NCBI GenBank assembly: GCA_024711295.1
Contig: JANJTB010000031.1
Location: forward strand, 76,097 to 140,096
Direction of reading: 5' to 3'
Length of the DNA: 64,000 nucleotides
From: a bacterium
GTDB taxonomy: Bacteria; Bacteroidota; Ignavibacteria; Kapaibacteriales; UBA2268
How positions within the stretch are numbered: position 1 is the first letter of the stretch; the number at the start of each line of letters is the position of its first letter. This document shows positions 1-64,000 of this stretch, piece by piece. The notes below the pieces were generated by a model. The model ran no database searches and was not told where the DNA came from. It saw nothing but the letters and a program-made list of their open reading frames with translations. A program made the position numbers and the translations under genes.

Positions 1-49
1 TTTTATAAAAGTTATTTTTGTATTTTGTAATTATTCAATTTAAATTGTA

Positions 50-577
50 ATGAATTTAGTGAAGTTGTTATTAGTAGTATTTTTAATCATTCCCATTATT
101 TCATCTTGCGGCTACGATATAGATGAAAAATTACTTTTGGCAAGAAGTAATATTAATAAGGGATCATTCGAAACTGCCAGATATTATTTAGAAACTGTAA
201 TAAAGGAGGACAGCAGCAGGGGAGAAGCTTATCTTCTATTTGGAAAATTAGAGAATAAAGAGGAAAATTTCGAGGCTGCCATAAGTCACCTAAATAAAGT
301 AATTTCAGCCGATCCTACAAATCTAGAAGCATTCAAGGAGAGAGCATATTCTAATAGAAGACTTGGTCTTTATCAGAATGCTATCAAAGATTTGAGCAGA
401 TTACTGATTATTTATGACAAAGATGGTTCAATATTTTTTGAACGAGGGAATGTGTACTTTGATAACAATGAACTTGATAATGCTTGCCAGGATTGGAAAC
501 GCGCTTTTGAGCTTGGATATGGTGAAGCAGACAGAGTATACCAGAAATTTTGTGTAAAAGTAGAAATATCTGAATGA
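50..577 (+). CDS. TPR-repeat lipoprotein
   Basis: Signal peptide with lipobox ISSC; TPR-type repeats (AYLLFG, AFKERA, FFERG...ACQDWKRAFELG). Confidence 0.8.
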   Translation: MNLVKLLLVVFLIIPIISSCGYDIDEKLLLARSNINKGSFETARYYLETVIKEDSSRGEAYLLFGKLENKEENFEAAISHLNKVISADPTNLEAFKERAYSNRRLGLYQNAIKDLSRLLIIYDKDGSIFFERGNVYFDNNELDNACQDWKRAFELGYGEADRVYQKFCVKVEISE

Positions 578-637
578 GTTTTTAAATTATTATAATTATT
601 GTTTACTTTTGTAATATAAATTAAATTGATACAATCG

Positions 638-1918
638 ATGAATCTTGAAATAGAAAACATAAGACTTATTAATCCATATACAGATACTGATTCAATTGTA
701 AATATTATTATTCATAATGGAATAATACAACAAATTGGTCCTGATGTAAAGTTACCCAAATTATCTGATAAAATAAATGGTGAGGGTTTGGTTATCTCAC
801 CCGGGCTTATAGACATTCATGTGCATTTGAGAGAACCTGGTTATGAGTATAAAGAAACTATCAAAACTGGAACTGATTCTGCTGCAAACGGTGGCTTTAC
901 AGCAGTTGTTTGTATGCCAAATACTAACCCTGACATTGATAATATTGAAGTCATTAATTATATAAAAGAAAAAGCCCGTGGATTAGCTGTAGATGTATTA
1001 ATTTCAGCTGCAATAACTCAAAAAAGGAAAGGGCAAGAGCTGACCGATATGAATGAATTGCATCAACATGGTGTAGTTTTGTTTACTGATGACGGTGCAC
1101 CTGTTGATAGAGCTGATATAATGAGCTTTGCTTTCGAATATGCAAAAGAAAAAGATTTAATATTATCTCAACATTGCGAAGAAAGTAGTCTAACATCAAA
1201 TTTTGTGATGAATGAAAGTGTGGTTTCACAAAAGCTGGGTTTACCCGGATATCCTAATATTGCTGAAGAAATTACATTATTTAGAGATGTTAAATTGGCC
1301 GAACATCATGGCAACAGAAGATATCATGCACAACACCTAAGTACTGCAGGTGCTGTCGAGATAATTAGAAACGCTAAGAGTAAGGGCTTAAGAGTTACCT
1401 GCGAAGTTACACCACACCATTTCATTCTAGAAGATACTAACTTAGAGTCTTTAAGCTCTGATTACAAGATGAATCCGCCTTTAAGAAGAGGAAATGATAT
1501 TCAAAAAATCATTGAAGGGATAAAAGATGGTACTATTGATTGCATAGCTACTGACCACGCACCTCATTCTATTGAGGAAAAAAGCAGAGAACTTCACAAA
1601 ACTCCAAATGGCATAATTGGCCTGGAAACAGCTCTGGGGCTTTCGATGACATTCTTAGTGCATAAGGGTTTAATTAGCATAAATGATCTCATTAAACTTA
1701 TGTCTGTTAATCCAAGGAATATTCTTAACCTGGAACCAATCAATTTTGAAATCGGTGATAAGATAAATGCAACAATTTTTGACCCAAATGATGTATGGAC
1801 AGTTAATAAAGATTTGTTTAGGTCTAAATCTAGGAATACTCCATTTAATAATTATAAATTGAAGGGAAAACCCAAATATATCTTAAATAATAATAAATTA
1901 GTTAAGTGTGAGTTGTAG
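638..1918 (+). CDS. pyrC: Dihydroorotase (type I)
   Basis: DIHVHLREPG, AANGGFTAVVCMPNT, KMNPPLR and IATDHAPH motifs. ATG at 638 preferred over TTG at 626. Confidence 0.95.
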   Translation: MNLEIENIRLINPYTDTDSIVNIIIHNGIIQQIGPDVKLPKLSDKINGEGLVISPGLIDIHVHLREPGYEYKETIKTGTDSAANGGFTAVVCMPNTNPDIDNIEVINYIKEKARGLAVDVLISAAITQKRKGQELTDMNELHQHGVVLFTDDGAPVDRADIMSFAFEYAKEKDLILSQHCEESSLTSNFVMNESVVSQKLGLPGYPNIAEEITLFRDVKLAEHHGNRRYHAQHLSTAGAVEIIRNAKSKGLRVTCEVTPHHFILEDTNLESLSSDYKMNPPLRRGNDIQKIIEGIKDGTIDCIATDHAPHSIEEKSRELHKTPNGIIGLETALGLSMTFLVHKGLISINDLIKLMSVNPRNILNLEPINFEIGDKINATIFDPNDVWTVNKDLFRSKSRNTPFNNYKLKGKPKYILNNNKLVKCEL

Positions 1919-1930
1919 TAAGTATTAAGT

Positions 1931-2089
1931 ATGAGAAAGGAACTTGACAAATATAAAAATAATAAAATTGACAACAATGCAGAAAAGATTCAAATAAGGC
2001 AAGAGCAATTAAATATCATCGAAGATAAAATTAGATTAAATGATTCTAACGTGTTAAAGACATTGTTAAAATTAATAAAAGAAAAATAA
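1931..2089 (+). CDS. Small 52-aa hypothetical protein (not in ORF track)
   Basis: ATG at 1931 to TAA at 2089: MRKELDKYKNNKIDNNAEKIQIRQEQLNIIEDKIRLNDSNVLKTLLKLIKEK. Fills the gap between pyrC and the next gene. Confidence 0.45.
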   Translation: MRKELDKYKNNKIDNNAEKIQIRQEQLNIIEDKIRLNDSNVLKTLLKLIKEK

Positions 2090-2172
2090 ATAATTGCAAT
2101 ATAATCTATATTATGTAAACTAAAACAAATATTAAATTGACAAATTTTTCTAAATATATTAAGGTAAAGTTT

Positions 2173-2739
2173 ATGAAACTAACTAACAAAAATGTATTAT
2201 TCGCCATCGGGTTGGTAGTAATCGCTTCCCTATCCCGATTATTTCCTATACTGCCAAATTTTCAACCACTCTTAGCCATAGCAGTTTTTTCTGGAATTAT
2301 ATTTTCAAGCAATTCAAAAATATCTTACTTAGTTCCATTTGGTGCTATTTTAATAAGCGATATTATGTTGCACTTTTTTAGTGAGTTAACACTAGGTTAT
2401 TATGCAGGATTTCATAGTAGTATGTTCTCAGTATATCTCAGCTTAGCATTGATTGTATTTTTTAGCAAATCAATTAACAAAGAACTTAAGTATCTAAATA
2501 TACTTGGTACATCATTGTTATCAGCAATACTATTTTTCTTAATAACTAATTTTTCTTATTGGTTATTTGGTTTAGATATTATGAACATGCCTTATTCTAA
2601 GGATTTTAGTGGATTAATCAGATGCTATACTGAAGCTGTCCCATTCTTTAGATATACAGTTGGAAGTGTATTGCTTTATTCATTCATACTTTTCGGTGTA
2701 TATTTGCCAATAAATAAAACAATATTATCAAAAGCTTAG
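2173..2739 (+). CDS. DUF6580-type / ECF S-component-like membrane transport protein
   Basis: About 6 TM segments; SRLxPxxPNF(Q)P and FFLITNF..W...Y..xxxGL..CYxxAxPFF motifs. ATG at 2173 preferred over TTG at 2137. Confidence 0.7.
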   Translation: MKLTNKNVLFAIGLVVIASLSRLFPILPNFQPLLAIAVFSGIIFSSNSKISYLVPFGAILISDIMLHFFSELTLGYYAGFHSSMFSVYLSLALIVFFSKSINKELKYLNILGTSLLSAILFFLITNFSYWLFGLDIMNMPYSKDFSGLIRCYTEAVPFFRYTVGSVLLYSFILFGVYLPINKTILSKA

Positions 2740-2761
2740 TGATTCTGTAAAGATGTAATAT

Positions 2762-2791
2762 AAAAAAAGCCTGATTTATTCAGGCTTTTTT
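2762..2791. terminator. Bidirectional intrinsic terminator
   Basis: AAAAAAGCCTGA-TTTAT-TCAGGCTTTTTT between convergent genes. Confidence 0.85.
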
Positions 2792-2792
2792 A

Positions 2793-3263
2793 TTATTTTG
2801 TCATTTTACTACTGAATATTTTCAATCCTTTACTGACAGCACTTACCATTTTCGAAGCGTAACTGAATCCTGGTGAAACTTTAGAAATTGCAGTTTCAAT
2901 TACATGCTCTATTGGTTCAACTAGGTCTATAAATTTTCTTCCGGTAGATTCTATTGAATTAACTGAGCTTGTTATTTGATTACTCATTTTGTCGAAATGT
3001 TCGAGTGATTCAACTACTTTACCGTTAAGCACAGTTATCTCGTCAAGTGTTTCAGCAACTCTCTCCTTTATTTCAACCACAGCCCCAAGTGCAGTAACAG
3101 ATTTTTCTCTTAAAATTTTGAATTCACTAACAACTGAATCAAGTTTAGATTCAACATTATCAATAACAGTTCCTGCTTTATTTAATGTTGATATCATAAC
3201 AAAAATGAGAAAAATCAGAGCTATAAGAGCAATAATTCCAAGTATTTGTAATGTAAGAACCAT
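2793..3263 (-). CDS. DUF948/YtxG-like protein (N-terminal TM plus coiled coil)
   Basis: Single N-terminal TM helix and long heptad-like region; downstream of a YtxH-like gene. Confidence 0.6.
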   Translation of the reverse strand: MVLTLQILGIIALIALIFLIFVMISTLNKAGTVIDNVESKLDSVVSEFKILREKSVTALGAVVEIKERVAETLDEITVLNGKVVESLEHFDKMSNQITSSVNSIESTGRKFIDLVEPIEHVIETAISKVSPGFSYASKMVSAVSKGLKIFSSKMTK

Positions 3264-3290
3264 AATTACATTCCTTCATTATTATTAATC

Positions 3291-3318
3291 AGGGCTGTTT
3301 TTTCAAATACAGCCCTCT
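3291..3318 (-). terminator. Intergenic hairpin (terminator or mRNA-stabilising stem)
   Basis: AGGGCTGT-N12-ACAGCCCT between the ytxH-like and DUF948-like genes. Confidence 0.5.
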
Positions 3319-3338
3319 TAAAATCTAAAAAACTCAAG

Positions 3339-3752
3339 TTAAGAACCTAACTCTTCTTTAAATGCATCCGCACCTGCCTTTGCAGCATCTCTGATATTTT
3401 CAATCTTACTATGAAAGTTATCCTTAGTCTGTGATGCTTTTATTCTAGCATCTTTAAGCACATTCTCCGCATCATGCAAAATACCTTCAGCTTTATTGCG
3501 TGCATTATCAATTATTACTGAAGCTTTCGCCTTACCTTCATTCATAGTTCTACTAACTTCATTTTCAACTTCTTTGAAATAATCAGATGCTTTGCCATAC
3601 AAATCAATTGATGTATCTGCTATTTCTTTTCTTAATTCAGCACCTGTTTTAGGAGCTAATAGAAGGGCTGCTACAGCACCTGCCAAACCACCGGCAATTG
3701 CACCTATAATAAATCCCTTTGCGAAGTTTCCTTGTTCATTTGAATTCGACAT
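3339..3752 (-). CDS. YtxH domain protein
   Basis: FIIGAIAGGLAGAVAALLLAPKTGAELR motif. The start at 3752 is preceded by GGAGG. Confidence 0.85.
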   Translation of the reverse strand: MSNSNEQGNFAKGFIIGAIAGGLAGAVAALLLAPKTGAELRKEIADTSIDLYGKASDYFKEVENEVSRTMNEGKAKASVIIDNARNKAEGILHDAENVLKDARIKASQTKDNFHSKIENIRDAAKAGADAFKEELGS

Positions 3753-3764
3753 AATATCCTCCAT

Positions 3765-4292
3765 TTACCATTGTTCATGAATATTAATTGGCTTGTCTTG
3801 AGCTAAAAGAATTAATTCGCAAAATTCTCTTACTGCTCCGTTTCCGCCTTTATTTTTACATATATAATCTGAAATATTCTTAATAATTTTAACAGCATCT
3901 TTTGGGCATGCTGTTACACCAACAATTTTCATTATGTGTTCATCATTGACATCATCTCCGATAAACGCTATTTCATTCAAATCTAGTTTAGTTTTAGATG
4001 CGATCAATTTAATTGAGCTCGATTTATCCTTCTCACCCAATACAACGTGCTCAATATTGAGTTTTTTTGCTCTTGCAGTAACAATTGCAGAGTTTTCACT
4101 AGTGATAATACCTGTAGAAATTCCTGATTTCTGTAGTAAAGTAATTCCCATACCATCCCTTGTAGAAAATCTCTTCAGCTCTTCCCCATCTTTAGAAAAA
4201 TACATAGCTGAATCAGTCAAAGTGCCATCAACGTCCATAACTAACATTTTGACTTTTTGTAACTTGATTTTCAATTCTGAGCTTTTTGTCAC
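3765..4292 (-). CDS. kdsC: KDO-8-phosphate phosphatase (HAD, YrbI family)
   Basis: DVDGTLTD, RDGMGI, IGDDVND and GGNGAVRE motifs; GTG start. Confidence 0.9.
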   Translation of the reverse strand: MTKSSELKIKLQKVKMLVMDVDGTLTDSAMYFSKDGEELKRFSTRDGMGITLLQKSGISTGIITSENSAIVTARAKKLNIEHVVLGEKDKSSSIKLIASKTKLDLNEIAFIGDDVNDEHIMKIVGVTACPKDAVKIIKNISDYICKNKGGNGAVREFCELILLAQDKPINIHEQW

Positions 4293-4372
4293 GAATATGC
4301 CGTTTATTTGTTACTTTTGTAAATTCATACGTAAATAATAATGTTTATGTTTCAAAATTATTGGATATATAT

Positions 4373-5224
4373 TTGAAAACTGATTATTTTATCGTCAAAA
4401 TCGCGATTAATGAAGAATACCAGGATTTAGCGATGTCTGTTCTTATGGATTATGATTTTGCCGGAGTAGAACAAAATTATGATGAACTTATCGTGAGTTT
4501 CACGACTGAAAGTTACTGTAATATAAATATTGATGAACTAATAGCAGAAATTAAAGAAATTCTACCTGAAACGCAACTTAATTCTGTAGAAAAGATCTCT
4601 GATAGAAACTGGAATGAAGAATGGGAAAAACATGTACAACCAGTTATAGTTTCCGAACAAATCGCCATCACACCTACCCACCACAGTGATAATATTGATG
4701 CTCAAATAAAAATAATAATTGATCCTAAGATGTCTTTTGGAACCGGTCACCATAATACAACAAGACTCATGTGTAAATTAATGGAAAAAATTAATTTTAA
4801 GGATAAAAAATGGATTGATGTTGGTACCGGAACTGGCGTTTTAGCCATTCTTGCTGCAAAATTAGGTGCTGAATACATTTATGCATTTGATAATAACGAG
4901 TGGTCTGTTGAAAATGCTGTCGAAAACATTGAGAAAAATGCTGTTTCAGATAAAATCAAGATAGAACTTGAAGATATTGAAAATGTTGAATTTGATGATT
5001 ATGATGGCGTAGCTGCTAACATCTTTTTAAACTTAGTTATACCTTCTTTGAAAAAATTTAAGATGGGAATTCTGAAGAGAAATGGTGATTTACTGATTTC
5101 AGGCATTATGATTTATGACGAACAACAAGTAATTGATGAAGCAACAAAAGCAGGTTTAGTTTTAGCTGATAAGATTTATGAGGATGAATGGGTAGCATTT
5201 CATTTCAGGATTAAGGATAATTAA
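4373..5224 (+). CDS. prmA: Ribosomal protein L11 methyltransferase
   Basis: NWNEEW, IDPKMSFGTGHHNTT, DVGTGTGVLAI and ANI motifs. In-frame TTG at 4373 preferred because it lies downstream of promoter motif TACTTTTG at 4312-4319. Confidence 0.92.
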   Translation: MKTDYFIVKIAINEEYQDLAMSVLMDYDFAGVEQNYDELIVSFTTESYCNINIDELIAEIKEILPETQLNSVEKISDRNWNEEWEKHVQPVIVSEQIAITPTHHSDNIDAQIKIIIDPKMSFGTGHHNTTRLMCKLMEKINFKDKKWIDVGTGTGVLAILAAKLGAEYIYAFDNNEWSVENAVENIEKNAVSDKIKIELEDIENVEFDDYDGVAANIFLNLVIPSLKKFKMGILKRNGDLLISGIMIYDEQQVIDEATKAGLVLADKIYEDEWVAFHFRIKDN

Positions 5225-6138
5225 TGAAAAGAATTGCTTCTATTGATATTGGAACTAATACATTTCTGCTTTTGATTGCAGAAGCTAAGCCAAACAATGA
5301 ATTAATTGTGTTATATGAAGCCATAGAAATTGCCCGACTAGGTGAAAATGTCGATAAAATTGGTAAGATATCAGATTTAGCAGTTGAACGGGCAAATTCA
5401 ATCCTCAAAGATTATGTAAATATATGCAACAAATTTGATGTCAATTTGATTCTTCCTGTTGGTACATCAGCTTTGAGAGATGCAACAAATTCTTGTGATG
5501 TAGCATCAACTTTTAGTAACACAATTGGATTTCCAATTAATATTATAAGTGGAGAAAAAGAAGCTGAGCTGAGCTATCTAGGGACAGTTGAAAATGAAAA
5601 TTCCAATATTGTTATTGATATTGGTGGCGGTAGTTCCGAAGTAATTATAGGCAATAAAAAGGGTATATTATATAAAAAAAGCTTGCAGATAGGTGCTGTT
5701 CGATTAACTGAAAGATATTTTAAACAAACTCACCCACCTTCAGTTAATTCAATAACTTTAGCAAAAAAAGATATATTAAAACAACTAAGTGACTTTAAAT
5801 CAATAGAAGATATTGATACTACCTATGCCGTAGCCGGAACAGCAACCACTCTTGCAACAACTTTACTTGATTTAGACGATTTTGAAGTAGAAAGAATAAA
5901 TGGTCTAGAAATTTCTTTTGAGCAAATCGAATCTTTGTTTACAATGTATTATGAGTCATCAATTCAAGAGATTATTTCAAAATTTAAAGTTCACCCCAAA
6001 AGAGCTGACTTAATATTGGCTGGTACTTTAATAATGAAAACTATCATGGAACAATTAGCACTCAGTAAAATAAAAGTCAGCACCAGAGGGCTTAGATACG
6101 GAATATTGATTGACTACATTCAAAAAAGTTTAAACTAA
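5224..6138 (+). CDS. ppx: Ppx/GppA phosphatase family protein
   Basis: IDIGTNT, GTSALRDA, ISGEKEA, DIGGGSSE, RADLI and GLRYG motifs. Confidence 0.9.
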   Translation: MKRIASIDIGTNTFLLLIAEAKPNNELIVLYEAIEIARLGENVDKIGKISDLAVERANSILKDYVNICNKFDVNLILPVGTSALRDATNSCDVASTFSNTIGFPINIISGEKEAELSYLGTVENENSNIVIDIGGGSSEVIIGNKKGILYKKSLQIGAVRLTERYFKQTHPPSVNSITLAKKDILKQLSDFKSIEDIDTTYAVAGTATTLATTLLDLDDFEVERINGLEISFEQIESLFTMYYESSIQEIISKFKVHPKRADLILAGTLIMKTIMEQLALSKIKVSTRGLRYGILIDYIQKSLN

Positions 6139-6220
6139 ATTTTGTATATGAGCAAAAAACACACTATTTTTGTATCTTTTGTAATTTTATTAAACAATTT
6201 TTCTTTATCGGAGTATTTTT

Positions 6221-6925
6221 ATGAAATCATTTTATCAAAGCTCATTAGTTGCGTTGATAATGGTATTTGTTCTTTTGAGCTGTCAACCAGAGAAAAAAGA
6301 ATCAAAGTTTTTGAGTGAAATAGTAACAAAACAAAATGTTACTTCAATTTTTAAGCAGTTAAGAGATGATAAAGATTTTACCACTCAGGATTACCAATAC
6401 CTTACTAATGGTATGACACGCCTTGTTACAATGAGTATTGACTCATTATTGGGAAAATCAGTTGGAGAAATCATCAAACTTCAACAGAACTTCGAAAGAG
6501 ATCAAACTGCTGCAACGGCTGCTAATCAGGCTACAAAAGTTGAATTGGTAATGAACCACGATTTTAAGTATCTTGGCTTAAAACCTGAACTTATTGCTGA
6601 AACACAAAAAGATGTTGACTTTTTGTACTACGAAGTAACAAATAAATCAGATAAAGAAATATCAAATTTGCAGGGTGTTTTGCAATTTATGGACACTCAA
6701 AATAATATAGTTAAAATTTATCCAATAGTTTTATCGAACATAATCAAAGATGGTGTTATTAAGCCAGGTGAAATGAAAAGATTTATGCATCCTTTCGACC
6801 ATGATGCAGCAAATGTAAGAGACCAACAAATTAGAAATGATCACAGAAACTTGAGACCAATATGGATTTGTACTATGATTGAATTCAAAGATGGTTCAAA
6901 AATAAGTGTGACAAACACTCTATAA
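6221..6925 (+). CDS. Hypothetical lipoprotein
   Basis: Lipobox LLSC and GGAG upstream; no family recognised. Confidence 0.7.
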   Translation: MKSFYQSSLVALIMVFVLLSCQPEKKESKFLSEIVTKQNVTSIFKQLRDDKDFTTQDYQYLTNGMTRLVTMSIDSLLGKSVGEIIKLQQNFERDQTAATAANQATKVELVMNHDFKYLGLKPELIAETQKDVDFLYYEVTNKSDKEISNLQGVLQFMDTQNNIVKIYPIVLSNIIKDGVIKPGEMKRFMHPFDHDAANVRDQQIRNDHRNLRPIWICTMIEFKDGSKISVTNTL

Positions 6926-6956
6926 ATTTTTATACTTATTTTTTACTTTATTCCCT

Positions 6957-6986
6957 TAAGGATTGGTTCCATAAAACCAATCCTTA
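6957..6986. terminator. Intrinsic terminator hairpin between convergent genes
   Basis: TAAGGATTGGTT-CCATAA-AACCAATCCTTA followed by a T-run. Confidence 0.7.
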
Positions 6987-7364
6987 TTTTTTTGCTTTAT
7001 GATTGATTATTCCATATATTAAATAAAGAAAGCCCGGAAATGCAAAAACTAAAAATGCCCAACCTCTTGGGAATTGAGCTTGTAAAACATAGTGAAATAT
7101 ATAGAAAAGAGCTAAACCGGCAACTGACAAAATTCCGCCCCAAAGCTCTTTCTTGAATGCTAAAATGTAACCTGACAAAAGCATTAAAGGAAAAAATATT
7201 GATAAAATAAGTTCATTCATTGTAAATTTAAATGGATTAAAACCCTCACCTACCATGAATAACAATACAACGAACAGGGTTATAATAGATAATGAACGAG
7301 CAATCCACAAAGTCAACTTGTTTATTGAGCTTCCAAGGTTTTCTTTTTTTGTATTTTTTTTCAT
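6984..7364 (-). CDS. Small 4-TM membrane protein
   Basis: Four hydrophobic segments; WIAR and ELWGG motifs. Confidence 0.7.
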   Translation of the reverse strand: MKKNTKKENLGSSINKLTLWIARSLSIITLFVVLLFMVGEGFNPFKFTMNELILSIFFPLMLLSGYILAFKKELWGGILSVAGLALFYIFHYVLQAQFPRGWAFLVFAFPGFLYLIYGIINHKAKK

Positions 7365-7377
7365 AATACACCTTCAG

Positions 7378-8409
7378 TTATTTTATTTTCTCTTCCAATA
7401 CTTTGGCTATGTTCTGTAGTCTTGATTTAAAGTCAAAATTATCTTCATGTTTGACATCATTATCAATTAGAGTTACATCAAGAGGATTATACTCTGATAT
7501 GTGATCATTTTCATCAATTTCTGATGATTCAGTAGTGCCTTGGTAATTTAAATCAGACCTTAAATAACTTTCTTCTTGTTCTAAGTCACTTACGTCAACT
7601 TCATAATCCAATTCATCAAACTCAATCACGTTAGGTTTTAACTCATGGAATTCATCATTAGATATTTGTTCGATGACAAAAGATAAGTCATCGATAGTAA
7701 AGTTATTTACAGGCTGCTTTAAGTTTGATAATGCGGACACGATATTATATAATTTCAAATCATCATAAATAAGCATTAAAGAAGGAATCTTTAGATTTGA
7801 AAGATTAAATTCTTCTAGGAAAATGAATAAATCACTACATAAATTTTTATGATAAATTATATTATCAAACTCATTGTTTAACAATTCATATAATTGATTA
7901 CTAACATAAGGTTTGGTGACATAATTGTATTTGGAACTGTTTGAATTGATTATATCTACTAATTTATCCAGTGCCTTTCCGATAGCTGAATTGCTTTTGA
8001 CCAATTCAGACTTTAACAAAAACTCTTGGTTTGATATTGTGTATGAATCCGAAAATACTTGTGATAAGAAAGTTGAAACCGGCTTTAATGCGAAATTAAA
8101 TCTGAGTTCAACAATATTTGAAATCAATTTTTCGACATACCGATTATCTAAGTTGACGTAATCAAAAAATATGTTATGTAATTTTTTAATAAAGATTTCG
8201 CTATGAAATGAATCCTTATCAATAAATTCAAGATTTTCTATACTTAAAATAAATTTAAAATTTGAGAATGCTGCATCTGCTTTAATTAAATCGGAATAAC
8301 TTGATTCAGTATCAAGCAAGTTTACTAATTTAGAGTAAGAATATTTGGTTTGATTGTCAAGTTTTGCAGTTAACCTATTTATTTCAATGCTTAATTCTTC
8401 TTCGAACAT
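7378..8409 (-). CDS. Hypothetical protein with acidic C-terminal region
   Basis: 343-aa ORF downstream of radA; no family recognised. Confidence 0.65.
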   Translation of the reverse strand: MFEEELSIEINRLTAKLDNQTKYSYSKLVNLLDTESSYSDLIKADAAFSNFKFILSIENLEFIDKDSFHSEIFIKKLHNIFFDYVNLDNRYVEKLISNIVELRFNFALKPVSTFLSQVFSDSYTISNQEFLLKSELVKSNSAIGKALDKLVDIINSNSSKYNYVTKPYVSNQLYELLNNEFDNIIYHKNLCSDLFIFLEEFNLSNLKIPSLMLIYDDLKLYNIVSALSNLKQPVNNFTIDDLSFVIEQISNDEFHELKPNVIEFDELDYEVDVSDLEQEESYLRSDLNYQGTTESSEIDENDHISEYNPLDVTLIDNDVKHEDNFDFKSRLQNIAKVLEEKIK

Positions 8410-8489
8410 TTTTAATTCTACTTATTGTTGAAAAATAAATTACTAAATTATCAAATTTTTAACAAGTTAAAAAATATTTTTTTTAATCA

Positions 8490-9836
8490 TCAGAAAATAT
8501 GTGAAAAGACTTGAGAAATTTTATCTACAGGATAAAGTTCGATTTCAAACTTGCGCTTAATTTTTTCGAAATTGAGCCTTGGCAGAAATAGTCTTTTAAA
8601 ACCAAGTTTCTCAGCTTCAGAAATTCTTTGCTCTATTCCAGCAACTGATCTAACCTCACCTGTAAGTCCAATTTCACCAATAAGCACAATTTTGTGATCT
8701 ATAGGTTCGTCCCGAAATGAACTGACAATAGCTGCAGCAATACCGAGGTCAACGGAGATATCATTCAGCGACATTCCTCCTGCTACATTCACAAAAACAT
8801 CATTTTGCCTAAATATAAGTCCTAGTTTCTTTTCTAATACTGCCAAAATCATTTGTAACCTTTTATAATCAAATCCATTGGAAGTTCTTTGAGGTACATT
8901 ATAACCAGTAGGAGAAACCAGTGATTGTACCTCAAGTAAAAGTGGACGAGTGCCTTCGGTTGCTGATACTACAGCAATCCCTGACTCGTCAGTATTTCGT
9001 CGAGCCAGAAAAATTTCAGATGGGTTAATTACTTCCTCTAACCCATCTTCATTCATCTCAAATATTCCAATTTCATTGGTTGATCCAAATCTGTTTTTTA
9101 TTGAACGTAAAATTCTAAAAGCATAGTTCTTTTCACCTTCGAACTGTAACACAGTATCAACAGTATGTTCCAAAATCTTAGGACCTGCAATCATTCCGTC
9201 TTTGGTGACGTGTCCAACAATAAAAATAGCTTTTCCTGTTTGCTTAGATAGATTCATAAAACTGTTTGCGCATTCTCTAACCTGTGAAACGCTCCCGGGC
9301 GTTGAATCAACACTTGGTGAATATACAGATTGTATTGAATCAATAATTATTATATCAGAATTGCTTTTAAGAATAGCATTCGTTATGTTATCTAAATTAA
9401 CTTCACTCATTAATAATAAATCTTCTGGTATATTCTTTAACCTGGCTGAACGATACTTAATTTGTTTTAATGATTCTTCGCCAGTTATATAAAGGGGCTT
9501 ATAATTTTTTAAACCAGCGCACATCTGAAGCATTAATGTTGATTTTCCAATACCCGGGTCACCACCCACGAGTATTAATGCTCCTGGAATAATTCCACCA
9601 CCTAAAACTCTATCAAACTCATTAATCCCTGTGCCTATTCTAAAATCACTTTCAGTTGATATGTCAGAAAGTTGCATGATCTGATATTCTGTTTTTTGGC
9701 TTGGCATTTTAACTCTGCCTTGTGATAAAGCAAGCTCTGAAATTGAATTCCAGGCACCACAATCTGAGCATTTGCCAGACCATTTTGGAAAAATTGCACC
9801 ACAATTGTTACATTCGAATTGAATTTTATTTTTCAA
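8490..9836 (-). CDS. radA: DNA repair protein RadA/Sms
   Basis: C4 zinc finger, GDPGIGKST Walker A, KNRFG motif and Lon-like C-terminal domain. Confidence 0.97.
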   Translation of the reverse strand: MKNKIQFECNNCGAIFPKWSGKCSDCGAWNSISELALSQGRVKMPSQKTEYQIMQLSDISTESDFRIGTGINEFDRVLGGGIIPGALILVGGDPGIGKSTLMLQMCAGLKNYKPLYITGEESLKQIKYRSARLKNIPEDLLLMSEVNLDNITNAILKSNSDIIIIDSIQSVYSPSVDSTPGSVSQVRECANSFMNLSKQTGKAIFIVGHVTKDGMIAGPKILEHTVDTVLQFEGEKNYAFRILRSIKNRFGSTNEIGIFEMNEDGLEEVINPSEIFLARRNTDESGIAVVSATEGTRPLLLEVQSLVSPTGYNVPQRTSNGFDYKRLQMILAVLEKKLGLIFRQNDVFVNVAGGMSLNDISVDLGIAAAIVSSFRDEPIDHKIVLIGEIGLTGEVRSVAGIEQRISEAEKLGFKRLFLPRLNFEKIKRKFEIELYPVDKISQVFSHIF

Positions 9837-9927
9837 ATTTTTTCTTTGGGAATTTTAGTTCATAATTATTACAAATATAATCGTTAATTACTTTTGTATT
9901 ACACATAATTTTTAAAAAGAGGTAAAT

Positions 9928-10428
9928 ATGTATCACAAAGTTGAAGAATTTTTGCAAGATTGGCAAATGGAGTCAGAAAGCACCATAAAAGTATTCAAAG
10001 AATTAACAGAAAATTCACTAGGAGTTCAAGTATATAGCGAAGGCAGGAGTCTTGGTTTTATTGCTTGGCACATAGCAAATACAATCGGTGAAATGACAAG
10101 CAAATGCGGACTTGACGTAACTCATTCAGAAGAAATTAATGATGAGCCAAAAAATGTTGGTCAAATCATTAACGAATATGAAAAACAATCTAATCAGTTA
10201 ATTAAATCAATTAGAGAAAAATGGACAGATGATATGCTTTTTGAAGAAATTGAGTTATATGGAATGAAGATAACAAGAAATATGGCATTAGTAATGCTTG
10301 TTAAGCACGAGATTCATCATAGAGCTCAAATGACTGTCTTAATGAGACAAGCTGGATTAAAGGTGCCAGGTGTTTATGGACCTTCTAAAGAAGAGTGGTC
10401 TGCTATGGGTGTTACAGCATTAAAATAA
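9928..10428 (+). CDS. DinB family protein
   Basis: RSLGFIAWHI and HEIHHRAQMTVLMRQAGLKVPGVYGP motifs; GAGG RBS. Confidence 0.9.
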   Translation: MYHKVEEFLQDWQMESESTIKVFKELTENSLGVQVYSEGRSLGFIAWHIANTIGEMTSKCGLDVTHSEEINDEPKNVGQIINEYEKQSNQLIKSIREKWTDDMLFEEIELYGMKITRNMALVMLVKHEIHHRAQMTVLMRQAGLKVPGVYGPSKEEWSAMGVTALK

Positions 10429-10441
10429 CCACACCTTAATA

Positions 10442-10491
10442 AAACAAAAACAGAAGCAGATTTTTTTTGAAATCAGCTTCTGTTTTTGTTT
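10442..10491. terminator. Bidirectional intrinsic terminator
   Basis: AAACAAAAACAGAAGC...GCTTCTGTTTTTGTTT inverted repeat between convergent genes. Confidence 0.85.
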
Positions 10492-10542
10492 AATAATTAA
10501 ATAAATTACAAACTTAATTGGTAATTTATTTTTCTACAAATT

Positions 10543-11075
10543 TTATTTAGTTAACTTCTCTATTCTTTTTATATTTTCTATATTTTTGCCAAAATCAAAT
10601 AATGTAGCTTTGAATCTTGGAGAACAAATTAATTGGTAATCAAAATCTGAACCATTATTTGATTGCTGAATTATTCGAATTTCTTCTCCCCAAGAATACC
10701 AATCCATTTTAGACTTTAAAATTAGACCATTTTCAATTTCAGATAATTTCATTTTCTTAAATATGACGTCTGATATTAGTTTGTTTTTTATTTCTGACAA
10801 ACTTAATTTTGAATTAAATCTTTTAGAATGTCTTACTCCGAAGTTCTGATCTGTAATATCATTTATTCCCATCTTTTTTAACCTGTATTTTTTCATGTAA
10901 AAGAAGAATAGAGACATTGCCGTTCCATAAAAAAAGATAATAAAATAAATTTCCAAAAGCTGAAACGATTGCTTTCTAATAAATCAAAACCCATCATTAA
11001 AATTCCATAAAACAGGCCAAAAGGAATACCTGTAAATATGAAATTTTGCATAAATAATTTTACAGTTATTGTCAT
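10543..11075 (-). pseudogene. Membrane protein gene split by a 1-nt frameshift in a T7 run
   Basis: ORFs 10893-11075 and 10543-10956 join into one 177-aa ORF (...FILLSFF|YGTAMSL...) if the A7 at 10929-10935 were A8. Confidence 0.7.
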
Positions 11076-11106
11076 GATAATATTCCATTATTCATCAATT
11101 AAATAT

Positions 11107-13002
11107 TTAATTCGAAATAACAATCTTTTTGGTAGTATAAATGTTATTTGTTGAGACTTTAATAATATAAGAACCGGAAGACAAAGTTGAAGTATTTATT
11201 TTATAATTATTAAGTCCAATTTCAAAATTTATATTACCTGATTCAAATAAAGTTTTACCATTCATGTCCAGCAGCTGGATACTACCTTTTTCAAAATACT
11301 CTGAAAAGAAATTAATACTTACCAAGTCACTGGCAGGATTTGGATAAATTTCATCAACATACAATTGATTCGACATAGACTTAACTTCTTCAACTGAAGT
11401 ATGAGCATCAGGATCAAGTTTAAATTTCGCAAAATAAACGTTGATGTTGCCATTGTTAGTTCTTCCGTCAGCCCAGGTAGCATAAGCATAGTCACTGGTC
11501 ATTACAACGGAATTATATTCCCCTATACCAAATTGATTATTCGATATGCCAATTCTATCGAATCTTGAGGGCATCGAGCTGAGCACTTGATTATAAAAAG
11601 TATTGCCACCGTCGTACGAAACAGCAATGAAAAAATCTGTAAGATGTTGGCTAAAGACTTCTGTGGGTAAGTTTCTTCTATCATAAAAAGTTATAGCTAT
11701 ATATCCCTTATCATTAACTGAGATATTTGAATAAAAATTTTGAACTCCAATTTTTCCGTCATTATTTACAACTAATGGTTGTGACCATGTTTTTCCTCCA
11801 TCTGTGGATTTAGAAAAATAAATATCCATACCATTCAATAACCTACTGTTAATACCATTTGCAGACCATGTAATGTAAATGTTGCCTGCAGTACTAGTAT
11901 TACTTTTGTCAACACACATATATGGTGATGGGTAAATTCTTTGAGCTGAAACACCGGGGACACTTTCAGTATTCTGAAATCCACGCATTGAACCTATTAA
12001 GTTACTAATCTTCTTAGGTGTAGTAAAATTAACACCTCCATCAATGGATACGCAATGATATAATGACTGAGTTGTGCCATTACTTCCGAAAAAAGTATAA
12101 TGAACATTACCATTCATGTCAACGTCAATTGATCCAAATTGAACGACGCTCATCCCTGTTGTGTTAATTAATGCAGGTGTAGTCTCGAACGAATTCTGAT
12201 TGGCACGTTTACGGTAAATATGAATTTGTAATGGATTAAGGAAATTAGTTTGATTGATGAATAGAGCTGACGTATAGACAGAATTTCTAAATTGATTATC
12301 TGAGTGGTCTGCAGCCATCCATTGTTTATCTAGTAATTGGCTGATGTTTGGGTTTGAAGAATACCTTGTACTAAATACTCTTCCTCCAAAAACATTGGAT
12401 TCACTGAAGTTAAATGTTTTCCCACCATCAGCAGATTTCGCCCAAAACAACGCTGCTCTTAACGAATCAGGGGTCTGCCCGTTAAAAGTTACATAAAGAT
12501 TAATCCATGAAAAGTAAAGATTCCCATCTGCGTCAAACACAAATACAGGATCACCACCTCCCATAAGAGAAACTTGCTGCGAAAACGGTTTAGTAATAAA
12601 TTCACTCGATTTCCAAGTTGCACCACCATCAAAAGTGTAATATACAGGACAGGTAACTACACTTGTAGGGTGACCGGTATTTTGCTTTATAGGTGAAATG
12701 ACAATATTTAAAGGATTCTTGGGGTTGATTGCAGAATGAATCTCTGATTCTGGCAAACTTAAATTGGACACTAAAACTTCATTCTCAGTATTTAATAAAT
12801 TATCTCCTATTTGAGTATAAGTTTTCTTAGTGTATTTTTCGGGATTCTGGAACCTATCAACCGCTTCTGCAGCTTTGATTCTGATTTTTTCGTGATTAAT
12901 AAAATCAATCACAGGATTACCTTGAGGATTCAATATTTCTTGTGATTGAAGTAAATTATTAAAAATAAATAAAGCTGACATTAAAATGATAATTCTTTTC
13001 AT
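11107..13002 (-). CDS. Asp-box (BNR) beta-propeller protein with T9SS C-terminal sorting domain
   Basis: Five S/TxDGGxT/NW/F Asp-boxes; signal peptide from MKRIIIL (13002); C-terminal IYPNP...LSSGSYII...KKIVI. Confidence 0.85.
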   Translation of the reverse strand: MKRIIILMSALFIFNNLLQSQEILNPQGNPVIDFINHEKIRIKAAEAVDRFQNPEKYTKKTYTQIGDNLLNTENEVLVSNLSLPESEIHSAINPKNPLNIVISPIKQNTGHPTSVVTCPVYYTFDGGATWKSSEFITKPFSQQVSLMGGGDPVFVFDADGNLYFSWINLYVTFNGQTPDSLRAALFWAKSADGGKTFNFSESNVFGGRVFSTRYSSNPNISQLLDKQWMAADHSDNQFRNSVYTSALFINQTNFLNPLQIHIYRKRANQNSFETTPALINTTGMSVVQFGSIDVDMNGNVHYTFFGSNGTTQSLYHCVSIDGGVNFTTPKKISNLIGSMRGFQNTESVPGVSAQRIYPSPYMCVDKSNTSTAGNIYITWSANGINSRLLNGMDIYFSKSTDGGKTWSQPLVVNNDGKIGVQNFYSNISVNDKGYIAITFYDRRNLPTEVFSQHLTDFFIAVSYDGGNTFYNQVLSSMPSRFDRIGISNNQFGIGEYNSVVMTSDYAYATWADGRTNNGNINVYFAKFKLDPDAHTSVEEVKSMSNQLYVDEIYPNPASDLVSINFFSEYFEKGSIQLLDMNGKTLFESGNINFEIGLNNYKINTSTLSSGSYIIKVSTNNIYTTKKIVISN

Positions 13003-13067
13003 AAATTTTCCTTTTTTCCCAAAATGATATACACTATATACAAAACAATAAGACAAAAGTTACAACT

Positions 13068-14261
13068 CTATCTTAAATTCTTGAAACCAAATTCTATCTC
13101 ATCTGCTATACGCTTATAAACTTCATCGAATGTACCCTCGCCACTTATTATTGTAGAGCCGTGCAATTCAGTATATTTCTTAATAACAGGTACTGTTCTT
13201 TCTTCGTGATACTGAAGTCTTTTGATAATTGTTGACATACTTTCATCATAAGGCATCTTACTGTCTGTTTTACTTCGAATCTCTAATCGTTTGATTAATT
13301 CCAAAATTGGTACTTCAATTTCAATTACTTTAGTAATGGATGAAGTGTGCTTTCTTAATAATCCATCCAAAATATAAGATTGAACAAGTGTTCGTGGAAA
13401 TCCCTTAAAAATAAATCCCTTGGCACCATTAAGATTTTGAAATTTCTTCTCAATTAATTGAACTACTATATCATCCGGAAAATTTTGACCGATAATACCA
13501 TGTTCGAGCATTCCTTTCTCGTATAACTCCAAAATTTTCTTACCTAATTTAGTATTTTCAGACGCTTCCTTTGAAAGCAATTCACCTGTTGCAATAAATT
13601 CTAAATCAAACTGCTTAGCAAGCGCTTTCCCTTGAGATGATCTTCCACTTCCAGGATAGCCAAATAGTACTATGTTTAGTAAGGACTTACTAAGTTCCTG
13701 CTTGACAATTTTTGTAATATCAGTTTTGACATCCTCAATTCCATTTCTGCCGTCAACAGATTGATAAATACCTTTCTCTTTATAGAATTGAAGCACAGGT
13801 ATAGTTTTTTCGTAATATTCCTTTAGTCTTGTTCTAATGACAGTTTCATTATCATCTGATCTACCAGATGTTTTACCACGATTAAGCAATCTTTGGATTG
13901 ATTCTTCTTCAGGCAATTCAATGCTGATTAAACAGTTTAACTGAGTATTCAATTTAATCATTAACCCTTCGAGGATATATGCCTGTATATATGTTCTCGG
14001 AAAACCATCGAATAAAAATCCATTATAACCCGGATTATCTGTTATTGATTTTTCGATAATTTGTACAATAATTTCATCAGAAACTAACCCACCTTGAGCT
14101 ATAATACTTTTAGCTTCTTCGCCGATTTTGGTGCCATCAGCAATTTCTTTTCTTAACAAATCACCTGTAGAAATATAAAATAAGTTATATTTTTTAATTA
14201 AAAACTCTGATTGAGTACCTTTGCCTGCCCCCGGAGGTCCAAACAACGCAACATTTAACAT
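13068..14261 (-). CDS. adk: Adenylate kinase with two tandem NMP-kinase domains
   Basis: Domain 1: GPPGAGKGTQ, STGDLLR, FDGFPRT, GRSDD (short LID). Domain 2: GYPGSGRSSQ, ATGELL, FKGFPRT. Confidence 0.85.
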   Translation of the reverse strand: MLNVALFGPPGAGKGTQSEFLIKKYNLFYISTGDLLRKEIADGTKIGEEAKSIIAQGGLVSDEIIVQIIEKSITDNPGYNGFLFDGFPRTYIQAYILEGLMIKLNTQLNCLISIELPEEESIQRLLNRGKTSGRSDDNETVIRTRLKEYYEKTIPVLQFYKEKGIYQSVDGRNGIEDVKTDITKIVKQELSKSLLNIVLFGYPGSGRSSQGKALAKQFDLEFIATGELLSKEASENTKLGKKILELYEKGMLEHGIIGQNFPDDIVVQLIEKKFQNLNGAKGFIFKGFPRTLVQSYILDGLLRKHTSSITKVIEIEVPILELIKRLEIRSKTDSKMPYDESMSTIIKRLQYHEERTVPVIKKYTELHGSTIISGEGTFDEVYKRIADEIEFGFKNLR

Positions 14262-14349
14262 AATACTTCTCTATATAAAAATTATTTAAGAATATAAAAA
14301 AATACAAATCTAACAAATTGTTATCTAAAATCGCCAAAATATTTTAATA

Positions 14350-17193
14350 CTACTTATTAATTATGATTTTATTAATAAGGATGTTTTTATCATTTTGAAT
14401 AGTTAAAGTATAAACACCTTGAGCTAAGCCATTACAATTAAAATAAATAGAGCTTGAAATGTCGTCTAACTCGTACGGTATTTCAATTTTATTTCCAATA
14501 ACATCAAAAATACTTATTTTCAGGTTTTGCAAACCCAAATTATTGATTTTTACTACAAAATTCTCTTTTGCGGGGTTCGGGTAAACTATTGAATGAACAT
14601 TATCTTCCTTAATACTTACGTTTTCAACTCCACAATTATCTATACTAATTATCCCTCTCAATCTAATGTCTTTAGACGAAGCTCCTATTTCAACTTCATA
14701 TTTTCCTGTTTCAATTATATATTTTGATTTTGAATCATCAAAGGAGTATAATTCACTTATACTAAGTGATAGAGTATCTAAGACTGATTGACCTGATTTT
14801 AGATTAATTCTCTTAAATTGTTTAAGCTGCTTTATTGGTTGAGTTAATCTAGAATCCAGATTTTTAACATACAATTGTACTACTTCATCCCCATCATAAT
14901 CACCAATATTCTTTAGATTATATATAAATTTCACTGAATCATTTTCGCAAAATTTTATAACATTTTGATCATACTTCAAATTAGAATACTCAAATTGAGT
15001 ATAGCTGAGGCCGTAACCAAAAGGATAAAGAACCTCGCCATTATAATATCTGTATGTCCTGTTATTCATATCATAATTACTAAAATCAGGCAAGTCTTCT
15101 GCTGATTTATAATAAGTTTGAGTTGTCCTACCTGCAGGATTATAATCTCCAAAAATCACGGATGCTACAGCATTACCAGCAACCTGCCCCAAATATCCAA
15201 TATTCAGAATAGTAGGAATAATTTGATTTTCTATATTCAGGGCACAAGCCGTTCCGAGATTTATCATTATGGTTGGTGTGCCACTTTTGTGCATTGCTTC
15301 AACAACTTTTGTTTGTAAACTTGGCAAACTTAGGATTGTTCGATCACCATTTTGAAAACCTTCGGTATCTAGAAAACTCTGTTCATTTTCCCAATCTGCC
15401 GATAAACCTCCAACAAAAATAGCAGCATCGAAATCTTTTGCCATTTCAGTAATTCTTGCTAATTGTTCAGCTCCTGTGTTTCTGTTACCAATCTCATATC
15501 TAATGTTACCAGGTGCCCAATGTTGTAAATATTCAATTTTAATTCTATAATCTTTATCAGCTTCAAAATTAAAAAATCCTATTCTTGTTATTGATGAGTG
15601 GGGTGTATAATCATCAATTACGATTTTATCTCCAATTGTAAGTCTGGTTCCATCATCACTTGTAACTTTGAAAGTATATTCTCCTGATTCAGGAACTTTT
15701 ATTATGCCTGTCCATCTCACAGAAAATGAGTCAGCACTTACACCCGGAGCAGGATCAACAAATCCCCAATCAAAATCTAAAGAGGTATCAACTCTTGTAT
15801 GTTTTGGTTCTCCTTCCATGAATCGGTTATTGAAGTATTCACCTAAAAATCCGGGTTGATTGTCATTAGTTCTTACATACTTTGGTGTTATAAGCTCTGT
15901 TAACGAGCCACCAATTTCTATCTCTCTGCTATAAATAACTTCAGTTTCAGGTGACACAATTTTTTTGATCCCTTCCAAAATTGTAACAGGTTTAGAAGGC
16001 CAACCTGTATAGCTACCAAGGTTTTCATAAAAAACATTTGCATTTGGACCTATAACAAGTATTTTTTTTAAGTCTTTTTTTAATGGTAAAGTATTTTTAT
16101 CATTTTTTAGCAATATGATAGACTCTTTTCCGGTTCTTAAAGCCAGCTCGTCATGTTTAATTCCGTCAACCAATGAATCTGGTATGTTATTATAAGGTAC
16201 TATATTAGGATCATCGTATAACCCAAGCAAATGCTTTGCTCTATACAAGCGAAACACAGCGGTGTCAATAGTGCTTTCTGTTATGTAACCTTCATTTAAG
16301 GCATTTTTCAGGTGCCATCTGAAGAAATCACCACATTCGGAATCAACTCCGCTAATCATAGCTAATGCTGCTCCTTCTCTCTCATTTTGTCCTACCTTGT
16401 GCTCCCAAAAACTATCACCGATAGCGTTACAATCTGTTGTAACAAATCCAAGAAATCCCCATTGATTTCTCAATATTTCTTGTAAAAGATAAGTATTGGT
16501 TACTACAGGTCTTCCATTATAAGCATTAAAAGCCGCCATTATTGAAAATGCACCAGCTTCTTCAATTGAAGCTTTAAATGCAGGCATATATGTTTCCCAT
16601 AAATCTCTTGGTTTTACAATTGCATCAAATTGATGACGAATACCTTCCGGACCACTGTGAGCAACATAATGCTTTGGTGTTGCAATGGTTTTGAAGTAAT
16701 CCGGATGGTCACCCTGCATTCCCATTATATAAGCAACAGACATTCGCGAAGCTAAATAAGGGTCTTCCCCATAAGTTTCCTGGACTCTTCCCCATCTTGG
16801 ATCTCTTGCAATATTAATTGCTGGAGACCAAAAATTCAATCCAACTGCTCCATGTCTAAATTTAACTCTTGCTTCATCAGAAATAGCTGAAGCGACCTCA
16901 TGCATCAACTTTGTATTCCATGTAGATGCTAAATTTATGGATTGAGGAAATACAGTCACATTTTCAATGCATAGACCATGTTCACTCTCATTATGCCATT
17001 GATAGTCTGGTATATCTAGTCTTGGGATACCTTGTTTATTAGCTGAAATCACAGTTGATATTTTTTCGTCAATAGTAAATTGTTTAATTAGATTCCATAC
17101 TCTTGAATCAAACCTCTTGATTGAATTTGTATCTAATGAAAATAAATAGCTGTTGGTAAAAATTACTAATACTAAAAAAAGCAATCTTTTCAT
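14350..17193 (-). CDS. GH3 beta-glucosidase/xylosidase with PA14, Fn3-like and T9SS CTD domains
   Basis: RDPRWGRVQETYGEDP, KH, TTDC nucleophile, PA14 insert (FSVRWTG, SDDG), YPFGYGLSYT, C-terminal VYPNP. Confidence 0.93.
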   Translation of the reverse strand: MKRLLFLVLVIFTNSYLFSLDTNSIKRFDSRVWNLIKQFTIDEKISTVISANKQGIPRLDIPDYQWHNESEHGLCIENVTVFPQSINLASTWNTKLMHEVASAISDEARVKFRHGAVGLNFWSPAINIARDPRWGRVQETYGEDPYLASRMSVAYIMGMQGDHPDYFKTIATPKHYVAHSGPEGIRHQFDAIVKPRDLWETYMPAFKASIEEAGAFSIMAAFNAYNGRPVVTNTYLLQEILRNQWGFLGFVTTDCNAIGDSFWEHKVGQNEREGAALAMISGVDSECGDFFRWHLKNALNEGYITESTIDTAVFRLYRAKHLLGLYDDPNIVPYNNIPDSLVDGIKHDELALRTGKESIILLKNDKNTLPLKKDLKKILVIGPNANVFYENLGSYTGWPSKPVTILEGIKKIVSPETEVIYSREIEIGGSLTELITPKYVRTNDNQPGFLGEYFNNRFMEGEPKHTRVDTSLDFDWGFVDPAPGVSADSFSVRWTGIIKVPESGEYTFKVTSDDGTRLTIGDKIVIDDYTPHSSITRIGFFNFEADKDYRIKIEYLQHWAPGNIRYEIGNRNTGAEQLARITEMAKDFDAAIFVGGLSADWENEQSFLDTEGFQNGDRTILSLPSLQTKVVEAMHKSGTPTIMINLGTACALNIENQIIPTILNIGYLGQVAGNAVASVIFGDYNPAGRTTQTYYKSAEDLPDFSNYDMNNRTYRYYNGEVLYPFGYGLSYTQFEYSNLKYDQNVIKFCENDSVKFIYNLKNIGDYDGDEVVQLYVKNLDSRLTQPIKQLKQFKRINLKSGQSVLDTLSLSISELYSFDDSKSKYIIETGKYEVEIGASSKDIRLRGIISIDNCGVENVSIKEDNVHSIVYPNPAKENFVVKINNLGLQNLKISIFDVIGNKIEIPYELDDISSSIYFNCNGLAQGVYTLTIQNDKNILINKIIINK

Positions 17194-17311
17194 GGAATTA
17201 AGTTTTTGGTTATTGAAAAACCTAAAAACGTTATTTGATACTACAAATTTTACTTAAATAAGTATTTGCTATTACCTATCATAAATAAATTAAAGTATGG
17301 CTTTTTTTACA

Positions 17312-18472
17312 TCACCAAATAATTGCATCTGCAGCACTTTTAGCTATAGTCCTTGCTTCTTCCTGCGATTGCGCGATAGCTGTAATGTGTCCCATTTTAC
17401 GTCCATTACGGGACTCTTTTTTATTATATAAGTGAAGAAATATCTTATTATGCATCAAAGTTGGTGTGATATTTTCAGGTACTCCAATACCTTGTCTTTC
17501 TCCCAATAAATTAATCATCACTGCAGCTGGTACATACATTTTTGAAGAACCAAGAGGAAGGTTGGCAACGGCTCTGATACAATTTTCAAACTGAGAACTG
17601 TAACAAGACTCAATTGTATAGTGCCCGGAATTATGTGGTCTGGGTGCAATCTCATTGATAAGTATTTTTCCATCTTTAGTCAGAAACATTTCAACTCCAA
17701 AGACCCCAACTCCGTTAATTGATTTAACACATTTTCCGGCTATTTTCTCAGCTTCATTTCTGATTGATTCATCAATTTCTGCAGGAGCTATTACCTCATG
17801 ACATATATGTCTGTATTGGACTGTCTCAACACAAGGATATAATTCAACTTCATCTTTACTGTTTCTGGCAACAATCACGGCAAGCTCTTTTTGAAAATCA
17901 ACAAATGACTCACCCATCAAAGTTCTGTCCTTATTGCTTGTTTTAAATTTTTCAAATGCTTGAATTGCAGTTTCTTCTGAGAAAACAGTAGCGTTTCCGT
18001 ATCCATCATACCCATATTTCCTTGCTTTCATCACATAAGGGTATCCATATTTTTTGCCAAATTCTTTAGCGTCTTCAATACTGTCAATAATGGCAAAATT
18101 TGGTACAGGAAGTCCGGCATCAAGAAAAGTATGTTTTTGAATATATTTATCCTGGACAAGTCTCATTGTATCGGGGCTAGGATAAACAGTTACTTTTTTA
18201 TTAATATAATCAAGAATTTCCGGATCAATAAACTCATTCTCTAACGTTACAATATCAGACTCTAATATAAAATTGTCAAGTGCTTCAGCAGATACCCATC
18301 CGGCATCAAAATCAAGCTTTGTCATGTCTCCGGCTGGAGACAACTTATGATTTTCAATAATTGCGACATTTAGTCCTAATCTATATGCAGCGGATGCTAA
18401 CATCTTAGCAAGTTGTCCACCACCTAAAATTCCTAGTGTAAAAGTTTTGTTGTTTTTGGTTGATTTTAGCAT
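17312..18472 (-). CDS. purK: N5-CAIR synthase
   Basis: GILGGGQL, GYDGYG, NEIAPRPHNSGH and RKMGH motifs. Confidence 0.95.
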   Translation of the reverse strand: MLKSTKNNKTFTLGILGGGQLAKMLASAAYRLGLNVAIIENHKLSPAGDMTKLDFDAGWVSAEALDNFILESDIVTLENEFIDPEILDYINKKVTVYPSPDTMRLVQDKYIQKHTFLDAGLPVPNFAIIDSIEDAKEFGKKYGYPYVMKARKYGYDGYGNATVFSEETAIQAFEKFKTSNKDRTLMGESFVDFQKELAVIVARNSKDEVELYPCVETVQYRHICHEVIAPAEIDESIRNEAEKIAGKCVKSINGVGVFGVEMFLTKDGKILINEIAPRPHNSGHYTIESCYSSQFENCIRAVANLPLGSSKMYVPAAVMINLLGERQGIGVPENITPTLMHNKIFLHLYNKKESRNGRKMGHITAIAQSQEEARTIAKSAADAIIW

Positions 18473-18707
18473 CTAAATAGATTTATGAAATATTTGAACA
18501 TAAACAAAAATAGTTAATTTAATTTAAATATTAAATTATTTTATAACCAAATTGACAATTAATATTAATTAGCATGTTGGTAAATGTTGATTTTTTTTTT
18601 GAAACTAATATTTAATTATAAAAATATTTAACTATTTATATTATTTTTGTAAAATTAACATTAGTTAATGACTAAAAGTTATTATTATTAATATATATGG
18701 TGTCTGA

Positions 18708-19850
18708 ATGTTTGAATTAGTTTTTACCGAAGAGCAAACAATGCTCAGAGAAATGGTCAGAGATTTTGTGAATAATGAGCTAAAACCAATAGCTTCACAA
18801 ATTGATGAAGAAGAAAATATTCCAAAAGAAATAACTTCCAAGATTGGAGAATTGGGTATTCTAGGGGCAGCATTTCCAGTAGAATATGGTGGTTCAGGAT
18901 TTGGTGAAGTAGGATATTGTATAATTCAGGAAGAAGTTGGCAGAGCATGCTTATCAACAGCTACATTTATCGGTGCTCATGTTTCAATAGGTACAAACTC
19001 CATATATTTAGGTGGAAGTGAAGATATCAGACATAAATATGTTACACCTTTGGCTACTGGTGAAAAAATTGCTGCATTTGCATTAACCGAAGAACGCGCC
19101 GGTTCAGATGCATTCGACCTGAAAACTAGAGCAGAATTAGATGGTGATGAGTGGGTTATCAACGGTGAAAAACTATGGATTACAAACGGTCCTATTGCTG
19201 ATACTTTTTCAGTATTTGCTCGCACGACAAGAGGTATAAGTGCCTTTGTTGTTGAAAAAGGTACACCCGGATTTACTCCAGGCGCATCTGAAAAGAAAAT
19301 GGGTATCAGAGGAAGTAAAACATCTTCGCTTACTTTTGACAATGTTAGAGTTCCAAAAGAAAATATGTTAGGATCGGAAGGCAGAGGGTTCCTATTGGCA
19401 ATGAAAACACTTGACGCCGGAAGATTAGGTCTAGGTGCCGCATGCCTTGGAGCATGTAAGGAATTGTTGGAAATGTCAACCAAATATGCTAAAGAAAGAA
19501 AACAATTTGGTGAACCTATTGCTAATTTTCAAGCAATTCAATTCATGATAGCAGAAATGACAACAATGATTTATGCCGCTGAATCATTAGTTTATCGAAC
19601 AGCAGTTCTATATGATAAGCACGAAATGCTCTCAAGACAATCAGCCATGGTTAAACTTTATTGCTCAGAAGCTCTTGACAAATGTGTTGATTATGCTATG
19701 CAAATTCATGGCGGAATGGGATTTTCTAGAGAGTTGCCAATTGAGAGATTTTATAGAGATGCTCGAATTAATAGAATTTTTGAAGGCACTTCTGAAATTC
19801 AAAAATTAGTTATTGCAAGAGATATGATTAAGAGAAACGGAATCTTATAA
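18708..19850 (+). CDS. Acyl-CoA dehydrogenase
   Basis: FALTEERAGSD, NGEKLWITNG, RKQFG, QIHGGMG and IFEGTSEIQ motifs. Confidence 0.95.
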   Translation: MFELVFTEEQTMLREMVRDFVNNELKPIASQIDEEENIPKEITSKIGELGILGAAFPVEYGGSGFGEVGYCIIQEEVGRACLSTATFIGAHVSIGTNSIYLGGSEDIRHKYVTPLATGEKIAAFALTEERAGSDAFDLKTRAELDGDEWVINGEKLWITNGPIADTFSVFARTTRGISAFVVEKGTPGFTPGASEKKMGIRGSKTSSLTFDNVRVPKENMLGSEGRGFLLAMKTLDAGRLGLGAACLGACKELLEMSTKYAKERKQFGEPIANFQAIQFMIAEMTTMIYAAESLVYRTAVLYDKHEMLSRQSAMVKLYCSEALDKCVDYAMQIHGGMGFSRELPIERFYRDARINRIFEGTSEIQKLVIARDMIKRNGIL

Positions 19851-19869
19851 TACTTTTACATTTTCAGAG

Positions 19870-19910
19870 TAACCGGTCATCAATTAATTATGGTGACCGG
19901 TTATTTTTTT
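19870..19910 (+). terminator. Intrinsic terminator
   Basis: TAACCGGTCATCA-N8-TGGTGACCGGTTA followed by T7; overlaps the mutS stop codon. Confidence 0.85.
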
Positions 19911-22534
19911 GCTTTTTTCTGAAGATCTACCAACAAATTAAAAGCTTGAATAGGCGTAATTTCATCAACTTTTATTTTTAGTAAGTCTTGTCTTAATGAA
20001 TCATCTCTAAATTCAAAAATGGCAAGCTGGTCATCGTTGTGAAGCTGTTTTTTTGATTTTATTGATTTAATATCAACTTTATTTGCATTAATATTTTCAT
20101 TAGGTGAATCTGAATTTAGAGAATTCATTATTTCATTTGCTCTTTCAATCACAAAATAAGGTAGTCCTGCCATTTTTGCGACATGTATTCCAAAGGAATA
20201 ATCGCTGCTACCCTTACTTACTTTGTGAGAAAATATTATGTTCGAACCGGTTTCAATTACTTCAACCCTATAATTAATTATCCCTTCATACCTATCAGCA
20301 AGCTCGTTGAGTTCGTGATAGTGAGTTGCAAATAAGGTTTTAGCCCTGATATTTGAATTCAGATACTCAGCAATTGACCATGCAATCGAGATACCATCAA
20401 AGGTAGCTGTGCCTCTGCCTACTTCGTCTAGCAAAATCAGGCTTTTATCTGTTGCATTATTAAGTATGTTAGCAGCTTCTTGCATTTCGACCAAAAAAGT
20501 ACTCTCACCCGAAGCTAAATTATCCTGAGCTCCTACTCTTGTAAAAATCTTATCAACTAAACCAATTCGTGCATACTTTGCAGGTACGTAAGAACCGATT
20601 TGAGCTAACAGTACATTTACTGCAACTTGTCTTAAATAACAAGATTTACCACTCATGTTTGGACCGGTAATGATATGAATTTGCTCTTTTGAAGTATCTA
20701 AAATCGTATCATTAGGCGTAAACTTTGCTCCAATAGGGAGATTTTTTTCGACAACCGGGTGCCTTGCTTCAATAAGTTCAATAATATCTGAGTCATCAAC
20801 TAATGGTTTTGTGAATGAATTTTCGTGTGCAGACTGTGAAAGAGACTGTAAACAATCAATTTCAGCAATCATATTTGAGTTATTCTGAATTTCATTTATA
20901 TAAGAAGTTATTTTGATTTTCAATTCAGTGAAAAGAAAATTCTCTAATTCAGAAATTTTTTCTTCAGCTCCTAAAATTTTAGTTTCAATTTCTTTAAGTT
21001 CTGGTGTAGTAAACCTTTCAGCATTAGTAAGTGTTTGTTTCCTGTGATAATTATCAGGAACTTTGTTTGAGTTAATTCTCGAAACTTCAATATAATAACC
21101 AAAAACGTTATTAAATCCAATTTTTAAAGTGTTTATTCCAGTTCTTTCTCTTTCTTCGGCTTGAACTTTTTTAATCCAGTCTGCCCCATTTCTTTTCGCT
21201 GAAATATATGAATCAAGTTCTACACTATAACCTGGTTTGAATATCTGTCCAGATCCCAATTGCACAGTAGGATCTTCAAGCAATGTATTTTCTAATATAT
21301 CTGTTAGCTCTTTTAATTCCAACATATTAGATATTGCATTTAACAAATTTGTATCGTTAGAATTACTTATTATCGCTTTAATTTCAGGAACTTGTAATAA
21401 ACTATTTTTTAAAGCAACGCAGTCTCTTGGATTTGCTCTATTTGATGAAATTTTTGAGACTAATCTATCCAAATCTCCAATTTTAGATAGTAATCCCCTC
21501 AACTGTTCTCTCAATAGATTATTTTTGTAAAGGGATTCTACTTTTAATTGCCTGTCTAAAATTTGATTTAGCTTAATCAATGGAAATGACACCCATTTTT
21601 TAAGAAGTCTGCCTCCCATAGATGTCATTGTTTTATCAATAACATTTAATAACGTGAAATCAGAATTATCGGAATATGTGATCTCAAGATTTTTTCTTGT
21701 TGAATAATCAAGAGACATAAAATCACCGGTCTGAAATAAGCTAATTGATTTTAAATGACTTAAATTATTTGGCTGAGTATCGTTCAGATAACTGATGATA
21801 CTTCCGGCAGCAGAAATGCCTGCAGCTAAATTTTCAACACCGAAACCTTTAAGTGAAAGTGTTTTAAATTGCTTTAGAAGTAAATCTAATGAAAAATCAT
21901 ACTCAAAAATCCATTCTTCAAGTTTAGTTATCAGTGGTTTCCATGACAATTTTTCAATTTCAGGTAATAAAACATCTTTTTGACTTTTTGAAATTATTAT
22001 TTCAGAAGGATGAAATGTATTAAGTAAATCTCTTAAGCTATTGATGTTTATTTCACATACCTGGAATTCTCCTGTAGAAATATCACAAATGGAAATGCCT
22101 GTAACTTTGCTAAAAGTTTTGTCATTTTTTAAGAAGATTGAGCAAAGATAATTATTTGAAGAATTGTCTAAGAGCTTATCATAGAAAGCCACTCCGGGAG
22201 TAACTACTTCAACAACACCACGTTTTACTATACCTCTTGCTAACTTTGGGTCCTCAAGTTGTTCGCACACTGCTACTCTAAAGCCCGATTTAACAAGTTT
22301 TGGTAAGTATGTGTCAAGTTGATGATGAGGAAAACCAGCCAAAGGTACATCTGCTCCAGCACCATTATTTCTTTTTGTAAGTGTTATACCACATGCTTTA
22401 GCAGTCAAAACTGCATCATTTTCGAACGTTTCAAAGAAATCACCCATCCTAAACAATAATATCGTATCTTGATATTTTTGTTTTATTTGGCCATATTGCC
22501 TCATTAATGGAGTTTCGGTTGATTTCAATTTCAA
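19901..22534 (-). CDS. mutS: DNA mismatch repair protein MutS
   Basis: TPLMRQY, FRMGDFFE, TGPNMSGKS, STFLVEM, DEVGRGT and FATHYHEL motifs. Confidence 0.98.
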   Translation of the reverse strand: MKLKSTETPLMRQYGQIKQKYQDTILLFRMGDFFETFENDAVLTAKACGITLTKRNNGAGADVPLAGFPHHQLDTYLPKLVKSGFRVAVCEQLEDPKLARGIVKRGVVEVVTPGVAFYDKLLDNSSNNYLCSIFLKNDKTFSKVTGISICDISTGEFQVCEININSLRDLLNTFHPSEIIISKSQKDVLLPEIEKLSWKPLITKLEEWIFEYDFSLDLLLKQFKTLSLKGFGVENLAAGISAAGSIISYLNDTQPNNLSHLKSISLFQTGDFMSLDYSTRKNLEITYSDNSDFTLLNVIDKTMTSMGGRLLKKWVSFPLIKLNQILDRQLKVESLYKNNLLREQLRGLLSKIGDLDRLVSKISSNRANPRDCVALKNSLLQVPEIKAIISNSNDTNLLNAISNMLELKELTDILENTLLEDPTVQLGSGQIFKPGYSVELDSYISAKRNGADWIKKVQAEERERTGINTLKIGFNNVFGYYIEVSRINSNKVPDNYHRKQTLTNAERFTTPELKEIETKILGAEEKISELENFLFTELKIKITSYINEIQNNSNMIAEIDCLQSLSQSAHENSFTKPLVDDSDIIELIEARHPVVEKNLPIGAKFTPNDTILDTSKEQIHIITGPNMSGKSCYLRQVAVNVLLAQIGSYVPAKYARIGLVDKIFTRVGAQDNLASGESTFLVEMQEAANILNNATDKSLILLDEVGRGTATFDGISIAWSIAEYLNSNIRAKTLFATHYHELNELADRYEGIINYRVEVIETGSNIIFSHKVSKGSSDYSFGIHVAKMAGLPYFVIERANEIMNSLNSDSPNENINANKVDIKSIKSKKQLHNDDQLAIFEFRDDSLRQDLLKIKVDEITPIQAFNLLVDLQKKAKK

Positions 22535-23241
22535 TTTTCCTTTTTGTCTTTTTTAGGAATAGCTACTGTATTCATACGATTCATTATCCATTCTACTCTT
22601 CTTTTGATATATTGTGTAGGTTTATCTGGTGACCAACGCCTTGGATTTGGTAGTACCGAAGCTAGTAATGCTGCCTCTCGCTTAGTTAATTTTACCGCAC
22701 TTTTGTTGAAAAACTTTTGTGATGCTGCTTCAACTCCATATAGCCCGGGTCCCCACTCGACCACATTGGCATAAACTTCCAAAATTCTTTTCTTTCCCCA
22801 AATATATTCAATAAGATAGGTAAAATAAACTTCAACAGCTTTCCTTACATAATTTCTGGCATGAGGAAGAAAAGTGTTTTTTGCTGTTTGCATTGTAATT
22901 GTACTTGCTCCTCTTTTTTTTCTTCCTTTGTGTCTTTCATTATATCTTTTAGCGTCTTCAACGGCTCTCCAATCAACCCCATTGTGCCTCATAAATCGGG
23001 CATCTTCGGCACCAATGACTGCTCTAAAGACATTTGGGGATATTTCTTCGTATTGTACCCAATCTTTATCAATCCAAACAAGATTACCCTCGATAACACC
23101 TTCAAAAACTCTTATAATCATGTGTGGTGTAACAGGTGGCGGTACAAATTTGTAAAGTACAACCGTAAATACTGATAGAAACAGGAACAATACTCCTGAA
23201 TATAACAGTGATTTGAAGAGAACTGAAAAAAATCTTTTCAT
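22531..23241 (-). CDS. mtgA: Monofunctional peptidoglycan transglycosylase (GT51)
   Basis: EDARFMRHNGVD, GASTITMQTAKN, RKAVE and KKRILEVY motifs. Confidence 0.93.
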   Translation of the reverse strand: MKRFFSVLFKSLLYSGVLFLFLSVFTVVLYKFVPPPVTPHMIIRVFEGVIEGNLVWIDKDWVQYEEISPNVFRAVIGAEDARFMRHNGVDWRAVEDAKRYNERHKGRKKRGASTITMQTAKNTFLPHARNYVRKAVEVYFTYLIEYIWGKKRILEVYANVVEWGPGLYGVEAASQKFFNKSAVKLTKREAALLASVLPNPRRWSPDKPTQYIKRRVEWIMNRMNTVAIPKKDKKEN

Positions 23242-23242
23242 A

Positions 23243-23590
23243 TTATAAATTATATGGAGAATAAGTTATTTTGAAAATAACACTATCAGGTTCATTGATA
23301 CCTAAATTATCGAAAATCAGCCTCTGTTGCTTATTTCCATTTGGGAAAATATCCCCATAAGCTTTCTCAATTCTTTGAACTTCCTTTTGATTAGAATACG
23401 CCTGAGCAATTAAGATAACAAAGTAAGCAGGTTGCTCTCCGGTATTTTTGATTGTTATATCGAGGTAATACAATCCTTCTGAAGTACGACCTTCTGTTTT
23501 TTTGTCAATAAATACAAATGCTTCCTTTTGCAAAGAGCAAAATGGAAGCACTGTTAGAAACAACAAAATTATCAGTAATGCTTTTTTCAT
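23243..23590 (-). CDS. Small exported hypothetical protein (Ig-like/FxLYD-like)
   Basis: Signal peptide, IKNTGEQPA motif; lies within the ileS-mtgA-mutS run. Confidence 0.6.
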   Translation of the reverse strand: MKKALLIILLFLTVLPFCSLQKEAFVFIDKKTEGRTSEGLYYLDITIKNTGEQPAYFVILIAQAYSNQKEVQRIEKAYGDIFPNGNKQQRLIFDNLGINEPDSVIFKITYSPYNL

Positions 23591-23601
23591 AACATTAAAA
23601 C

Positions 23602-26600
23602 TTAAATCTGCTTTTGAATTTTCAATTTGATAGTAGAATCATTTAATTCAATCTCGTTAGAATTCTGAATGTTATTATTAAAAACTACATTATCAGCTAA
23701 AGTCTCAGAACAAATATATGAAATCATTGAATTTACAGAATTCTGAATATTACCGTCAGATGAATATTCAATAGTAATTCTATCTGTAACTTCATAGCCT
23801 GACTCTTTCCTTAAATTCTGCACTCTGTTAACAAACTCGCGAGCTATACCTTCATTGATAAGCTCTTGGTTGAGTGTTGTATCTAGAGCAACTGTAACTC
23901 CTAATTCAGATGCAACAAGCCATCCTTCTATATCTTCGCTGTATATTTCAATATCCTCAATTGATAATTCAATTTCAATGCCATCAATGTTGAAAGTATG
24001 TTTACCTTCACTTTCAATAATTTTAATTGTATCATTTTTTAAATCTTTGATAAAGCTAGCAACTTGCTGAGTTGATTTTCCAAATTTTTTGCCTATGACT
24101 TTAAAATTAGGTTTAGCAACTTTTTTAACAATATCTGAATTACTTTCTGACACAAATTCAATAGATTTGATATTTAATTCTTCCTGAATTATTTCAGAAA
24201 CCAATTGTATATCTCTTCTTTCAGATGGAGAATTTACCGGTATTAATATTCTGCTAAGAGGCTGTCTGACTTTAATATTAGCTTTTTCTCTCAGCATCCT
24301 AGCCAAAGAAGTGATTTTTTGGGCTGTCTCCATTCTTCGTTCCAGCTCAATATCAATCATACTATCATCCACAATAGCCATATCAGTAAGATGTATGGAA
24401 ATTGGCTCATTTATGGTTCTTAATCTTTGGTAAATATCTTCGCTTATGAATGGTGCTTGCGGAGCAATTAGCTGCAACACCTTAACTAAAACATTTTTTA
24501 AAGTTTGGTAAGCGGCAATTTTTTCGTTATCCTTCTCCCCTTTCCAAAATCTTCTTCTGTTTCTTCTTATATACCAATTAGATAATTCATTGATTACAAA
24601 ATCTTGAACTGAGCGTGGAGCTTTAGTTAATTCATAAGATTCCATCAATTCTCTGTAATTTTTCACTAAAGTATTCACTCTTGAAATTATCCATCTATCA
24701 ATTTCTGGTCTTTCAGAAATTGGAATTTCAGGTTCATCGCCAGTAAATTCATCAATATTTGCATATAATGCAAAAAATGCATAAGTGTTAGTTAATGATC
24801 TTAAGAAATCTGAAATAACTGTTTTTGCTATGTCTTCCTGATTAAATTTTGTAGTTTTCCATGGTGGATTATTGACAAATAAATACCATCTAACTGCATC
24901 AGCCCCATATTTCTCCATTAATTCAAACGGATCAATAGTATTACCTAATCTCTTAGACATTTTGACGCCGTTTTTATCTAAGATAAGTTCGTTAACAACA
25001 ATATTTTTAAATGCAGGTTTGTCAAATAATGCAACAGCAATATTATGAAGTGTATAAAACCATCCACGTGTTTGGTCAATGCCCTCAGCAATAAAGTCAC
25101 CTGGAAAAATTTTATCAAATAATTCTTTGTTCTCAAAAGGATAATGAAGTTGGGCAAACGGCATCGCACCTGAATCAAACCAAACATCAATAACCTCATG
25201 CACTCTTCTATACGTATTTTCATTTTTTCTGAAAATTACATTATCTGCAAATGGTCTATGCAGGTCCACCTCTATTCCACATTCTTTTACTGGTAGTTCA
25301 CGACCATCTTCAAATACATAAATACCTTCAGTTAACTCTTGTATTGAACCAATTGCGAAGTAATCACTCTTGTCATTCTCATTTACCCAAATTGGCAATG
25401 GAGTTCCCCAAAATCTGTCCCTTGATAATGACCATTCTTTAACTTCTTCCAGCCAATTGCCAAACCTGCCTTCACCAATTTCACTAGGTTGCCAGTTAAT
25501 TTCCTTATTCCTGTCAATCATGTTGGATTTGTATTCAGGAGACTTGATAAACCAGGACTCACGGGCATAGTACATTATTGGATTACCGGTTCTCCAACAG
25601 TGAGGGTAACTATGGACATAATCATTTGTTGATCGGTAAATCTTATCTGCATATTTAAGAGCAATAACAATATCTTTATCAGCTCCTTCTTCAGTATGAT
25701 CTTTGTAGGTAAATGTTTTGATAGCCCTTCCTGCAAATTCACCCATATCTTCGGTGAAATGTCCATTTGGAGTAACAGGTTGAACAAAAGGAATTTTGAA
25801 TTTTCGTGACATTTGATAATCATCTTCACCAAATGCGGGCGCAATATGAACCAATCCAGAACCATCTTCGGTCGAAACAAAATCACCTGGTAAAACTGTC
25901 AGAGCTTGAGGAAATTCATCAAAGTTAATTTTAACATAAGGGAAAATTTGTTCATACTTAGTACCAAAAAGGTCACTTCCTTTAAACTCTTTGATAATCT
26001 CGTATTCACCATCTAAAACTTGAAGTCTCGACTTTGCCAGTACAAGTTCATCAAGGTATTCTTCTTCCTTATTTTTTCGTTTATTTCTGACAAAAACATA
26101 ATCAATATCTTCTCCTGCAGCTAATGCAACATTCGCTAAAAGAGTCCAAGGAGTAGTTGTCCATACAAGTAATCTTGCTCCCAGAATTTCTGCAATCGGA
26201 CTTGAAGTTATTTTTAGTTTTATGAAACAATTAGGATCCCTAACATCTTTATACCCTAGTGATAACTCATGAGAGCTAAGGGGAGTTTCGATGGTAGGTG
26301 ATTGAGGTACAACTTTAAATCCACGATAAATATAACCTTTGTCAAAGAAAGTTTTAAGTGCCCACCAGACAGATTCTATATAGTCATTTGTACAAGTAAT
26401 ATAAGCAGATTTTAAATCAACCCAATATCCCATTCTCTCTGTTAAGTAACCCCAACCCTGATCTTTTTCAATATTTGAATAAACAAATTCCTTACAAGCA
26501 TTATTAAATTTCGTAATTCCAAATTTTTCGATATCAGCTTTGTCTTTAAGACCTAAGCGTTTTTCCAATTCAATTTCCACAGGTAAACCATGCGTATCCC

Positions 26601-26853
26601 AACCTGCCTGACGTCTTACATAATAACCGTTCATTGTTTTGTAGCGGCAAATTGTATCTTTGATTGTTCTTGCCATCAAATGATGAACCCCTGGATTACC
26701 ATTTACTGTTGGAGGTCCTTCGTAAAAACTGTAATATGGAGAATCTTTTCTTAAATCCAGTGATTTATCAAATACTTTATTATCTGACCAAAATTTAAGA
26801 ATTTTGTGTTCTAATTCAGGATATGATAATTTTTCCGGTAATGGTGCAAACAT
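23602..26853 (-). CDS. ileS: Isoleucine--tRNA ligase, type 2
   Basis: EGPPTVNGNPGVHH, GWDTHGLPVE, WTTTPWTL, EGIDQTRGWF, KMSKR; type-2 C-terminus (EGIAREFVNRVQNLRK). Confidence 0.97.
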   Translation of the reverse strand: MFAPLPEKLSYPELEHKILKFWSDNKVFDKSLDLRKDSPYYSFYEGPPTVNGNPGVHHLMARTIKDTICRYKTMNGYYVRRQAGWDTHGLPVEIELEKRLGLKDKADIEKFGITKFNNACKEFVYSNIEKDQGWGYLTERMGYWVDLKSAYITCTNDYIESVWWALKTFFDKGYIYRGFKVVPQSPTIETPLSSHELSLGYKDVRDPNCFIKLKITSSPIAEILGARLLVWTTTPWTLLANVALAAGEDIDYVFVRNKRKNKEEEYLDELVLAKSRLQVLDGEYEIIKEFKGSDLFGTKYEQIFPYVKINFDEFPQALTVLPGDFVSTEDGSGLVHIAPAFGEDDYQMSRKFKIPFVQPVTPNGHFTEDMGEFAGRAIKTFTYKDHTEEGADKDIVIALKYADKIYRSTNDYVHSYPHCWRTGNPIMYYARESWFIKSPEYKSNMIDRNKEINWQPSEIGEGRFGNWLEEVKEWSLSRDRFWGTPLPIWVNENDKSDYFAIGSIQELTEGIYVFEDGRELPVKECGIEVDLHRPFADNVIFRKNENTYRRVHEVIDVWFDSGAMPFAQLHYPFENKELFDKIFPGDFIAEGIDQTRGWFYTLHNIAVALFDKPAFKNIVVNELILDKNGVKMSKRLGNTIDPFELMEKYGADAVRWYLFVNNPPWKTTKFNQEDIAKTVISDFLRSLTNTYAFFALYANIDEFTGDEPEIPISERPEIDRWIISRVNTLVKNYRELMESYELTKAPRSVQDFVINELSNWYIRRNRRRFWKGEKDNEKIAAYQTLKNVLVKVLQLIAPQAPFISEDIYQRLRTINEPISIHLTDMAIVDDSMIDIELERRMETAQKITSLARMLREKANIKVRQPLSRILIPVNSPSERRDIQLVSEIIQEELNIKSIEFVSESNSDIVKKVAKPNFKVIGKKFGKSTQQVASFIKDLKNDTIKIIESEGKHTFNIDGIEIELSIEDIEIYSEDIEGWLVASELGVTVALDTTLNQELINEGIAREFVNRVQNLRKESGYEVTDRITIEYSSDGNIQNSVNSMISYICSETLADNVVFNNNIQNSNEIELNDSTIKLKIQKQI

Positions 26854-27051
26854 ATTGTATTATCCGCTGATTGTAAATAACAAAACAACAAAAATACGAA
26901 ATTTTCATCAAAAAATTTGAAAGTAAAAAAGATAATTAGTATTTTATATTTCAAATTATTATTTTAGTCGTATTAAAAAGAATTATTTGCAATTTCTAAT
27001 TTTATTTAGCGTGATATTTAATTTACTAAATATTTAATATTGGGATAGTTT

Positions 27052-29793
27052 ATGAAAAATTTATACATTTTATCAATCAATAGATTTTACATATTTTTTC
27101 TTATTTTAATCAATTCATTGATATTTTGCTACAAAAGTTTGCCGGCTCAATCAACCAGATCAGGCATAGAAATCAATGCTGAAACTAATGAGCATCCCTT
27201 ATCATTTTTAATTTATTCAAACGCTCTGGTTGATGTTAACTCAATAACTATTGAGATTAAATCAAATAATGAGTTTTCATCATTTAATACAGTAAAAGAA
27301 AATATTACTATTGTTCCATTAAATAACAAGAAACTTGAAATATTTTGTAAAAGTCAAGCAGGATCATTGTGTTTCATTTCTTCAGACATACCCTTACTAA
27401 GCTTTATGGTTGATAGCGCAACATTTGATACTGAGTATGAAATTACTTATTTAAACTTCAATTCTCAGGAAGTATTTTCAGAAAATGTAAATTTGAGAAT
27501 TCCATCTGACGTTCTATTGTCAAACAGATGTTCAAAAAACTTCATAAATCTGAATACAGGAGTTGGATTAGCAAATCAGCAAGTTGATCCAAATTGGATT
27601 ACTTCGTATAATACCCCAGTTTATGTTGTGAGTCATAATTGGCCGGTTTCCAGTTCAAATGCAAATTGGGTAAATTATTATCCCTATAATTCAGGTAGAG
27701 AAAATGATTCAATGATATATATTCGCAAGATATGTAGTAATAAAAATACCAATGGTAACATCAATCTGTGTATAGCCGCTGATAATAGTGCAAAGGTGTA
27801 TTTTAATAATCAATTAATAGCTCAAACAACAAATGGTAACTTCGGATTTATGCAATTCTCTTGTTTCAATAATATTCCGGTAAATATCAACCAAGGTGAA
27901 AATGTGTTAAAAGTAAGTGTTTCAAATTTATTGGGAAACACCGGTTTTATAATAACTAATTCAAGCTTGGTATCAAATAGCCCAAGTGTAGGTTTATTAT
28001 CAGACAGTTGCTGTAGTTCATCTTCAAGAATTTGTGGTAGAAAAATTTGGGATAAAAACTGCAATGGGAAATCTGAAGCAGGTGATATTCCATTAAGTAA
28101 TTGGCCAATCTCGCTGATGACTCCGGATGGAAATACAATCAATACAATTACCGATAATGATGGAAACTTTTGCTTTGACAATCTTTTACCAGGGCAATAC
28201 ATATTGTCGGAACAGTTATTGGATAGCTGGACAGCAAGTAATTCATCAGGTCCTTTTTATGTTTCACTTGAACCTTATTCAATAATTATAAGGGATTTTT
28301 TAAACTGTAAACCACCCAAGTGTGAGGAGCTTTTTACAGAATTAGAAAATTCAGATGAGTGCTGTCAAACCAAATTTGTAATTAATAATCATGATAATTC
28401 AGGTTTACAATCAATTACATATTCAGTTAGCGGTGGGGTTATTAATAGCATTACAAGCAGCCATTGCAATTATACATCAACACCAGCTAACTTAAACGGA
28501 ACATCAACAGGCACAATTAATTTTAACTCTCAGTGTACATCTCAAAATCCAATTTTATTCTTTGTTAATGCAAGTTCATCCACTGCCTCCGGAAATATAT
28601 GTATAACGTGGAACGCTAATTATGAGCAAGGTGGGCAAACATTCAGTTGTTCTTATATCACGTGCATTAATTGTGAAAGAGCACCCAAATTTTGTAATAA
28701 TAATCTAAATGCTTCGCCTAACATTTTTGCACCAACAAATACTGATTATAGAAAATTCATAATATCAAATTTAAAATTACCAACTTCACCAATAAAGTCA
28801 ATTAAGATTAAATTTATTAATGAGCCAAATCCTAATCACATAGGAGGTGGACTAGTTGTAGATGGATTAAACAGAAATTGGACTTATAATAATTCAGGCG
28901 GCCCAACCAACCCATATACGAAAGTTGATTTAGCTTGTACCGGGCAAGAAGTTCATGGACCTTCCGCAGTAAATTCTGTTGAATTAAACTTGGGAGTTGA
29001 CAAGACATTAATCCCACCCTATTCGGGAATTGTTAGTTTTGAAATTGTACATTGCGATGGGGATACGTGCGAATTGAACTATACTTGGGAACCCCCTGTA
29101 ATTAATAATTCAAATTCTACTCTAAGAGTTACAGATTCTCCTCAAGCAAAAATAAAAGTTCTGGACCTGGATTTTGAATTACCTGAGGGGGCTCAATCTT
29201 TTGCCATAATGGTAGGAGATACAACTAATAAAATATTAGCGACCACACCTCCTGCTTATAATGCAGAAAATGAAAAATCAAATCTAGTCAATTTTAGAGT
29301 TGTATCAAGTATAAATAAAGTTTTTTATCAACAGATTACAAGCAAACATTTAATAGATAATCGAAAGTACAAAATAACATTAGCAATAATTCATGGGGAA
29401 GAAAATCAAAGTGATAAGATAAAAACTCTGGTAACTTATTTTGATGCAACTGGTAGAGAAATTGCATTTGACGAACAATTGATTTCAGGAATAAACATTG
29501 GAGCTCTAGATTCAAAGAATTCAATCAGTTTTAAAAATATTATGAATGTTTACCCAAATCCTACAGATAAACTAATAAATATAAATTTAACCCTTGATAA
29601 ATCTACAAGAATAATTTTAAAAATAGCTGATAATTTGGGTAATGAAATAACAAATTTGATTGATGATAAGTATGTTGAATCAGGTAATCATAATTATCAA
29701 TTTGATTTAAGTACATTACCAAGTGGATTATTTCAATTGGTTTTAAATTGCAGTGGAAATATATATTTTGAAAAATTTATCATTTCAAGATAG
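27052..29793 (+). CDS. Large Cys-rich secreted protein with SdrD-B-like domain and T9SS CTD
   Basis: Signal peptide; jelly-roll-like ADN module; SdrD-B-like WDKNCNG...TITDNDGNFCFDNLLPGQYIL; C-terminal VYPNP...LPSG. Confidence 0.75.
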   Translation: MKNLYILSINRFYIFFLILINSLIFCYKSLPAQSTRSGIEINAETNEHPLSFLIYSNALVDVNSITIEIKSNNEFSSFNTVKENITIVPLNNKKLEIFCKSQAGSLCFISSDIPLLSFMVDSATFDTEYEITYLNFNSQEVFSENVNLRIPSDVLLSNRCSKNFINLNTGVGLANQQVDPNWITSYNTPVYVVSHNWPVSSSNANWVNYYPYNSGRENDSMIYIRKICSNKNTNGNINLCIAADNSAKVYFNNQLIAQTTNGNFGFMQFSCFNNIPVNINQGENVLKVSVSNLLGNTGFIITNSSLVSNSPSVGLLSDSCCSSSSRICGRKIWDKNCNGKSEAGDIPLSNWPISLMTPDGNTINTITDNDGNFCFDNLLPGQYILSEQLLDSWTASNSSGPFYVSLEPYSIIIRDFLNCKPPKCEELFTELENSDECCQTKFVINNHDNSGLQSITYSVSGGVINSITSSHCNYTSTPANLNGTSTGTINFNSQCTSQNPILFFVNASSSTASGNICITWNANYEQGGQTFSCSYITCINCERAPKFCNNNLNASPNIFAPTNTDYRKFIISNLKLPTSPIKSIKIKFINEPNPNHIGGGLVVDGLNRNWTYNNSGGPTNPYTKVDLACTGQEVHGPSAVNSVELNLGVDKTLIPPYSGIVSFEIVHCDGDTCELNYTWEPPVINNSNSTLRVTDSPQAKIKVLDLDFELPEGAQSFAIMVGDTTNKILATTPPAYNAENEKSNLVNFRVVSSINKVFYQQITSKHLIDNRKYKITLAIIHGEENQSDKIKTLVTYFDATGREIAFDEQLISGINIGALDSKNSISFKNIMNVYPNPTDKLININLTLDKSTRIILKIADNLGNEITNLIDDKYVESGNHNYQFDLSTLPSGLFQLVLNCSGNIYFEKFIISR

Positions 29794-29831
29794 AAAATTT
29801 TATATTTCTATAAAAAGACAGTTACTTTTGC

Positions 29832-30701
29832 ATGATGCAAAATCAAAAAAAATCTTACATATATGCATTTGTAACTGTTTTTTTATGGTCAACTGTAGCA
29901 AGTGCTTTCAAGATCGGGCTCGATTATTATAGCCCGGATTTATTATTATTGATTTCTTCAATAGTTTCTACCGTTTTTTTCTTTACATTGATGCTTAATC
30001 ATTCCAAAAAGAATTTATATACAAAAGACAATATTTTTAAATCTTTATTTGCAGGTTTACTTAATCCATTTCTTTATTACTTAATTTTATTCAAAGCTTA
30101 CGATATGATACCTGCTCAAGTCGCTCAACCTCTTAATTACACCTGGATTATCGTAGTTACAGTATTGATGAGCATTTCAAACAAAAAGCGACTTTCAATT
30201 ATTACTATTTCCGGTCTTTTAATAAGTTTTACTGGTGTTGTTGTAATAAGTGCTCAGGGGAACGCTTCGGGTAAGGAAATCAATATAATAGGAGTTGGAC
30301 TTGCTTTAATTAGCTCTGTTTTTTGGGGTTTTTACTGGCTGATTAATTTAAAAGACACAAGGCAGGATGTTGAAAAACTTTTTATGAACTTTTTTGTGGG
30401 TACAATTTTTATAAGCATTTATGTTTTGATTTTTTCAGATTTTAAATACTCCTTCGAAGGTACAATGGCAGGTATTTATATTGGTTTATTCGAAATGGGG
30501 GCAACTTTTTTTGTATGGCTTAAAGCACTTAAATATTCTGAAGATACAGGCAAGACAGGTAATATAATTTATTTAACTCCCTTTATATCGTTAATATTTA
30601 TTAGTTTGATACTTAAAGAAGTAATTTCAATCAACTCTTTTTTAGGTTTGATTTTAATTATTGGTGGAATTGTCATTACTTCAAGGGTAAAAAATATTTA
30701 A
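29832..30701 (+). CDS. DMT/EamA family transporter
   Basis: About 10 TM segments; LWSTVASAFK, LNPFLYYLILFKAY and YLTPFISL motifs. Confidence 0.9.
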   Translation: MMQNQKKSYIYAFVTVFLWSTVASAFKIGLDYYSPDLLLLISSIVSTVFFFTLMLNHSKKNLYTKDNIFKSLFAGLLNPFLYYLILFKAYDMIPAQVAQPLNYTWIIVVTVLMSISNKKRLSIITISGLLISFTGVVVISAQGNASGKEINIIGVGLALISSVFWGFYWLINLKDTRQDVEKLFMNFFVGTIFISIYVLIFSDFKYSFEGTMAGIYIGLFEMGATFFVWLKALKYSEDTGKTGNIIYLTPFISLIFISLILKEVISINSFLGLILIIGGIVITSRVKNI

Positions 30702-30792
30702 TAATACCTTATTCATAGCAAAATCATTTTTGTAGATTGACCGAAATGATTAAATTTGAATTCAATTTTTTAACATAATCTAAAATTTAATA

Positions 30793-32697
30793 ATGGGAAA
30801 TAAAAAAGTTAAGCAGAGTAGGAAAAATAAAATTGATAGTACAGTTCAATTATTCATTCCTAACCTAAAAATATTCAGCATTATCTTAGCTGTGATTTCA
30901 ATTGCATTATATGCAAATACTATTAATCACGATTATGTATTAGATGATTATTCTTTAATCAAAGAAAATAGGTTTACAAAGGCAGGATTTGACGGAATTG
31001 GTGACATATTGAGTAAAGATATGTTTGCCGGACATGTTGAAAACTATAATGCTGATTTAGCAGGGGGAAGATACAGACCACTTTCTCAAATTACTTTTGC
31101 AATAGAAGTTGAATTATTCGGACTAAACCCAAAAACTGGACACGTTGGAAATATCTTACTATTTTCTCTTACTTCAATATTTGTGTTTTTGTCATTAAGT
31201 CAATTATTGAAAGATTTTAAATTTTACGATAATGAATGGTATTTGAATGTACCTTTTATAGCTGCTTTGATTTTTGCAATTCATCCAATACATACTGAAG
31301 CTGTTGCAAACATTAAAGGTCGTGACGAAATCATGGCTCTTTTGCTTATATTAGTATCTTTTTATTATTTCCTTAAGTATTATGATTATCAAAAAAGATC
31401 CTATCTGATTGTTTCTGTTGTCGCTTTTTTCCTCGCATTGATGTCAAAGGAAAATGCTATTACTTACATGGCAGTATTACCACTGAGCCTTATATTGTTT
31501 AGAGAAGTTAAAATTTCCGAAAGCGTAAAATCTGTAATTTATCACTTTGTTGTCACAGCACTGTTTTTAATAATTAGGCAATCTATAGTTGGTACAGCAA
31601 AAGAATTACCTATACCTGAATTAATGAATGAACCATTTTATGGCATGACTTTTATTGAAAAATACTCAACAATTTTTGCAACACTTCTATATTACATAAA
31701 ATTACTAATTATTCCCTACCCACTTACCTATGATTATTACCCCTATCACGTAGAAAAACTTAGCCTGATGAACTTCGATTTGGATACAATTTATGCCATA
31801 CTTTTATATTCAGCAATTTTATTTTATGCAATTAAGTATTATAAATCAAACAAAATTATCAGCTTTTCAATTTTTTATTATATAATAACTATATCAATAG
31901 TTTCTAATTTACTCTTTACAATCGGCTCATTTATGAATGAACGATTTGTATTTATGCCTTCTGTTGCAATTGGTTTAGTTATTGCTTGGATTTTATCATA
32001 TTATATATTTAACAGATTCCAAAATAAAATAGTTGTAATTGCATTAATTACTACAGTTTTCATGGCATATACTTACATTACTTTTAATAGAAATCAGGTT
32101 TGGAAAGATAACTTTACACTTATGACAACTGATGTTGAAACATCATCTAACAGTGCATTCGGTAATTTCGCTGCAGGTGGGCAATATTACATAAAAGGTC
32201 AAAAGGAGCAGAATCAAATTGAGAAGCAAAAATATTTCAACAAAGCAAAAAAGCATCTTTATAAATCTTTAGAAATATATCCAAGATATTCAAATGCAGC
32301 ACTCAGTTTAGGAAATGTGTACTACACTGAAAGTAAAAATGCAGACAGTACTATAAAATATTATAAACTATCGTTTGACGTTTATTCTTACAATTACGAA
32401 ACAGCTATTAATTTAGGAAGACTTTACCGAGATAGTAAGAAAGATTTTAAAAATGCAGAATTCTATTTCAAGCATTGCTTCAAAGTAAATCCTAACAGAT
32501 TTGAAGCTTATAATGAGTTAGGTGTAATTTACTTCAACTCAAGAAACTTTTCAGAAGCCGCCTTGATGTTCGAAAATGCAATAAATAGAAATCCCTCTAA
32601 TAAGTTAATATATAAGAACCTTCATGCAGTCTATCTTGCCTTAGGCAATAAGGAAAAAGCAGAAGAATACCTTTTGAGAGCAAATTCAATAAGATAA
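30793..32697 (+). CDS. TMTC-like membrane glycosyltransferase (GT-C) with C-terminal TPRs
   Basis: YVLDD, YRPL, HPIHTEAVANIKGRDE, SKE and ERFVFMPS motifs, followed by TPR repeats. Confidence 0.8.
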   Translation: MGNKKVKQSRKNKIDSTVQLFIPNLKIFSIILAVISIALYANTINHDYVLDDYSLIKENRFTKAGFDGIGDILSKDMFAGHVENYNADLAGGRYRPLSQITFAIEVELFGLNPKTGHVGNILLFSLTSIFVFLSLSQLLKDFKFYDNEWYLNVPFIAALIFAIHPIHTEAVANIKGRDEIMALLLILVSFYYFLKYYDYQKRSYLIVSVVAFFLALMSKENAITYMAVLPLSLILFREVKISESVKSVIYHFVVTALFLIIRQSIVGTAKELPIPELMNEPFYGMTFIEKYSTIFATLLYYIKLLIIPYPLTYDYYPYHVEKLSLMNFDLDTIYAILLYSAILFYAIKYYKSNKIISFSIFYYIITISIVSNLLFTIGSFMNERFVFMPSVAIGLVIAWILSYYIFNRFQNKIVVIALITTVFMAYTYITFNRNQVWKDNFTLMTTDVETSSNSAFGNFAAGGQYYIKGQKEQNQIEKQKYFNKAKKHLYKSLEIYPRYSNAALSLGNVYYTESKNADSTIKYYKLSFDVYSYNYETAINLGRLYRDSKKDFKNAEFYFKHCFKVNPNRFEAYNELGVIYFNSRNFSEAALMFENAINRNPSNKLIYKNLHAVYLALGNKEKAEEYLLRANSIR

Positions 32698-32700
32698 AAA

Positions 32701-33402
32701 ATGAAACTTAACATACATTATTACCAGCATGTAAATCATGAAGGGTTAGCTGCCATTAATAAATGGGCTGATCTTAATGGTCATACACTATCAAAAACTA
32801 ACTTCAAAAATAGCGACAAAATTCCAAATCCTGACCTTTACGATTTGTTAATCGTGCTTGGTGGTCCTATGTCGGTTAATGATGATAAAAAATTTCCTTG
32901 GTTGCTAGAAGAAAAAAAATCAATTAACAGAGCACTAAACGATGGAAAAAAGGTTTTGGGGATTTGTCTTGGAGCTCAATTAATTTCTGATGTTCTGGGT
33001 AGTAAAGTATATAAATCTAATGAATTAGAGATTGGTTGGCACAATGTAACGATGCAAAAGGATTACAAAAGTATTGAGTATTTTTCTGATTTTCCATCTG
33101 AATTTGAATCATTTCATTGGCACGGAGAAACATTCGAATTGCCAGAGGGAACGACTTTGATTGCTTCATCTCAAGCTTGTACTAATCAAATTTTTTCTTA
33201 TGGTGATTTGGCTGTTGGATTTCAATTCCATTTAGAGCAAAATGCTTATTCAATAAACAGGATGATTGAACGGGCTAACGAAAAGCTAACCGGAACTGGA
33301 TTTGTACAAACAAAAGAACAAATAATTGAAAATATTCATAATGCTGATATGAATAATAAACTTATGTTTAACTTTTTGGATAAGTTTACAGAGAAAATAT
33401 GA
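32701..33402 (+). CDS. Type 1 glutamine amidotransferase
   Basis: LGGPMS, GICLGAQ and QFHLE (Cys-His-Glu triad). Confidence 0.9.
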   Translation: MKLNIHYYQHVNHEGLAAINKWADLNGHTLSKTNFKNSDKIPNPDLYDLLIVLGGPMSVNDDKKFPWLLEEKKSINRALNDGKKVLGICLGAQLISDVLGSKVYKSNELEIGWHNVTMQKDYKSIEYFSDFPSEFESFHWHGETFELPEGTTLIASSQACTNQIFSYGDLAVGFQFHLEQNAYSINRMIERANEKLTGTGFVQTKEQIIENIHNADMNNKLMFNFLDKFTEKI

Positions 33403-33770
33403 TATTTGTTATATACGATGGTGACTGTGGTATTTGTACTTCATCAGCAAAATTAATTGATAAGCTAAATAAAAATTCAAAATTATCTACAATTCCCTCC
33501 TATTTATTTGATTTTGATAAATATTGTTTACCAGTTAGTTTTGCAAATGATACTGTTATCTATTTTGATTCAGATACGTCAGAATTATTTATTAAATTTA
33601 GAGCAATCGGTGAAATTTTTAAACATTTAGGTTTTATTCCAAAAGTACTTTCTTACATTCTCAGAAATCCATTCATTCCCTTTCTTATTAACCCCATATA
33701 TGACTTCATAGCTTCAAATCGAGCCCGAATTTCAAGCTGGCTTGGATTGAATACTTGCAAAATAAGATAA
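33399..33770 (+). CDS. DCC1/DUF393 thiol-disulfide oxidoreductase
   Basis: YDGDCGIC motif and Y..IAxNR. Confidence 0.85.
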   Translation: MIFVIYDGDCGICTSSAKLIDKLNKNSKLSTIPSYLFDFDKYCLPVSFANDTVIYFDSDTSELFIKFRAIGEIFKHLGFIPKVLSYILRNPFIPFLINPIYDFIASNRARISSWLGLNTCKIR

Positions 33771-33800
33771 TAAGTAGTTTATTTTAAAAAAAAATTTCTC

Positions 33801-33858
33801 TTTGCTATATTATTAAAATTATTTATTTTTGAATAAGATTATTTAGTCTGATTAAATA
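33801..33858 (+). promoter_or_regulatory. Bacteroidota-type promoter with downstream 9-1-9 palindromic operator
   Basis: TTTG (33801-33804), N19, TATTTTTG (33824-33831); TATTTAGTC-T-GATTAAATA at 33840-33858. Confidence 0.55.
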
Positions 33859-33870
33859 TTTAATTTTAAT

Positions 33871-35403
33871 ATGAAAAAAATATATAAAATATCAAAATGG
33901 TTGCACAAATGGACTAGCATAACAATTAGTGTAATTCTAATTTGGATGTCTTTATCCGGCATACTACTGAATCATCCTGAGCTCATCGAAAACATTTCTG
34001 TTCCTCAATGGATGTTACCAAATGAATATGATTTGGTTAATTGGAACCGAAGTTCAATAATTCAAGCTGAAAGTTCACAGTTTAATAATAAAAATATATA
34101 CTTCTGTGGAAACGAAGGTGTATTTGCTTCGCTTGATGGTGGCTACACTTTTACTAATCTTAGTTTGAATGGTTATCCAAATTCAACATACCTTAAACGA
34201 ACAAAGTCAATAGCTTTGGTGGAAAGTTCAGATAATCCTTACCTTTACGCTGGTACCTACGATGGTCTTTATGTTTTGAACAACACAAGCTCCTGGAAAA
34301 AATTAAATCTTCCTGAAAATGATTCAAAAATTGTTAAACTAGTTAAATTTGGTGATTCTTTACTTGTAGCTTCTGACTCACATATTTATGTTACTGATAT
34401 TCATGGCCAAAGCTTTGCTAAGTTGCCTTTAGAAAGAATTGACAATAACCCTAAAATGACAATGATTGAGTTCTTTTTTCAACTTCATTCCGGTGAATTA
34501 TGGGGACTTCCCGGCAAAATTTTGTTTGATATTGGAGCTATAATACTTATTTTTCTTTCATTAAGTGGATTGTATATTTGGTTATCACCAAAGTACAGAC
34601 ATTTCAAACACAGAAAAAATTTAAAAGTTGGAGCTAGCCATATTGGATGGTTTTACAGAAATCATTTGAAAATTGGTATTTGGAGCTTTGTGATTCTTTT
34701 AGTATTCGCAGTTACTGGTTTATTTATGAGGCCACCATTTATTGCTGCCTTGTTGGGAAGTGATATAGCTTATAAATATTTGCCTATACCCAAACCTACA
34801 AATTACTGGCAGCATAGGATAAGGAATGTTGCTTTTGACCAATCAACGAATAAAATCATAATAGATACAAGAGATGGTTATTGGGTATCTGATAGTGGTT
34901 TGTATGGTAAATTCAGCAACGAAATACCTCCTGTACCCATTTTTGCTATGGGAGCTACTGTTTTGAACAATGATAAAGATGGTAAATTATTGATTGGATC
35001 TTTTGCGGGGTTATTCAGGGTAGAATCATCAGGATATTATGCTGAGAATGTTATCGACAAAGACCAACCTATGGTTAGCTCAGTACGACCGGGAGCAAGC
35101 TTAATTACAGGATATTTCACAGATTCGGATGGTGAAGAATTTATTACTACACACTTCAATGGACTACAAAATGTAAACAATCCGTATTATAAAACAAATA
35201 AATATAAAATGCCAGATTTTCTCTTAGATAATTACTCAATGTCGTTGTGGAACTACCTTTTTGAAATTCACAATGGCAGAATATTTCAAGCTCTGATTGG
35301 CGACTATTACATTTTATTTGTACCCTTACTGGCTTTAATTTTTATAATAGTAATCGTTACAGGAGTCTTTGACTGGATTTATTTGAAGCTTATTAGACAC
35401 TAA
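33871..35403 (+). CDS. PepSY-associated TM helix protein (iron-regulated membrane protein type)
   Basis: LHKW, SGILLNH, LHSG, SGLYIW, TGLFMRPP and IHNGR conserved-His TM motifs; periplasmic propeller segment. Confidence 0.85.
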   Translation: MKKIYKISKWLHKWTSITISVILIWMSLSGILLNHPELIENISVPQWMLPNEYDLVNWNRSSIIQAESSQFNNKNIYFCGNEGVFASLDGGYTFTNLSLNGYPNSTYLKRTKSIALVESSDNPYLYAGTYDGLYVLNNTSSWKKLNLPENDSKIVKLVKFGDSLLVASDSHIYVTDIHGQSFAKLPLERIDNNPKMTMIEFFFQLHSGELWGLPGKILFDIGAIILIFLSLSGLYIWLSPKYRHFKHRKNLKVGASHIGWFYRNHLKIGIWSFVILLVFAVTGLFMRPPFIAALLGSDIAYKYLPIPKPTNYWQHRIRNVAFDQSTNKIIIDTRDGYWVSDSGLYGKFSNEIPPVPIFAMGATVLNNDKDGKLLIGSFAGLFRVESSGYYAENVIDKDQPMVSSVRPGASLITGYFTDSDGEEFITTHFNGLQNVNNPYYKTNKYKMPDFLLDNYSMSLWNYLFEIHNGRIFQALIGDYYILFVPLLALIFIIVIVTGVFDWIYLKLIRH

Positions 35404-35781
35404 AAATGCACGATTTTTATTGAATGCAACGTTGATTTATTAAGATAAGCTATAAATCATTTTAAATTACGCTTTTAAAACATAGACTAGATTGAATTCT
35501 TGTCGGGTTGCTGCTATATGATTTTTACTTCAACCATTCCATTTGAATTAATCTGAAGGTTTTTCTGCAATTTAGATTTGCTTTAATGTAAATACTAACT
35601 AAATAAAAAAACTAAAATGAACAGTTTAGTTTTTCCCTTTGCCGTCAGGATAATATTCACTAATTTTGTAAATCAATTTATTGAGAATTCGTAGATAAGT
35701 GAAATAAAGGATAAAAGTTATAACTGTAGTTTATACTAAAGAGTTTGCATACATTGAACAAGCAACATATTTAACGAATTT

Positions 35782-36987
35782 ATGACTAAGACATTATTAT
35801 TCATATTTCTTGTCTTCAATATTGAAGTAGTCGGGCAGAATCAGAGAATTATTTCTTATAATTTATTTGACAGAACAGTAGATACCCTAGACCTGGTTGA
35901 TTTTGATTCGACTATTGTTAGCGAAATGACCGAATATTATATTGGAAATTTTAATAATGATATTAATCTTTTAAGCGAAAAAGCTCCAGTTGACAATGTT
36001 TTTCCTGGTAGCAATTTTACACGAAAAAGACAAGCTTCTTTAGACTTTGATATAAATAATTACCCTATTAGAACGACTGTTAAATTATTCAAACTTGAAA
36101 ATGATTCAATAAAGAGTAAATGTTCGGGAAGTTTAATTAGCCGAAAGCATGTATTGACTGCGTGTCATTGTGTTGCAAAAATTGATAAAGATTCATTATT
36201 ATATGATTCACTATTTATTTGTCCTGCTTTAGACAATGGAAGAACTAATAACAATTTTGAATGTAGTTGGGTAAAAAAAATATTTATTTTTGAAAATTGG
36301 AATATCTCTAATTCTGACTTTTCAGTTTTAGAATTAGAAAAACCTATTGGAGATGATACAGGATGGATAAGTATTGGATTTGAATCTGATAATGCATCAT
36401 TGTTGGATGGGATATTCTATAAGTTTTCATATCCTGCTACAACTATTCTCACATTAGATTCTAATTCATATAATGGAGATACTCTTTATTATGGCTACGG
36501 TATCGCTGATGTTGTAATGAATAATAGTTTTGGAGTAAAATATACCAATGGTATACCTGGAGAAAGTGGTAGTTCTTTGATAAAAATTAAGAATTATAAA
36601 ACCTATACTAGTTATGGAGTTCTTTCTTGGTCTAACAATTTAAATCATAGCAGATTGACAAATTGGAAATATTATGCACTAAAATCAATTATAAGTAATG
36701 ACCTTGCTGAGTTAAACGATAATATCATAGACATACCAGAAATTTCAATCTTTCCTATTCCTACATCAGATTATCTTAATGTAATTTATTTAGCTGAATA
36801 TAAATTTAACAAACTCATACTTTTTGACTTAAATGGGAGAAAAGTCCTAGAAAAAACAAACCTAACAAATGAAATTCAATTAAATTTATCATTTCTACAA
36901 AGTGGAACATACATTATGATTATTTATTCTGATAAAAGGCATTTTGTAAATAAAATAGTTAAAACAACTGCTAATAACGATTATTAA
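35782..36987 (+). CDS. Trypsin-fold (V8/glutamyl endopeptidase-like) serine protease with T9SS CTD
   Basis: CSGSLI..KHVLTACHC (His), SDFSVLEL (Asp), GESGS (Ser); C-terminal IFPIP...LQSGTY. Confidence 0.85.
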   Translation: MTKTLLFIFLVFNIEVVGQNQRIISYNLFDRTVDTLDLVDFDSTIVSEMTEYYIGNFNNDINLLSEKAPVDNVFPGSNFTRKRQASLDFDINNYPIRTTVKLFKLENDSIKSKCSGSLISRKHVLTACHCVAKIDKDSLLYDSLFICPALDNGRTNNNFECSWVKKIFIFENWNISNSDFSVLELEKPIGDDTGWISIGFESDNASLLDGIFYKFSYPATTILTLDSNSYNGDTLYYGYGIADVVMNNSFGVKYTNGIPGESGSSLIKIKNYKTYTSYGVLSWSNNLNHSRLTNWKYYALKSIISNDLAELNDNIIDIPEISIFPIPTSDYLNVIYLAEYKFNKLILFDLNGRKVLEKTNLTNEIQLNLSFLQSGTYIMIIYSDKRHFVNKIVKTTANNDY

Positions 36988-37070
36988 AACATGAGGTTTA
37001 ATGCACATTGGAGCGTTGAAATATGCTCAATCTTATATGTAGGAAGACAGAAAACTAACACGCAGTCGTT
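36963..37070 (+). repeat. Degenerate attC-like imperfect palindrome
   Basis: Ends AACAACTGC / GCAGTCGTT pair at 8 of 9 positions; internal ATTG(G)AGCGT-TGAA-ATATGCTCAAT stem; overlaps the protease stop codon. Confidence 0.4.
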
Positions 37071-37248
37071 AACTTAAAAAAAAACAACCCTTTTTTGCAA
37101 ACTTTAAGAACATAAGCATCTAGAATAATAATACTTATTTGATAATTTTGACTTTGTTCAAGTGAACACAATATTAATATGTTATTTTCGAATTAAATTA
37201 ATAGAAATCATATAATTATATTTTAAACAAAAGTATTAGGAAGAATTT

Positions 37249-37773
37249 ATGAAGAAGTTAATTTTCACAATTGTTCAAATTATAATGTACTTGTTCTTAT
37301 TTATTTCTGCTTTTACTCCTTTCACTATCAACTACTCTCCTTTTGATTTATTAATTTTGACAATATCCGAACCTTATATTACTTATATTTTATCATCAAT
37401 CTCGCTAGTATTAGTTATATTTAGCATTTTATACAAATTTAAAATAGAATATCCAAAGGGCAGCATTGTAATATTTTATTCAATTTATTTTATATATTTA
37501 TTTTTATGGCTTTTTTCTTTTATTCGAGAAAATGGATTAAATTTAACTATTGTAGTTGTCATTCCAACATTGGCGCATCTCTTGTATTTTTGGATAATAC
37601 TAAAACATAGAAATCGTAGATTGTTATTTCAATCTATATGTTTATCTTTTTCAATATTTCCAATTTTAGCTTTTTTATTGGATGGATATCTGGATTATGG
37701 AGCATACTTATACTCATCAGCATTTCTTGGAGTCTTGATATTAAATATTATTGAAAATTTGATTGAATTATAA
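37249..37773 (+). CDS. Hypothetical multi-TM membrane protein
   Basis: About 6 hydrophobic segments; AGGA upstream. Confidence 0.65.
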   Translation: MKKLIFTIVQIIMYLFLFISAFTPFTINYSPFDLLILTISEPYITYILSSISLVLVIFSILYKFKIEYPKGSIVIFYSIYFIYLFLWLFSFIRENGLNLTIVVVIPTLAHLLYFWIILKHRNRRLLFQSICLSFSIFPILAFLLDGYLDYGAYLYSSAFLGVLILNIIENLIEL

Positions 37774-37964
37774 CAAAGGTAAAGTTATCATAATTATCCA
37801 TCAAAAATATCAGATTATTTGTTTTCAAAATTGTGTTTGAATAGTAATTTATAGGTTCTTAATAATACCATCAGGTTAAGAACATTAATCTGCATTATTC
37901 TGTTTGTAATTTTCAAGATGTAATTTTGAAGAAACTCAGTTTTTTGATTTTTTGCTAAGTTAAT

Positions 37965-37995
37965 AAAAAAAAGGCTGCCATTTTTGGTGACAGCC
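37965..37995 (-). terminator. Intrinsic terminator of the cytochrome operon
   Basis: Minus strand reads GGCTGTCA-ccaaaaa-TGGCAGCC followed by T8. Confidence 0.8.
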
Positions 37996-38024
37996 CATAA
38001 GAAAAATCAAATTTCAGAAAATGT

Positions 38025-38378
38025 TTATTTAGTTTCTGCTTTCAATGACATTAACCATTCTAACATGATTTTAAGGTCTTCATCGCTACCTTTGAAAGGA
38101 ACTGGATGTTTTTTACCATTTAATACTTCGTCTTTTTTCATATACTTAGTAAAGAATTCCAAGTCTTTGTCAGCAGTAAGCGTAGATAAATCAGGTACTT
38201 TATCTGATTTTTTCTTAGCTTCGATGCTGGCAGCAGTTACACTATGGCAAGCAGCACATTTAGCGTCTTCAAAAATAGTCTTACCGTCTTTGCCTTCAGC
38301 AAAAGAGAATTGAACAAATACTGTAGCTAAAAAGCCCATCAAAGCTAAAATAGCAACTGTTGATTTGAATGTTTTCAT
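38025..38378 (-). CDS. Periplasmic monoheme cytochrome c
   Basis: Sec signal (SFA|E), GKTIF..KCAACH, PDL, KKHP; AAGGAG RBS. Confidence 0.9.
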   Translation of the reverse strand: MKTFKSTVAILALMGFLATVFVQFSFAEGKDGKTIFEDAKCAACHSVTAASIEAKKKSDKVPDLSTLTADKDLEFFTKYMKKDEVLNGKKHPVPFKGSDEDLKIMLEWLMSLKAETK

Positions 38379-38414
38379 ATTTAAAATCTCCTTAAAAAAA
38401 AATGTTTTATAAAT

Positions 38415-38897
38415 TTAACTAGAAATAGTCAGTATTTTTTTTCCAGCATCATATTCTGTTTTATATAAAGTCATGTCGGTCGCTGTCGAAAATCCTTTGT
38501 TATCAACTGACTTGCCGTCCACAAAAGAAAAAGTAGCTCCGTGACACAGACAAGTCATTAAACCATCAGACGTATCAGGTAGCGAAACGTTACAATTCTG
38601 ATGTCTGCACAATGCATCCATAACAGTAAAGGTGCCGTCAGCATTATGTTTGATTATTACAGGATCACCCCCATTCACCTTGTCAAATCTTAATACTTCG
38701 TGATTTCCGGGAGTCTGCAATTTTGGGTATTGAGTTAAATCAACATCAAATGAATCACCTGGTTTTGGTTTTGGTGGCAATTCATCTTGCTCGCAAGAAT
38801 TAATTACACTCGAAAAAGCACCTGCAAACAACCCAAAACCAGCAACTTTACCTGTAGCTTTAAGGAATTCTCTGCGTTTATTATATTTATTAGTCAT
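38415..38897 (-). CDS. Rieske [2Fe-2S] protein, Tat-exported lipoprotein
   Basis: KRREFLK twin-arginine motif, lipobox INSC, box I CRHQNC, box II CLCHGATF. Start taken at 38897 (alternative 38903). Confidence 0.9.
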   Translation of the reverse strand: MTNKYNKRREFLKATGKVAGFGLFAGAFSSVINSCEQDELPPKPKPGDSFDVDLTQYPKLQTPGNHEVLRFDKVNGGDPVIIKHNADGTFTVMDALCRHQNCNVSLPDTSDGLMTCLCHGATFSFVDGKSVDNKGFSTATDMTLYKTEYDAGKKILTISS

Positions 38898-38910
38898 AAT
38901 CATCACCCTA

Positions 38911-40137
38911 TTAATAAAATACATGTACTTGGAAAGCCCATTGAGCTGCATATCCTTCAAGATGAGTTTTATCATTGATTCGATATTCAGGCAGAAAAGC
39001 TATGTAAGGCAAAATATATGCCTTAGCACCAAATACATAATGGTTTGTTGTAAAATCACGGTTATCGGCGATATATTTGGTATTACCAGTTTCGAGACGT
39101 GCGTATGCAATTAATGGCTCAAATACCTGATAATTTAGTTCTACAGTAAAGTTATTTGCTTCCAATAAGGTTTGTTTAACTGTACGCATATACTCAGTCA
39201 TCAAAGCAAGTTTATCAACTAATCCTATATTAAAAAACACGTTACCTATATAGTAGTGTTCATTACCGAAATAAATGCCATTGTCAGTCTTTAATGGTGA
39301 ATTAAAGAATAATGTACCACCTGCGAAAACATTTATACCAGGAGCGAGTTCTGGAGGAAATAATACTACTCTAAACACGCTTGACATGTGGTTACCATTA
39401 ACAGGTGCTCCTGCACCCGAAAGTCCAATAGGAATTGATGTTTTTGATAAATTTTCAGAGCTGAACATTCCGAAACTGACGCCAAGCCATGATAATGCTT
39501 CGTAGTCAATCTGGAATCCTAACTCAGCATAATCATCAGGAACTACGGGAATACCTCTCTGACCTGAAGCAATTTGTCTGTTAAGCATGGTGTGGTCTTC
39601 GTATTTTGTGCCTATCGTCGGTTGGAAATACCCTACTCTTATTATAGGTAAATCTTCACCTGGTTTAATAATAGCACTTGCTGCACCCGGTTGCTGACCA
39701 GGGTACCTCATAATTGAGTGAATATCGTAACCAAAATTGTAAAGACCTTCGATTGTAAGCCACTCAGTAGGTTCGTAAGCTAAATAATTAGACCATTGCA
39801 TTACCATGTGCTTTCTTTCTGAAACACCTGATTGTGAGCCCCATCGAGCTGTTTGATAACGAAAGTCAAAACCATAAGTAAATTTATCGTCAAGAAATTG
39901 GTTAGTTTCCTGTGTTAAGTCAAAAAGACCTCTAAGACCAATAGACTCAGGATCAATCAATGCACTCTGATTTCTTGACATCCAACCTGGATTATTCCTG
40001 ATACCACCACCTTGAGTGTTAATATGGCAGCCGGTACATTTAGTACCGTAAGATTGAATTAACGAATATTGCGGTCTTGATTGAACATCCAATACCAGCA
40101 GTACCGTTAGAATTATTATCAGAAAATATTTTTTCAT
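38911..40137 (-). CDS. Cyc2-like fused monoheme cytochrome c / outer-membrane beta-barrel
   Basis: Signal peptide, then PQYS...CTGCH...GGGIRN at the mature N-terminus; amphipathic beta-strands; C-terminal beta-signal FQVHVFY. Confidence 0.75.
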   Translation of the reverse strand: MKKYFLIIILTVLLVLDVQSRPQYSLIQSYGTKCTGCHINTQGGGIRNNPGWMSRNQSALIDPESIGLRGLFDLTQETNQFLDDKFTYGFDFRYQTARWGSQSGVSERKHMVMQWSNYLAYEPTEWLTIEGLYNFGYDIHSIMRYPGQQPGAASAIIKPGEDLPIIRVGYFQPTIGTKYEDHTMLNRQIASGQRGIPVVPDDYAELGFQIDYEALSWLGVSFGMFSSENLSKTSIPIGLSGAGAPVNGNHMSSVFRVVLFPPELAPGINVFAGGTLFFNSPLKTDNGIYFGNEHYYIGNVFFNIGLVDKLALMTEYMRTVKQTLLEANNFTVELNYQVFEPLIAYARLETGNTKYIADNRDFTTNHYVFGAKAYILPYIAFLPEYRINDKTHLEGYAAQWAFQVHVFY

Positions 40138-40179
40138 ATTTATCTCTTGTTATTTTCTAAATATTAAACGAAAATTTTG

Positions 40180-40234
40180 AAAAAAAGTAACACGGATGAA
40201 AGAGAGAAGCCTTTATAAAACTCCTCTCTTCATC
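40180..40234 (-). terminator. Imperfect hairpin plus T7 after the multiheme gene (partial terminator or stabiliser)
   Basis: GATGAAAGAGAGAAG...CTCCTCTCTTCATC (40195-40234) with an A-run at 40180-40186. Confidence 0.5.
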
Positions 40235-40246
40235 ATGTATCTTTCT

Positions 40247-41314
40247 TTATTGCAATGCATTAATAGCATTTTTGATTACAGCTTTGATGTACTTAGGATT
40301 GTGTATACCCCAGCTTTGGTCAGCTGCAGCCCAACGATAGTTGTACAAAGCAGCAGCATGTAATGTGGGGTATGAGCCTGGTACAGCTGCATCATGTTCC
40401 CAATGACCATGACTGCTTGTTGTGTCAATCATTTTCTTGGTAACAAGAATTTCTCTTAATTGGGTTAAGAGATTTCTTGTTTCTGTTTGTGTACCATAAA
40501 AGTCAAAGTTTGTAACATTAGCATCAGTATGACAACCTTTACAAACAGATATATTATCAACTAAAGTAGTACCATTATCATATTTCATTTTCATTGTATG
40601 ACCACCAGCCTGAGCGCCATAAGCTTTGCCCATGTGACAATCAACACAAGAATTTTGCAATACGTTCATGTGAACAACAGTTTTATTGTATGGTTCGGGT
40701 CCGGGTATTTCGAAAGCACCATTACCAACAAATGCATTGGCTGCTGAACTGTAGTGAGGACCAAAATGTGATGAACCAACTCTATAAGTTGAGTCTGTTT
40801 TGGTAATGTCAATCATTGGTGATAAAGCCCTGGTTTGGTGACACATAGCACAAACGCTTCCTTTACCAAAATTGTGAGTTGTATTTGACATACGGAATTT
40901 TACATCACCGGTATAAGTAAGTTCCCAATCTGTCTGATCGCTTTTTCTATGAACATGGTGACAGGTACGACAATTTTGACCTGTTGGATTCATAACTTCT
41001 GCTTTTGTGTTAAATTCACCGGAAGAAGCGACTTCAAGGAAACCGTCATTGGTGTGGCATGGCGCACATGTAGCAGCTGAACGCTCAAAAGAAGTACCCT
41101 TACCATGTTGTGAGTTTTCCCATTGCAATTGTTTTGCAAATAACAGATTAGTTGAGTTATGACAAGTCGCGCATTGCTCTTGGCCATCTTTACCATCAGT
41201 ACCGGCTAATCCGTCTTTTCCTGCAGGACCTTCGCAAGATGTTATAAACAATGTTACACTTGCTAATGTTGCTACCAGCAACATCGAAAAAATCTTTGAC
41301 AAAAAGTTATTCAT
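40247..41314 (-). CDS. Hexaheme c-type cytochrome lipoprotein
   Basis: Lipobox ITSC, G-X-X linker, six CXXCH motifs (CATCH, CAPCH, CRTCH, CAMCH, CVDCH, CKGCH), C-terminal DQSWGIHNPKY; GGAG RBS. Confidence 0.92.
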   Translation of the reverse strand: MNNFLSKIFSMLLVATLASVTLFITSCEGPAGKDGLAGTDGKDGQEQCATCHNSTNLLFAKQLQWENSQHGKGTSFERSAATCAPCHTNDGFLEVASSGEFNTKAEVMNPTGQNCRTCHHVHRKSDQTDWELTYTGDVKFRMSNTTHNFGKGSVCAMCHQTRALSPMIDITKTDSTYRVGSSHFGPHYSSAANAFVGNGAFEIPGPEPYNKTVVHMNVLQNSCVDCHMGKAYGAQAGGHTMKMKYDNGTTLVDNISVCKGCHTDANVTNFDFYGTQTETRNLLTQLREILVTKKMIDTTSSHGHWEHDAAVPGSYPTLHAAALYNYRWAAADQSWGIHNPKYIKAVIKNAINALQ

Positions 41315-41402
41315 AATAACTCCAAATAAATGATTAATACAATTGTTTTTAATTACTATTAAAATTAAAACTTTGTAAATTTACTCAATACTTTTATTAA
41401 AT

Positions 41403-41410
41403 CAAAATTA
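41403..41410 (-). promoter_or_regulatory. Candidate -7 promoter element for the cytochrome operon
   Basis: TAATTTTG on the minus strand; a second TACATTTG at 41632-41639. Confidence 0.4.
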
Positions 41411-41728
41411 ATTTTTGTTTAATATTTAGGATATTCTATATATTGTTTTATCTTCATCAATAAATGTAGTTGAAAGCGTTTTTATTATAACTTAATCGAA
41501 TCAATATATACTCTATTTATTTAATATTCAGTCACTTAGTAGCATTTATTTATATTATTAATATATACTGTTTATTAGTCCCATTTCTGAATTAATTATT
41601 TTTCTACATATTACAACATATTACATATCAACAAATGTACACTCTTTACTAATTAAATTTGTCAATAAAAATCATCATAAAATTTTAGTTGCTTCTAATA
41701 TATTAAATAGCTTATTAAAATTAATGTT

Positions 41729-42727
41729 TTAAAAATCTAGCATTTCAATAGCAATATTATACACATCATCTACAGAAATTGAACTCATATCATCATTATA
41801 TTTACCAGATAATGTAATTGGTTCAGGCGAAAATATGTGACTTTTTGTCCATAATGGACCCCACCTTTTTGAAGACATGCTTGGAGTATTGGGGAAAAAT
41901 GTTAAAACTGGTATTTGCATTGACGCTGCTATATGAAGTACACCTGTTGAATTGGCTACCAATAAATCAGACCTTCTGATCAACTTTATAAGTTGTTCCA
42001 AACTTAACAGTTCGTATAAATTAACAGTGTTAGCATTATTAGATAATAAGCTGCATATATCTTTATCTTGTCCGGTACCTGTAATGAAAATTAAAAGTTC
42101 TTCGAATTTACTTAGCCTTTTAATTAATTCATCGAGCTTTGATATTGGTATATCTAATGAAGAGCCTCTCGAGCCTGGATGTATAATCATTGTTTTTTTA
42201 TTCTTAGGATTATACTTAGTTATCAGATTATTTATATCAAGTGATACATTATCACTTATAATTGGAATTACAGGTTTAGGATTATGTTTGGATTTAATTA
42301 TGCTTTCAAACATTCTAAGATTATAATCTGCTTCGTGGTATTCAGAGATTTTTCGATGGTCATAGATTTTATGATTAAAAAAAATTGAGTAAAAACGGTA
42401 TGCACTGCCAATCCTTAATGGAATTCTGTTTTTGAATGCTGAGAATGCTTCATCAAATTTAGGCATAGGAAAAAAAGCGACATCAAATTGATTATTTTTA
42501 AATACATTATCAATACCGTTTAATTTATCAACCAAAAAATATTTATCAACATATAAATTTTTCAATAAAGGTTCATTTACAGAATTCGCTACAATCGAAA
42601 CACATAAATTAGGGTTGTATTCCTTTAATGCTCTTGCAAGTGGTAAAGTCAGTACCATATCACCAATTTTGTCGGTTCGTACTATGACTATTTCACTTGA
42701 ATTATCAAACTTCTCAATAATTTTCAT
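41729..42727 (-). CDS. Glycosyltransferase family 9 (LPS heptosyltransferase-like)
   Basis: RTDKIGDMVLTLP, HEADYNL, IHPGS, NSTGVLHIAA and RWGP motifs. Confidence 0.9.
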   Translation of the reverse strand: MKIIEKFDNSSEIVIVRTDKIGDMVLTLPLARALKEYNPNLCVSIVANSVNEPLLKNLYVDKYFLVDKLNGIDNVFKNNQFDVAFFPMPKFDEAFSAFKNRIPLRIGSAYRFYSIFFNHKIYDHRKISEYHEADYNLRMFESIIKSKHNPKPVIPIISDNVSLDINNLITKYNPKNKKTMIIHPGSRGSSLDIPISKLDELIKRLSKFEELLIFITGTGQDKDICSLLSNNANTVNLYELLSLEQLIKLIRRSDLLVANSTGVLHIAASMQIPVLTFFPNTPSMSSKRWGPLWTKSHIFSPEPITLSGKYNDDMSSISVDDVYNIAIEMLDF

Positions 42728-42776
42728 TATTTTTACAAAAGATTTCTTTATAATATTGTAAATATAATGATTTTCG

Positions 42777-43556
42777 ATGAAACAACCCTTAAGTGTTTGC
42801 TATATATCCTATAATGAAAGCGATAGAATTGCAGTTTCAATTAATTCGGTAATTGACTTCGCCACTCAAATAGTAGTTATTGACTCATACTCAAGCGATT
42901 CTACCAAAGAAATTGCAGAAAATTTAGGAGCTGAAGTTTTCTTATCGGAATGGAAAGGTTTTGTTGAGCAAAAGAATTTTGCTATCAACAAAGCAAATCA
43001 GGATTGGATTCTGTTGCTCGATTGTGACGAAGTAGTAAGTGATGAATTAAAGCAAAGTATTATAGATGCTATAATAAATGACAAAATTGGATTTTATAGT
43101 ATTAATAGGAAAACTCATTATTTGGGAAAACTTATGAAATATTCATGGCAGCCGGACAGGGTTGTCAGATTATTGCATAAATCACTTAATCCCAAATTTA
43201 CAGGTGAATTGGTACATGAAAAAATTGATATGAAAGATTATAAATCTAGCACGTTATCCGGTAACCTGATTCATTATTCTTACAGAAATATCAGGGAGCA
43301 TTTTGAGAAAACCACTAAATACTCTGAATTGTCTGCTTTAAGTTACCAAAAAATAGGAAAAAAATCAAAATTAGTCAACCTAATAATTAATCCTTTATTT
43401 GCATTTATTAACATGTACATCTTAAAATTAGGAATATTGGACGGATGGCGAGGAATAATCGCTGCTTTCAGCAGTATGACAGGTACATTTTTGAAATATG
43501 CAATTTTGAGGGAACTAAATCAAACAACCAGTGCACACTTGCCAAAATCAAAATGA
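42777..43556 (+). CDS. Glycosyltransferase family 2 (WaaE/KdtX-like)
   Basis: DSYSSDST, QKNFA, LDCDE, VHE, HYSY and LDGWRG motifs. Confidence 0.9.
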   Translation: MKQPLSVCYISYNESDRIAVSINSVIDFATQIVVIDSYSSDSTKEIAENLGAEVFLSEWKGFVEQKNFAINKANQDWILLLDCDEVVSDELKQSIIDAIINDKIGFYSINRKTHYLGKLMKYSWQPDRVVRLLHKSLNPKFTGELVHEKIDMKDYKSSTLSGNLIHYSYRNIREHFEKTTKYSELSALSYQKIGKKSKLVNLIINPLFAFINMYILKLGILDGWRGIIAAFSSMTGTFLKYAILRELNQTTSAHLPKSK

Positions 43557-44668
43557 CATTCATTACTGAATAATGGTAATTCAAGTGACCTCGCAGTTAC
43601 TTCCAAAAGTAATTGTTCCAAAAGTTTTGAACTATGTTTGTTAATAGTGTTACTACTAAATCTATGCCTTACATAGCTGTTAAAATCTAATTTAGAATAG
43701 TCCTGAGTATATAATGTAAGTCTTGAAATACCATTTTCATCCTTTAGAAGCATCTGGTTTGCTACCCAGCTATTAACTAAGGGTTGCGGGTCTTCCTTTA
43801 GAAGATGAAACTTCTCAAATCGTTTTTGAAATAAATTCGGTAAATTGTCATTAAATATTTTAGTTCTGTTTTGTAATCTTTTTTTTACAATATCAAGAAA
43901 AAGAATCTCTCTTTTGCACAAAAAATCTCTCAACTCAGACTCATCCTTGATACCAAGCTTGTTAGCAATCTTATTGTTTTTCATTGTAAAGTAAACTCTA
44001 GAAGCATCATTAATTAGCTTTTGTGAAGGGGAAACACGCGACAGACAGCATCCAAGTTCTCTATCACGATAGTTCTTATGATAATTTATTTTAAGATCTG
44101 ATGCGGGATAAATACTCTTTACTGAAACGATGCTTTTTTCGGATCCGTTTGTAAGAAAAGAATTACTTACGATGCTTCTTTCCTTCAGATTATTTAATAA
44201 TTCCATCCATATATCGACAGTTTCGTCAAAGCACACTTTATAAGCAAGAACAAAACCAGTTAAAGAGTCAATTGCAAATGCAATGTACATTTCATTACAG
44301 TCACTTCTATTCCAGGAGCAATGGAATTTCTTGCCTGAAAGGTAAATTTGCCTCGGTGTGTGATTATTGACAGACAAATCAACAAACTCATGCCAGTCTG
44401 GTGCTCTTTTCAGGTAGTCTCTTATGATAGTATTTATTCTTGTTGGAGTAGAATGATACTGTTTAGATAATTCACGAATTGTTTTACCATTTAAGTAGTC
44501 ATGAGCCATTTTTGGCAAATTCTTAATGTTATGATAATTCGTTTTGCTTGACCAAGTTTTACCACATGTAAAACATCGGTATCTCTGAACTCCCAAAGAA
44601 GTTTGTCCATGACGAATAATATCTGTGCTGCGACAATAAACGCAAGACTTTACCATAATGAAACTCAA
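43520..44668 (-). CDS. IS256/Mutator-type transposase-derived protein with Zn ribbon and HTH; catalytic residues apparently lost
   Basis: CVYC...QRYRCFTC, HTH (KTIRELSKQY), RNase-H-like core aligning to IS256 (ETVDIWMELLNNLKER...TNG...IYP). Alternative ATG start at 44656. Confidence 0.65.
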   Translation of the reverse strand: MSFIMVKSCVYCRSTDIIRHGQTSLGVQRYRCFTCGKTWSSKTNYHNIKNLPKMAHDYLNGKTIRELSKQYHSTPTRINTIIRDYLKRAPDWHEFVDLSVNNHTPRQIYLSGKKFHCSWNRSDCNEMYIAFAIDSLTGFVLAYKVCFDETVDIWMELLNNLKERSIVSNSFLTNGSEKSIVSVKSIYPASDLKINYHKNYRDRELGCCLSRVSPSQKLINDASRVYFTMKNNKIANKLGIKDESELRDFLCKREILFLDIVKKRLQNRTKIFNDNLPNLFQKRFEKFHLLKEDPQPLVNSWVANQMLLKDENGISRLTLYTQDYSKLDFNSYVRHRFSSNTINKHSSKLLEQLLLEVTARSLELPLFSNECHFDFGKCALVV

Positions 44669-44862
44669 TCAACAAAAAAATATAATTTTAACAAGAAATT
44701 CATTAAATAATTTACAAATTAAACGAAAAAATAATTATTATCAAAATAATATATATTCATTTCTTGATATTTAGATAAATTATTTTGTATTTTTTTCATA
44801 GCATATTTGGGCATAAATTTTGATAATGCTAAATTATATGAAATAATAATACAAAAATTCTA

Positions 44863-45414
44863 ATGACAGGTACAATATTAAAATATATTTTGATTGTTTT
44901 GATTGCCGGAGTTTTCTTTAATTCTTGCCAATCAACAATAAGGTTTTCATCCAAAACTACCTCAACCAAAAAAATCAAAGCCAAAAATGTTATCAAGACT
45001 GAGATAAGCGATAATGAAAATGTTAAAATATATGAAGATAGTGAAATTTGTTTAGTAGCTGAAGAATGGATAGGTACACCATATAAATTTGGTGGTACAG
45101 ATCGTAGCGGTATTGACTGTTCTGGATTAGTTCAACAAGTTTTTAGTACACTCGGAAAAGAATTACCTCGTACATCACAGCAACAATATGATTTTGTAAG
45201 TAAAGTAGAATTTCTAGATAAAAAAGCAGGAGACCTGATATTCTTTAAGAACAAAAAGTCAATAAATCATGTTGGTATTTACGTTGGTAATGGATATATG
45301 ATACACGCTTCTACATCATCCGGTGTAATCAGACAATCAATTTTTGAAAATTATTTTGTCAAAAATCTTGCAGGAATTGGCAGAGTTAAAATTTCTTCGG
45401 GCCAAAGTGATTAA
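44863..45414 (+). CDS. NlpC/P60 (C40) cell-wall peptidase lipoprotein
   Basis: Lipobox FNSC, GTPYKFGG, DCSG, HVGIY and HAS motifs. Confidence 0.93.
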   Translation: MTGTILKYILIVLIAGVFFNSCQSTIRFSSKTTSTKKIKAKNVIKTEISDNENVKIYEDSEICLVAEEWIGTPYKFGGTDRSGIDCSGLVQQVFSTLGKELPRTSQQQYDFVSKVEFLDKKAGDLIFFKNKKSINHVGIYVGNGYMIHASTSSGVIRQSIFENYFVKNLAGIGRVKISSGQSD

Positions 45415-45416
45415 TA

Positions 45417-46205
45417 TTAAGGTTTGTATGCTTCAATATAAGCAGAAATAACAAAATCACTTATGTTGGTATTAGGTACCCACTCCTTCATAAACTCCTT
45501 ACTTTCTTCTTTAGGTTCAATTTTGATTTGATCGAAACCACTATTTAACAAATAATTTTTCAATTCAAGTACAGTTGAAGCACCAGATATACATGCCGAG
45601 TGATAAAAAAGGTCACTCTTGAATTTTTCCGGTATTTCGCCAGATGCTACAACATCAGAAATAGCTAATCTCCCACCCTTTTTTAATACTCTGAAACACT
45701 CATCAAAAACTCTTTGTTTCTCAGGTGATAGATTAATAACACAATTTGAAATAATAACATCTACATAATTATCAGAAATAGGCAAATTCTCTATTTCACC
45801 CAATCTGAATTCAACATTAGTGAAACCACCCTTTATTACATTATTCCTTGCTTTACTTACCATATCTGGTGTCATATCTACACCAATAACTTTACCGAAT
45901 TTTCCAACTTCTTTAGAACATAAAAAAGCATCAAATCCACCACCGCTGCCTAAATCGAGAACGTATTCACCAGTTTTGAGTGAAGCAATGGCTCTTGGAT
46001 TCCCGCAACCCAAACCCATATTTGCGCCTTCTGGTACAAATTTAACATCATCATCTGAATATCCCATTCCCAATGACAGACTTGATTCCGAAACAATATT
46101 GTTGGAGGGTGAGCAACATGAATTGCCACCCAAAACATTAAGTGCTACATTTGCGTAATTCTTTCTCACACTAGCTCTGATCAAATCATTTTTATTATCA
46201 ATCAT
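45417..46205 (-). CDS. arsM: Arsenite methyltransferase
   Basis: SCC, GLGCGNP, LDLGSGGGFD, SNCVINL and ACISGA motifs. Confidence 0.88.
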   Translation of the reverse strand: MIDNKNDLIRASVRKNYANVALNVLGGNSCCSPSNNIVSESSLSLGMGYSDDDVKFVPEGANMGLGCGNPRAIASLKTGEYVLDLGSGGGFDAFLCSKEVGKFGKVIGVDMTPDMVSKARNNVIKGGFTNVEFRLGEIENLPISDNYVDVIISNCVINLSPEKQRVFDECFRVLKKGGRLAISDVVASGEIPEKFKSDLFYHSACISGASTVLELKNYLLNSGFDQIKIEPKEESKEFMKEWVPNTNISDFVISAYIEAYKP

Positions 46206-47605
46206 TTACATTCTCCTCTTAACATATTTATAATGATTTCCATTTTCATTCCTCTTGAACCTTTTACTAATACAGAGTCATTTTCCTGAAGATGATTTTT
46301 TAAATAGTTTGAAACTTGTTCATGAGAGTCAAACGTTAACACTTTATCAGAATTCATACTTCTATGAGCTTTTTTAAATTCATCTCCTAGAATAATAATT
46401 TGCTCACATACTTCCTCGGCAAACCTAAGAACATTTTTGTGCTCTTCTTCTGCAGAATCACCTAACTCTTTCATATCTCCTAATATTGCAAATTTTCTAC
46501 CTATTGAGTTTAGCAATCCGATGTTTTTTAATGCAGCAATCATAGAGTCAGGATTTGCATTATAAGTGTCATTGTAAAAAGAAAAATCTCCAAGATTGAC
46601 TTTTGCCATTCTTCCATAGCTGTCATTTGCCTGTAGAGGTTCGAAACTTTCCAAAGCTTTTATTATATCTACTTTTGGAACCCCAAAATGCAAACCTACA
46701 GTAATTGCAGCTATTGAATTAAGTGCAGATGTATAGCCTATTGTATTAAGATTTACTTCAAAACCTTCACTAATTTGAAGATACTTTACTTTGGGATGTA
46801 AGTCTCCATCAAGCTCATATATAAATTTATGTTGAGCATGTTCATGAATACCATATGTTGTGAATTTACCCATAACATGACCATATTTGTTGAGTCTTTC
46901 ATCATCATAATTAATAAATGCAAATCCATCGCTTCGAACTGATGAAAAAAGATATGTTTCCTCTAATTCTACTCCATCCAAATCAATAAGAAATTCCAAA
47001 TGTTCTTTACCAATATTTGTAATTAAGGCGTGTGTAGGATTAACAATATTTGCAAGTGTATAAATTTCACCAGGTGTATTAGTTCCAATTTCCAAAACTG
47101 CCATATCATAAGTATCATCAAGTTGCATAAGCATAAGAGGTACACCAATTTGATTGTTGTAATTTCCGTATGTTTTAAGAACATTAAATTTACAAGACAG
47201 TACTCTAGAAATCATCTCCTTGGTAGTAGTCTTACCGTTCGACCCTCCTACTCCAATAATTGGTAACTTGAATTTTAACCTGTGAAATTTTGCAATTTCA
47301 CCCAAAGCATCAATTGTATTTTCAACAGCAATAAAGGATTTGTCATCGAAATATTCAGAGTTTTTTTCCAAATATTCCCGGTTGATTATGCAAATTGAAG
47401 CACCATCATTGTATGCTTTATGAACAAAGTCATGACCATCATATTTTTCTCCTTTGATTGCTACAAATATATTTCCATTTTCAATTTCTCTTGAATCGGT
47501 AGTTACACCGATAATCTTTGAAGTTTCATCAATTCCCGAAATTATTGAATTTTCAAAAATAGCACTCAATTCAATTCCATTTAGCTCGACATTGTTTTTA
47601 AGCAT
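46202..47605 (-). CDS. murF: UDP-MurNAc-tripeptide--D-Ala-D-Ala ligase
   Basis: TDSR, GSNGKTTTKE, NNQIGVP, DTYNANP, LGDMKELG and KGSRG motifs. Confidence 0.96.
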   Translation of the reverse strand: MLKNNVELNGIELSAIFENSIISGIDETSKIIGVTTDSREIENGNIFVAIKGEKYDGHDFVHKAYNDGASICIINREYLEKNSEYFDDKSFIAVENTIDALGEIAKFHRLKFKLPIIGVGGSNGKTTTKEMISRVLSCKFNVLKTYGNYNNQIGVPLMLMQLDDTYDMAVLEIGTNTPGEIYTLANIVNPTHALITNIGKEHLEFLIDLDGVELEETYLFSSVRSDGFAFINYDDERLNKYGHVMGKFTTYGIHEHAQHKFIYELDGDLHPKVKYLQISEGFEVNLNTIGYTSALNSIAAITVGLHFGVPKVDIIKALESFEPLQANDSYGRMAKVNLGDFSFYNDTYNANPDSMIAALKNIGLLNSIGRKFAILGDMKELGDSAEEEHKNVLRFAEEVCEQIIILGDEFKKAHRSMNSDKVLTFDSHEQVSNYLKNHLQENDSVLVKGSRGMKMEIIINMLRGECK

Positions 47606-47715
47606 AAAAAATCAAAAAATATTTAATAAAAACACTTTTGACGTTTTTTATTAGCTTAAATTTAAATTACTTTTGTAAATAAATTTTATGTGAATATATG
47701 CAGGTATAATAAAAA

Positions 47716-48237
47716 TTGAAAAAAGTTTTATATTTTCTTTTTGCATTAGGGTTTATAATTTGGTTTGGTGGTTCAATTGTCAGAAATGTTATAATTTTTG
47801 ATTTATTTGTGCCTGCTCAGGAATTAACCTTCGAGCCGAAGTATGATGATTCAATAATCAATTATAATATTGAGTTATATGTTGCAACGTCACTATATAC
47901 TAATGTTTCTTATGCAGTAATTTTTGTAATATCATTAATTTTGCTTTATTCTGAAAGAAGAAATCTCCGGCAACATGGCTGGTTGTTTATGTCATTTATT
48001 GTATTCTTTATTGCTTCTCCCATAATTATCTATAATATTTATTTAGATTTAGGATTAAGTTTTGCAATTTTTTATCATGACTTCTCATTCCTGAATTATG
48101 ACATAAAAACAGAAATTTTTAACAGATACAAAAGTAATTTAAATACTGTTTTGTCAGGTATATCATATTTAAGCACAATTACAATATTGTTTTATGTTAT
48201 ATGGAAACCATTGAAGAATCCGAATGATAAAACATAA
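47716..48237 (+). CDS. Hypothetical membrane protein (4 TM)
   Basis: Hydrophobic segments, TTG start, promoter motif TACTTTTG at 47668-47675. Confidence 0.65.
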   Translation: MKKVLYFLFALGFIIWFGGSIVRNVIIFDLFVPAQELTFEPKYDDSIINYNIELYVATSLYTNVSYAVIFVISLILLYSERRNLRQHGWLFMSFIVFFIASPIIIYNIYLDLGLSFAIFYHDFSFLNYDIKTEIFNRYKSNLNTVLSGISYLSTITILFYVIWKPLKNPNDKT

Positions 48238-48481
48238 TTATCACAAAGACTTAAAGTCCTTATGTAATAATTTGGGTATAAAAATACTATCACTTAAAGA
48301 ACCCGAAGAAATTGGACTATGTGTTGTAAACGGAGTAAAATATATCATTCTTGACAAAGAATTTAATGAACTCACAAAAGCTGAGCATCTAGCAATCGTA
48401 ATAAGCTCAATTGGTATTGATAATTTATATATTCCGCCCTATTTACGAGAATTCATTGAAATTTCTACGAGAAAAAATTGA
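48224..48481 (+). CDS. Small hypothetical protein
   Basis: Overlaps both neighbours in an operon-like arrangement; GLC..NG..YIILDK and YIPPYLRE motifs. Confidence 0.65.
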   Translation: MIKHNYHKDLKSLCNNLGIKILSLKEPEEIGLCVVNGVKYIILDKEFNELTKAEHLAIVISSIGIDNLYIPPYLREFIEISTRKN

Positions 48482-49221
48482 TATTTGAACACTATATATT
48501 ACTTCTTGCGGTTGGAGTATTTTCCGGTTTTATTAATGTAGTTGCCGGGGGTGGTTCAATACTAACTGTGCCATCACTGATTTATGTTGGATTGGAAGCT
48601 ACCGTAGCAAACGGAACAAACAGAATTGCTATTTTTATCCAAAGCATTACTGCTGTAGGTACTTTATGGAAAGAAGTTAGGGATAATTTGAATTTTTATA
48701 TTAAGCTTTCCTTGATTACTATTCCAGGCTCAGTTGGTGGAGCAATTGCGGCAACTAAAGTCTCTAATGATTTGCTTGAAATAATAATAGGTATTGTGAT
48801 GATTATGATAATTGCAACAATTCTATATCCTGTCAAAAAGTTGAAACAAGTAGAACCTAATCCCAAAATCACTCTAAATGTAGCATTAGTTCTACTTATT
48901 GCAGGAGTTTATGGAGGATTTTTACAAATAGGTGTGGGTTTTATATTAATGGCAATTTTTCATAGATTAATGAATTATGATTTAGTTCGTGTAAATATTA
49001 TGAAGGTTTTCGTGGTAACATTTTTTACATTGCCTGCAATAATTGTTTTTTTGATGCAGGGGAAAATTGTCTATTTACCAGGCATTATTCTTGCAATAGG
49101 CAATGCAATAGGTGCATGGGCGTCTGCTAAAATTTCTATGAAAAAAGGAGAAAAATTCATTAAGTTTTTTCTAATTGTTGCAATTTTGATGATATCAATG
49201 CAATTGCTGGGAATATTTTAA
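48478..49221 (+). CDS. Sulfite exporter TauE/SafE family
   Basis: SGFINVVAGGGS, ANGTNR and GVYGGF.QIGVG motifs; about 8 TM segments. Confidence 0.9.
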   Translation: MIFEHYILLLAVGVFSGFINVVAGGGSILTVPSLIYVGLEATVANGTNRIAIFIQSITAVGTLWKEVRDNLNFYIKLSLITIPGSVGGAIAATKVSNDLLEIIIGIVMIMIIATILYPVKKLKQVEPNPKITLNVALVLLIAGVYGGFLQIGVGFILMAIFHRLMNYDLVRVNIMKVFVVTFFTLPAIIVFLMQGKIVYLPGIILAIGNAIGAWASAKISMKKGEKFIKFFLIVAILMISMQLLGIF

Positions 49222-49222
49222 T

Positions 49223-50185
49223 ATGAGACATAAAATTAAGACTATACTTTTCAGTAAATCATATATCGGAGCTTTACTTTTTGCTTTAGCACTGTGGGCT
49301 TATACAGCGCTTAGTGGGCACTACTCTACATTAGTGAATATGCCTCTGAAAATTATTTTACCAGAAAACCGTGCATTTGAAGAGCCTCCACCCAAAAGCA
49401 TACTTTTGGAAGTAAAAGGAACCGGATGGAATTTGTTCAACTTTCTTTTCTTTAACAATTCAAAGCAAGTAATGGTAGATTTGTCAGATTCCAAAATTAT
49501 TGATAGTGAATTTTCTGTTCAACGTTCCAATTTATTAAAAGGTATTCAAGGTATGGAAAAAGTTGAACTATCTGATATATTAACTGAATCCATTACAGTG
49601 CATACTGGAAAAGTTACCACTTACGGAGTAAAAGTCGAGCCTGATATCAGGGTTGAGCCAGCTGACGGCTTTACGCTGGTAGGTAATGTTAAGGTTTATC
49701 CTGATATGGTTGAAATTCGTGGAAATGATAAAATTGTTAGCAAAATTCAAAGTTGGAAAACCAAATATGCATTTTATGAAGATGTAAACAAGTCATTTTC
49801 AGAGTCTATCGAACTCTCAGACTCACTTGATGGAATTGTAAATATTAATCTAAAGAAGGTTGATTTCATTGCAAATGTTCAACAAACATGTGAAATTACA
49901 TTCAACGAAATCAAGGTGAATATTAGAGGTGGCACTACACCTAAAAATCATGTAATCTATCCTGATTTTGTGACTATCACATTCAGAGGTGGAATAAATG
50001 AAATTGCTGAATTAAACCCTGATAAATTGAGTGTTTCAATCAATTATGCTGATATTATTAATGACAAAACGGGTATTCTTATTCCAAAAATTGAATACCC
50101 GGGAAGTGTCAAAATAATAAATGTTGAACCTAAGTATTTAATAAACCATAAAGTTGTCAGAACCAACACACTTGCAGAAAATTAG
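49223..50185 (+). CDS. YbbR/CdaR-like protein
   Basis: N-terminal TM (ALALW), repeated beta modules with V.V.G and P..V.I.G patterns. Confidence 0.75.
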   Translation: MRHKIKTILFSKSYIGALLFALALWAYTALSGHYSTLVNMPLKIILPENRAFEEPPPKSILLEVKGTGWNLFNFLFFNNSKQVMVDLSDSKIIDSEFSVQRSNLLKGIQGMEKVELSDILTESITVHTGKVTTYGVKVEPDIRVEPADGFTLVGNVKVYPDMVEIRGNDKIVSKIQSWKTKYAFYEDVNKSFSESIELSDSLDGIVNINLKKVDFIANVQQTCEITFNEIKVNIRGGTTPKNHVIYPDFVTITFRGGINEIAELNPDKLSVSINYADIINDKTGILIPKIEYPGSVKIINVEPKYLINHKVVRTNTLAEN

Positions 50186-53184
50186 TTTTTATTTATCCAA
50201 TTCAATTTTGAAGTATCAATTGATGAAGGATAAATTTCAGTGCTAAATGCTGGTCTGCCTGTTCTTGCTATATTCAATAATACCAATGAATATGATTGAT
50301 AGTGTATCAACCTGTTCAATACTTTTACATCTTTTAAATCTTTGAATGAAATAATTGAGCATTTCAGATCTTCTGAATATTTATGCTCTACATTAGCCAT
50401 AAGAATGTTTTCAGTCAATGATGCTTTTTTTCCATTATAAATAAAAACATCCTTATCTAAAGAAATACCATTTTTTAATTGAACTGTAAAATCAGCTAAA
50501 ACTTGATTATTGCCAGCATTCCCCAAAATCAGAAGTGAATACCTTTCTAAATCTCGTTTGGAAATGTTTGAAGCAATTGAATATTCAAAGTCATAACCGC
50601 TTTCTTTGAGGGACTTAACAAACTCCATTGCAACAATATACTCAGCACTTTCTTTTTCGGGCAAAATTACCATAGGTTTAGAATTTAATACTTGATTAAA
50701 ACTGGTTGGCTTTTCCCATTCGTTAATTTTTCGAAGAGTTTCTAATTCATCATCTAAAGTTACGGACTTTATTTTTCCTAAGTAAGGCAATCTAAATGTA
50801 TTGACTGTATCTGTTATAGTCAGATAGTGTTTCTGATTTGTTTCATCTTCGTAATGTATTTTTACAGGTAATGAAAATACTCTCTTAATCGAAGATGATA
50901 TTTTTATTAATAATGAGTCTCCTTCAATTATTGGATCAGCAGAAAATTTTACCTCAGGGATATCTTTGGTTTTAATGAAATCATTGATAATATTTCTTAT
51001 CTTTAAATCTTTATGTGATTCCCTTGTTTTATCGTTAAACTCACTTATCAGGCTTGACCAGTAAGCCCTTTTGCCTGAATACTTTTCTGAGAAGGACTTC
51101 ATAACTTCAAAGAATTTTTCATTTCCGACTAATTTTAATAACTCAATAAAAACAAATGCACCTTTTGAATATCCAACCACTGCGTCAAATGTATTCCTCT
51201 GATATTTAAAATCATTAACAGGATAATTTTTATCGTTTGGGAGTGCGTCAATAGCCATTAAAGCTTTTCTACGCCAATCAATAGCTTCTTTTGCATTATT
51301 AGTTATAATATTGTAATAATAATTAGTTGAAAAAGTTGTTAGAGCTTCGCACCAGTTACCCATTTCGTAGTCAACAAATACGCTGTTACCCCACCAATTA
51401 TGAACAAATTCGTGTGCCAATGAACCAGGAGACAATGTAACCCAAGGCATAGCAGTTAGTTTATCAGATAACAAGGTGAAACCTGGCATTCCAAATCCTG
51501 TAGGGAAAAAGTTTTCAACTATATTAAATGATTTATACGGGTAATTGCCGAATAAGCTTGTGTATTGATCAAAGTATTTGATTGATTCATTTAAATATTG
51601 CTCAAGGTGAGGCGCATCTTTGTAGTAATATATCCCAAAAGTTACTCCATTGTGCTCTTTAGATTTATGGTTATATTTGCCACCAACTAATATCAATTCA
51701 TCAATAAACTTATCGTTACCTACTCTGTAAGTTGTTTTGTTGTCAGAGGTGACCGGAGTAATATCCCCTGTAGTTATCAGCTTATAATCATTTGGAAGTG
51801 TAATTTTTGCATTAAATTTTGCTAAATCTTTTTCAGTCTGTGGATAATAGGAACCTCCAGGTAAATAAAATCCTTCATTCTCTTTAGGAGAAATAATTCC
51901 GGGAGTATTTGAATGCCTCTTTGTCAAATTAATTTCTGTTGGTGAGAAATTCACTACTCCTTGATATTTAATTGTAACTTCGAATGTTTCCTTGATGCCT
52001 CCGTTTTGGTAAGATTGATTAGCAAACGATTTATTTTTAAGTATAATTTCATTATAATAATCATCAATTTTCCTAACTTCGAAGTCTATATTATTATCTT
52101 TATCACTTATATTCAATATTTCTATTGTATTTAAAATTTTAAGTGACGAAGATTTCAAAATTGGGTTTTTAAACCTAATTTTATCAGTACCAAGTATTTG
52201 AGATTTTGTTGGAATAATTTCAAGGTTAATTACATGATCAACGGCATAATTTTCACCAAAGTGAGAAGCACCACCCATCATTTGCATCTGAGGTTCTTTT
52301 TTCTTTGGTGGAATAAATAACACAAAGTTTGCTTGTTTCGAAAGTTCAGAACTGAAATCTATTTTATCAGTTTCTTCATAGTATATTGGAGTTATAACAG
52401 CAATCCTTAAATCTGGTTTTCTGCGTTGCAACATAGCAGCAGTACCCAAAAAGCTGTTAGAATGAAAGTCACCGTTAAAATGCACTACTTTATGACCAGG
52501 GCTATTATTAATAGCTTCAAGAATAGACTCTGCCATTGTTTCGTCCTTAATGCACTGTGCACCATAATAAAGGTAAAGTGTATTTAACTTGTTATGGCTA
52601 AGCTTTTCAACTTCTTTTTTATCACCTATCATTGTTTCCAGAAACTTATCCAAATACTGGTCTTCCTTTAGCAACATTGTTTTTGCAATAAATGATTTTT
52701 CCTCTTCACTTAGTTTCAGATAACCTGTCATTCCCTCTTGAACATATAGTGCAGCATATTTTCTGGGAATATTTGCTGCTAACACTTGTGCATGATTAAG
52801 CTTGGCAGTTTCTACCAAAGTTTTATAAAACTTTTTATAATCGGGCCAAGGACGACTATTTTTCAGAAATTCTTCTTCTGATATTTGATCACTTAAATAG
52901 CTGTTTAAATGTTTTTGAACATCTTTTTCGAACATCTCCAAAGAAACTATTGTTTTAGGATTCACTTCAAAAAAACTTTTGAGATAAATATCCTGAAGAT
53001 AATGATTTAGACTATCGTCATGAAATTCACCAAAAAAAATCACATCATATTGACTGGTGTTTTTTACTAATTCATCTATTTGAATTTTCTTCGACACATT
53101 AGTATCATATATATAGAATTCGTTTGCGATAGATCGTGAATTTATTAATATCATAAAAAACAATAAGTTAAGTAATAATTTCAT
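50182..53184 (-). CDS. ChaN-like (heme/iron uptake) domain fused to M1 zinc aminopeptidase
   Basis: N-terminus: FGEFHD, LEMFE, WPDY, AANIPR, AQCIKDETMAE, NGDFHS. C-terminal half: HEFVH...NWCEAL and GYSKG. Confidence 0.8.
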   Translation of the reverse strand: MKLLLNLLFFMILINSRSIANEFYIYDTNVSKKIQIDELVKNTSQYDVIFFGEFHDDSLNHYLQDIYLKSFFEVNPKTIVSLEMFEKDVQKHLNSYLSDQISEEEFLKNSRPWPDYKKFYKTLVETAKLNHAQVLAANIPRKYAALYVQEGMTGYLKLSEEEKSFIAKTMLLKEDQYLDKFLETMIGDKKEVEKLSHNKLNTLYLYYGAQCIKDETMAESILEAINNSPGHKVVHFNGDFHSNSFLGTAAMLQRRKPDLRIAVITPIYYEETDKIDFSSELSKQANFVLFIPPKKKEPQMQMMGGASHFGENYAVDHVINLEIIPTKSQILGTDKIRFKNPILKSSSLKILNTIEILNISDKDNNIDFEVRKIDDYYNEIILKNKSFANQSYQNGGIKETFEVTIKYQGVVNFSPTEINLTKRHSNTPGIISPKENEGFYLPGGSYYPQTEKDLAKFNAKITLPNDYKLITTGDITPVTSDNKTTYRVGNDKFIDELILVGGKYNHKSKEHNGVTFGIYYYKDAPHLEQYLNESIKYFDQYTSLFGNYPYKSFNIVENFFPTGFGMPGFTLLSDKLTAMPWVTLSPGSLAHEFVHNWWGNSVFVDYEMGNWCEALTTFSTNYYYNIITNNAKEAIDWRRKALMAIDALPNDKNYPVNDFKYQRNTFDAVVGYSKGAFVFIELLKLVGNEKFFEVMKSFSEKYSGKRAYWSSLISEFNDKTRESHKDLKIRNIINDFIKTKDIPEVKFSADPIIEGDSLLIKISSSIKRVFSLPVKIHYEDETNQKHYLTITDTVNTFRLPYLGKIKSVTLDDELETLRKINEWEKPTSFNQVLNSKPMVILPEKESAEYIVAMEFVKSLKESGYDFEYSIASNISKRDLERYSLLILGNAGNNQVLADFTVQLKNGISLDKDVFIYNGKKASLTENILMANVEHKYSEDLKCSIISFKDLKDVKVLNRLIHYQSYSLVLLNIARTGRPAFSTEIYPSSIDTSKLNWINKN

Positions 53185-53376
53185 TTAAATCAATCCTTTT
53201 TTTAAAATTTTTTTAATTGTTATAGCTTAAAAATAATATTTTTTTTTGTTAGTATTGTAATTTATCATATTTTTATGTCAAATATTTCGAAATTATATTT
53301 TAATAATATTTTTCATAAAATTTAATATTAACTTTTTCATCTTTAAGTCAATTTAATTAGCTTTTTATGGAACTCT

Positions 53377-54228
53377 TTGGATATGAACACAAACAGTCAA
53401 ATTAACTTCAAAGAATACAGGACTCTTAAAGATATATTGTTAGATTCATTCAAATTCAACCGGGCTGAATTTAAGAGATTTTTTAAATTTCAATTAATAT
53501 TTTTAGTTCCGGCTTTATTATTGTTAGGAATTGTTATTGGGCTTTACAGAGCTGAACTTTTTGAAAATACTATTCCTAATCCTAGTGAAGAAGTATTTTC
53601 TTACAATTATATAGAATACTTTTTAATTAACTATGGAGTGAGATTTATTGTCTATTTCATAGCAATTTCCCTTTCAACTTCAGTTACAATTACTTATCTG
53701 TTTATGTATGTCAATCAATTAAATTTTAACAATAAAGAATTTATTTCTGAGCTTAAACAAATAATTCATAAAGTTTTTGGATTGGTTTTCATACAGTTGT
53801 TACTTGTAAGTATTGGATTTTCCTTCTTTATATTTCCAGGTGTTTATTTTTTGAGTGTATTTTCATTGTCAACAGCAATCATGATTTTCGAAGACTCAGG
53901 GATATTAAATTCATTTAAGCGTAGTTTTTATTTCACCAATAGCTCGTTGATAAAAACTATTTCAATGTTACTTATTTTAACATTTATTTCTTCGCTGATG
54001 ATTTTGGTAATCAATTTACCTTCTTTATCACTTTCTATACTTGAATATTACAATGTTTTCAAAATATCAGAGTCAGAATTCATTTTTCATTTCAACATAT
54101 TTGCAGGAATAATATTCCTTTTGTCATTTATGGTCTATTCTTTTATATCTACAACACTAACACTTTATTACTTCAGTCAATACGAATATAAAGAATCCAG
54201 AAAAATTCCCAAAACTGTTAATAATTAA
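53377..54228 (+). CDS. Hypothetical integral membrane protein
   Basis: About 6 TM segments; FIFPG.Y and SFKRS pattern. Confidence 0.65.
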   Translation: MDMNTNSQINFKEYRTLKDILLDSFKFNRAEFKRFFKFQLIFLVPALLLLGIVIGLYRAELFENTIPNPSEEVFSYNYIEYFLINYGVRFIVYFIAISLSTSVTITYLFMYVNQLNFNNKEFISELKQIIHKVFGLVFIQLLLVSIGFSFFIFPGVYFLSVFSLSTAIMIFEDSGILNSFKRSFYFTNSSLIKTISMLLILTFISSLMILVINLPSLSLSILEYYNVFKISESEFIFHFNIFAGIIFLLSFMVYSFISTTLTLYYFSQYEYKESRKIPKTVNN

Positions 54229-54245
54229 TAAATAAAAGAGAATAT

Positions 54246-55517
54246 ATGATAATCCATTCAAATTTCCTGAAGCCAGGGCCAAACAAAAAAATGGAGTTCT
54301 TTCAACATCACTATTTATCATTTGATAAGAATGGTGTCATAGATTATTTCGGAAGTGAATATGATAAAATCCCTAACAGTGAGAATAAGTCAAAAAAAGT
54401 AATGACCGAATTTATAATAATGCCAGGGTTGATAGATTTACATTCTCATATTACTCAATTTCCAGCTATTGGAATTGGTAAGGGTGGTTTGCTGGAATGG
54501 TTGGATAACTATATTTTCCCATTGGAAAAAAAGTTCGAACAAACTGAGTATGCTTATTATTTATCAGAGCTTTTCTTTAATGAAGCGATAAAGTACGGCA
54601 CAACTACTATTGTTACATATTCAAACTCATCATTTGAAGGCACTGATGCAGCATTCGAAATTGCCAAAGATAATGGATTAAGAGTATTCATCGGTAATTC
54701 ACTTATGGACTGGAATTTAAATGATAACTTTGGGAAAAGTACATCAGAAAATCTTTCGATAACCAATAAATTGATTTCAAAGTGGCACAAGTTCAACGAC
54801 CAAATAAATTACATTCTAACTCCAAGGTATGCTCTTGTAAGCTCTTTTGAATTGATGCAAAAGGTATCAGAAATAGCAACAAAAGAAGATTTGTTTATAC
54901 AAACACACTTAGCAGAAAACCTAAGTGAAATTAAAAAAATAAAAGATTGCTACCCAAATTTTGATTCATATACACAAGTTTATGAAAAATCAGGTGTCTT
55001 GACCGATAAGACTCTGCTTGCTCATTGTATTCAGCTTAGTGATGAAGAAATTAAAATCATTGAAAAAAACAACTCTTCAATAGTTCACTGCCCAAGTTCA
55101 AATAATTATTTAAGGAGCGGATTTTTCAATATTTTTGATAAACGAAAATCTAATATAAGAAAGTCACTAGGCTCAGATGTTGCTGCAGGTACTTCACTTT
55201 CGATGTTAAATGAAGCAAAAGAAGCCATCAACACAAACAAAACAATAAACATATTGCAGCATGGCAGTGTTGAAGAACTTGGAGCAGACGAGGTTTTGTG
55301 GATGATTACAAAAGGCTCTGCTGAGATTTTACATCTTCAAGATAAAATTGGAGATTTTATGGTTGGGATGTTAGCAGATTTTATAGCTATAAACACCGAT
55401 AAAATACCGATGTATGATCTTGAATTGACACCGGAAAATTTATGTTCACGTTTGGTATACTCAATTTCGAACCGCTACGTTGACCTGACATACTCAAGGG
55501 GTATTCGACTGCATTAG
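54246..55517 (+). CDS. guaD: Guanine deaminase (amidohydrolase)
   Basis: PGLIDLHSH..Q, LLEWL..YIFPLE, TPRYA, QTHLAEN, HCPSSN and GSDVAAG motifs. Confidence 0.85.
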   Translation: MIIHSNFLKPGPNKKMEFFQHHYLSFDKNGVIDYFGSEYDKIPNSENKSKKVMTEFIIMPGLIDLHSHITQFPAIGIGKGGLLEWLDNYIFPLEKKFEQTEYAYYLSELFFNEAIKYGTTTIVTYSNSSFEGTDAAFEIAKDNGLRVFIGNSLMDWNLNDNFGKSTSENLSITNKLISKWHKFNDQINYILTPRYALVSSFELMQKVSEIATKEDLFIQTHLAENLSEIKKIKDCYPNFDSYTQVYEKSGVLTDKTLLAHCIQLSDEEIKIIEKNNSSIVHCPSSNNYLRSGFFNIFDKRKSNIRKSLGSDVAAGTSLSMLNEAKEAINTNKTINILQHGSVEELGADEVLWMITKGSAEILHLQDKIGDFMVGMLADFIAINTDKIPMYDLELTPENLCSRLVYSISNRYVDLTYSRGIRLH

Positions 55518-55526
55518 TTATAAAAT

Positions 55527-56900
55527 CTAATATTCTTTGATTTTCATAGGGTTAAGCAATGGTAAAGTAAAACTAAAAGTCGTACCAACACCTAAAGTAC
55601 TCTCGGCATATATTACGCAGTCTTTGTGCATTTCAATAAATTCTTTGCATAAAATCAAACCTAATCCTGTCCCCTTTTCATTTTTTGTTCCATGATGCTT
55701 GAAATTTGAGTCAGGTTTAAATAATTTTTCAATATTTTCTGCACTAATACCTATACCAAAATCTTTCACCTGTGTCAATGCAAATTTACCATCCTTAAGT
55801 ATGCTAGTTGACACAATTATTTTGGAACCCTCGAAACTAAACTTAATTGCATTAGAAATTAAATTTCTTACAACGGTATTAACCAAATTAATATCAGCAA
55901 ATAATTCTCTATCCAGATTATTATCGAATTCAATAGATATTTTTTTGTTAGATGCACTAAGCTTCTGCAATGAAATATTATTCAAAATGATATAATTCAG
56001 GTTGCAGGGCTCAGGATTAAATTCTACTCTGCTTTGCTGACTTCTTGCCCAAATAAGTAAATTATTTAACAACTCATAAATTTCTTTTGATGAGCTGTCA
56101 AGCATTTTAAGAATATCAAGCAAGTCTTTCTCATCTAAGCTGTTAAACTCTGAATAAGCTAAATTTGCTGCCTGATGAAAATTTGAAATAGGATTTTTTA
56201 AGTCATGTGAAATGATTGAAAAAAACTTATCTTTTGTAGCATTCAAATGGATTAATTCATCGTTTTGATTAGTAATAATGTTGTTCTTCTCTTCTAAAAT
56301 CTGATTTTCAAGGTAAACGGTTTCCCGCTCAATAAATTTATTAAATACCAGTTTAACTACTATAAATACAACTGATATTGTAAATAAAACAGTAACAGTT
56401 AAATCAATAAATTTAGCTGCATCATTTTGATAATTTCTTACAATGGATGGATTAAAAAACTCCACAATTACTAAAACTAAATAAAATACAATAATTACTA
56501 GGAATATTATTACAGAACTGGTACCACGAGTTATCATTGAATAAATCATAGCAACAATCAACAATGTATAAAATGCCATTCCATCTATACCATCAAAATA
56601 GTACCATCCTAAGCCAATTGATATCAAAGACAGAGTAAATTGAAAATATAAAACAGGTAAAAATCTGAATTTGAAACGACTAAATAAATAACATACCAAG
56701 AATGCAAGAAAAGAAACAACACTAATTATATCAATTTGAGAATTCTGTTGAATAAAATAATTAAGAAATACACTAGAAAACATGAATACAGTTGAAATAA
56801 AAACAGTGAATTTAAGTAATTGAGTCTGGAATGAATCCTTGCTCACATCACCTAAAGCCACCATAATGAATTTATCAAACAAAGATATCGAATTACTCAT
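55527..56900 (-). CDS. Membrane sensor histidine kinase (orphan)
   Basis: Multiple N-terminal TMs; SHDLKNP, NLISNAIKF, DFGIG and GTGLGL motifs. Confidence 0.92.
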   Translation of the reverse strand: MSNSISLFDKFIMVALGDVSKDSFQTQLLKFTVFISTVFMFSSVFLNYFIQQNSQIDIISVVSFLAFLVCYLFSRFKFRFLPVLYFQFTLSLISIGLGWYYFDGIDGMAFYTLLIVAMIYSMITRGTSSVIIFLVIIVFYLVLVIVEFFNPSIVRNYQNDAAKFIDLTVTVLFTISVVFIVVKLVFNKFIERETVYLENQILEEKNNIITNQNDELIHLNATKDKFFSIISHDLKNPISNFHQAANLAYSEFNSLDEKDLLDILKMLDSSSKEIYELLNNLLIWARSQQSRVEFNPEPCNLNYIILNNISLQKLSASNKKISIEFDNNLDRELFADINLVNTVVRNLISNAIKFSFEGSKIIVSTSILKDGKFALTQVKDFGIGISAENIEKLFKPDSNFKHHGTKNEKGTGLGLILCKEFIEMHKDCVIYAESTLGVGTTFSFTLPLLNPMKIKEY

Positions 56901-57036
56901 GTTTTCAATATTTTTTTGTAATATTTAGCAAATATACTAAACTACAACCATTAATACAAAATATTTATAACAATTTAATTTGCTTTTATCAAAAATTGAA
57001 TATGATTTAAATACGTCTTTTTATTTACTTCAAAAC

Positions 57037-57067
57037 TTTGCTGTTAAAAATAAATGCAGTAAATTTG
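57037..57067 (+). promoter_or_regulatory. Bacteroidota-type promoter of the gcvPA operon
   Basis: TTTG (57037-57040), N19, TAAATTTG (57060-57067). Confidence 0.55.
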
Positions 57068-57116
57068 TAAGTTAAATTATTTACATTTTAGAAAATCTAA
57101 TTTTTTAGGAGATAAA

Positions 57117-58457
57117 ATGACGTTCGTTCCTAATACGGATAGCGAAAGACAGAAAATGTTAGACTCTATTGGGGTCGGAAATATTGACGATTTATTACAG
57201 AACATTCCATCACAAGTAAAATTAACCAAACCACTAAATTTACCAAAAACATTATCAGAGTTTGAAGTAATCAAATTGTTGAAAGAATTTGCAGGTAAAA
57301 ATGTCTCTTCTGAAAGCAACAGTTGCTTTTTAGGAGCAGGTGCTTACGATCATTTTGTACCATCAATAGTAGGTGCAGTACTTAGTAAGCCGGAATTCAA
57401 GACCGCTTATACACCATATCAGGCAGAAGTTTCTCAAGGAACTCTTCAAGCAATGTATGAGTTTCAGTCTATGATATGCGAACTTACAGGAATGGATGTT
57501 TCCAACGCTTCATTATATGATGCCGGAAGCGGATTGGCCGAAGCTTGCTTTTTGGCAAATGCACACAATAGAAAAACTGAATTTCTGATCGCAGGAAAAA
57601 TTAACCCATCATATTTGACTGTCACAAAGACAATTACTGATGGCAGAGAATATACTTTTAGAGAATTTATTAACAATGACGGTACAGCCGACATAGCAAA
57701 GCTTGAATCAGAAATTTCAGACAAAACGTCTGCTGTTATAGTGCAAATGCCTAACTTTTATGGTAACCTGGAAGATGTTTACGAAATTGAAAGAATAGCT
57801 CATTCCAAAAAAGCACTATTTATTGTTTCAGTGAATCCAATGTCGTTAGGCCTTATTGAACCTCCCGGAAAATACAATGCTGATGTTGTAATAGGCGAAG
57901 GTCAGCCATTAGGAATATCTCTTAATTTTGGCGGTCCATACCTGGGATTATTTGCTTGTAAGAATGAATTCGTAAGGAAAATTCCAGGTAGATTAGCAGG
58001 CATTACTGAAGATTTAGATGGCAAACGTTGCTTTGTTCTTACACTTCAAACTCGTGAGCAACAAATTAAGCGTGAAAAAGCTACCTCAAATATTTGTACT
58101 AACCAAGGTCTTTTTATGCTTGCAGCAACAGTTTACATGGAAACTATGGGCAAAGAGGGACTGAAAGAGGTTGCATATCAATCATTTCAAAAAGCACATT
58201 ACTTAGCTGTTGAAATTTCTAAAATTAATGGGTTTTCGTTGTTAAATGATAAACCTTTCTTTAATGAATTTGCAATTAAGGTGCCGGTAAGTGTAAGCGA
58301 AATCAAGAATAAATGTATCGCAAATAATATCATTGCCGGTTTTGATGTAACATCTGAGAATGGTAATACCCCTACTTTGCTCATAGCAGTAACTGAAAAA
58401 AGAACCAAAGAAGAAATGGATAAATTCATTGATATTTTGAGAACATTTTCTAAGTAA
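57117..58457 (+). CDS. gcvPA: Glycine dehydrogenase (decarboxylating) subunit 1
   Basis: FLGAGAYDH, TAYTPYQAEVSQG, NASLYD, GGPYLG and REKATSNICTNQ motifs. Confidence 0.95.
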   Translation: MTFVPNTDSERQKMLDSIGVGNIDDLLQNIPSQVKLTKPLNLPKTLSEFEVIKLLKEFAGKNVSSESNSCFLGAGAYDHFVPSIVGAVLSKPEFKTAYTPYQAEVSQGTLQAMYEFQSMICELTGMDVSNASLYDAGSGLAEACFLANAHNRKTEFLIAGKINPSYLTVTKTITDGREYTFREFINNDGTADIAKLESEISDKTSAVIVQMPNFYGNLEDVYEIERIAHSKKALFIVSVNPMSLGLIEPPGKYNADVVIGEGQPLGISLNFGGPYLGLFACKNEFVRKIPGRLAGITEDLDGKRCFVLTLQTREQQIKREKATSNICTNQGLFMLAATVYMETMGKEGLKEVAYQSFQKAHYLAVEISKINGFSLLNDKPFFNEFAIKVPVSVSEIKNKCIANNIIAGFDVTSENGNTPTLLIAVTEKRTKEEMDKFIDILRTFSK

Positions 58458-58768
58458 TGACTGAATCTAACGAAATAAATCAAAATCCAAAGCGCCGAAT
58501 TTCAATAATCGGCGTTTTGATTTTTGTTGTTTTTGCTGTAATAATAATTTTCTCCGATTATGGGTTGCTTAATAGATTCAAATTAGAATATAAAAGGCTG
58601 ACCCTGAAGGATGAAATTCAAAAGAAGTCTAAGTTGAGTGATTCTTTAAAAAATCAAATTGAACTTTTGAAATACGACCCTGCTACAATTGAGAGAATAG
58701 CCAGAGAAAAATATGGAATGAAGCGAAAAAATGAGGAAGTTTATTATTTACCGAAGGAAAAAAAATAG
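58457..58768 (+). CDS. ftsB: Septum formation initiator (FtsB/DivIC family)
   Basis: Single TM, coiled coil, IERIAREKYGM..NE.VY. Confidence 0.8.
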   Translation: MTESNEINQNPKRRISIIGVLIFVVFAVIIIFSDYGLLNRFKLEYKRLTLKDEIQKKSKLSDSLKNQIELLKYDPATIERIAREKYGMKRKNEEVYYLPKEKK

Positions 58769-59704
58769 TTGATATTGGCTTATGATATTGGTGGCACAAG
58801 CATTAAAGCCGGTGTTTTTGACAATGATGTTAATTTGATCAAAAAAATTAAACATAGTTATGGTAGTGATGCTTTCAAAGATGAATTCCCCGATATATTA
58901 ATATCAAATTTATTTGATATTTTTCAGAAGTTTTCAACTGAATTCAAAATTTCGGTTATTGGGTGCGGAGTACCTGGAGTGGTTGACTCTGAAGGTGTTG
59001 TTGAAGTGGCTCCAAACATGAAAAATATCCGTAAATACCCTTTAAAAAAATTACTTTCAAGCAAAGTTGATGTAGATGTAGTATTGGATAATGACGCAAA
59101 TACAGCAGCGTTGGCAGAGCTTTATAAAGGAAATGGAAGAGGTATAAGTAACTTTGTTTATGTTACATTGGGCACTGGTATAGGCGGTGCTATTATCTTT
59201 AATGGTAAGCTTTACAAAGGCGAGTCAGGGGGTGCTGGTGAAATTGGTCATATAATTATTGATTACAATAATCATTCATACGATGATAGGAATTATCGTT
59301 ATGGCACAATTGAAGTACTTGCAGGCAGACAAGGTATTCTTAATTTAACTAGTGAATTATTAAAGGATTACCCTCACTCACCTTTAAATCAAATTGATTA
59401 CGATATTCAGAACATTTCAGAATTATCTGAAGTTTATGACGAGTTATCCAATGAAGTTCTTACAATTACAGGAAATAGAATAGGTACTGCGTTATCTTCT
59501 GTTGCAAATATTCTGGATATTCCCACTTTTATAATAGGCGGTGGTATTTCCAAGTCGAAAGTTTTAATTAACGAAATCAAAAGAACTCTTGTTAAGAGAA
59601 CCATACCATCAATTTCCAATAGAATTAATGTAATAAATGCTCATTTTATGGATGAGACGGGAATTTATGGTGCTGCAACTTTAACAAAATTTATAGAATA
59701 CTAA
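58769..59704 (+). CDS. ROK family sugar kinase (glucokinase-like)
   Basis: [27 protein letters not shown] and GEIGH motifs. Confidence 0.9.
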
Positions 59705-59721
59705 TACTAAGGATTAATCAA

Positions 59722-60102
59722 ATGAAAGAAAAAATTATAACCGAAAATGCTCCTGCACCTATCGGCCCATATTCACAAGCAATCAAAGCAAGCGGAAATT
59801 TCATTTTTGTATCGGGGCAAATCCCATTACTTCCTGATGGAACTCTTGCAGGTGAAGATATTGTTGCTCAGACACACCAATCAATTCGAAATATCAGAGC
59901 TATTTTGGAAGAATCCGGAAGTACTCTCGAAGATGTGGTAAAAACTACAGTGCTGATGCTTGACATGAATGAGTTTGCAACAATGAATTCAGTCTATAAT
60001 GAATATTTTGAAAGCAGCAAACCTGCAAGAGCAGCTTACCAGGTATCAAGATTACCTAAAGATGTTAGAATTGAAATCGAAGCTATTGCTTTAGTAAAAT
60101 AA
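59722..60102 (+). CDS. ridA: RidA family enamine/imine deaminase
   Basis: [19 protein letters not shown] and IEIEAIA motifs. Confidence 0.93.
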
Positions 60103-60145
60103 TAATTGTTAGTTCCGTTTATGAACATCATTTGGTATCAGCCAG

Positions 60146-60697
60146 ATGATGTTCATAAAATTTTTTGCAAAGTATTTAATGTTTTACAGATATTTAATAA
60201 TTTTCTTTTTACTTTTATTTTGTGCTGAATCACTATTATCAAATGAAAATTTGCAGGATTCATCACAGAATAGAACTCCTGTTGTTTACCAAAGCTCTAA
60301 GTCACCTTCGACTGCTATATACAGGTCATTAATTCTTCCGGGGTTAGGGCAAATATATGTTGAAAGTTATTGGAAGGCACCAATATTTATAGCTGCAACA
60401 GGCACACTTGTCTATTTAATTATTGATAATCAGATTAAATTTGCTGATTACGATAATCGTCTCTCAGCATTGCAAAGAACCGACAGAGATTACCAAATTA
60501 CAAAGATATATCGTGAGTATTACAGAGATAACAGAGATATGAGTGGTTTGTATCTTATGGCTGTCTATATTTTATCGGCTGTTGACGCTTATGTAGGTGC
60601 TCACCTATACGACTTTCAGGTTGATGATAATTTGTCAATGAATATAAGAGTTGCTCCATTACCTATTCCTGCTGTATCATTAAAAATTAATTTTTAG
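60146..60697 (+). CDS. DUF5683-like membrane protein
   Basis: KSP..A..S.ILPGLGQ.Y...YWKAP and DAYV.AHL..F motifs; start uncertain. Confidence 0.75.
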   Translation: MMFIKFFAKYLMFYRYLIIFFLLLFCAESLLSNENLQDSSQNRTPVVYQSSKSPSTAIYRSLILPGLGQIYVESYWKAPIFIAATGTLVYLIIDNQIKFADYDNRLSALQRTDRDYQITKIYREYYRDNRDMSGLYLMAVYILSAVDAYVGAHLYDFQVDDNLSMNIRVAPLPIPAVSLKINF

Positions 60698-60974
60698 TCA
60701 CTCTCCCCTTTTTACTTGTAATTGATTAAAATTTTGCATAATTTTGAAAAAGTTAATTGTGCTTATTTATCAAAGTCGTTTGCAATAACTAAATGCCAAG
60801 ACAAAAAATTATGGAAAGCACTTATAATATAAAGGACATAATTCATTTTCTGCCCATACCATTCCCTAATAATTTAATAAAAAATATTTTTAATATTATA
60901 TTTACCGACCATTTTTTGGTTCAGGTTCCTTTTATTTCAAAAACATCAACTCTAAATGTTAAGGAGAATTTACA

Positions 60975-61334
60975 ATGAAAATTTGTATCCCGACTATCAA
61001 AGACGAAGGTATTGATTCTGTTGCTTATGGTCATTTTAATAGTGCACCAAAGTTCATTATGTACGATTTAGCAACAAAAGAACTTTACTGTATTGCAAAT
61101 GAAAATAGATTTGCAACAAAGGGCAATCCGACAACCATTGACCTGTTGTTCGAACATAGTGTAAATGCATTGGTTGTAGGAGGTCTGTGTCATAAAGCTC
61201 TCGAAAATCTTCATAAAATGAATATCAAAGTATATCGTTCAACCGACTTTTTCCATGTTTATGAAATCATAGATCAATTCAGTAAAGATTTGATGTTCGA
61301 GCTGCATCCACAAGATTGTTACGATGCTGATTAG
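60975..61334 (+). CDS. NifB/NifX family (FeMo-co-binding domain) protein
   Basis: MKICIP...HFNSAPKF.MYD...V.AL.VGG...A...L...I.VY pattern; AAGGAG RBS. Confidence 0.75.
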   Translation: MKICIPTIKDEGIDSVAYGHFNSAPKFIMYDLATKELYCIANENRFATKGNPTTIDLLFEHSVNALVVGGLCHKALENLHKMNIKVYRSTDFFHVYEIIDQFSKDLMFELHPQDCYDAD

Positions 61335-61372
61335 AATACCTTTTGTAATTAAGACATAATCTTTAGCAAAAG

Positions 61373-61407
61373 AGATACAGGCAAATCATTTAGATATGCC
61401 TGTATCT
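61373..61407. terminator. Hairpin terminator between convergent genes
   Basis: AGATACAGGCA-N13-TGCCTGTATCT. Confidence 0.75.
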
Positions 61408-61418
61408 TTGCATTATGA

Positions 61419-62195
61419 TCATCTGAGTCTGAATGAAATTGGTATGGTAACCCAACATGCTACAGTTCTGTTATCTTGGATAGCAGGCTGAAATATTCCG
61501 GGTGTCCTGACAGCATTTAAAGCAGCATCGTCGAATATGCTGTTTTCGCTAAAGTCAATTTTTGCTTTGATTACCCTGCCATCATCGCCTATATACACTC
61601 TTACTAAAACCTTGCCTTGAATCCCGGCTTGTTTAGCCATAAGAGGATATACAACACTTTTTGACAACTTTGCTAAATCAACAATTGGCTCCTTATCAAC
61701 AGGTACAAATACTTCATCATCTTCTTTTTCGAGCGGTGGAGTATATGCTGAAACAGATTCATTATTGTCGATTTTTTTGATAGTCTCGTTAATATTATCT
61801 GCTTTACCCAAAATTGATGACACATTTCCCTGATTATCAAATGTAGCAATGTTGCCAACATCATGGTTGTTATCAGTGATTGGTTTATAATCACCAGCAA
61901 TACTTTTTGTTCCTGATAATGTTGCATCAACACCCTTGCTTGGGCTAGTTACTTGTTTAATATTAGGTAAATCAAAATCAAATTGATGGATAACAGTTGG
62001 TGGATTTGAACCCTGAACTTCTGAACTACTTGTAAGCATTTTTTTGCTAAACAGATTGATAATCAGTAATAAAATTGAAACAATTATCAGGGTTACGATA
62101 AATCCCCTGGTTGTAGCTTTGGGAGAGTATAATTTTAGCTCCGCTGCACCATAACTACTTATTGCAAGAGCTTTTGAATTATTACCGGTTTTCAT
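61419..62195 (-). CDS. tonB: Energy transducer TonB
   Basis: YGAAELK, TM, then YPLMAKQAGIQGKVLV...FQPA.Q...V..W..IPISFRL. Start at 62195 has GGAGG. Confidence 0.88.
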   Translation of the reverse strand: MKTGNNSKALAISSYGAAELKLYSPKATTRGFIVTLIIVSILLLIINLFSKKMLTSSSEVQGSNPPTVIHQFDFDLPNIKQVTSPSKGVDATLSGTKSIAGDYKPITDNNHDVGNIATFDNQGNVSSILGKADNINETIKKIDNNESVSAYTPPLEKEDDEVFVPVDKEPIVDLAKLSKSVVYPLMAKQAGIQGKVLVRVYIGDDGRVIKAKIDFSENSIFDDAALNAVRTPGIFQPAIQDNRTVACWVTIPISFRLR

Positions 62196-62375
62196 ATCAT
62201 CCTCCAACAAACAAAAATTAAACAATAATTTAGCGGCTTTTTAATTTCTACGTGACATCTATGTATGTTTTAAAACCTTTAGTACTTTCCATAATTTTGA
62301 CTTATTATATAGACAATTTATAAGCTCAAAAAGTTACATCTTCAAAAAATAAAGTGATGTGTTTCTTCTATCAAT

Positions 62376-62717
62376 TTGAAAATCGTAAAATTGAAGTTTT
62401 CTTTATCAAGGTATTTTCATCTATTTACCGAGAGTAATCCCAACGACCACCCAAAAACTGATTCAACAACAAACAGAATTAAATCTATAAATCCAAATCC
62501 CGCACTTTCAGAAATTACAATAGAATTTTTCAAAAAATTAGTTCCGCTTGAAATTCAAATTTATAATTCTGTGGGATTACTGGTTGATAGAAACTTTTTA
62601 TACAGACAGAAAACATCTGAAGCATCGCATAACATACAAAATTTATCAATTGGAGTATATTTTGTAAAAGTGATAACCGAAACCGAAATTTTGGAAGGAA
62701 AATTTATTAAGTATTAG
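62376..62717 (+). pseudogene. Isolated T9SS C-terminal domain (probable gene remnant)
   Basis: INPNP...IYNSVG...LSIGVYFVKV...KFIK with no signal peptide or cargo domain. Confidence 0.5.
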
Positions 62718-62862
62718 TAAAAGAAGGTTTGGGAATAATTTAATTTGGGAGTATTAAAAAAAAATTCAAAACAAACCTATTATTTTTAGGAATTTTGTAA
62801 CTAAATAAGTTTATATTTGTATTAATATAATTATTATTTGGTAATTACAAAGTATAAAAAAC

Positions 62863-64000
62863 ATGAAAAAATTTACTAAAATCATTGTTTTTTTGTTTAT
62901 TCTGATAGCAATGTTCCAACAATCATTGAGTCAAGAATCCGGCTGGGCTGGAGACGGTTTAATCAAATTTCAGAAATTTCCAACTGATTCTATTATCAAA
63001 TACGGTTTATCTGCTGATGGTGATACACTAAAGACATTTCACAAGGATTTCAAACTTTACTTTTGGGATATTAAATCCGGAAATCTAATCAAAGAAAAAC
63101 AATTACCTGAAGGAATAAAAGTATCTGAAGATATGATGACTTATTTTAAATATAGAGATTCAATTTATAGTGGTTCTTCTTTAAATTCAAGAGTATATGC
63201 ATCAGATGTAAGTGTTTTTGATATTTATAATGATGTGAATATTTTCTCAACGGGATTTATTAAATTGGCTGAAGCGCAATATACTGAGTTTTATCGTCAA
63301 TTTACAGATTTTTCATTTAATCATAAAAAGTTCTTTATAGTTTTGAGTAGTCGTTATTATACTGTTGTTGTAGATCAAACAAATGTATTGTCATATAGTA
63401 TTAATTTTAACAAAGATTCTATTTATATTGATATTAAAACATTTCCATTAGCTGCTCAGTGTATATACAACAATCGGTTCGATAAGATATTATATTTGTA
63501 TTCTACATCATATTGGGGAAGACATTCAGAAGGTGGATCATCTAATGTTTTAGGTTTTTTTGATTTAAATAAAAATGAAAATATAAATATTAATAGTTCT
63601 TACAGTAGCGGAATTACTTATAAAAATCCAAGATTTTTAAATAATAATAATAAAGTTTCTGCATTTAATTCAAGAAAATTACATATTTGGGAATTGAAAC
63701 CTCTTAAACTTATTGATGAGCACAATCCAATCAAAGGTTATAGTTCGTTTGCAGACTACCTTTTTATAAAAGACGACAATTTTTTAGCGTATTCAAACGA
63801 AAAGATTTTTATTTATGATTTTAATTCTAAGTTAGTTATCGATTCTTCAGATGTTATAAATTCAAACAAAAATACTTTTTTACAATATTCCAATATAAAT
63901 GACAAGTTATTCTTTTTCAATAATGATAAATTTGGCATTTATGAATCGGCTAAATTAAATAAAATTGGAAACTTGAATATTTCAGTTGACTCAAATCATG
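62863..64000 (+). CDS. Secreted beta-propeller (WD40-like) protein, truncated by the window end
   Basis: ATG at 62863, signal peptide MKKFTKIIVFLFILIAMFQQSLS|Q, frame open to 64000; LYFWDIKSG, LHIWELK and IFIYDF repeats; TATATTTG at 62812-62819. Confidence 0.75.
   Translation, partial: MKKFTKIIVFLFILIAMFQQSLSQESGWAGDGLIKFQKFPTDSIIKYGLSADGDTLKTFHKDFKLYFWDIKSGNLIKEKQLPEGIKVSEDMMTYFKYRDSIYSGSSLNSRVYASDVSVFDIYNDVNIFSTGFIKLAEAQYTEFYRQFTDFSFNHKKFFIVLSSRYYTVVVDQTNVLSYSINFNKDSIYIDIKTFPLAAQCIYNNRFDKILYLYSTSYWGRHSEGGSSNVLGFFDLNKNENININSSYSSGITYKNPRFLNNNNKVSAFNSRKLHIWELKPLKLIDEHNPIKGYSSFADYLFIKDDNFLAYSNEKIFIYDFNSKLVIDSSDVINSNKNTFLQYSNINDKLFFFNNDKFGIYESAKLNKIGNLNISVDSNH

Follow-up and report, generated by a model that had tools for sequence, protein, structure and literature searches.

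A conserved four-gene module for a hexaheme lipoprotein, a heme-bearing porin, a Rieske lipoprotein and a cytochrome c: a probable, so far undescribed variant of outer-membrane electron wires

The fused cytochrome-porins Cyc2 and Cyt572 are the Fe(II) oxidases of Mariprofundus, Acidithiobacillus and Leptospirillum. In Keffer 2021, Cyc2 is defined as a 16-strand porin of at least 365 aa with a single N-terminal CXXCH, for which OprO and OprP are the named templates; its signatures are AXPXFAR[Q/K][T/Y] 5 residues before the CXXCH and PXL 4 residues after it. A single heme cannot span the membrane alone, and the Cyc2 model has the substrate enter the pore. The porins of MtrCAB, MtoAB and Geobacter Pcc are heme-free, with MtrB forming 26 strands around a decaheme. 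OmbB-like and MtrB-like clusters have already been reported from Ignavibacteria. Here, we analyze four genes from an uncultured Kapabacteria-type bacterium, located in a stretch of 64,000 nucleotides (the window). The original prediction had read them as an electron conduit whose combination of parts was not recognizable from characterized systems, and we likewise found no description of this combination in the literature searched.

Layout and conservation of the module

The four genes are co-oriented, as had been noted, and form tightly spaced open reading frames at 38025-41314:

41315..41728, minus strand: AT-rich intergenic region (414 bp, GC 0.17), presumed promoter region of the operon
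40247..41314, minus strand: hexaheme c-type cytochrome lipoprotein, 355 aa (PF22113, PF02335, conserved motifs)
38911..40137, minus strand: fused cytochrome-porin, 408 aa (CXXCH, AlphaFold2 model, Foldseek)
38415..38897, minus strand: Tat-signal Rieske [2Fe-2S] lipoprotein (PF00355, conserved ligands)
38025..38378, minus strand: monoheme c551-like cytochrome c, 117 aa (PF00034, CXXCH)
37972..37996, minus strand: hairpin resembling an intrinsic terminator, with a T run behind it, 29 nt past the last stop codon

From the hexaheme gene to the cytochrome c gene, the intergenic gaps measure ~109, 7-13 and 36 nt. Motif counts over the four proteins sum to 8 heme-c sites plus one 2Fe-2S cluster, the total originally given, and the reported AT-rich upstream region of ~410 bp is present as well (GC 0.19-0.23 in sliding windows). 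We placed no promoter within it because sigma-70-like matches are no commoner there than in shuffled sequence, and the motifs it shares with regions upstream of the genome's other cytochrome loci are only the chance 10-11-mers of AT-rich DNA. The strong terminator claimed for the operon holds in part: a hairpin of 9 pairs, 5 of them G-C, with its T run (37996-37972) lies just behind the last stop codon, but a scan for terminator-type sites returned 2 where 1.8 are expected, so that position after the stop codon alone gives this hairpin weight. Words sampled from 37900-41500 were recovered from two metatranscriptome assemblies at fractions of 0.92 and 0.88, values to which carried-over DNA possibly contributes. 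The samples containing words of the region derive from sediment, bioreactor, soil and sludge and thus point to no particular substrate.

We compared the locus to 57 loci from other species, taking as informative those with enough flanking DNA. The hexaheme gene is found directly upstream of the barrel gene in 46/54 informative loci, the Rieske gene directly downstream in 39/53, and the cytochrome c gene is part of the module in 42/49. The synteny expected among Kapabacteria and Ignavibacteria is indeed present, in that 30/48 informative loci of other species from these groups have the complete set of four, a figure that rises to 37/48 if either carrier in the Rieske slot (see below) is counted. 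Order and orientation are preserved among species whose barrels are only 40-50% identical, and in relatives the module was never seen next to the genes that flank it in the window. The gene order, repeated in dozens of other species, is beyond chance. That four unrelated exported redox proteins have become neighbors by accident is extremely improbable: it has in its favor only that no experiment connects the four proteins, and it is at odds with the order and orientation kept between such divergent species, with the short gaps and with the one terminator past the last gene. The module is accessory and patchy in its distribution, as 0 of 6 further genomes from the family of the window's bacterium encode the barrel. 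At 50% identity the barrel family resolves into at least 385 representative clusters, and one order of Kapabacteria/Ignavibacteria-type bacteria from sediments, groundwater and bioreactors commonly carries it; its members from named sources are annotated as hypothetical.

Four redox proteins and a putative quinone-side pair

The barrel protein carries a lone CXXCH at residues 34-38 (40024-40038), behind an N-terminus that by eye resembles a signal peptide, and ends in Phe-Tyr. The motif is invariant in 30/30 sequences, and among the 180 family proteins that reach 365 aa or more, 179 contain exactly one CXXCH within their first 120 residues. The barrel matches no family in Pfam or NCBIfam, and a profile search against solved structures returned a sole match at chance level (E 0.28). 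An AlphaFold2 model (pLDDT 78.5, pTM 0.77) has 16 long strands that form a barrel from about residue 86, with the heme region (residues 16-54) below pLDDT 50. A crude count of amphipathic strands, superseded by this model, had given 14-16 segments. Foldseek matches of the model are 16-strand porins, OprP 2o4v_A (TMq 0.57) and OprO 4rjx (0.56) and 4rjw (0.55) scoring highest. A profile search with distant family members yielded 30 matches, none of which has the Cyc2 motif and two of which have precomputed porin Pfam families (PF13505, PF13609). The proposed assignment as a β-barrel with its own CXXCH is thus supported by model, porin matches and motif conservation.

The hexaheme protein contains six CXXCH motifs and a lipobox Cys27, as predicted for a lipoprotein. 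These motifs, Cys27 and six further histidines are retained in all 44 aligned homologues, which makes bis-His ligation of the hemes likely as judged from the alignment. A collagen-like Gly-X-Y run with glycine positions conserved among homologues (residues 29-44, ~41183-41230) lies between Cys27 and the heme motifs. The protein matches Pfam PF22113, the MtrC/MtrF domain II/IV family, at 7e-13, and PF02335 at 3.2e-7 over residues 207-352. The single sequence found no match among solved structures; the family profile found the reductases OcwA (6i5b_A, 5.3e-9) and NrfA (8bcx_A, 1.2e-8), where the match covers the C-terminal heme pair and helices of those proteins. The small cytochrome c, correctly recognized as monoheme, matches PF00034 at 4.3e-8, and its CXXCH (38244-38258) is present in 46/46 homologues. 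An invariant His-91 (38106-38108) occupies the position of the c-551 methionine ligand, and the homologues have no conserved methionine ligand.

The longest open reading frame of the Rieske protein (38415-38975, 186 aa) overlaps the barrel gene, and the start is therefore likely the ATG at 38897 or 38903. The protein contains a Pfam PF00355 domain (4.8e-9), a Tat motif RREF (38865-38876) and the cluster boxes C-x-H-x-x-C (38592-38609) and C-x-C-H (38541-38552). Its 2Fe-2S ligands follow the pattern C-x-H ... C-x-x-H and correspond to Cys-96, His-98, Cys-115 and His-118 in the translation of 38415-38894. Each ligand, the RRxF motif and the lipobox cysteine are found in 41/41 homologues, in agreement with the Tat-dependent Rieske lipoprotein originally described. 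The cysteine pair of the Rieske disulfide is present in the window's protein and in 17/41 homologues. The best solved relatives are PetC3 (5cxm_A, 1.2e-9) and a Chlorobaculum Rieske protein (8hn2_A, 1.8e-8), followed by the arsenite oxidase subunit AioB (8r3a_B) at 1e-6. The Rieske protein is replaceable within the module: in 9/53 loci a small lipoprotein of ~120 aa fills its slot, 6 of the 9 have a heme motif, and on a rough tree of the barrel the swap is scattered over three or more positions. Exchange for a lipoprotein that often bears a heme motif fits an electron-carrier role for this slot.

The lipobox cysteine of the Rieske protein is followed by E-Q-D-E, which fits the Bacteroidota lipoprotein export signal C-X-K/Q-(D/E)2. 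This signal occurs in 20/41 Rieske homologues in its strict form and in 29/41 in a loose form, the replacing small lipoproteins have similar residues after their cysteine, and it is found in 0/44 hexaheme homologues. These sorting motifs would allow a placement of Rieske and hexaheme proteins opposite to the order first suggested, in which the hexaheme protein, heme barrel, Rieske protein and cytochrome c follow one another. The Rieske protein might then sit on the cell surface as the terminal redox site, wired through the heme-bearing porin to a periplasmic hexaheme protein, an arrangement that we consider improbable. If true, an extracellular electron path would include an iron-sulfur protein exposed at the surface, for which we know of no precedent.

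Could the barrel instead be a channel through which a small, soluble redox compound passes, for example one of sulfur, nitrogen, arsenic or iodine, with hemes and Rieske protein forming a periplasmic oxidoreductase chain? The C-terminal half of the hexaheme protein does resemble NrfA-type nitrite reductases (the PF02335 and 8bcx_A matches above), Tat-signal Rieske subunits serve periplasmic enzymes such as arsenite oxidase (the AioB match above), and OprP/OprO-like porins are, by the titles of their structure entries, anion channels. However, in the loci read neither the module nor its immediate neighbors encode a molybdopterin, copper or NrfA-type active-site heme subunit. Each of the six heme motifs of the hexaheme protein is a regular CXXCH with a matching invariant histidine, and thus nothing points to an open catalytic heme. 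The invariant barrel heme would not be needed by a plain channel, and we regard this explanation as doubtful.

The module had been said to lack a cytochrome b partner. This is true within the window, but in 30/41 informative relatives the cytochrome c gene is directly followed by a PF01292 cytochrome b gene, itself preceded by the gene of a 13-heme cytochrome, the latter being present in 33/44. Module and pair together make up six genes in 25/40 loci. The window's genome encodes the same pair on another contig (C8:123657-125869), unlinked to the module. Its 13-heme protein has a C-terminal anchor, and the separately encoded cytochrome b (PF01292, 1.8e-25) is of the HydC/FdnI type; many relatives have it as a fusion with a NapC/NirT-like multiheme part. 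Linkage of the pair in relatives and its presence here place the four genes in a larger, quinone-reaching system, and the module is probably the outer part of an electron path from quinone to the exterior.

Proposed electron path and its direction

We favor, as the fairly likely explanation, that the four genes encode the outer half of an electron path spanning the cell envelope. The barrel heme would move electrons across the outer membrane, or, in line with the proposal for Cyc2, meet a small redox-active solute in the pore. On one outer-membrane face the path would be lengthened by the hexaheme lipoprotein, the Rieske lipoprotein and small cytochrome c may act as electron shuttles on the periplasmic side, and the pair of 13-heme cytochrome and cytochrome b could join the path to the menaquinone pool. 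Weighing against this reading are the single barrel heme, too little to cross a membrane unaided, the low model confidence around that heme, the patchy occurrence of the module and the separate location of the pair in this genome.

If this conduit reading is right, the balance tilts slightly toward outward flow, in which an acceptor outside the cell or in chelated form would be respired, for instance Fe(III), Mn(IV), humics or an electrode. Outward flow is hinted at by the six invariant additional histidines of the hexaheme protein with their likely bis-His ligation, by the histidine replacing the methionine ligand in the cytochrome c, by the proximity of the hexaheme profile to the surface reductase OcwA, and by the lack of a RuBisCO large subunit in the window's genome, for which completeness is put at 100%. 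The chief competing direction is inward, from Fe(II). Rieske centers are usually of mid to high potential, and with three heme-copper oxidases of the COX1 family in the genome this makes inward flow fit equally well.

In its Cyc2-type form, Fe2+ would enter the pore and be oxidized by the barrel heme, and Rieske protein and cytochrome c would pass the electrons to a heme-copper oxidase, with the 13-heme/cytochrome b pair driving reverse flow to menaquinone in a side branch. Cyc2 and Cyt572, the only fused cytochrome-porins known to be characterized, are Fe(II) oxidases, and the barrel agrees with Cyc2 in fold and length, in having one N-terminal heme and in its likeness to OprO and OprP. The residues A-L-P-R-F-A before the heme motif of distant family members resemble positions one to six of the Cyc2 motif, the COX1-family oxidases would provide an electron sink, and the closest Rieske relatives are of the bc or PetC3 type. 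Iron oxidizers too have CbcL/MtoC-type modules, and FeGenie surveys flag Ignavibacteriales genomes for iron-oxidation genes. Yet the Cyc2 signatures are absent from all 180 barrels, the Cyc2 model needs no multiheme partner, and the small cytochrome lacks the conserved methionine ligand, unlike the usual high-potential oxidase donors. The missing RuBisCO and the absence of any iron-rich habitat among the samples containing the region also speak against Fe(II) oxidation, which we view as possible but rather unlikely.

Fused cytochrome-porins serve as marker genes for microbial iron oxidation, and porin-cytochrome complexes as markers for metal reduction and electroactivity. Should the module be an electron conduit, current marker sets may miss or mislabel this route, and abundant 'flanking' heterotrophs would join the redox cycling of iron, manganese, humics or electrodes. 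Finding a porin with one heme alongside a multiheme lipoprotein and a Rieske protein also bears on the question of how a 16-strand, single-heme barrel could move electrons across a membrane.

Comparison with known systems

We compared the module to Cyc2 and Cyt572, with which the barrel shares an apparent signal peptide, one CXXCH near the N-terminus, a length of ~400 aa (408 aa here) and a 16-strand barrel related to OprP and OprO. The single N-terminal CXXCH, the OprO/OprP-like 16-strand fold and the minimum length of the Cyc2 definition are thus found in the barrel. Among the 180 family proteins, P.FAR[QK][TY], FAR[QK][TY] and PXL each occur in none. At the position of the first signature we find the partially similar (A/S)-R-P-Q-Y-S in the window's barrel and A-L-P-R-F-A-L in distant members, and at that of PXL a Gly-rich stretch. 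Since both signatures are absent, the barrel is Cyc2-like in architecture and not a member of Cyc2 by the published definition. Its genetic setting also differs from that of Cyc2: genes for a hexaheme lipoprotein and a Rieske protein accompany it, joined in relatives by those of the 13-heme/cytochrome b pair.

MtrCAB, MtoAB and the Geobacter Pcc (OmbB-like) systems follow the same overall design, in which a barrel of the outer membrane is combined with multiheme lipoproteins and with a module on the quinol side, and the PF22113 match relates the hexaheme protein to MtrC and MtrF. The module is no MtrAB or Pcc complex: its barrel is built from 16 strands and bears a heme itself, the hexaheme lipoprotein gene is its only multiheme gene, and no periplasmic decaheme or octaheme is encoded in it. 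The partner genes resemble CbcL, MtoC and MtrH in module type, pairing many c-hemes with a HydC/FdnI-like PF01292 b cytochrome; they differ in being split into an anchored 13-heme protein and a separate, often hexaheme-tailed cytochrome b.

Among solved structures, cyanobacterial PetC3 (PDB 5CXM) and the Chlorobaculum tepidum Rieske protein (8HN2) are closest to our Rieske protein and have the same ligand and disulfide pattern, C-x-H-x-x-C ... C-x-C-H. PetC3 has an N-terminal cysteine lipid anchor and faces the periplasm; lipidation is predicted for the window's protein, which like PetC3 combines a Tat signal, a lipobox cysteine and a small Rieske domain outside a bc complex. The differences from PetC3 and 8HN2 are the gene context, the disulfide being restricted to the minority of homologues given above, and a genome without PF00033. 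A bc1/b6f subunit was rejected because no PF00033 bc-type cytochrome b matches in this genome of 100% rated completeness, which has only two Rieske genes, although the 2Fe-2S ligands would fit. We also rejected an AioAB arsenite oxidase subunit, the neighbors here and in relatives being barrel and cytochrome c, with no AioA; in the loci read the module contains no large gene for a non-heme protein. The profile of the hexaheme family matches the C-terminal heme pair and helices of OcwA, the surface nonaheme reductase of Thermincola (PDB 6I5B), and of NrfA, and the hexaheme protein differs in having six rather than nine or five hemes and in being a lipoprotein with a collagen-like tether. The module is conserved and probably a so far undescribed variant of outer-membrane electron wires.

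Gene content and order in the window and in related genomes

ORF calling in the window located four ORFs between positions 38025 and 41314, which we list in gene order.

Genes of the module, window positions 38025-41314
Minus strand: hexaheme protein, 355 aa, with six CXXCH motifs and a lipobox Cys
Minus strand: barrel protein, 408 aa, with a single CXXCH at residues 34-38
Minus strand: Rieske protein, most likely starting at the ATG at 38897 or 38903, with a K-R-R-E-F Tat motif and a lipobox just after the start
Minus strand: cytochrome c, 117 aa

The long form of the Rieske ORF overlaps the barrel gene. The genes are separated by gaps of about 109, 7-13 and 36 nt in gene order, preceded by 414 bp with a GC content of 0.17 and followed by a hairpin and T run 29 nt past the stop codon. 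A second, weaker terminator-like hairpin within the barrel gene, toward its 3' end (39005-39025), is probably a chance occurrence. Pfam searches identified PF22113 (7e-13), PF14522 (3.3e-10) and PF02335 (3.2e-7) in the hexaheme protein, PF00355 (4.8e-9) in the Rieske protein and PF00034 (4.3e-8) in the cytochrome c; the barrel protein has no match in Pfam or NCBIfam. The original prediction, which had described four genes with these cofactor motifs, an AT-rich upstream region and a terminator, is thus correct at every point that ORFs, Pfam, GC content and hairpin allow to be checked. Housekeeping and envelope genes unrelated to the module flank it in the window. Some 2.6 kb downstream of the module, a gene on the opposite strand encodes a 510-aa PepSY-associated transmembrane protein (33871-35403; PF03929, 1.9e-24). 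A trypsin-like protease (35782-36987) carries a type IX secretion C-terminal sorting domain (PF18962, 1.1e-10), which fits a Bacteroidota-type cell envelope, and a 382-aa ORF with an N-terminal InsA-type zinc ribbon (43520-44668; PF03811, 1.1e-6) may be a mobile-element remnant near the module.

We scanned one genome per species and compared the window's proteins by tblastn with the resulting 57 barrel loci. Where enough flanking DNA was present to judge the neighbor, the hexaheme gene lies directly upstream of the barrel (46/54 loci), the Rieske gene directly downstream (39/53) and the cytochrome c gene in its module position (42/49). The complete set is found at 30 of 48 such loci, in line with the predicted synteny; the genes flanking the module in the window never accompany it at the 57 loci. 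At one locus (L015), the Rieske position holds a divergent Tat-type protein that was missed by the tblastn search. A lipoprotein of about 120-145 aa fills this position at 9 of the 53 loci, with a CXXCH in six of the nine, and the exchange occurs in at least three places on a rough FastTree barrel tree read without regard to support values. Occupation of this position by a 2Fe-2S protein at some loci and by a small lipoprotein, sometimes with heme, at others is consistent with a role as electron carrier. The most distant barrel homologs, L051 and L052 (31-32% identical), have a simpler two-gene form, in which a monoheme class-I cytochrome c alone (L051:4515-4979, L052:4298-4732) lies directly upstream of the barrel, and neither the hexaheme nor the Rieske gene is present there.

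At 33 of 44 informative loci, the cytochrome c gene is followed by a gene for a C-terminally anchored multiheme cytochrome with 12 or, in most cases, 13 CXXCH motifs, and next (30/41) by a cytochrome b of PF01292 (1.8e-25), often fused in relatives to a NapC/NirT-like hexaheme part. This six-gene form, found at 25 of 40 loci, is represented in every major branch of the barrel tree and is thus probably the older state. The original prediction had stated that a cytochrome b partner is missing from the window. This holds, but most of the informative relatives have one, and the window's own genome encodes the 13-heme/cytochrome b pair on another contig (C8:123657-125869); its two members share 81% and 71% identity with their counterparts in L001, the closest relative. 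The same genome has a second multiheme set, larger than the first (C7:194344-200892), which comprises a 19-heme protein, a 13-heme protein, a PF01292-like cytochrome b and a 6-heme protein, and 13 ORFs with at least three CXXCH motifs are found there in total.

Fold, family and distribution of the barrel protein

The AlphaFold2 model of the 408-aa protein (pLDDT 78.5, pTM 0.77) contains 16 long strands at residues 86-407, with the heme region (residues 16-54) at a pLDDT below 50. Foldseek returned 191 PDB matches at E <=1e-3. The top matches listed are outer-membrane porins, and among them OprP (2o4v_A, 0.57) and OprO (4rjx, 0.56; 4rjw, 0.55) have the best query-normalized TM-scores; the protein is accordingly modeled as the beta-barrel it had been predicted to be. 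CXXCH, Met113, His182 and His405 are invariant in an alignment of 30 sequences, and the proteins of the family have two aromatic residues at the C-terminus. Searching 5.8 billion proteins returned 85 clusters, in which we found no Pfam domain and only the label hypothetical for source-named members; the named clusters derive from MAGs of Kapabacteria, Ignavibacteria and Bacteroidota. Against 1.84 billion representatives, the barrel profile yielded 385 matches at E <=1e-3, 191 at 1e-10 and 129 at 1e-30, and distant members are present in Myxococcota MAGs.

Among 401 sampled genomes of the phylum, 38 match the profile at E <=1e-10, none of them outside the window's class. Seventeen of the 38, including the window's own, match at 1e-79 or better, 16 of these within the window's order; the barrel was found in none of six other genomes of the window's own family. 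The module locus is present in 20 public runs, which belong to 7 studies and cover sediment, bioreactor, soil and activated-sludge samples. Among them are metatranscriptome assemblies that contain 0.92 and 0.88 of its sampled words, a weak hint that the locus is transcribed.

Cofactors and topology of the partner proteins

Hexaheme homologs retain six CXXCH motifs and six further invariant His residues, which suggest bis-His ligation of all six hemes. Their profile matches OcwA (6i5b_A, 5.3e-9) and NrfA enzymes (1.2e-8 or weaker) in a region that comprises the final two hemes and the helices at the C-terminus. Directly after the lipobox Cys, a collagen-like Gly-X-Y run (window 41183-41230), conserved and variable in length, has Gly-29, Gly-32, Gly-35 and Gly-41 invariant in 34 sequences and could serve as a tether or trimerization stalk. 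Porins of the OprP/OprO kind, the best fold matches of the barrel, form trimers. The run is much longer at L050:1449-2657, where three tandem hexaheme paralogs are found, and the window's own genome encodes a lone hexaheme paralog (C11:110754-111824, 36% identical). The small cytochrome c is c551-like, with an invariant His-91 and no conserved Met. His-91 aligns with the His that in chain 1fi3_A occupies the Met site of wild-type chains such as 1cch_A, and His/His ligation is thus likely from the alignment. A paralog (49% identical) lies near a contig end of the same genome (C30:112960-113310), and L001 has two tandem cytochrome c copies within its cluster.

Among solved structures, the best matches to the Rieske protein are 5cxm_A (1.2e-9) and 8hn2_A (1.8e-8), the Rieske domain from Chlorobaculum tepidum; arsenite oxidase AioB and b6f subunits come next. 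Both disulfide cysteines are present in the window's protein and in only 17 of 41 homologs. We found no bc-type cytochrome b and only one further Rieske gene in the genome, so the module's Rieske protein does not belong to a bc complex.

All four module proteins carry export signals. The motif C-X-K-(D/E)2, with Q allowed for K, was shown to direct Bacteroidetes lipoproteins to the cell surface (Lauber et al. 2016). Rieske homologs have E-K-D-E, E-Q-D-E or E-R-D-E after the lipobox Cys, corresponding to the strict motif in 20/41 and to a loose form in 29/41, and similar residues follow the Cys in the small lipoproteins that replace them; none of 44 hexaheme homologs has the motif. At face value, these residues would place the Rieske protein outside and the hexaheme protein inside, the reverse of the predicted order, under a rule established in Bacteroidetes that may not hold in the window's lineage. 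By analogy with PetC3 (5CXM), a Rieske protein held at the plasma membrane by its lipidated Cys, the acidic residues could instead signal inner-membrane retention.

Proposed electron flow and comparison with known systems

The 13-heme/cytochrome b pair resembles CbcL, MtoC and MtrH, which are defined by many c-hemes joined to a HydC/FdnI-type b cytochrome, are proposed to oxidize quinol or reduce quinone and are found in iron reducers as well as iron oxidizers. The reading best supported, which we hold with moderate confidence, is an electron path that would span the envelope, with the module encoding its outer part. Inward flow through such a conduit is the main alternative to outward flow: the characterized fused cytochrome-porins are all Fe(II) oxidizers, the genome encodes three heme-copper oxidases, and Rieske centers are usually mid- to high-potential. 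We lean slightly toward outward flow. In its favor are the likely bis-His ligation of the hemes, the resemblance of the hexaheme protein to OcwA, the module on the quinol side, the lack of RuBisCO in the genome, and reports on Ignavibacteria that associate with electrodes or reduce Fe(III).

Our literature search returned no description of a fused cytochrome-porin with a Rieske protein, nor of this cluster in Kapabacteria or Ignavibacteria, consistent with the original view that the combination matches no characterized system. The clusters reported for these groups in the sources consulted are OmbB-like and MtrB-like only, and FeGenie surveys flag Ignavibacteriales for iron-oxidation genes. 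We compared the barrel to Cyc2, for which no structure has been solved according to a 2026 review, so that a direct fold comparison is not possible. As set out by Keffer et al. 2021, Cyc2 has a signal peptide, one CXXCH and a 16-strand porin like OprO/OprP in at least 365 aa, together with two motifs around the CXXCH: AXPXFAR[Q/K][T/Y], which lies five residues upstream and is specific to the family, and PXL, four residues downstream. Cyc2 itself has been produced in E. coli together with cytochrome c maturation genes. The barrel has the architectural features, but each of the two motifs is absent from all 180 barrel-family proteins of at least 365 aa. Partial likenesses, (A/S)-R-P-Q-Y-S in the window's barrel and A-L-P-R-F-A-L in distant members, suggest, short of proof, that the two may be remotely kin. 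The barrel is thus a fused cytochrome-porin that is Cyc2-like in architecture, yet lies outside the published definition of Cyc2.

Follow-up and report, generated by a model that had tools for sequence, protein, structure and literature searches.

Cyc2 is the main gene marker from which microbial iron oxidation is inferred in genomes and metagenomes. In the available excerpts of Keffer et al. 2021 (PMC8406198), the protein is defined by AXPXFAR[Q/K][T/Y] before CXXCH and by PXL after it, homologs were accepted by blastp at E<=1e-5, and the tree was screened on the motif. OprP/OprO-type porins are the templates reported for Cyc2 in the portions at hand of that paper and of PMC13741234. The heme of Cyc2TAG1 from Ghiorsea is low-spin with two axial ligands. 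In the AlphaFold 3 models, as described in the accessible part of PMC13741234, the heme of Cyc2 lies within the barrel and the proximal His is the single ligand identified; the Ghiorsea Cyc2 paper, in its excerpted text, likewise names the proximal His alone as heme ligand.

We examined a locus with a related design in a window of 64,000 nucleotides (the whole stretch of DNA that was analysed). The open reading frame at 38911..40137 on the minus strand was confirmed and encodes a 408-residue Cyc2-like fused monoheme cytochrome-porin, designated P0001. The features of the protein are given below, with conservation taken from an alignment of 33 homologs and from 311 full-length family members.

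38911..40137, minus strand: cytochrome-porin P0001, 408 aa, identified from its ORF and translation, family conservation, a barrel model and homology to canonical Cyc2
40078..40137, minus strand: signal peptide (residues 1-20), its predicted cleavage site placed behind VQS by reading of the sequence, not by computation
40024..40038, minus strand: heme c attachment motif CTGCH (C34, C37, H38), invariant in 33/33 homologs and present in 308/311 members, with 3 gaps
39589..39600, minus strand: E-D-H-T, residues 180-183, on loop L3 of the model and conserved, candidate distal heme ligand or substrate-metal site
38914..38934, minus strand: C-terminal aromatic beta-signal FQVHVFY (Q403 in 304/311, H405 in 302/311, Y408 in 277/311)

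The N-terminus reads MKKYFLIIILTVLLVLDVQS followed directly by RPQYSLIQSYGTKCTGCHINTQGGGIRN, with the cleavage site between the two read by eye, so that RPQYSLIQSYGTKCTGCHINTQGGGIRN is the start of the mature chain by that reading. As in Cyc2, a signal peptide precedes a single CXXCH near the N-terminus, here 13 residues into the mature chain, and the hydrophobic N-terminus is common to all 33 aligned homologs. The stretch RVGYFQPTIGTKYEDHT is present in P0001 and contains H182. A preliminary description of this DNA had picked out the CXXCH, the EDHT segment and the FQVHVFY end; all were found at the positions listed above, and the CXXCH proved to be conserved in homologs, the three full-length members without it having gaps there. 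Compared with Pfam and NCBIfam, P0001 matched zero models at E<=1, and a sequence comparison with the PDB matched zero chains.

P0001 belongs to a large family. A word-seeded search found 85 homologs, the named ones being hypothetical proteins from Kapabacteria, Ignavibacteria, FCB-group and Bacteroidota MAGs. Searching 1.84 billion cluster representatives with a profile of 33 homologs gave 393 proteins at E<=0.001 (a count of clusters at 50% identity), 192 at E<=1e-10 and 129 at E<=1e-30, and a profile widened to the distant members gave 530 proteins, many from Ignavibacteria and Melioribacteraceae. These distant members are 358-401 aa long and start A/S-x-P-R-F-A-L-x-x-G-x-x-C-x-x-C-H-x-N-P-x-G-G-x-x-R. 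No informative name was found among the cluster members inspected, and a search of the ESM Atlas returned unnamed porin-like clusters only. Among 151 genomes sampled from the class to which the window belongs, 96 had a family match; the count was 8 of 9 in one sister family and 0 of 5 for other members of the window's own family, and the window's own genome carries one copy. Residues C34, C37, H38, R47, G51, M113, D181, H182, H405 and Y408 are invariant in the 33-sequence alignment. Across the 311 full-length members, R93 and G169 are found in every sequence, D181 in 310, G51 in 309, R47 and M113 in 308 each and H405 in 302, and the residues that follow the heme motif are also well kept (N40 in 242, G43 in 280 and G44 in 288, besides R47). 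Judged from these alignments, the features described for P0001 are conserved across the family and are not due to chance. The spacing from Pro to Cys is 10, as in Cyc2, in 215 of the 311 members, and the clade to which the window's protein belongs (84 sequences, support 0.998) has a two-residue insertion before the first Cys, giving a spacing of 12 in 79 of the 84.

AlphaFold2, run on the 33-row alignment, gave a model with a pLDDT of 80.4 and a pTM of 0.78 in which residues 86-407 form 16 long strands, with low confidence at residues 14-31 and 178-186. A barrel of this kind agrees with the beta-barrel part of the preliminary description, and FQVHVFY forms the last strand. Strands are joined by turns of only 2-8 residues at one end of the barrel, and several of the loops at the other end are long. 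Residues 172-204, a 33-residue stretch that links strands 5 and 6, make up the longest loop of the model, the equivalent of L3 in porins; the EDHT stretch within it was modelled without heme and has a pLDDT <50. Using Foldseek and VIA-align, we found that the top neighbours are 16-strand porins, OprP (2o4v; Z 24.2, rmsd 3.6, 292 residues aligned) and OprO (4rjx and 4rjw; Z 24.2 and 24.1). A canonical Cyc2 from the same class, folded in the same way, likewise gave 16 strands (pLDDT 83.1) and a long L3 of 32 residues, and its three best PDB neighbours were the same structures. From residue alternation along the last strand, Q403 and H405 would face the lumen, with H405 probably near the periplasmic rim. 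At 408 residues, P0001 also exceeds the 365-aa minimum set for Cyc2, and it shares the fused porin of 16 strands, its barrel being known by prediction only.

The two motifs that define Cyc2 on either side of the heme site are missing from P0001. The preliminary description had placed the mature N-terminus at the position of the Cyc2 motif. The Pro, the aromatic and the small residue of that motif are indeed retained in P0001. One correction concerns the spacing: in real Cyc2, three residues, not five, separate the motif from CXXCH. In place of AXPXFAR[Q/K][T/Y], P0001 has S-R-P-Q-Y-S-L-I-Q, and the R, [Q/K] and [T/Y] positions are absent throughout the family consensus; in place of PXL it has CH-INTQGGGIRN, whereas the canonical sequences we collected all have P..L. 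The absence of FAR[Q/K][T/Y] and PXL implies that the heme environment differs from that of the proven Fe(II) oxidases. The canonical sequences were collected with a back-translated motif in genomes, giving a set that is defined by the motif, without named cluster 1-3 references. With the 3-residue spacing, the pattern was found in 47 of 301 genomes of a betaproteobacterial order (reversed control 0) and marked a canonical Cyc2 in 48 of 151 genomes of the window's class; it gave no hit in the window's genome, nor in any of the 16 other genomes sampled from the order. A pattern with a 5-residue spacing to CXXCH matched 20 loci, none of them Cyc2. Several of these matches are ~550-aa Chromatiaceae proteins with the motif mid-chain. 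By hand count in the class sample, 25 genomes carry both canonical Cyc2 and the cytochrome-porin family, which suggests that the two are not redundant. In excerpts of the literature retrieved with Cyc2 and taxon words only, canonical Cyc2 is reported in Bacteroidota and other FCB phyla, and the GGG/DDHT type was not found.

Profile comparisons revealed remote homology to Cyc2. A first hhalign run against a mixed 28-sequence Cyc2 alignment aligned only the N-terminal 34-42 columns (signal peptide and motif), and comparison of barrel-only profiles of the family and Cyc2 gave <=2.5%, with accepted Cyc2 groups giving 0.7-63% among themselves. A local HMM of the window's clade did not separate Cyc2 (8.0 bits) from shuffled sequences (7.5 bits). 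When the family profile was run over five Cyc2-bearing genomes, the Cyc2 genes were the top match in three, at E 4.9e-5 to 0.03. Against a deeper canonical profile (27 sequences, 24 of them from the window's class), however, the wider family aligned over its full length and collinearly (98.8%, E 1.4e-16, 336 columns), and the window's clade aligned over 164 columns (95.1%, E 3.3e-8). By blastp, the family and canonical Cyc2 shared 8 HSPs at E<=1e-5 (best E 7.8e-7, in a database of only 311 sequences), with a best E of 0.014 for P0001 itself, compared with hundreds of matches at E<=1e-5 among canonical Cyc2 groups. A FastTree of 103 sequences, built on a hard alignment with a motif-defined canonical side without named cluster references, split 53 canonical Cyc2 from 50 family members (support 1.0, branch length 1.57). 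The profile matches together with the predicted barrel bear out the earlier proposal of a heme-c/beta-barrel fusion resembling Cyc2, as a remote homolog. The proposal that it forms a separate clade is supported by the split, by the lack of Cyc2 motifs and by the family's own GGxxR and D-D-H-T signatures; nesting inside canonical Cyc2 was not seen, the family lying outside all 53 motif-defined sequences. On the strength of its sequences, the family is a genuine but remote sister of Cyc2, and not a member by the published definition.

One of the conserved positions, residue 182, is on L3. Across the 311 members, residue 182 is His in 300 and Met in 11, with no other residue, and the triplet at 180-182 is [D/E]-D-H in 299, C-D-M in 10, P-D-M in one and P-D-H in one. 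The Met sequences fall in a single clade (11 of its 13 sequences, support 1.0), so the His-to-Met swap represents one evolutionary event, and just two well-conserved columns mark this group, with Asp replaced by Cys at 180 and, coupled to this, His by Met at 182. Restriction to His and Met is the pattern of an axial heme ligand, and replacement of D-x-H by C-x-M is the pattern of a metal site that turns from hard to soft; H182 is therefore a candidate distal heme ligand or, alternatively, part of a site for a substrate metal. The histidine of EDHT had been put forward as a candidate distal ligand; its restriction to His or Met is in keeping with that role, and the substrate-metal site is offered as the other reading. 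M113 (308/311) and H405 (302/311) are equally conserved alternative ligands. Given that the Cyc2TAG1 heme has two axial ligands and that the Cyc2 models find only the proximal His, the family offers a candidate for the second ligand.

The gene for P0001 is the second of four co-oriented genes on the minus strand that are separated by short gaps, the others and a possible terminator being:

40247..41314, minus strand: upstream hexaheme c-type cytochrome lipoprotein, 355 aa, six CXXCH (Pfam MtrC/MtrF domain II/IV, 7e-13)
38415..38897, minus strand: downstream Rieske [2Fe-2S] protein with a twin-arginine signal and a lipobox Cys (Pfam Rieske, 4.8e-9)
38025..38378, minus strand: monoheme class I cytochrome c with a signal peptide, last gene of the cluster (Pfam Cytochrom_C, 4.3e-8)
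37972..37996, minus strand: terminator-like hairpin and T-run just past the cytochrome c stop, from a consensus scan

The hexaheme protein also matches Cytochrome_C7 and the C-terminal part of c552 in Pfam, and its sequence reads as a lipobox, ITSC, followed by a Gly-x-y run. The hairpin is weak evidence alone, since the terminator scan found 2 sites in the region with 1.7 expected; the promoter scan of the region was at chance level (18 found, 20.1 expected). The same four genes in the same order are found in a metagenomic relative that is 77% identical (L078), the sole locus returned by a search with the single P0001 protein. We also compared 20 loci from class genomes, the family gene being displayed in 19 (L062 was uninformative). 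A redox partner of some kind is adjacent in 14 of the 20; a Rieske gene is adjacent in 8, monoheme cytochromes c in 6, diheme CytoC_RC-like proteins in 2 and a T9SS-sorted heme protein in 1. All 8 Rieske-linked loci are among the 14 that strongly match the window-type profile, and none is among the 6 of the short-type clade. When nine neighbour Rieske proteins were aligned, the RR, the lipobox Cys, CxH and CxxH were invariant, and seven of the nine have an extra Cys pair, which is typical of high-potential bc-type clusters. A hexaheme neighbour is adjacent to the family gene in 0 of the 20 class loci; the hexaheme family is present in 82 of 151 class genomes and, using the neighbour of P0001 as the query, was not found in 16 sampled genomes of its own order. 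A complex prediction combining the cytochrome-porin, heme, 2Fe-2S and the Rieske domain scored 0.05 against a mark of 0.32, and is evidence neither way.

The window's own genome encodes three heme-copper oxidase subunit I genes and two Rieske genes, and RuBisCO was not found in it. Cultured members of the class are described as organoheterotrophs in the available part of PMC8478452. Together with the occurrence of the family in 96 of 151 genomes of this class, the lack of RuBisCO in the source genome indicates that the family is no marker of lithoautotrophic iron oxidisers. In a read index, two RNA-labelled runs, of what is probably the source study, gave shares of 0.99 and 0.96 and four activated-sludge RNA runs gave 0.35-0.44; these values are not expression evidence.

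We lean, with moderate confidence, towards the reading that P0001, a remote Cyc2 homolog, is a trans-outer-membrane single-heme conduit that probably oxidises Fe(II) and feeds the co-encoded periplasmic carriers. The heme peptide would lie within the barrel or at its periplasmic mouth, with H38 as the proximal ligand, and the invariant D-D-H on the constriction loop L3 would provide the distal ligand or dock a substrate metal beside the heme. Reduction of the heme would be by a small compound that enters the pore from outside the cell, most probably Fe(II) in solution, and from the heme the electron would pass to the Tat-exported Rieske lipoprotein and the monoheme cytochrome c and then to one of the three heme-copper oxidases; the upstream hexaheme lipoprotein may lengthen this chain. 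Fe(II) is what homology to Cyc2 would suggest as the substrate. The gene, its family and conserved residues, the predicted fold, the relationship to Cyc2 and the gene order are results of the analysis, and the substrate, the heme position, the identity of the ligands and the direction of electron flow are inferred from them. The family is widespread in heterotrophs, occurs alongside canonical Cyc2 in some genomes and has an altered heme pocket, all of which would also be compatible with a different substrate or with electrons flowing outward.

The same architecture could instead export electrons to Fe(III), Mn(IV), humics or partner cells, with the hexaheme protein as the terminal reductase. 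The match of that protein to MtrC/MtrF domains II/IV and its retention in L078 are consistent with such a role, as are a report, in its available portion, of Ignavibacteriales MAGs with both iron-oxidation and iron-reduction genes and an excerpt of another paper that terms Ignavibacteria known iron reducers. We nevertheless regard outward flow as unlikely. The partner conserved within the clade is a Rieske protein with the bc-type Cys pair, expected to be high-potential and thus a poor donor to ferric minerals, and the hexaheme gene is adjacent in none of the 20 class loci. Inward flow from a substrate other than Fe(II), such as Mn(II), Cu(I) or reduced organic or sulfur compounds, seems rather improbable to us. 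Specificity would then depend on the L3 triplet, with D-D-H suited to hard metals and C-D-M to soft metals, and the joint change of residues 180 and 182 at i, i+2 has the form of a hard-to-soft swap; the 25 genomes that also carry canonical Cyc2 suggest a different job as well. Exchange of His for Met is, however, also a classical exchange of heme axial ligands, the M182 sequences are one clade in which the swap occurred once, and no metal-handling genes were seen in the 20 neighbourhoods.

Two further explanations were weighed. That the protein is neither enzyme nor conduit, serving as a heme-plugged porin in redox or oxygen sensing, gating or heme storage, would suit the very wide distribution of the family in heterotrophs. 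With periplasmic electron carriers linked in 14 of the 20 loci, and with homology to a proven oxidase family, we consider it very improbable. The likeness to Cyc2 could also be convergent, a CXXCH peptide having been fused independently to an OprP-like porin, as might be argued from the 8 blastp HSPs at E<=1e-5 in a 311-sequence database (0.014 at best for P0001), from the first profile runs limited to 34-42 N-terminal columns and from the barrel-only values of <=2.5%. The full-length, collinear alignment to the deeper canonical profile (98.8%, E 1.4e-16) and the Pro-to-Cys spacing of 10 shared with Cyc2 by 215 of the 311 members argue against this, and accepted Cyc2 barrels are equally unrecognisable to one another (0.7-63%); we hold convergence to be highly doubtful.

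These data bear on how iron oxidation is recognised in genomes, because a large Cyc2-homologous family fails the published motif screen and BLAST threshold, yet retains the fused heme-porin design. For the question of the Cyc2 distal ligand, H182 on L3 and the natural clade with the H-to-M and D-to-C changes provide a candidate residue and variants. With the conserved Rieske lipoprotein as their partner, such conduits would have a periplasmic acceptor of a new type, and in the available excerpts of the literature on Cyc2 no report was found of a Tat-exported Rieske lipoprotein as an iron-oxidation carrier. Tentatively, the family may be another, hitherto overlooked branch of the Cyc2-type outer-membrane oxidases that occurs in roughly two thirds of the genomes sampled from a mainly heterotrophic class, with D-D-H (C-D-M in one clade) beside the heme or completing its ligation and with electrons passed to a dedicated Tat-exported high-potential Rieske lipoprotein. 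If so, surveys that rely on the canonical motif would underestimate how often these common bacteria of sediments, sludge and groundwater oxidise metals or take up extracellular electrons.

Compared with known systems, the family is closest to Cyc2 (A. ferrooxidans, Mariprofundus Cyc2PV-1 and Ghiorsea Cyc2TAG1), with which it shares a signal peptide, one CXXCH near the mature N-terminus, a mature start of the form x-P-x-[F/Y]-[A/S], a fused 16-strand OprP/OprO-like barrel of ~400 aa and full-length profile homology. It differs from Cyc2 in lacking FAR[Q/K][T/Y] and PXL. Its own features are N-x-x-G-G-x-x-R behind the CXXCH, D-D-H-T as an invariant element of L3, M113 and a C-terminal PEYR...Q-x-H-x-F-Y, with the two-residue insertion before the first Cys in the window's clade. 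The partner in the window's family is a Rieske lipoprotein, whereas the periplasmic partners of known Cyc2 systems are rusticyanin, Cyc1 or cytochrome c4. Cyt572 of Leptospirillum (Cyc2 cluster 3), compared by description only, similarly combines a monoheme cytochrome with a barrel of 16 strands, whose best template is OprO (PMC13741234, from the part available), but is larger (556 aa) and acidophilic. The OprP/OprO porins (2o4v, 4rjw and 4rjx) match the model over residues 73-408 (Z 24.1-24.2, rmsd 3.6-3.7, 292-294 residues aligned) but have no heme peptide and no sequence match to P0001, either through Pfam Porin_O_P (PF07396) or in the PDB. MtrCAB, MtoAB and PioAB also transfer electrons across the outer membrane, and an MtrC-like multiheme lipoprotein is encoded beside P0001; in those systems a separate decaheme protein runs through a 26-strand barrel, according to the excerpted text of PMC8406198, in contrast to the one fused heme and 16 strands of P0001.

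The GC content of window positions 38001-40000 was 0.361, the highest of any 2-kb segment, with values elsewhere in the window ranging from 0.26 to 0.35. In addition, the cytochrome-porin family was not found in any of the five other genomes sampled from the window's own family. Taken together, the high GC content and this absence hint at horizontal acquisition of the operon.

The genes around the cluster included the following:

41729-42727, minus strand, glycosyltransferase family 9 (heptosyltransferase-like) gene beside the cluster
43520-44668, minus strand, 382-aa ORF, N-terminal zinc ribbon of the InsA type
35782-36987, plus strand, trypsin-like serine protease, C-terminal sorting domain for type IX secretion

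The zinc-ribbon ORF probably belongs to an insertion element, as its transposase-like gene. A glycosyltransferase family 9 gene was also observed beside the cluster in two distant loci (L059:7631-9280 and L060:7640-8956), a recurrence that possibly reflects residual synteny with outer-membrane biogenesis genes.

In the hexaheme lipoprotein encoded upstream of the cytochrome-porin (40247-41314, minus strand), the lipobox Cys is directly followed by a collagen-like Gly-x-y run (GPAGKDGLAGTDGKDG), and some homologs carry a precomputed match to Pfam Collagen. A paralog with 40% identity is encoded elsewhere in the same genome (G000:C11:110766-111809).

Between the cytochrome-porin and Rieske genes, loci of the sister family of the window's order have a recurrent small ORF of 127-169 aa, of which the window has no counterpart. 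No Pfam match was found for the four copies:

L055:6101-6484, small ORF
L072:6061-6483, small ORF
L071:6137-6577, small ORF
L053:6176-6685, small ORF

One member of the short-type clade of the family is adjoined by another heme protein:

L068:4290-4958, plus strand, 222-aa protein, single CXXCH, Temptin_C domain, sorting tail for type IX secretion

The family profile gave a weak match to the N-terminus of this protein (1.3e-5), which may be a cell-surface heme partner.

Finally, a Cyc2-like motif, PAFARKNYLGKDCTxCH, was observed in ORFs of about 540-560 aa from Chromatiaceae and other gammaproteobacteria (loci L001, L002, L004, L006, L014, L019 and L020). Here the motif lies mid-chain, at about residue 145, and not at a porin's N-terminus; the heme-motif context is very similar, but its use is unrelated.
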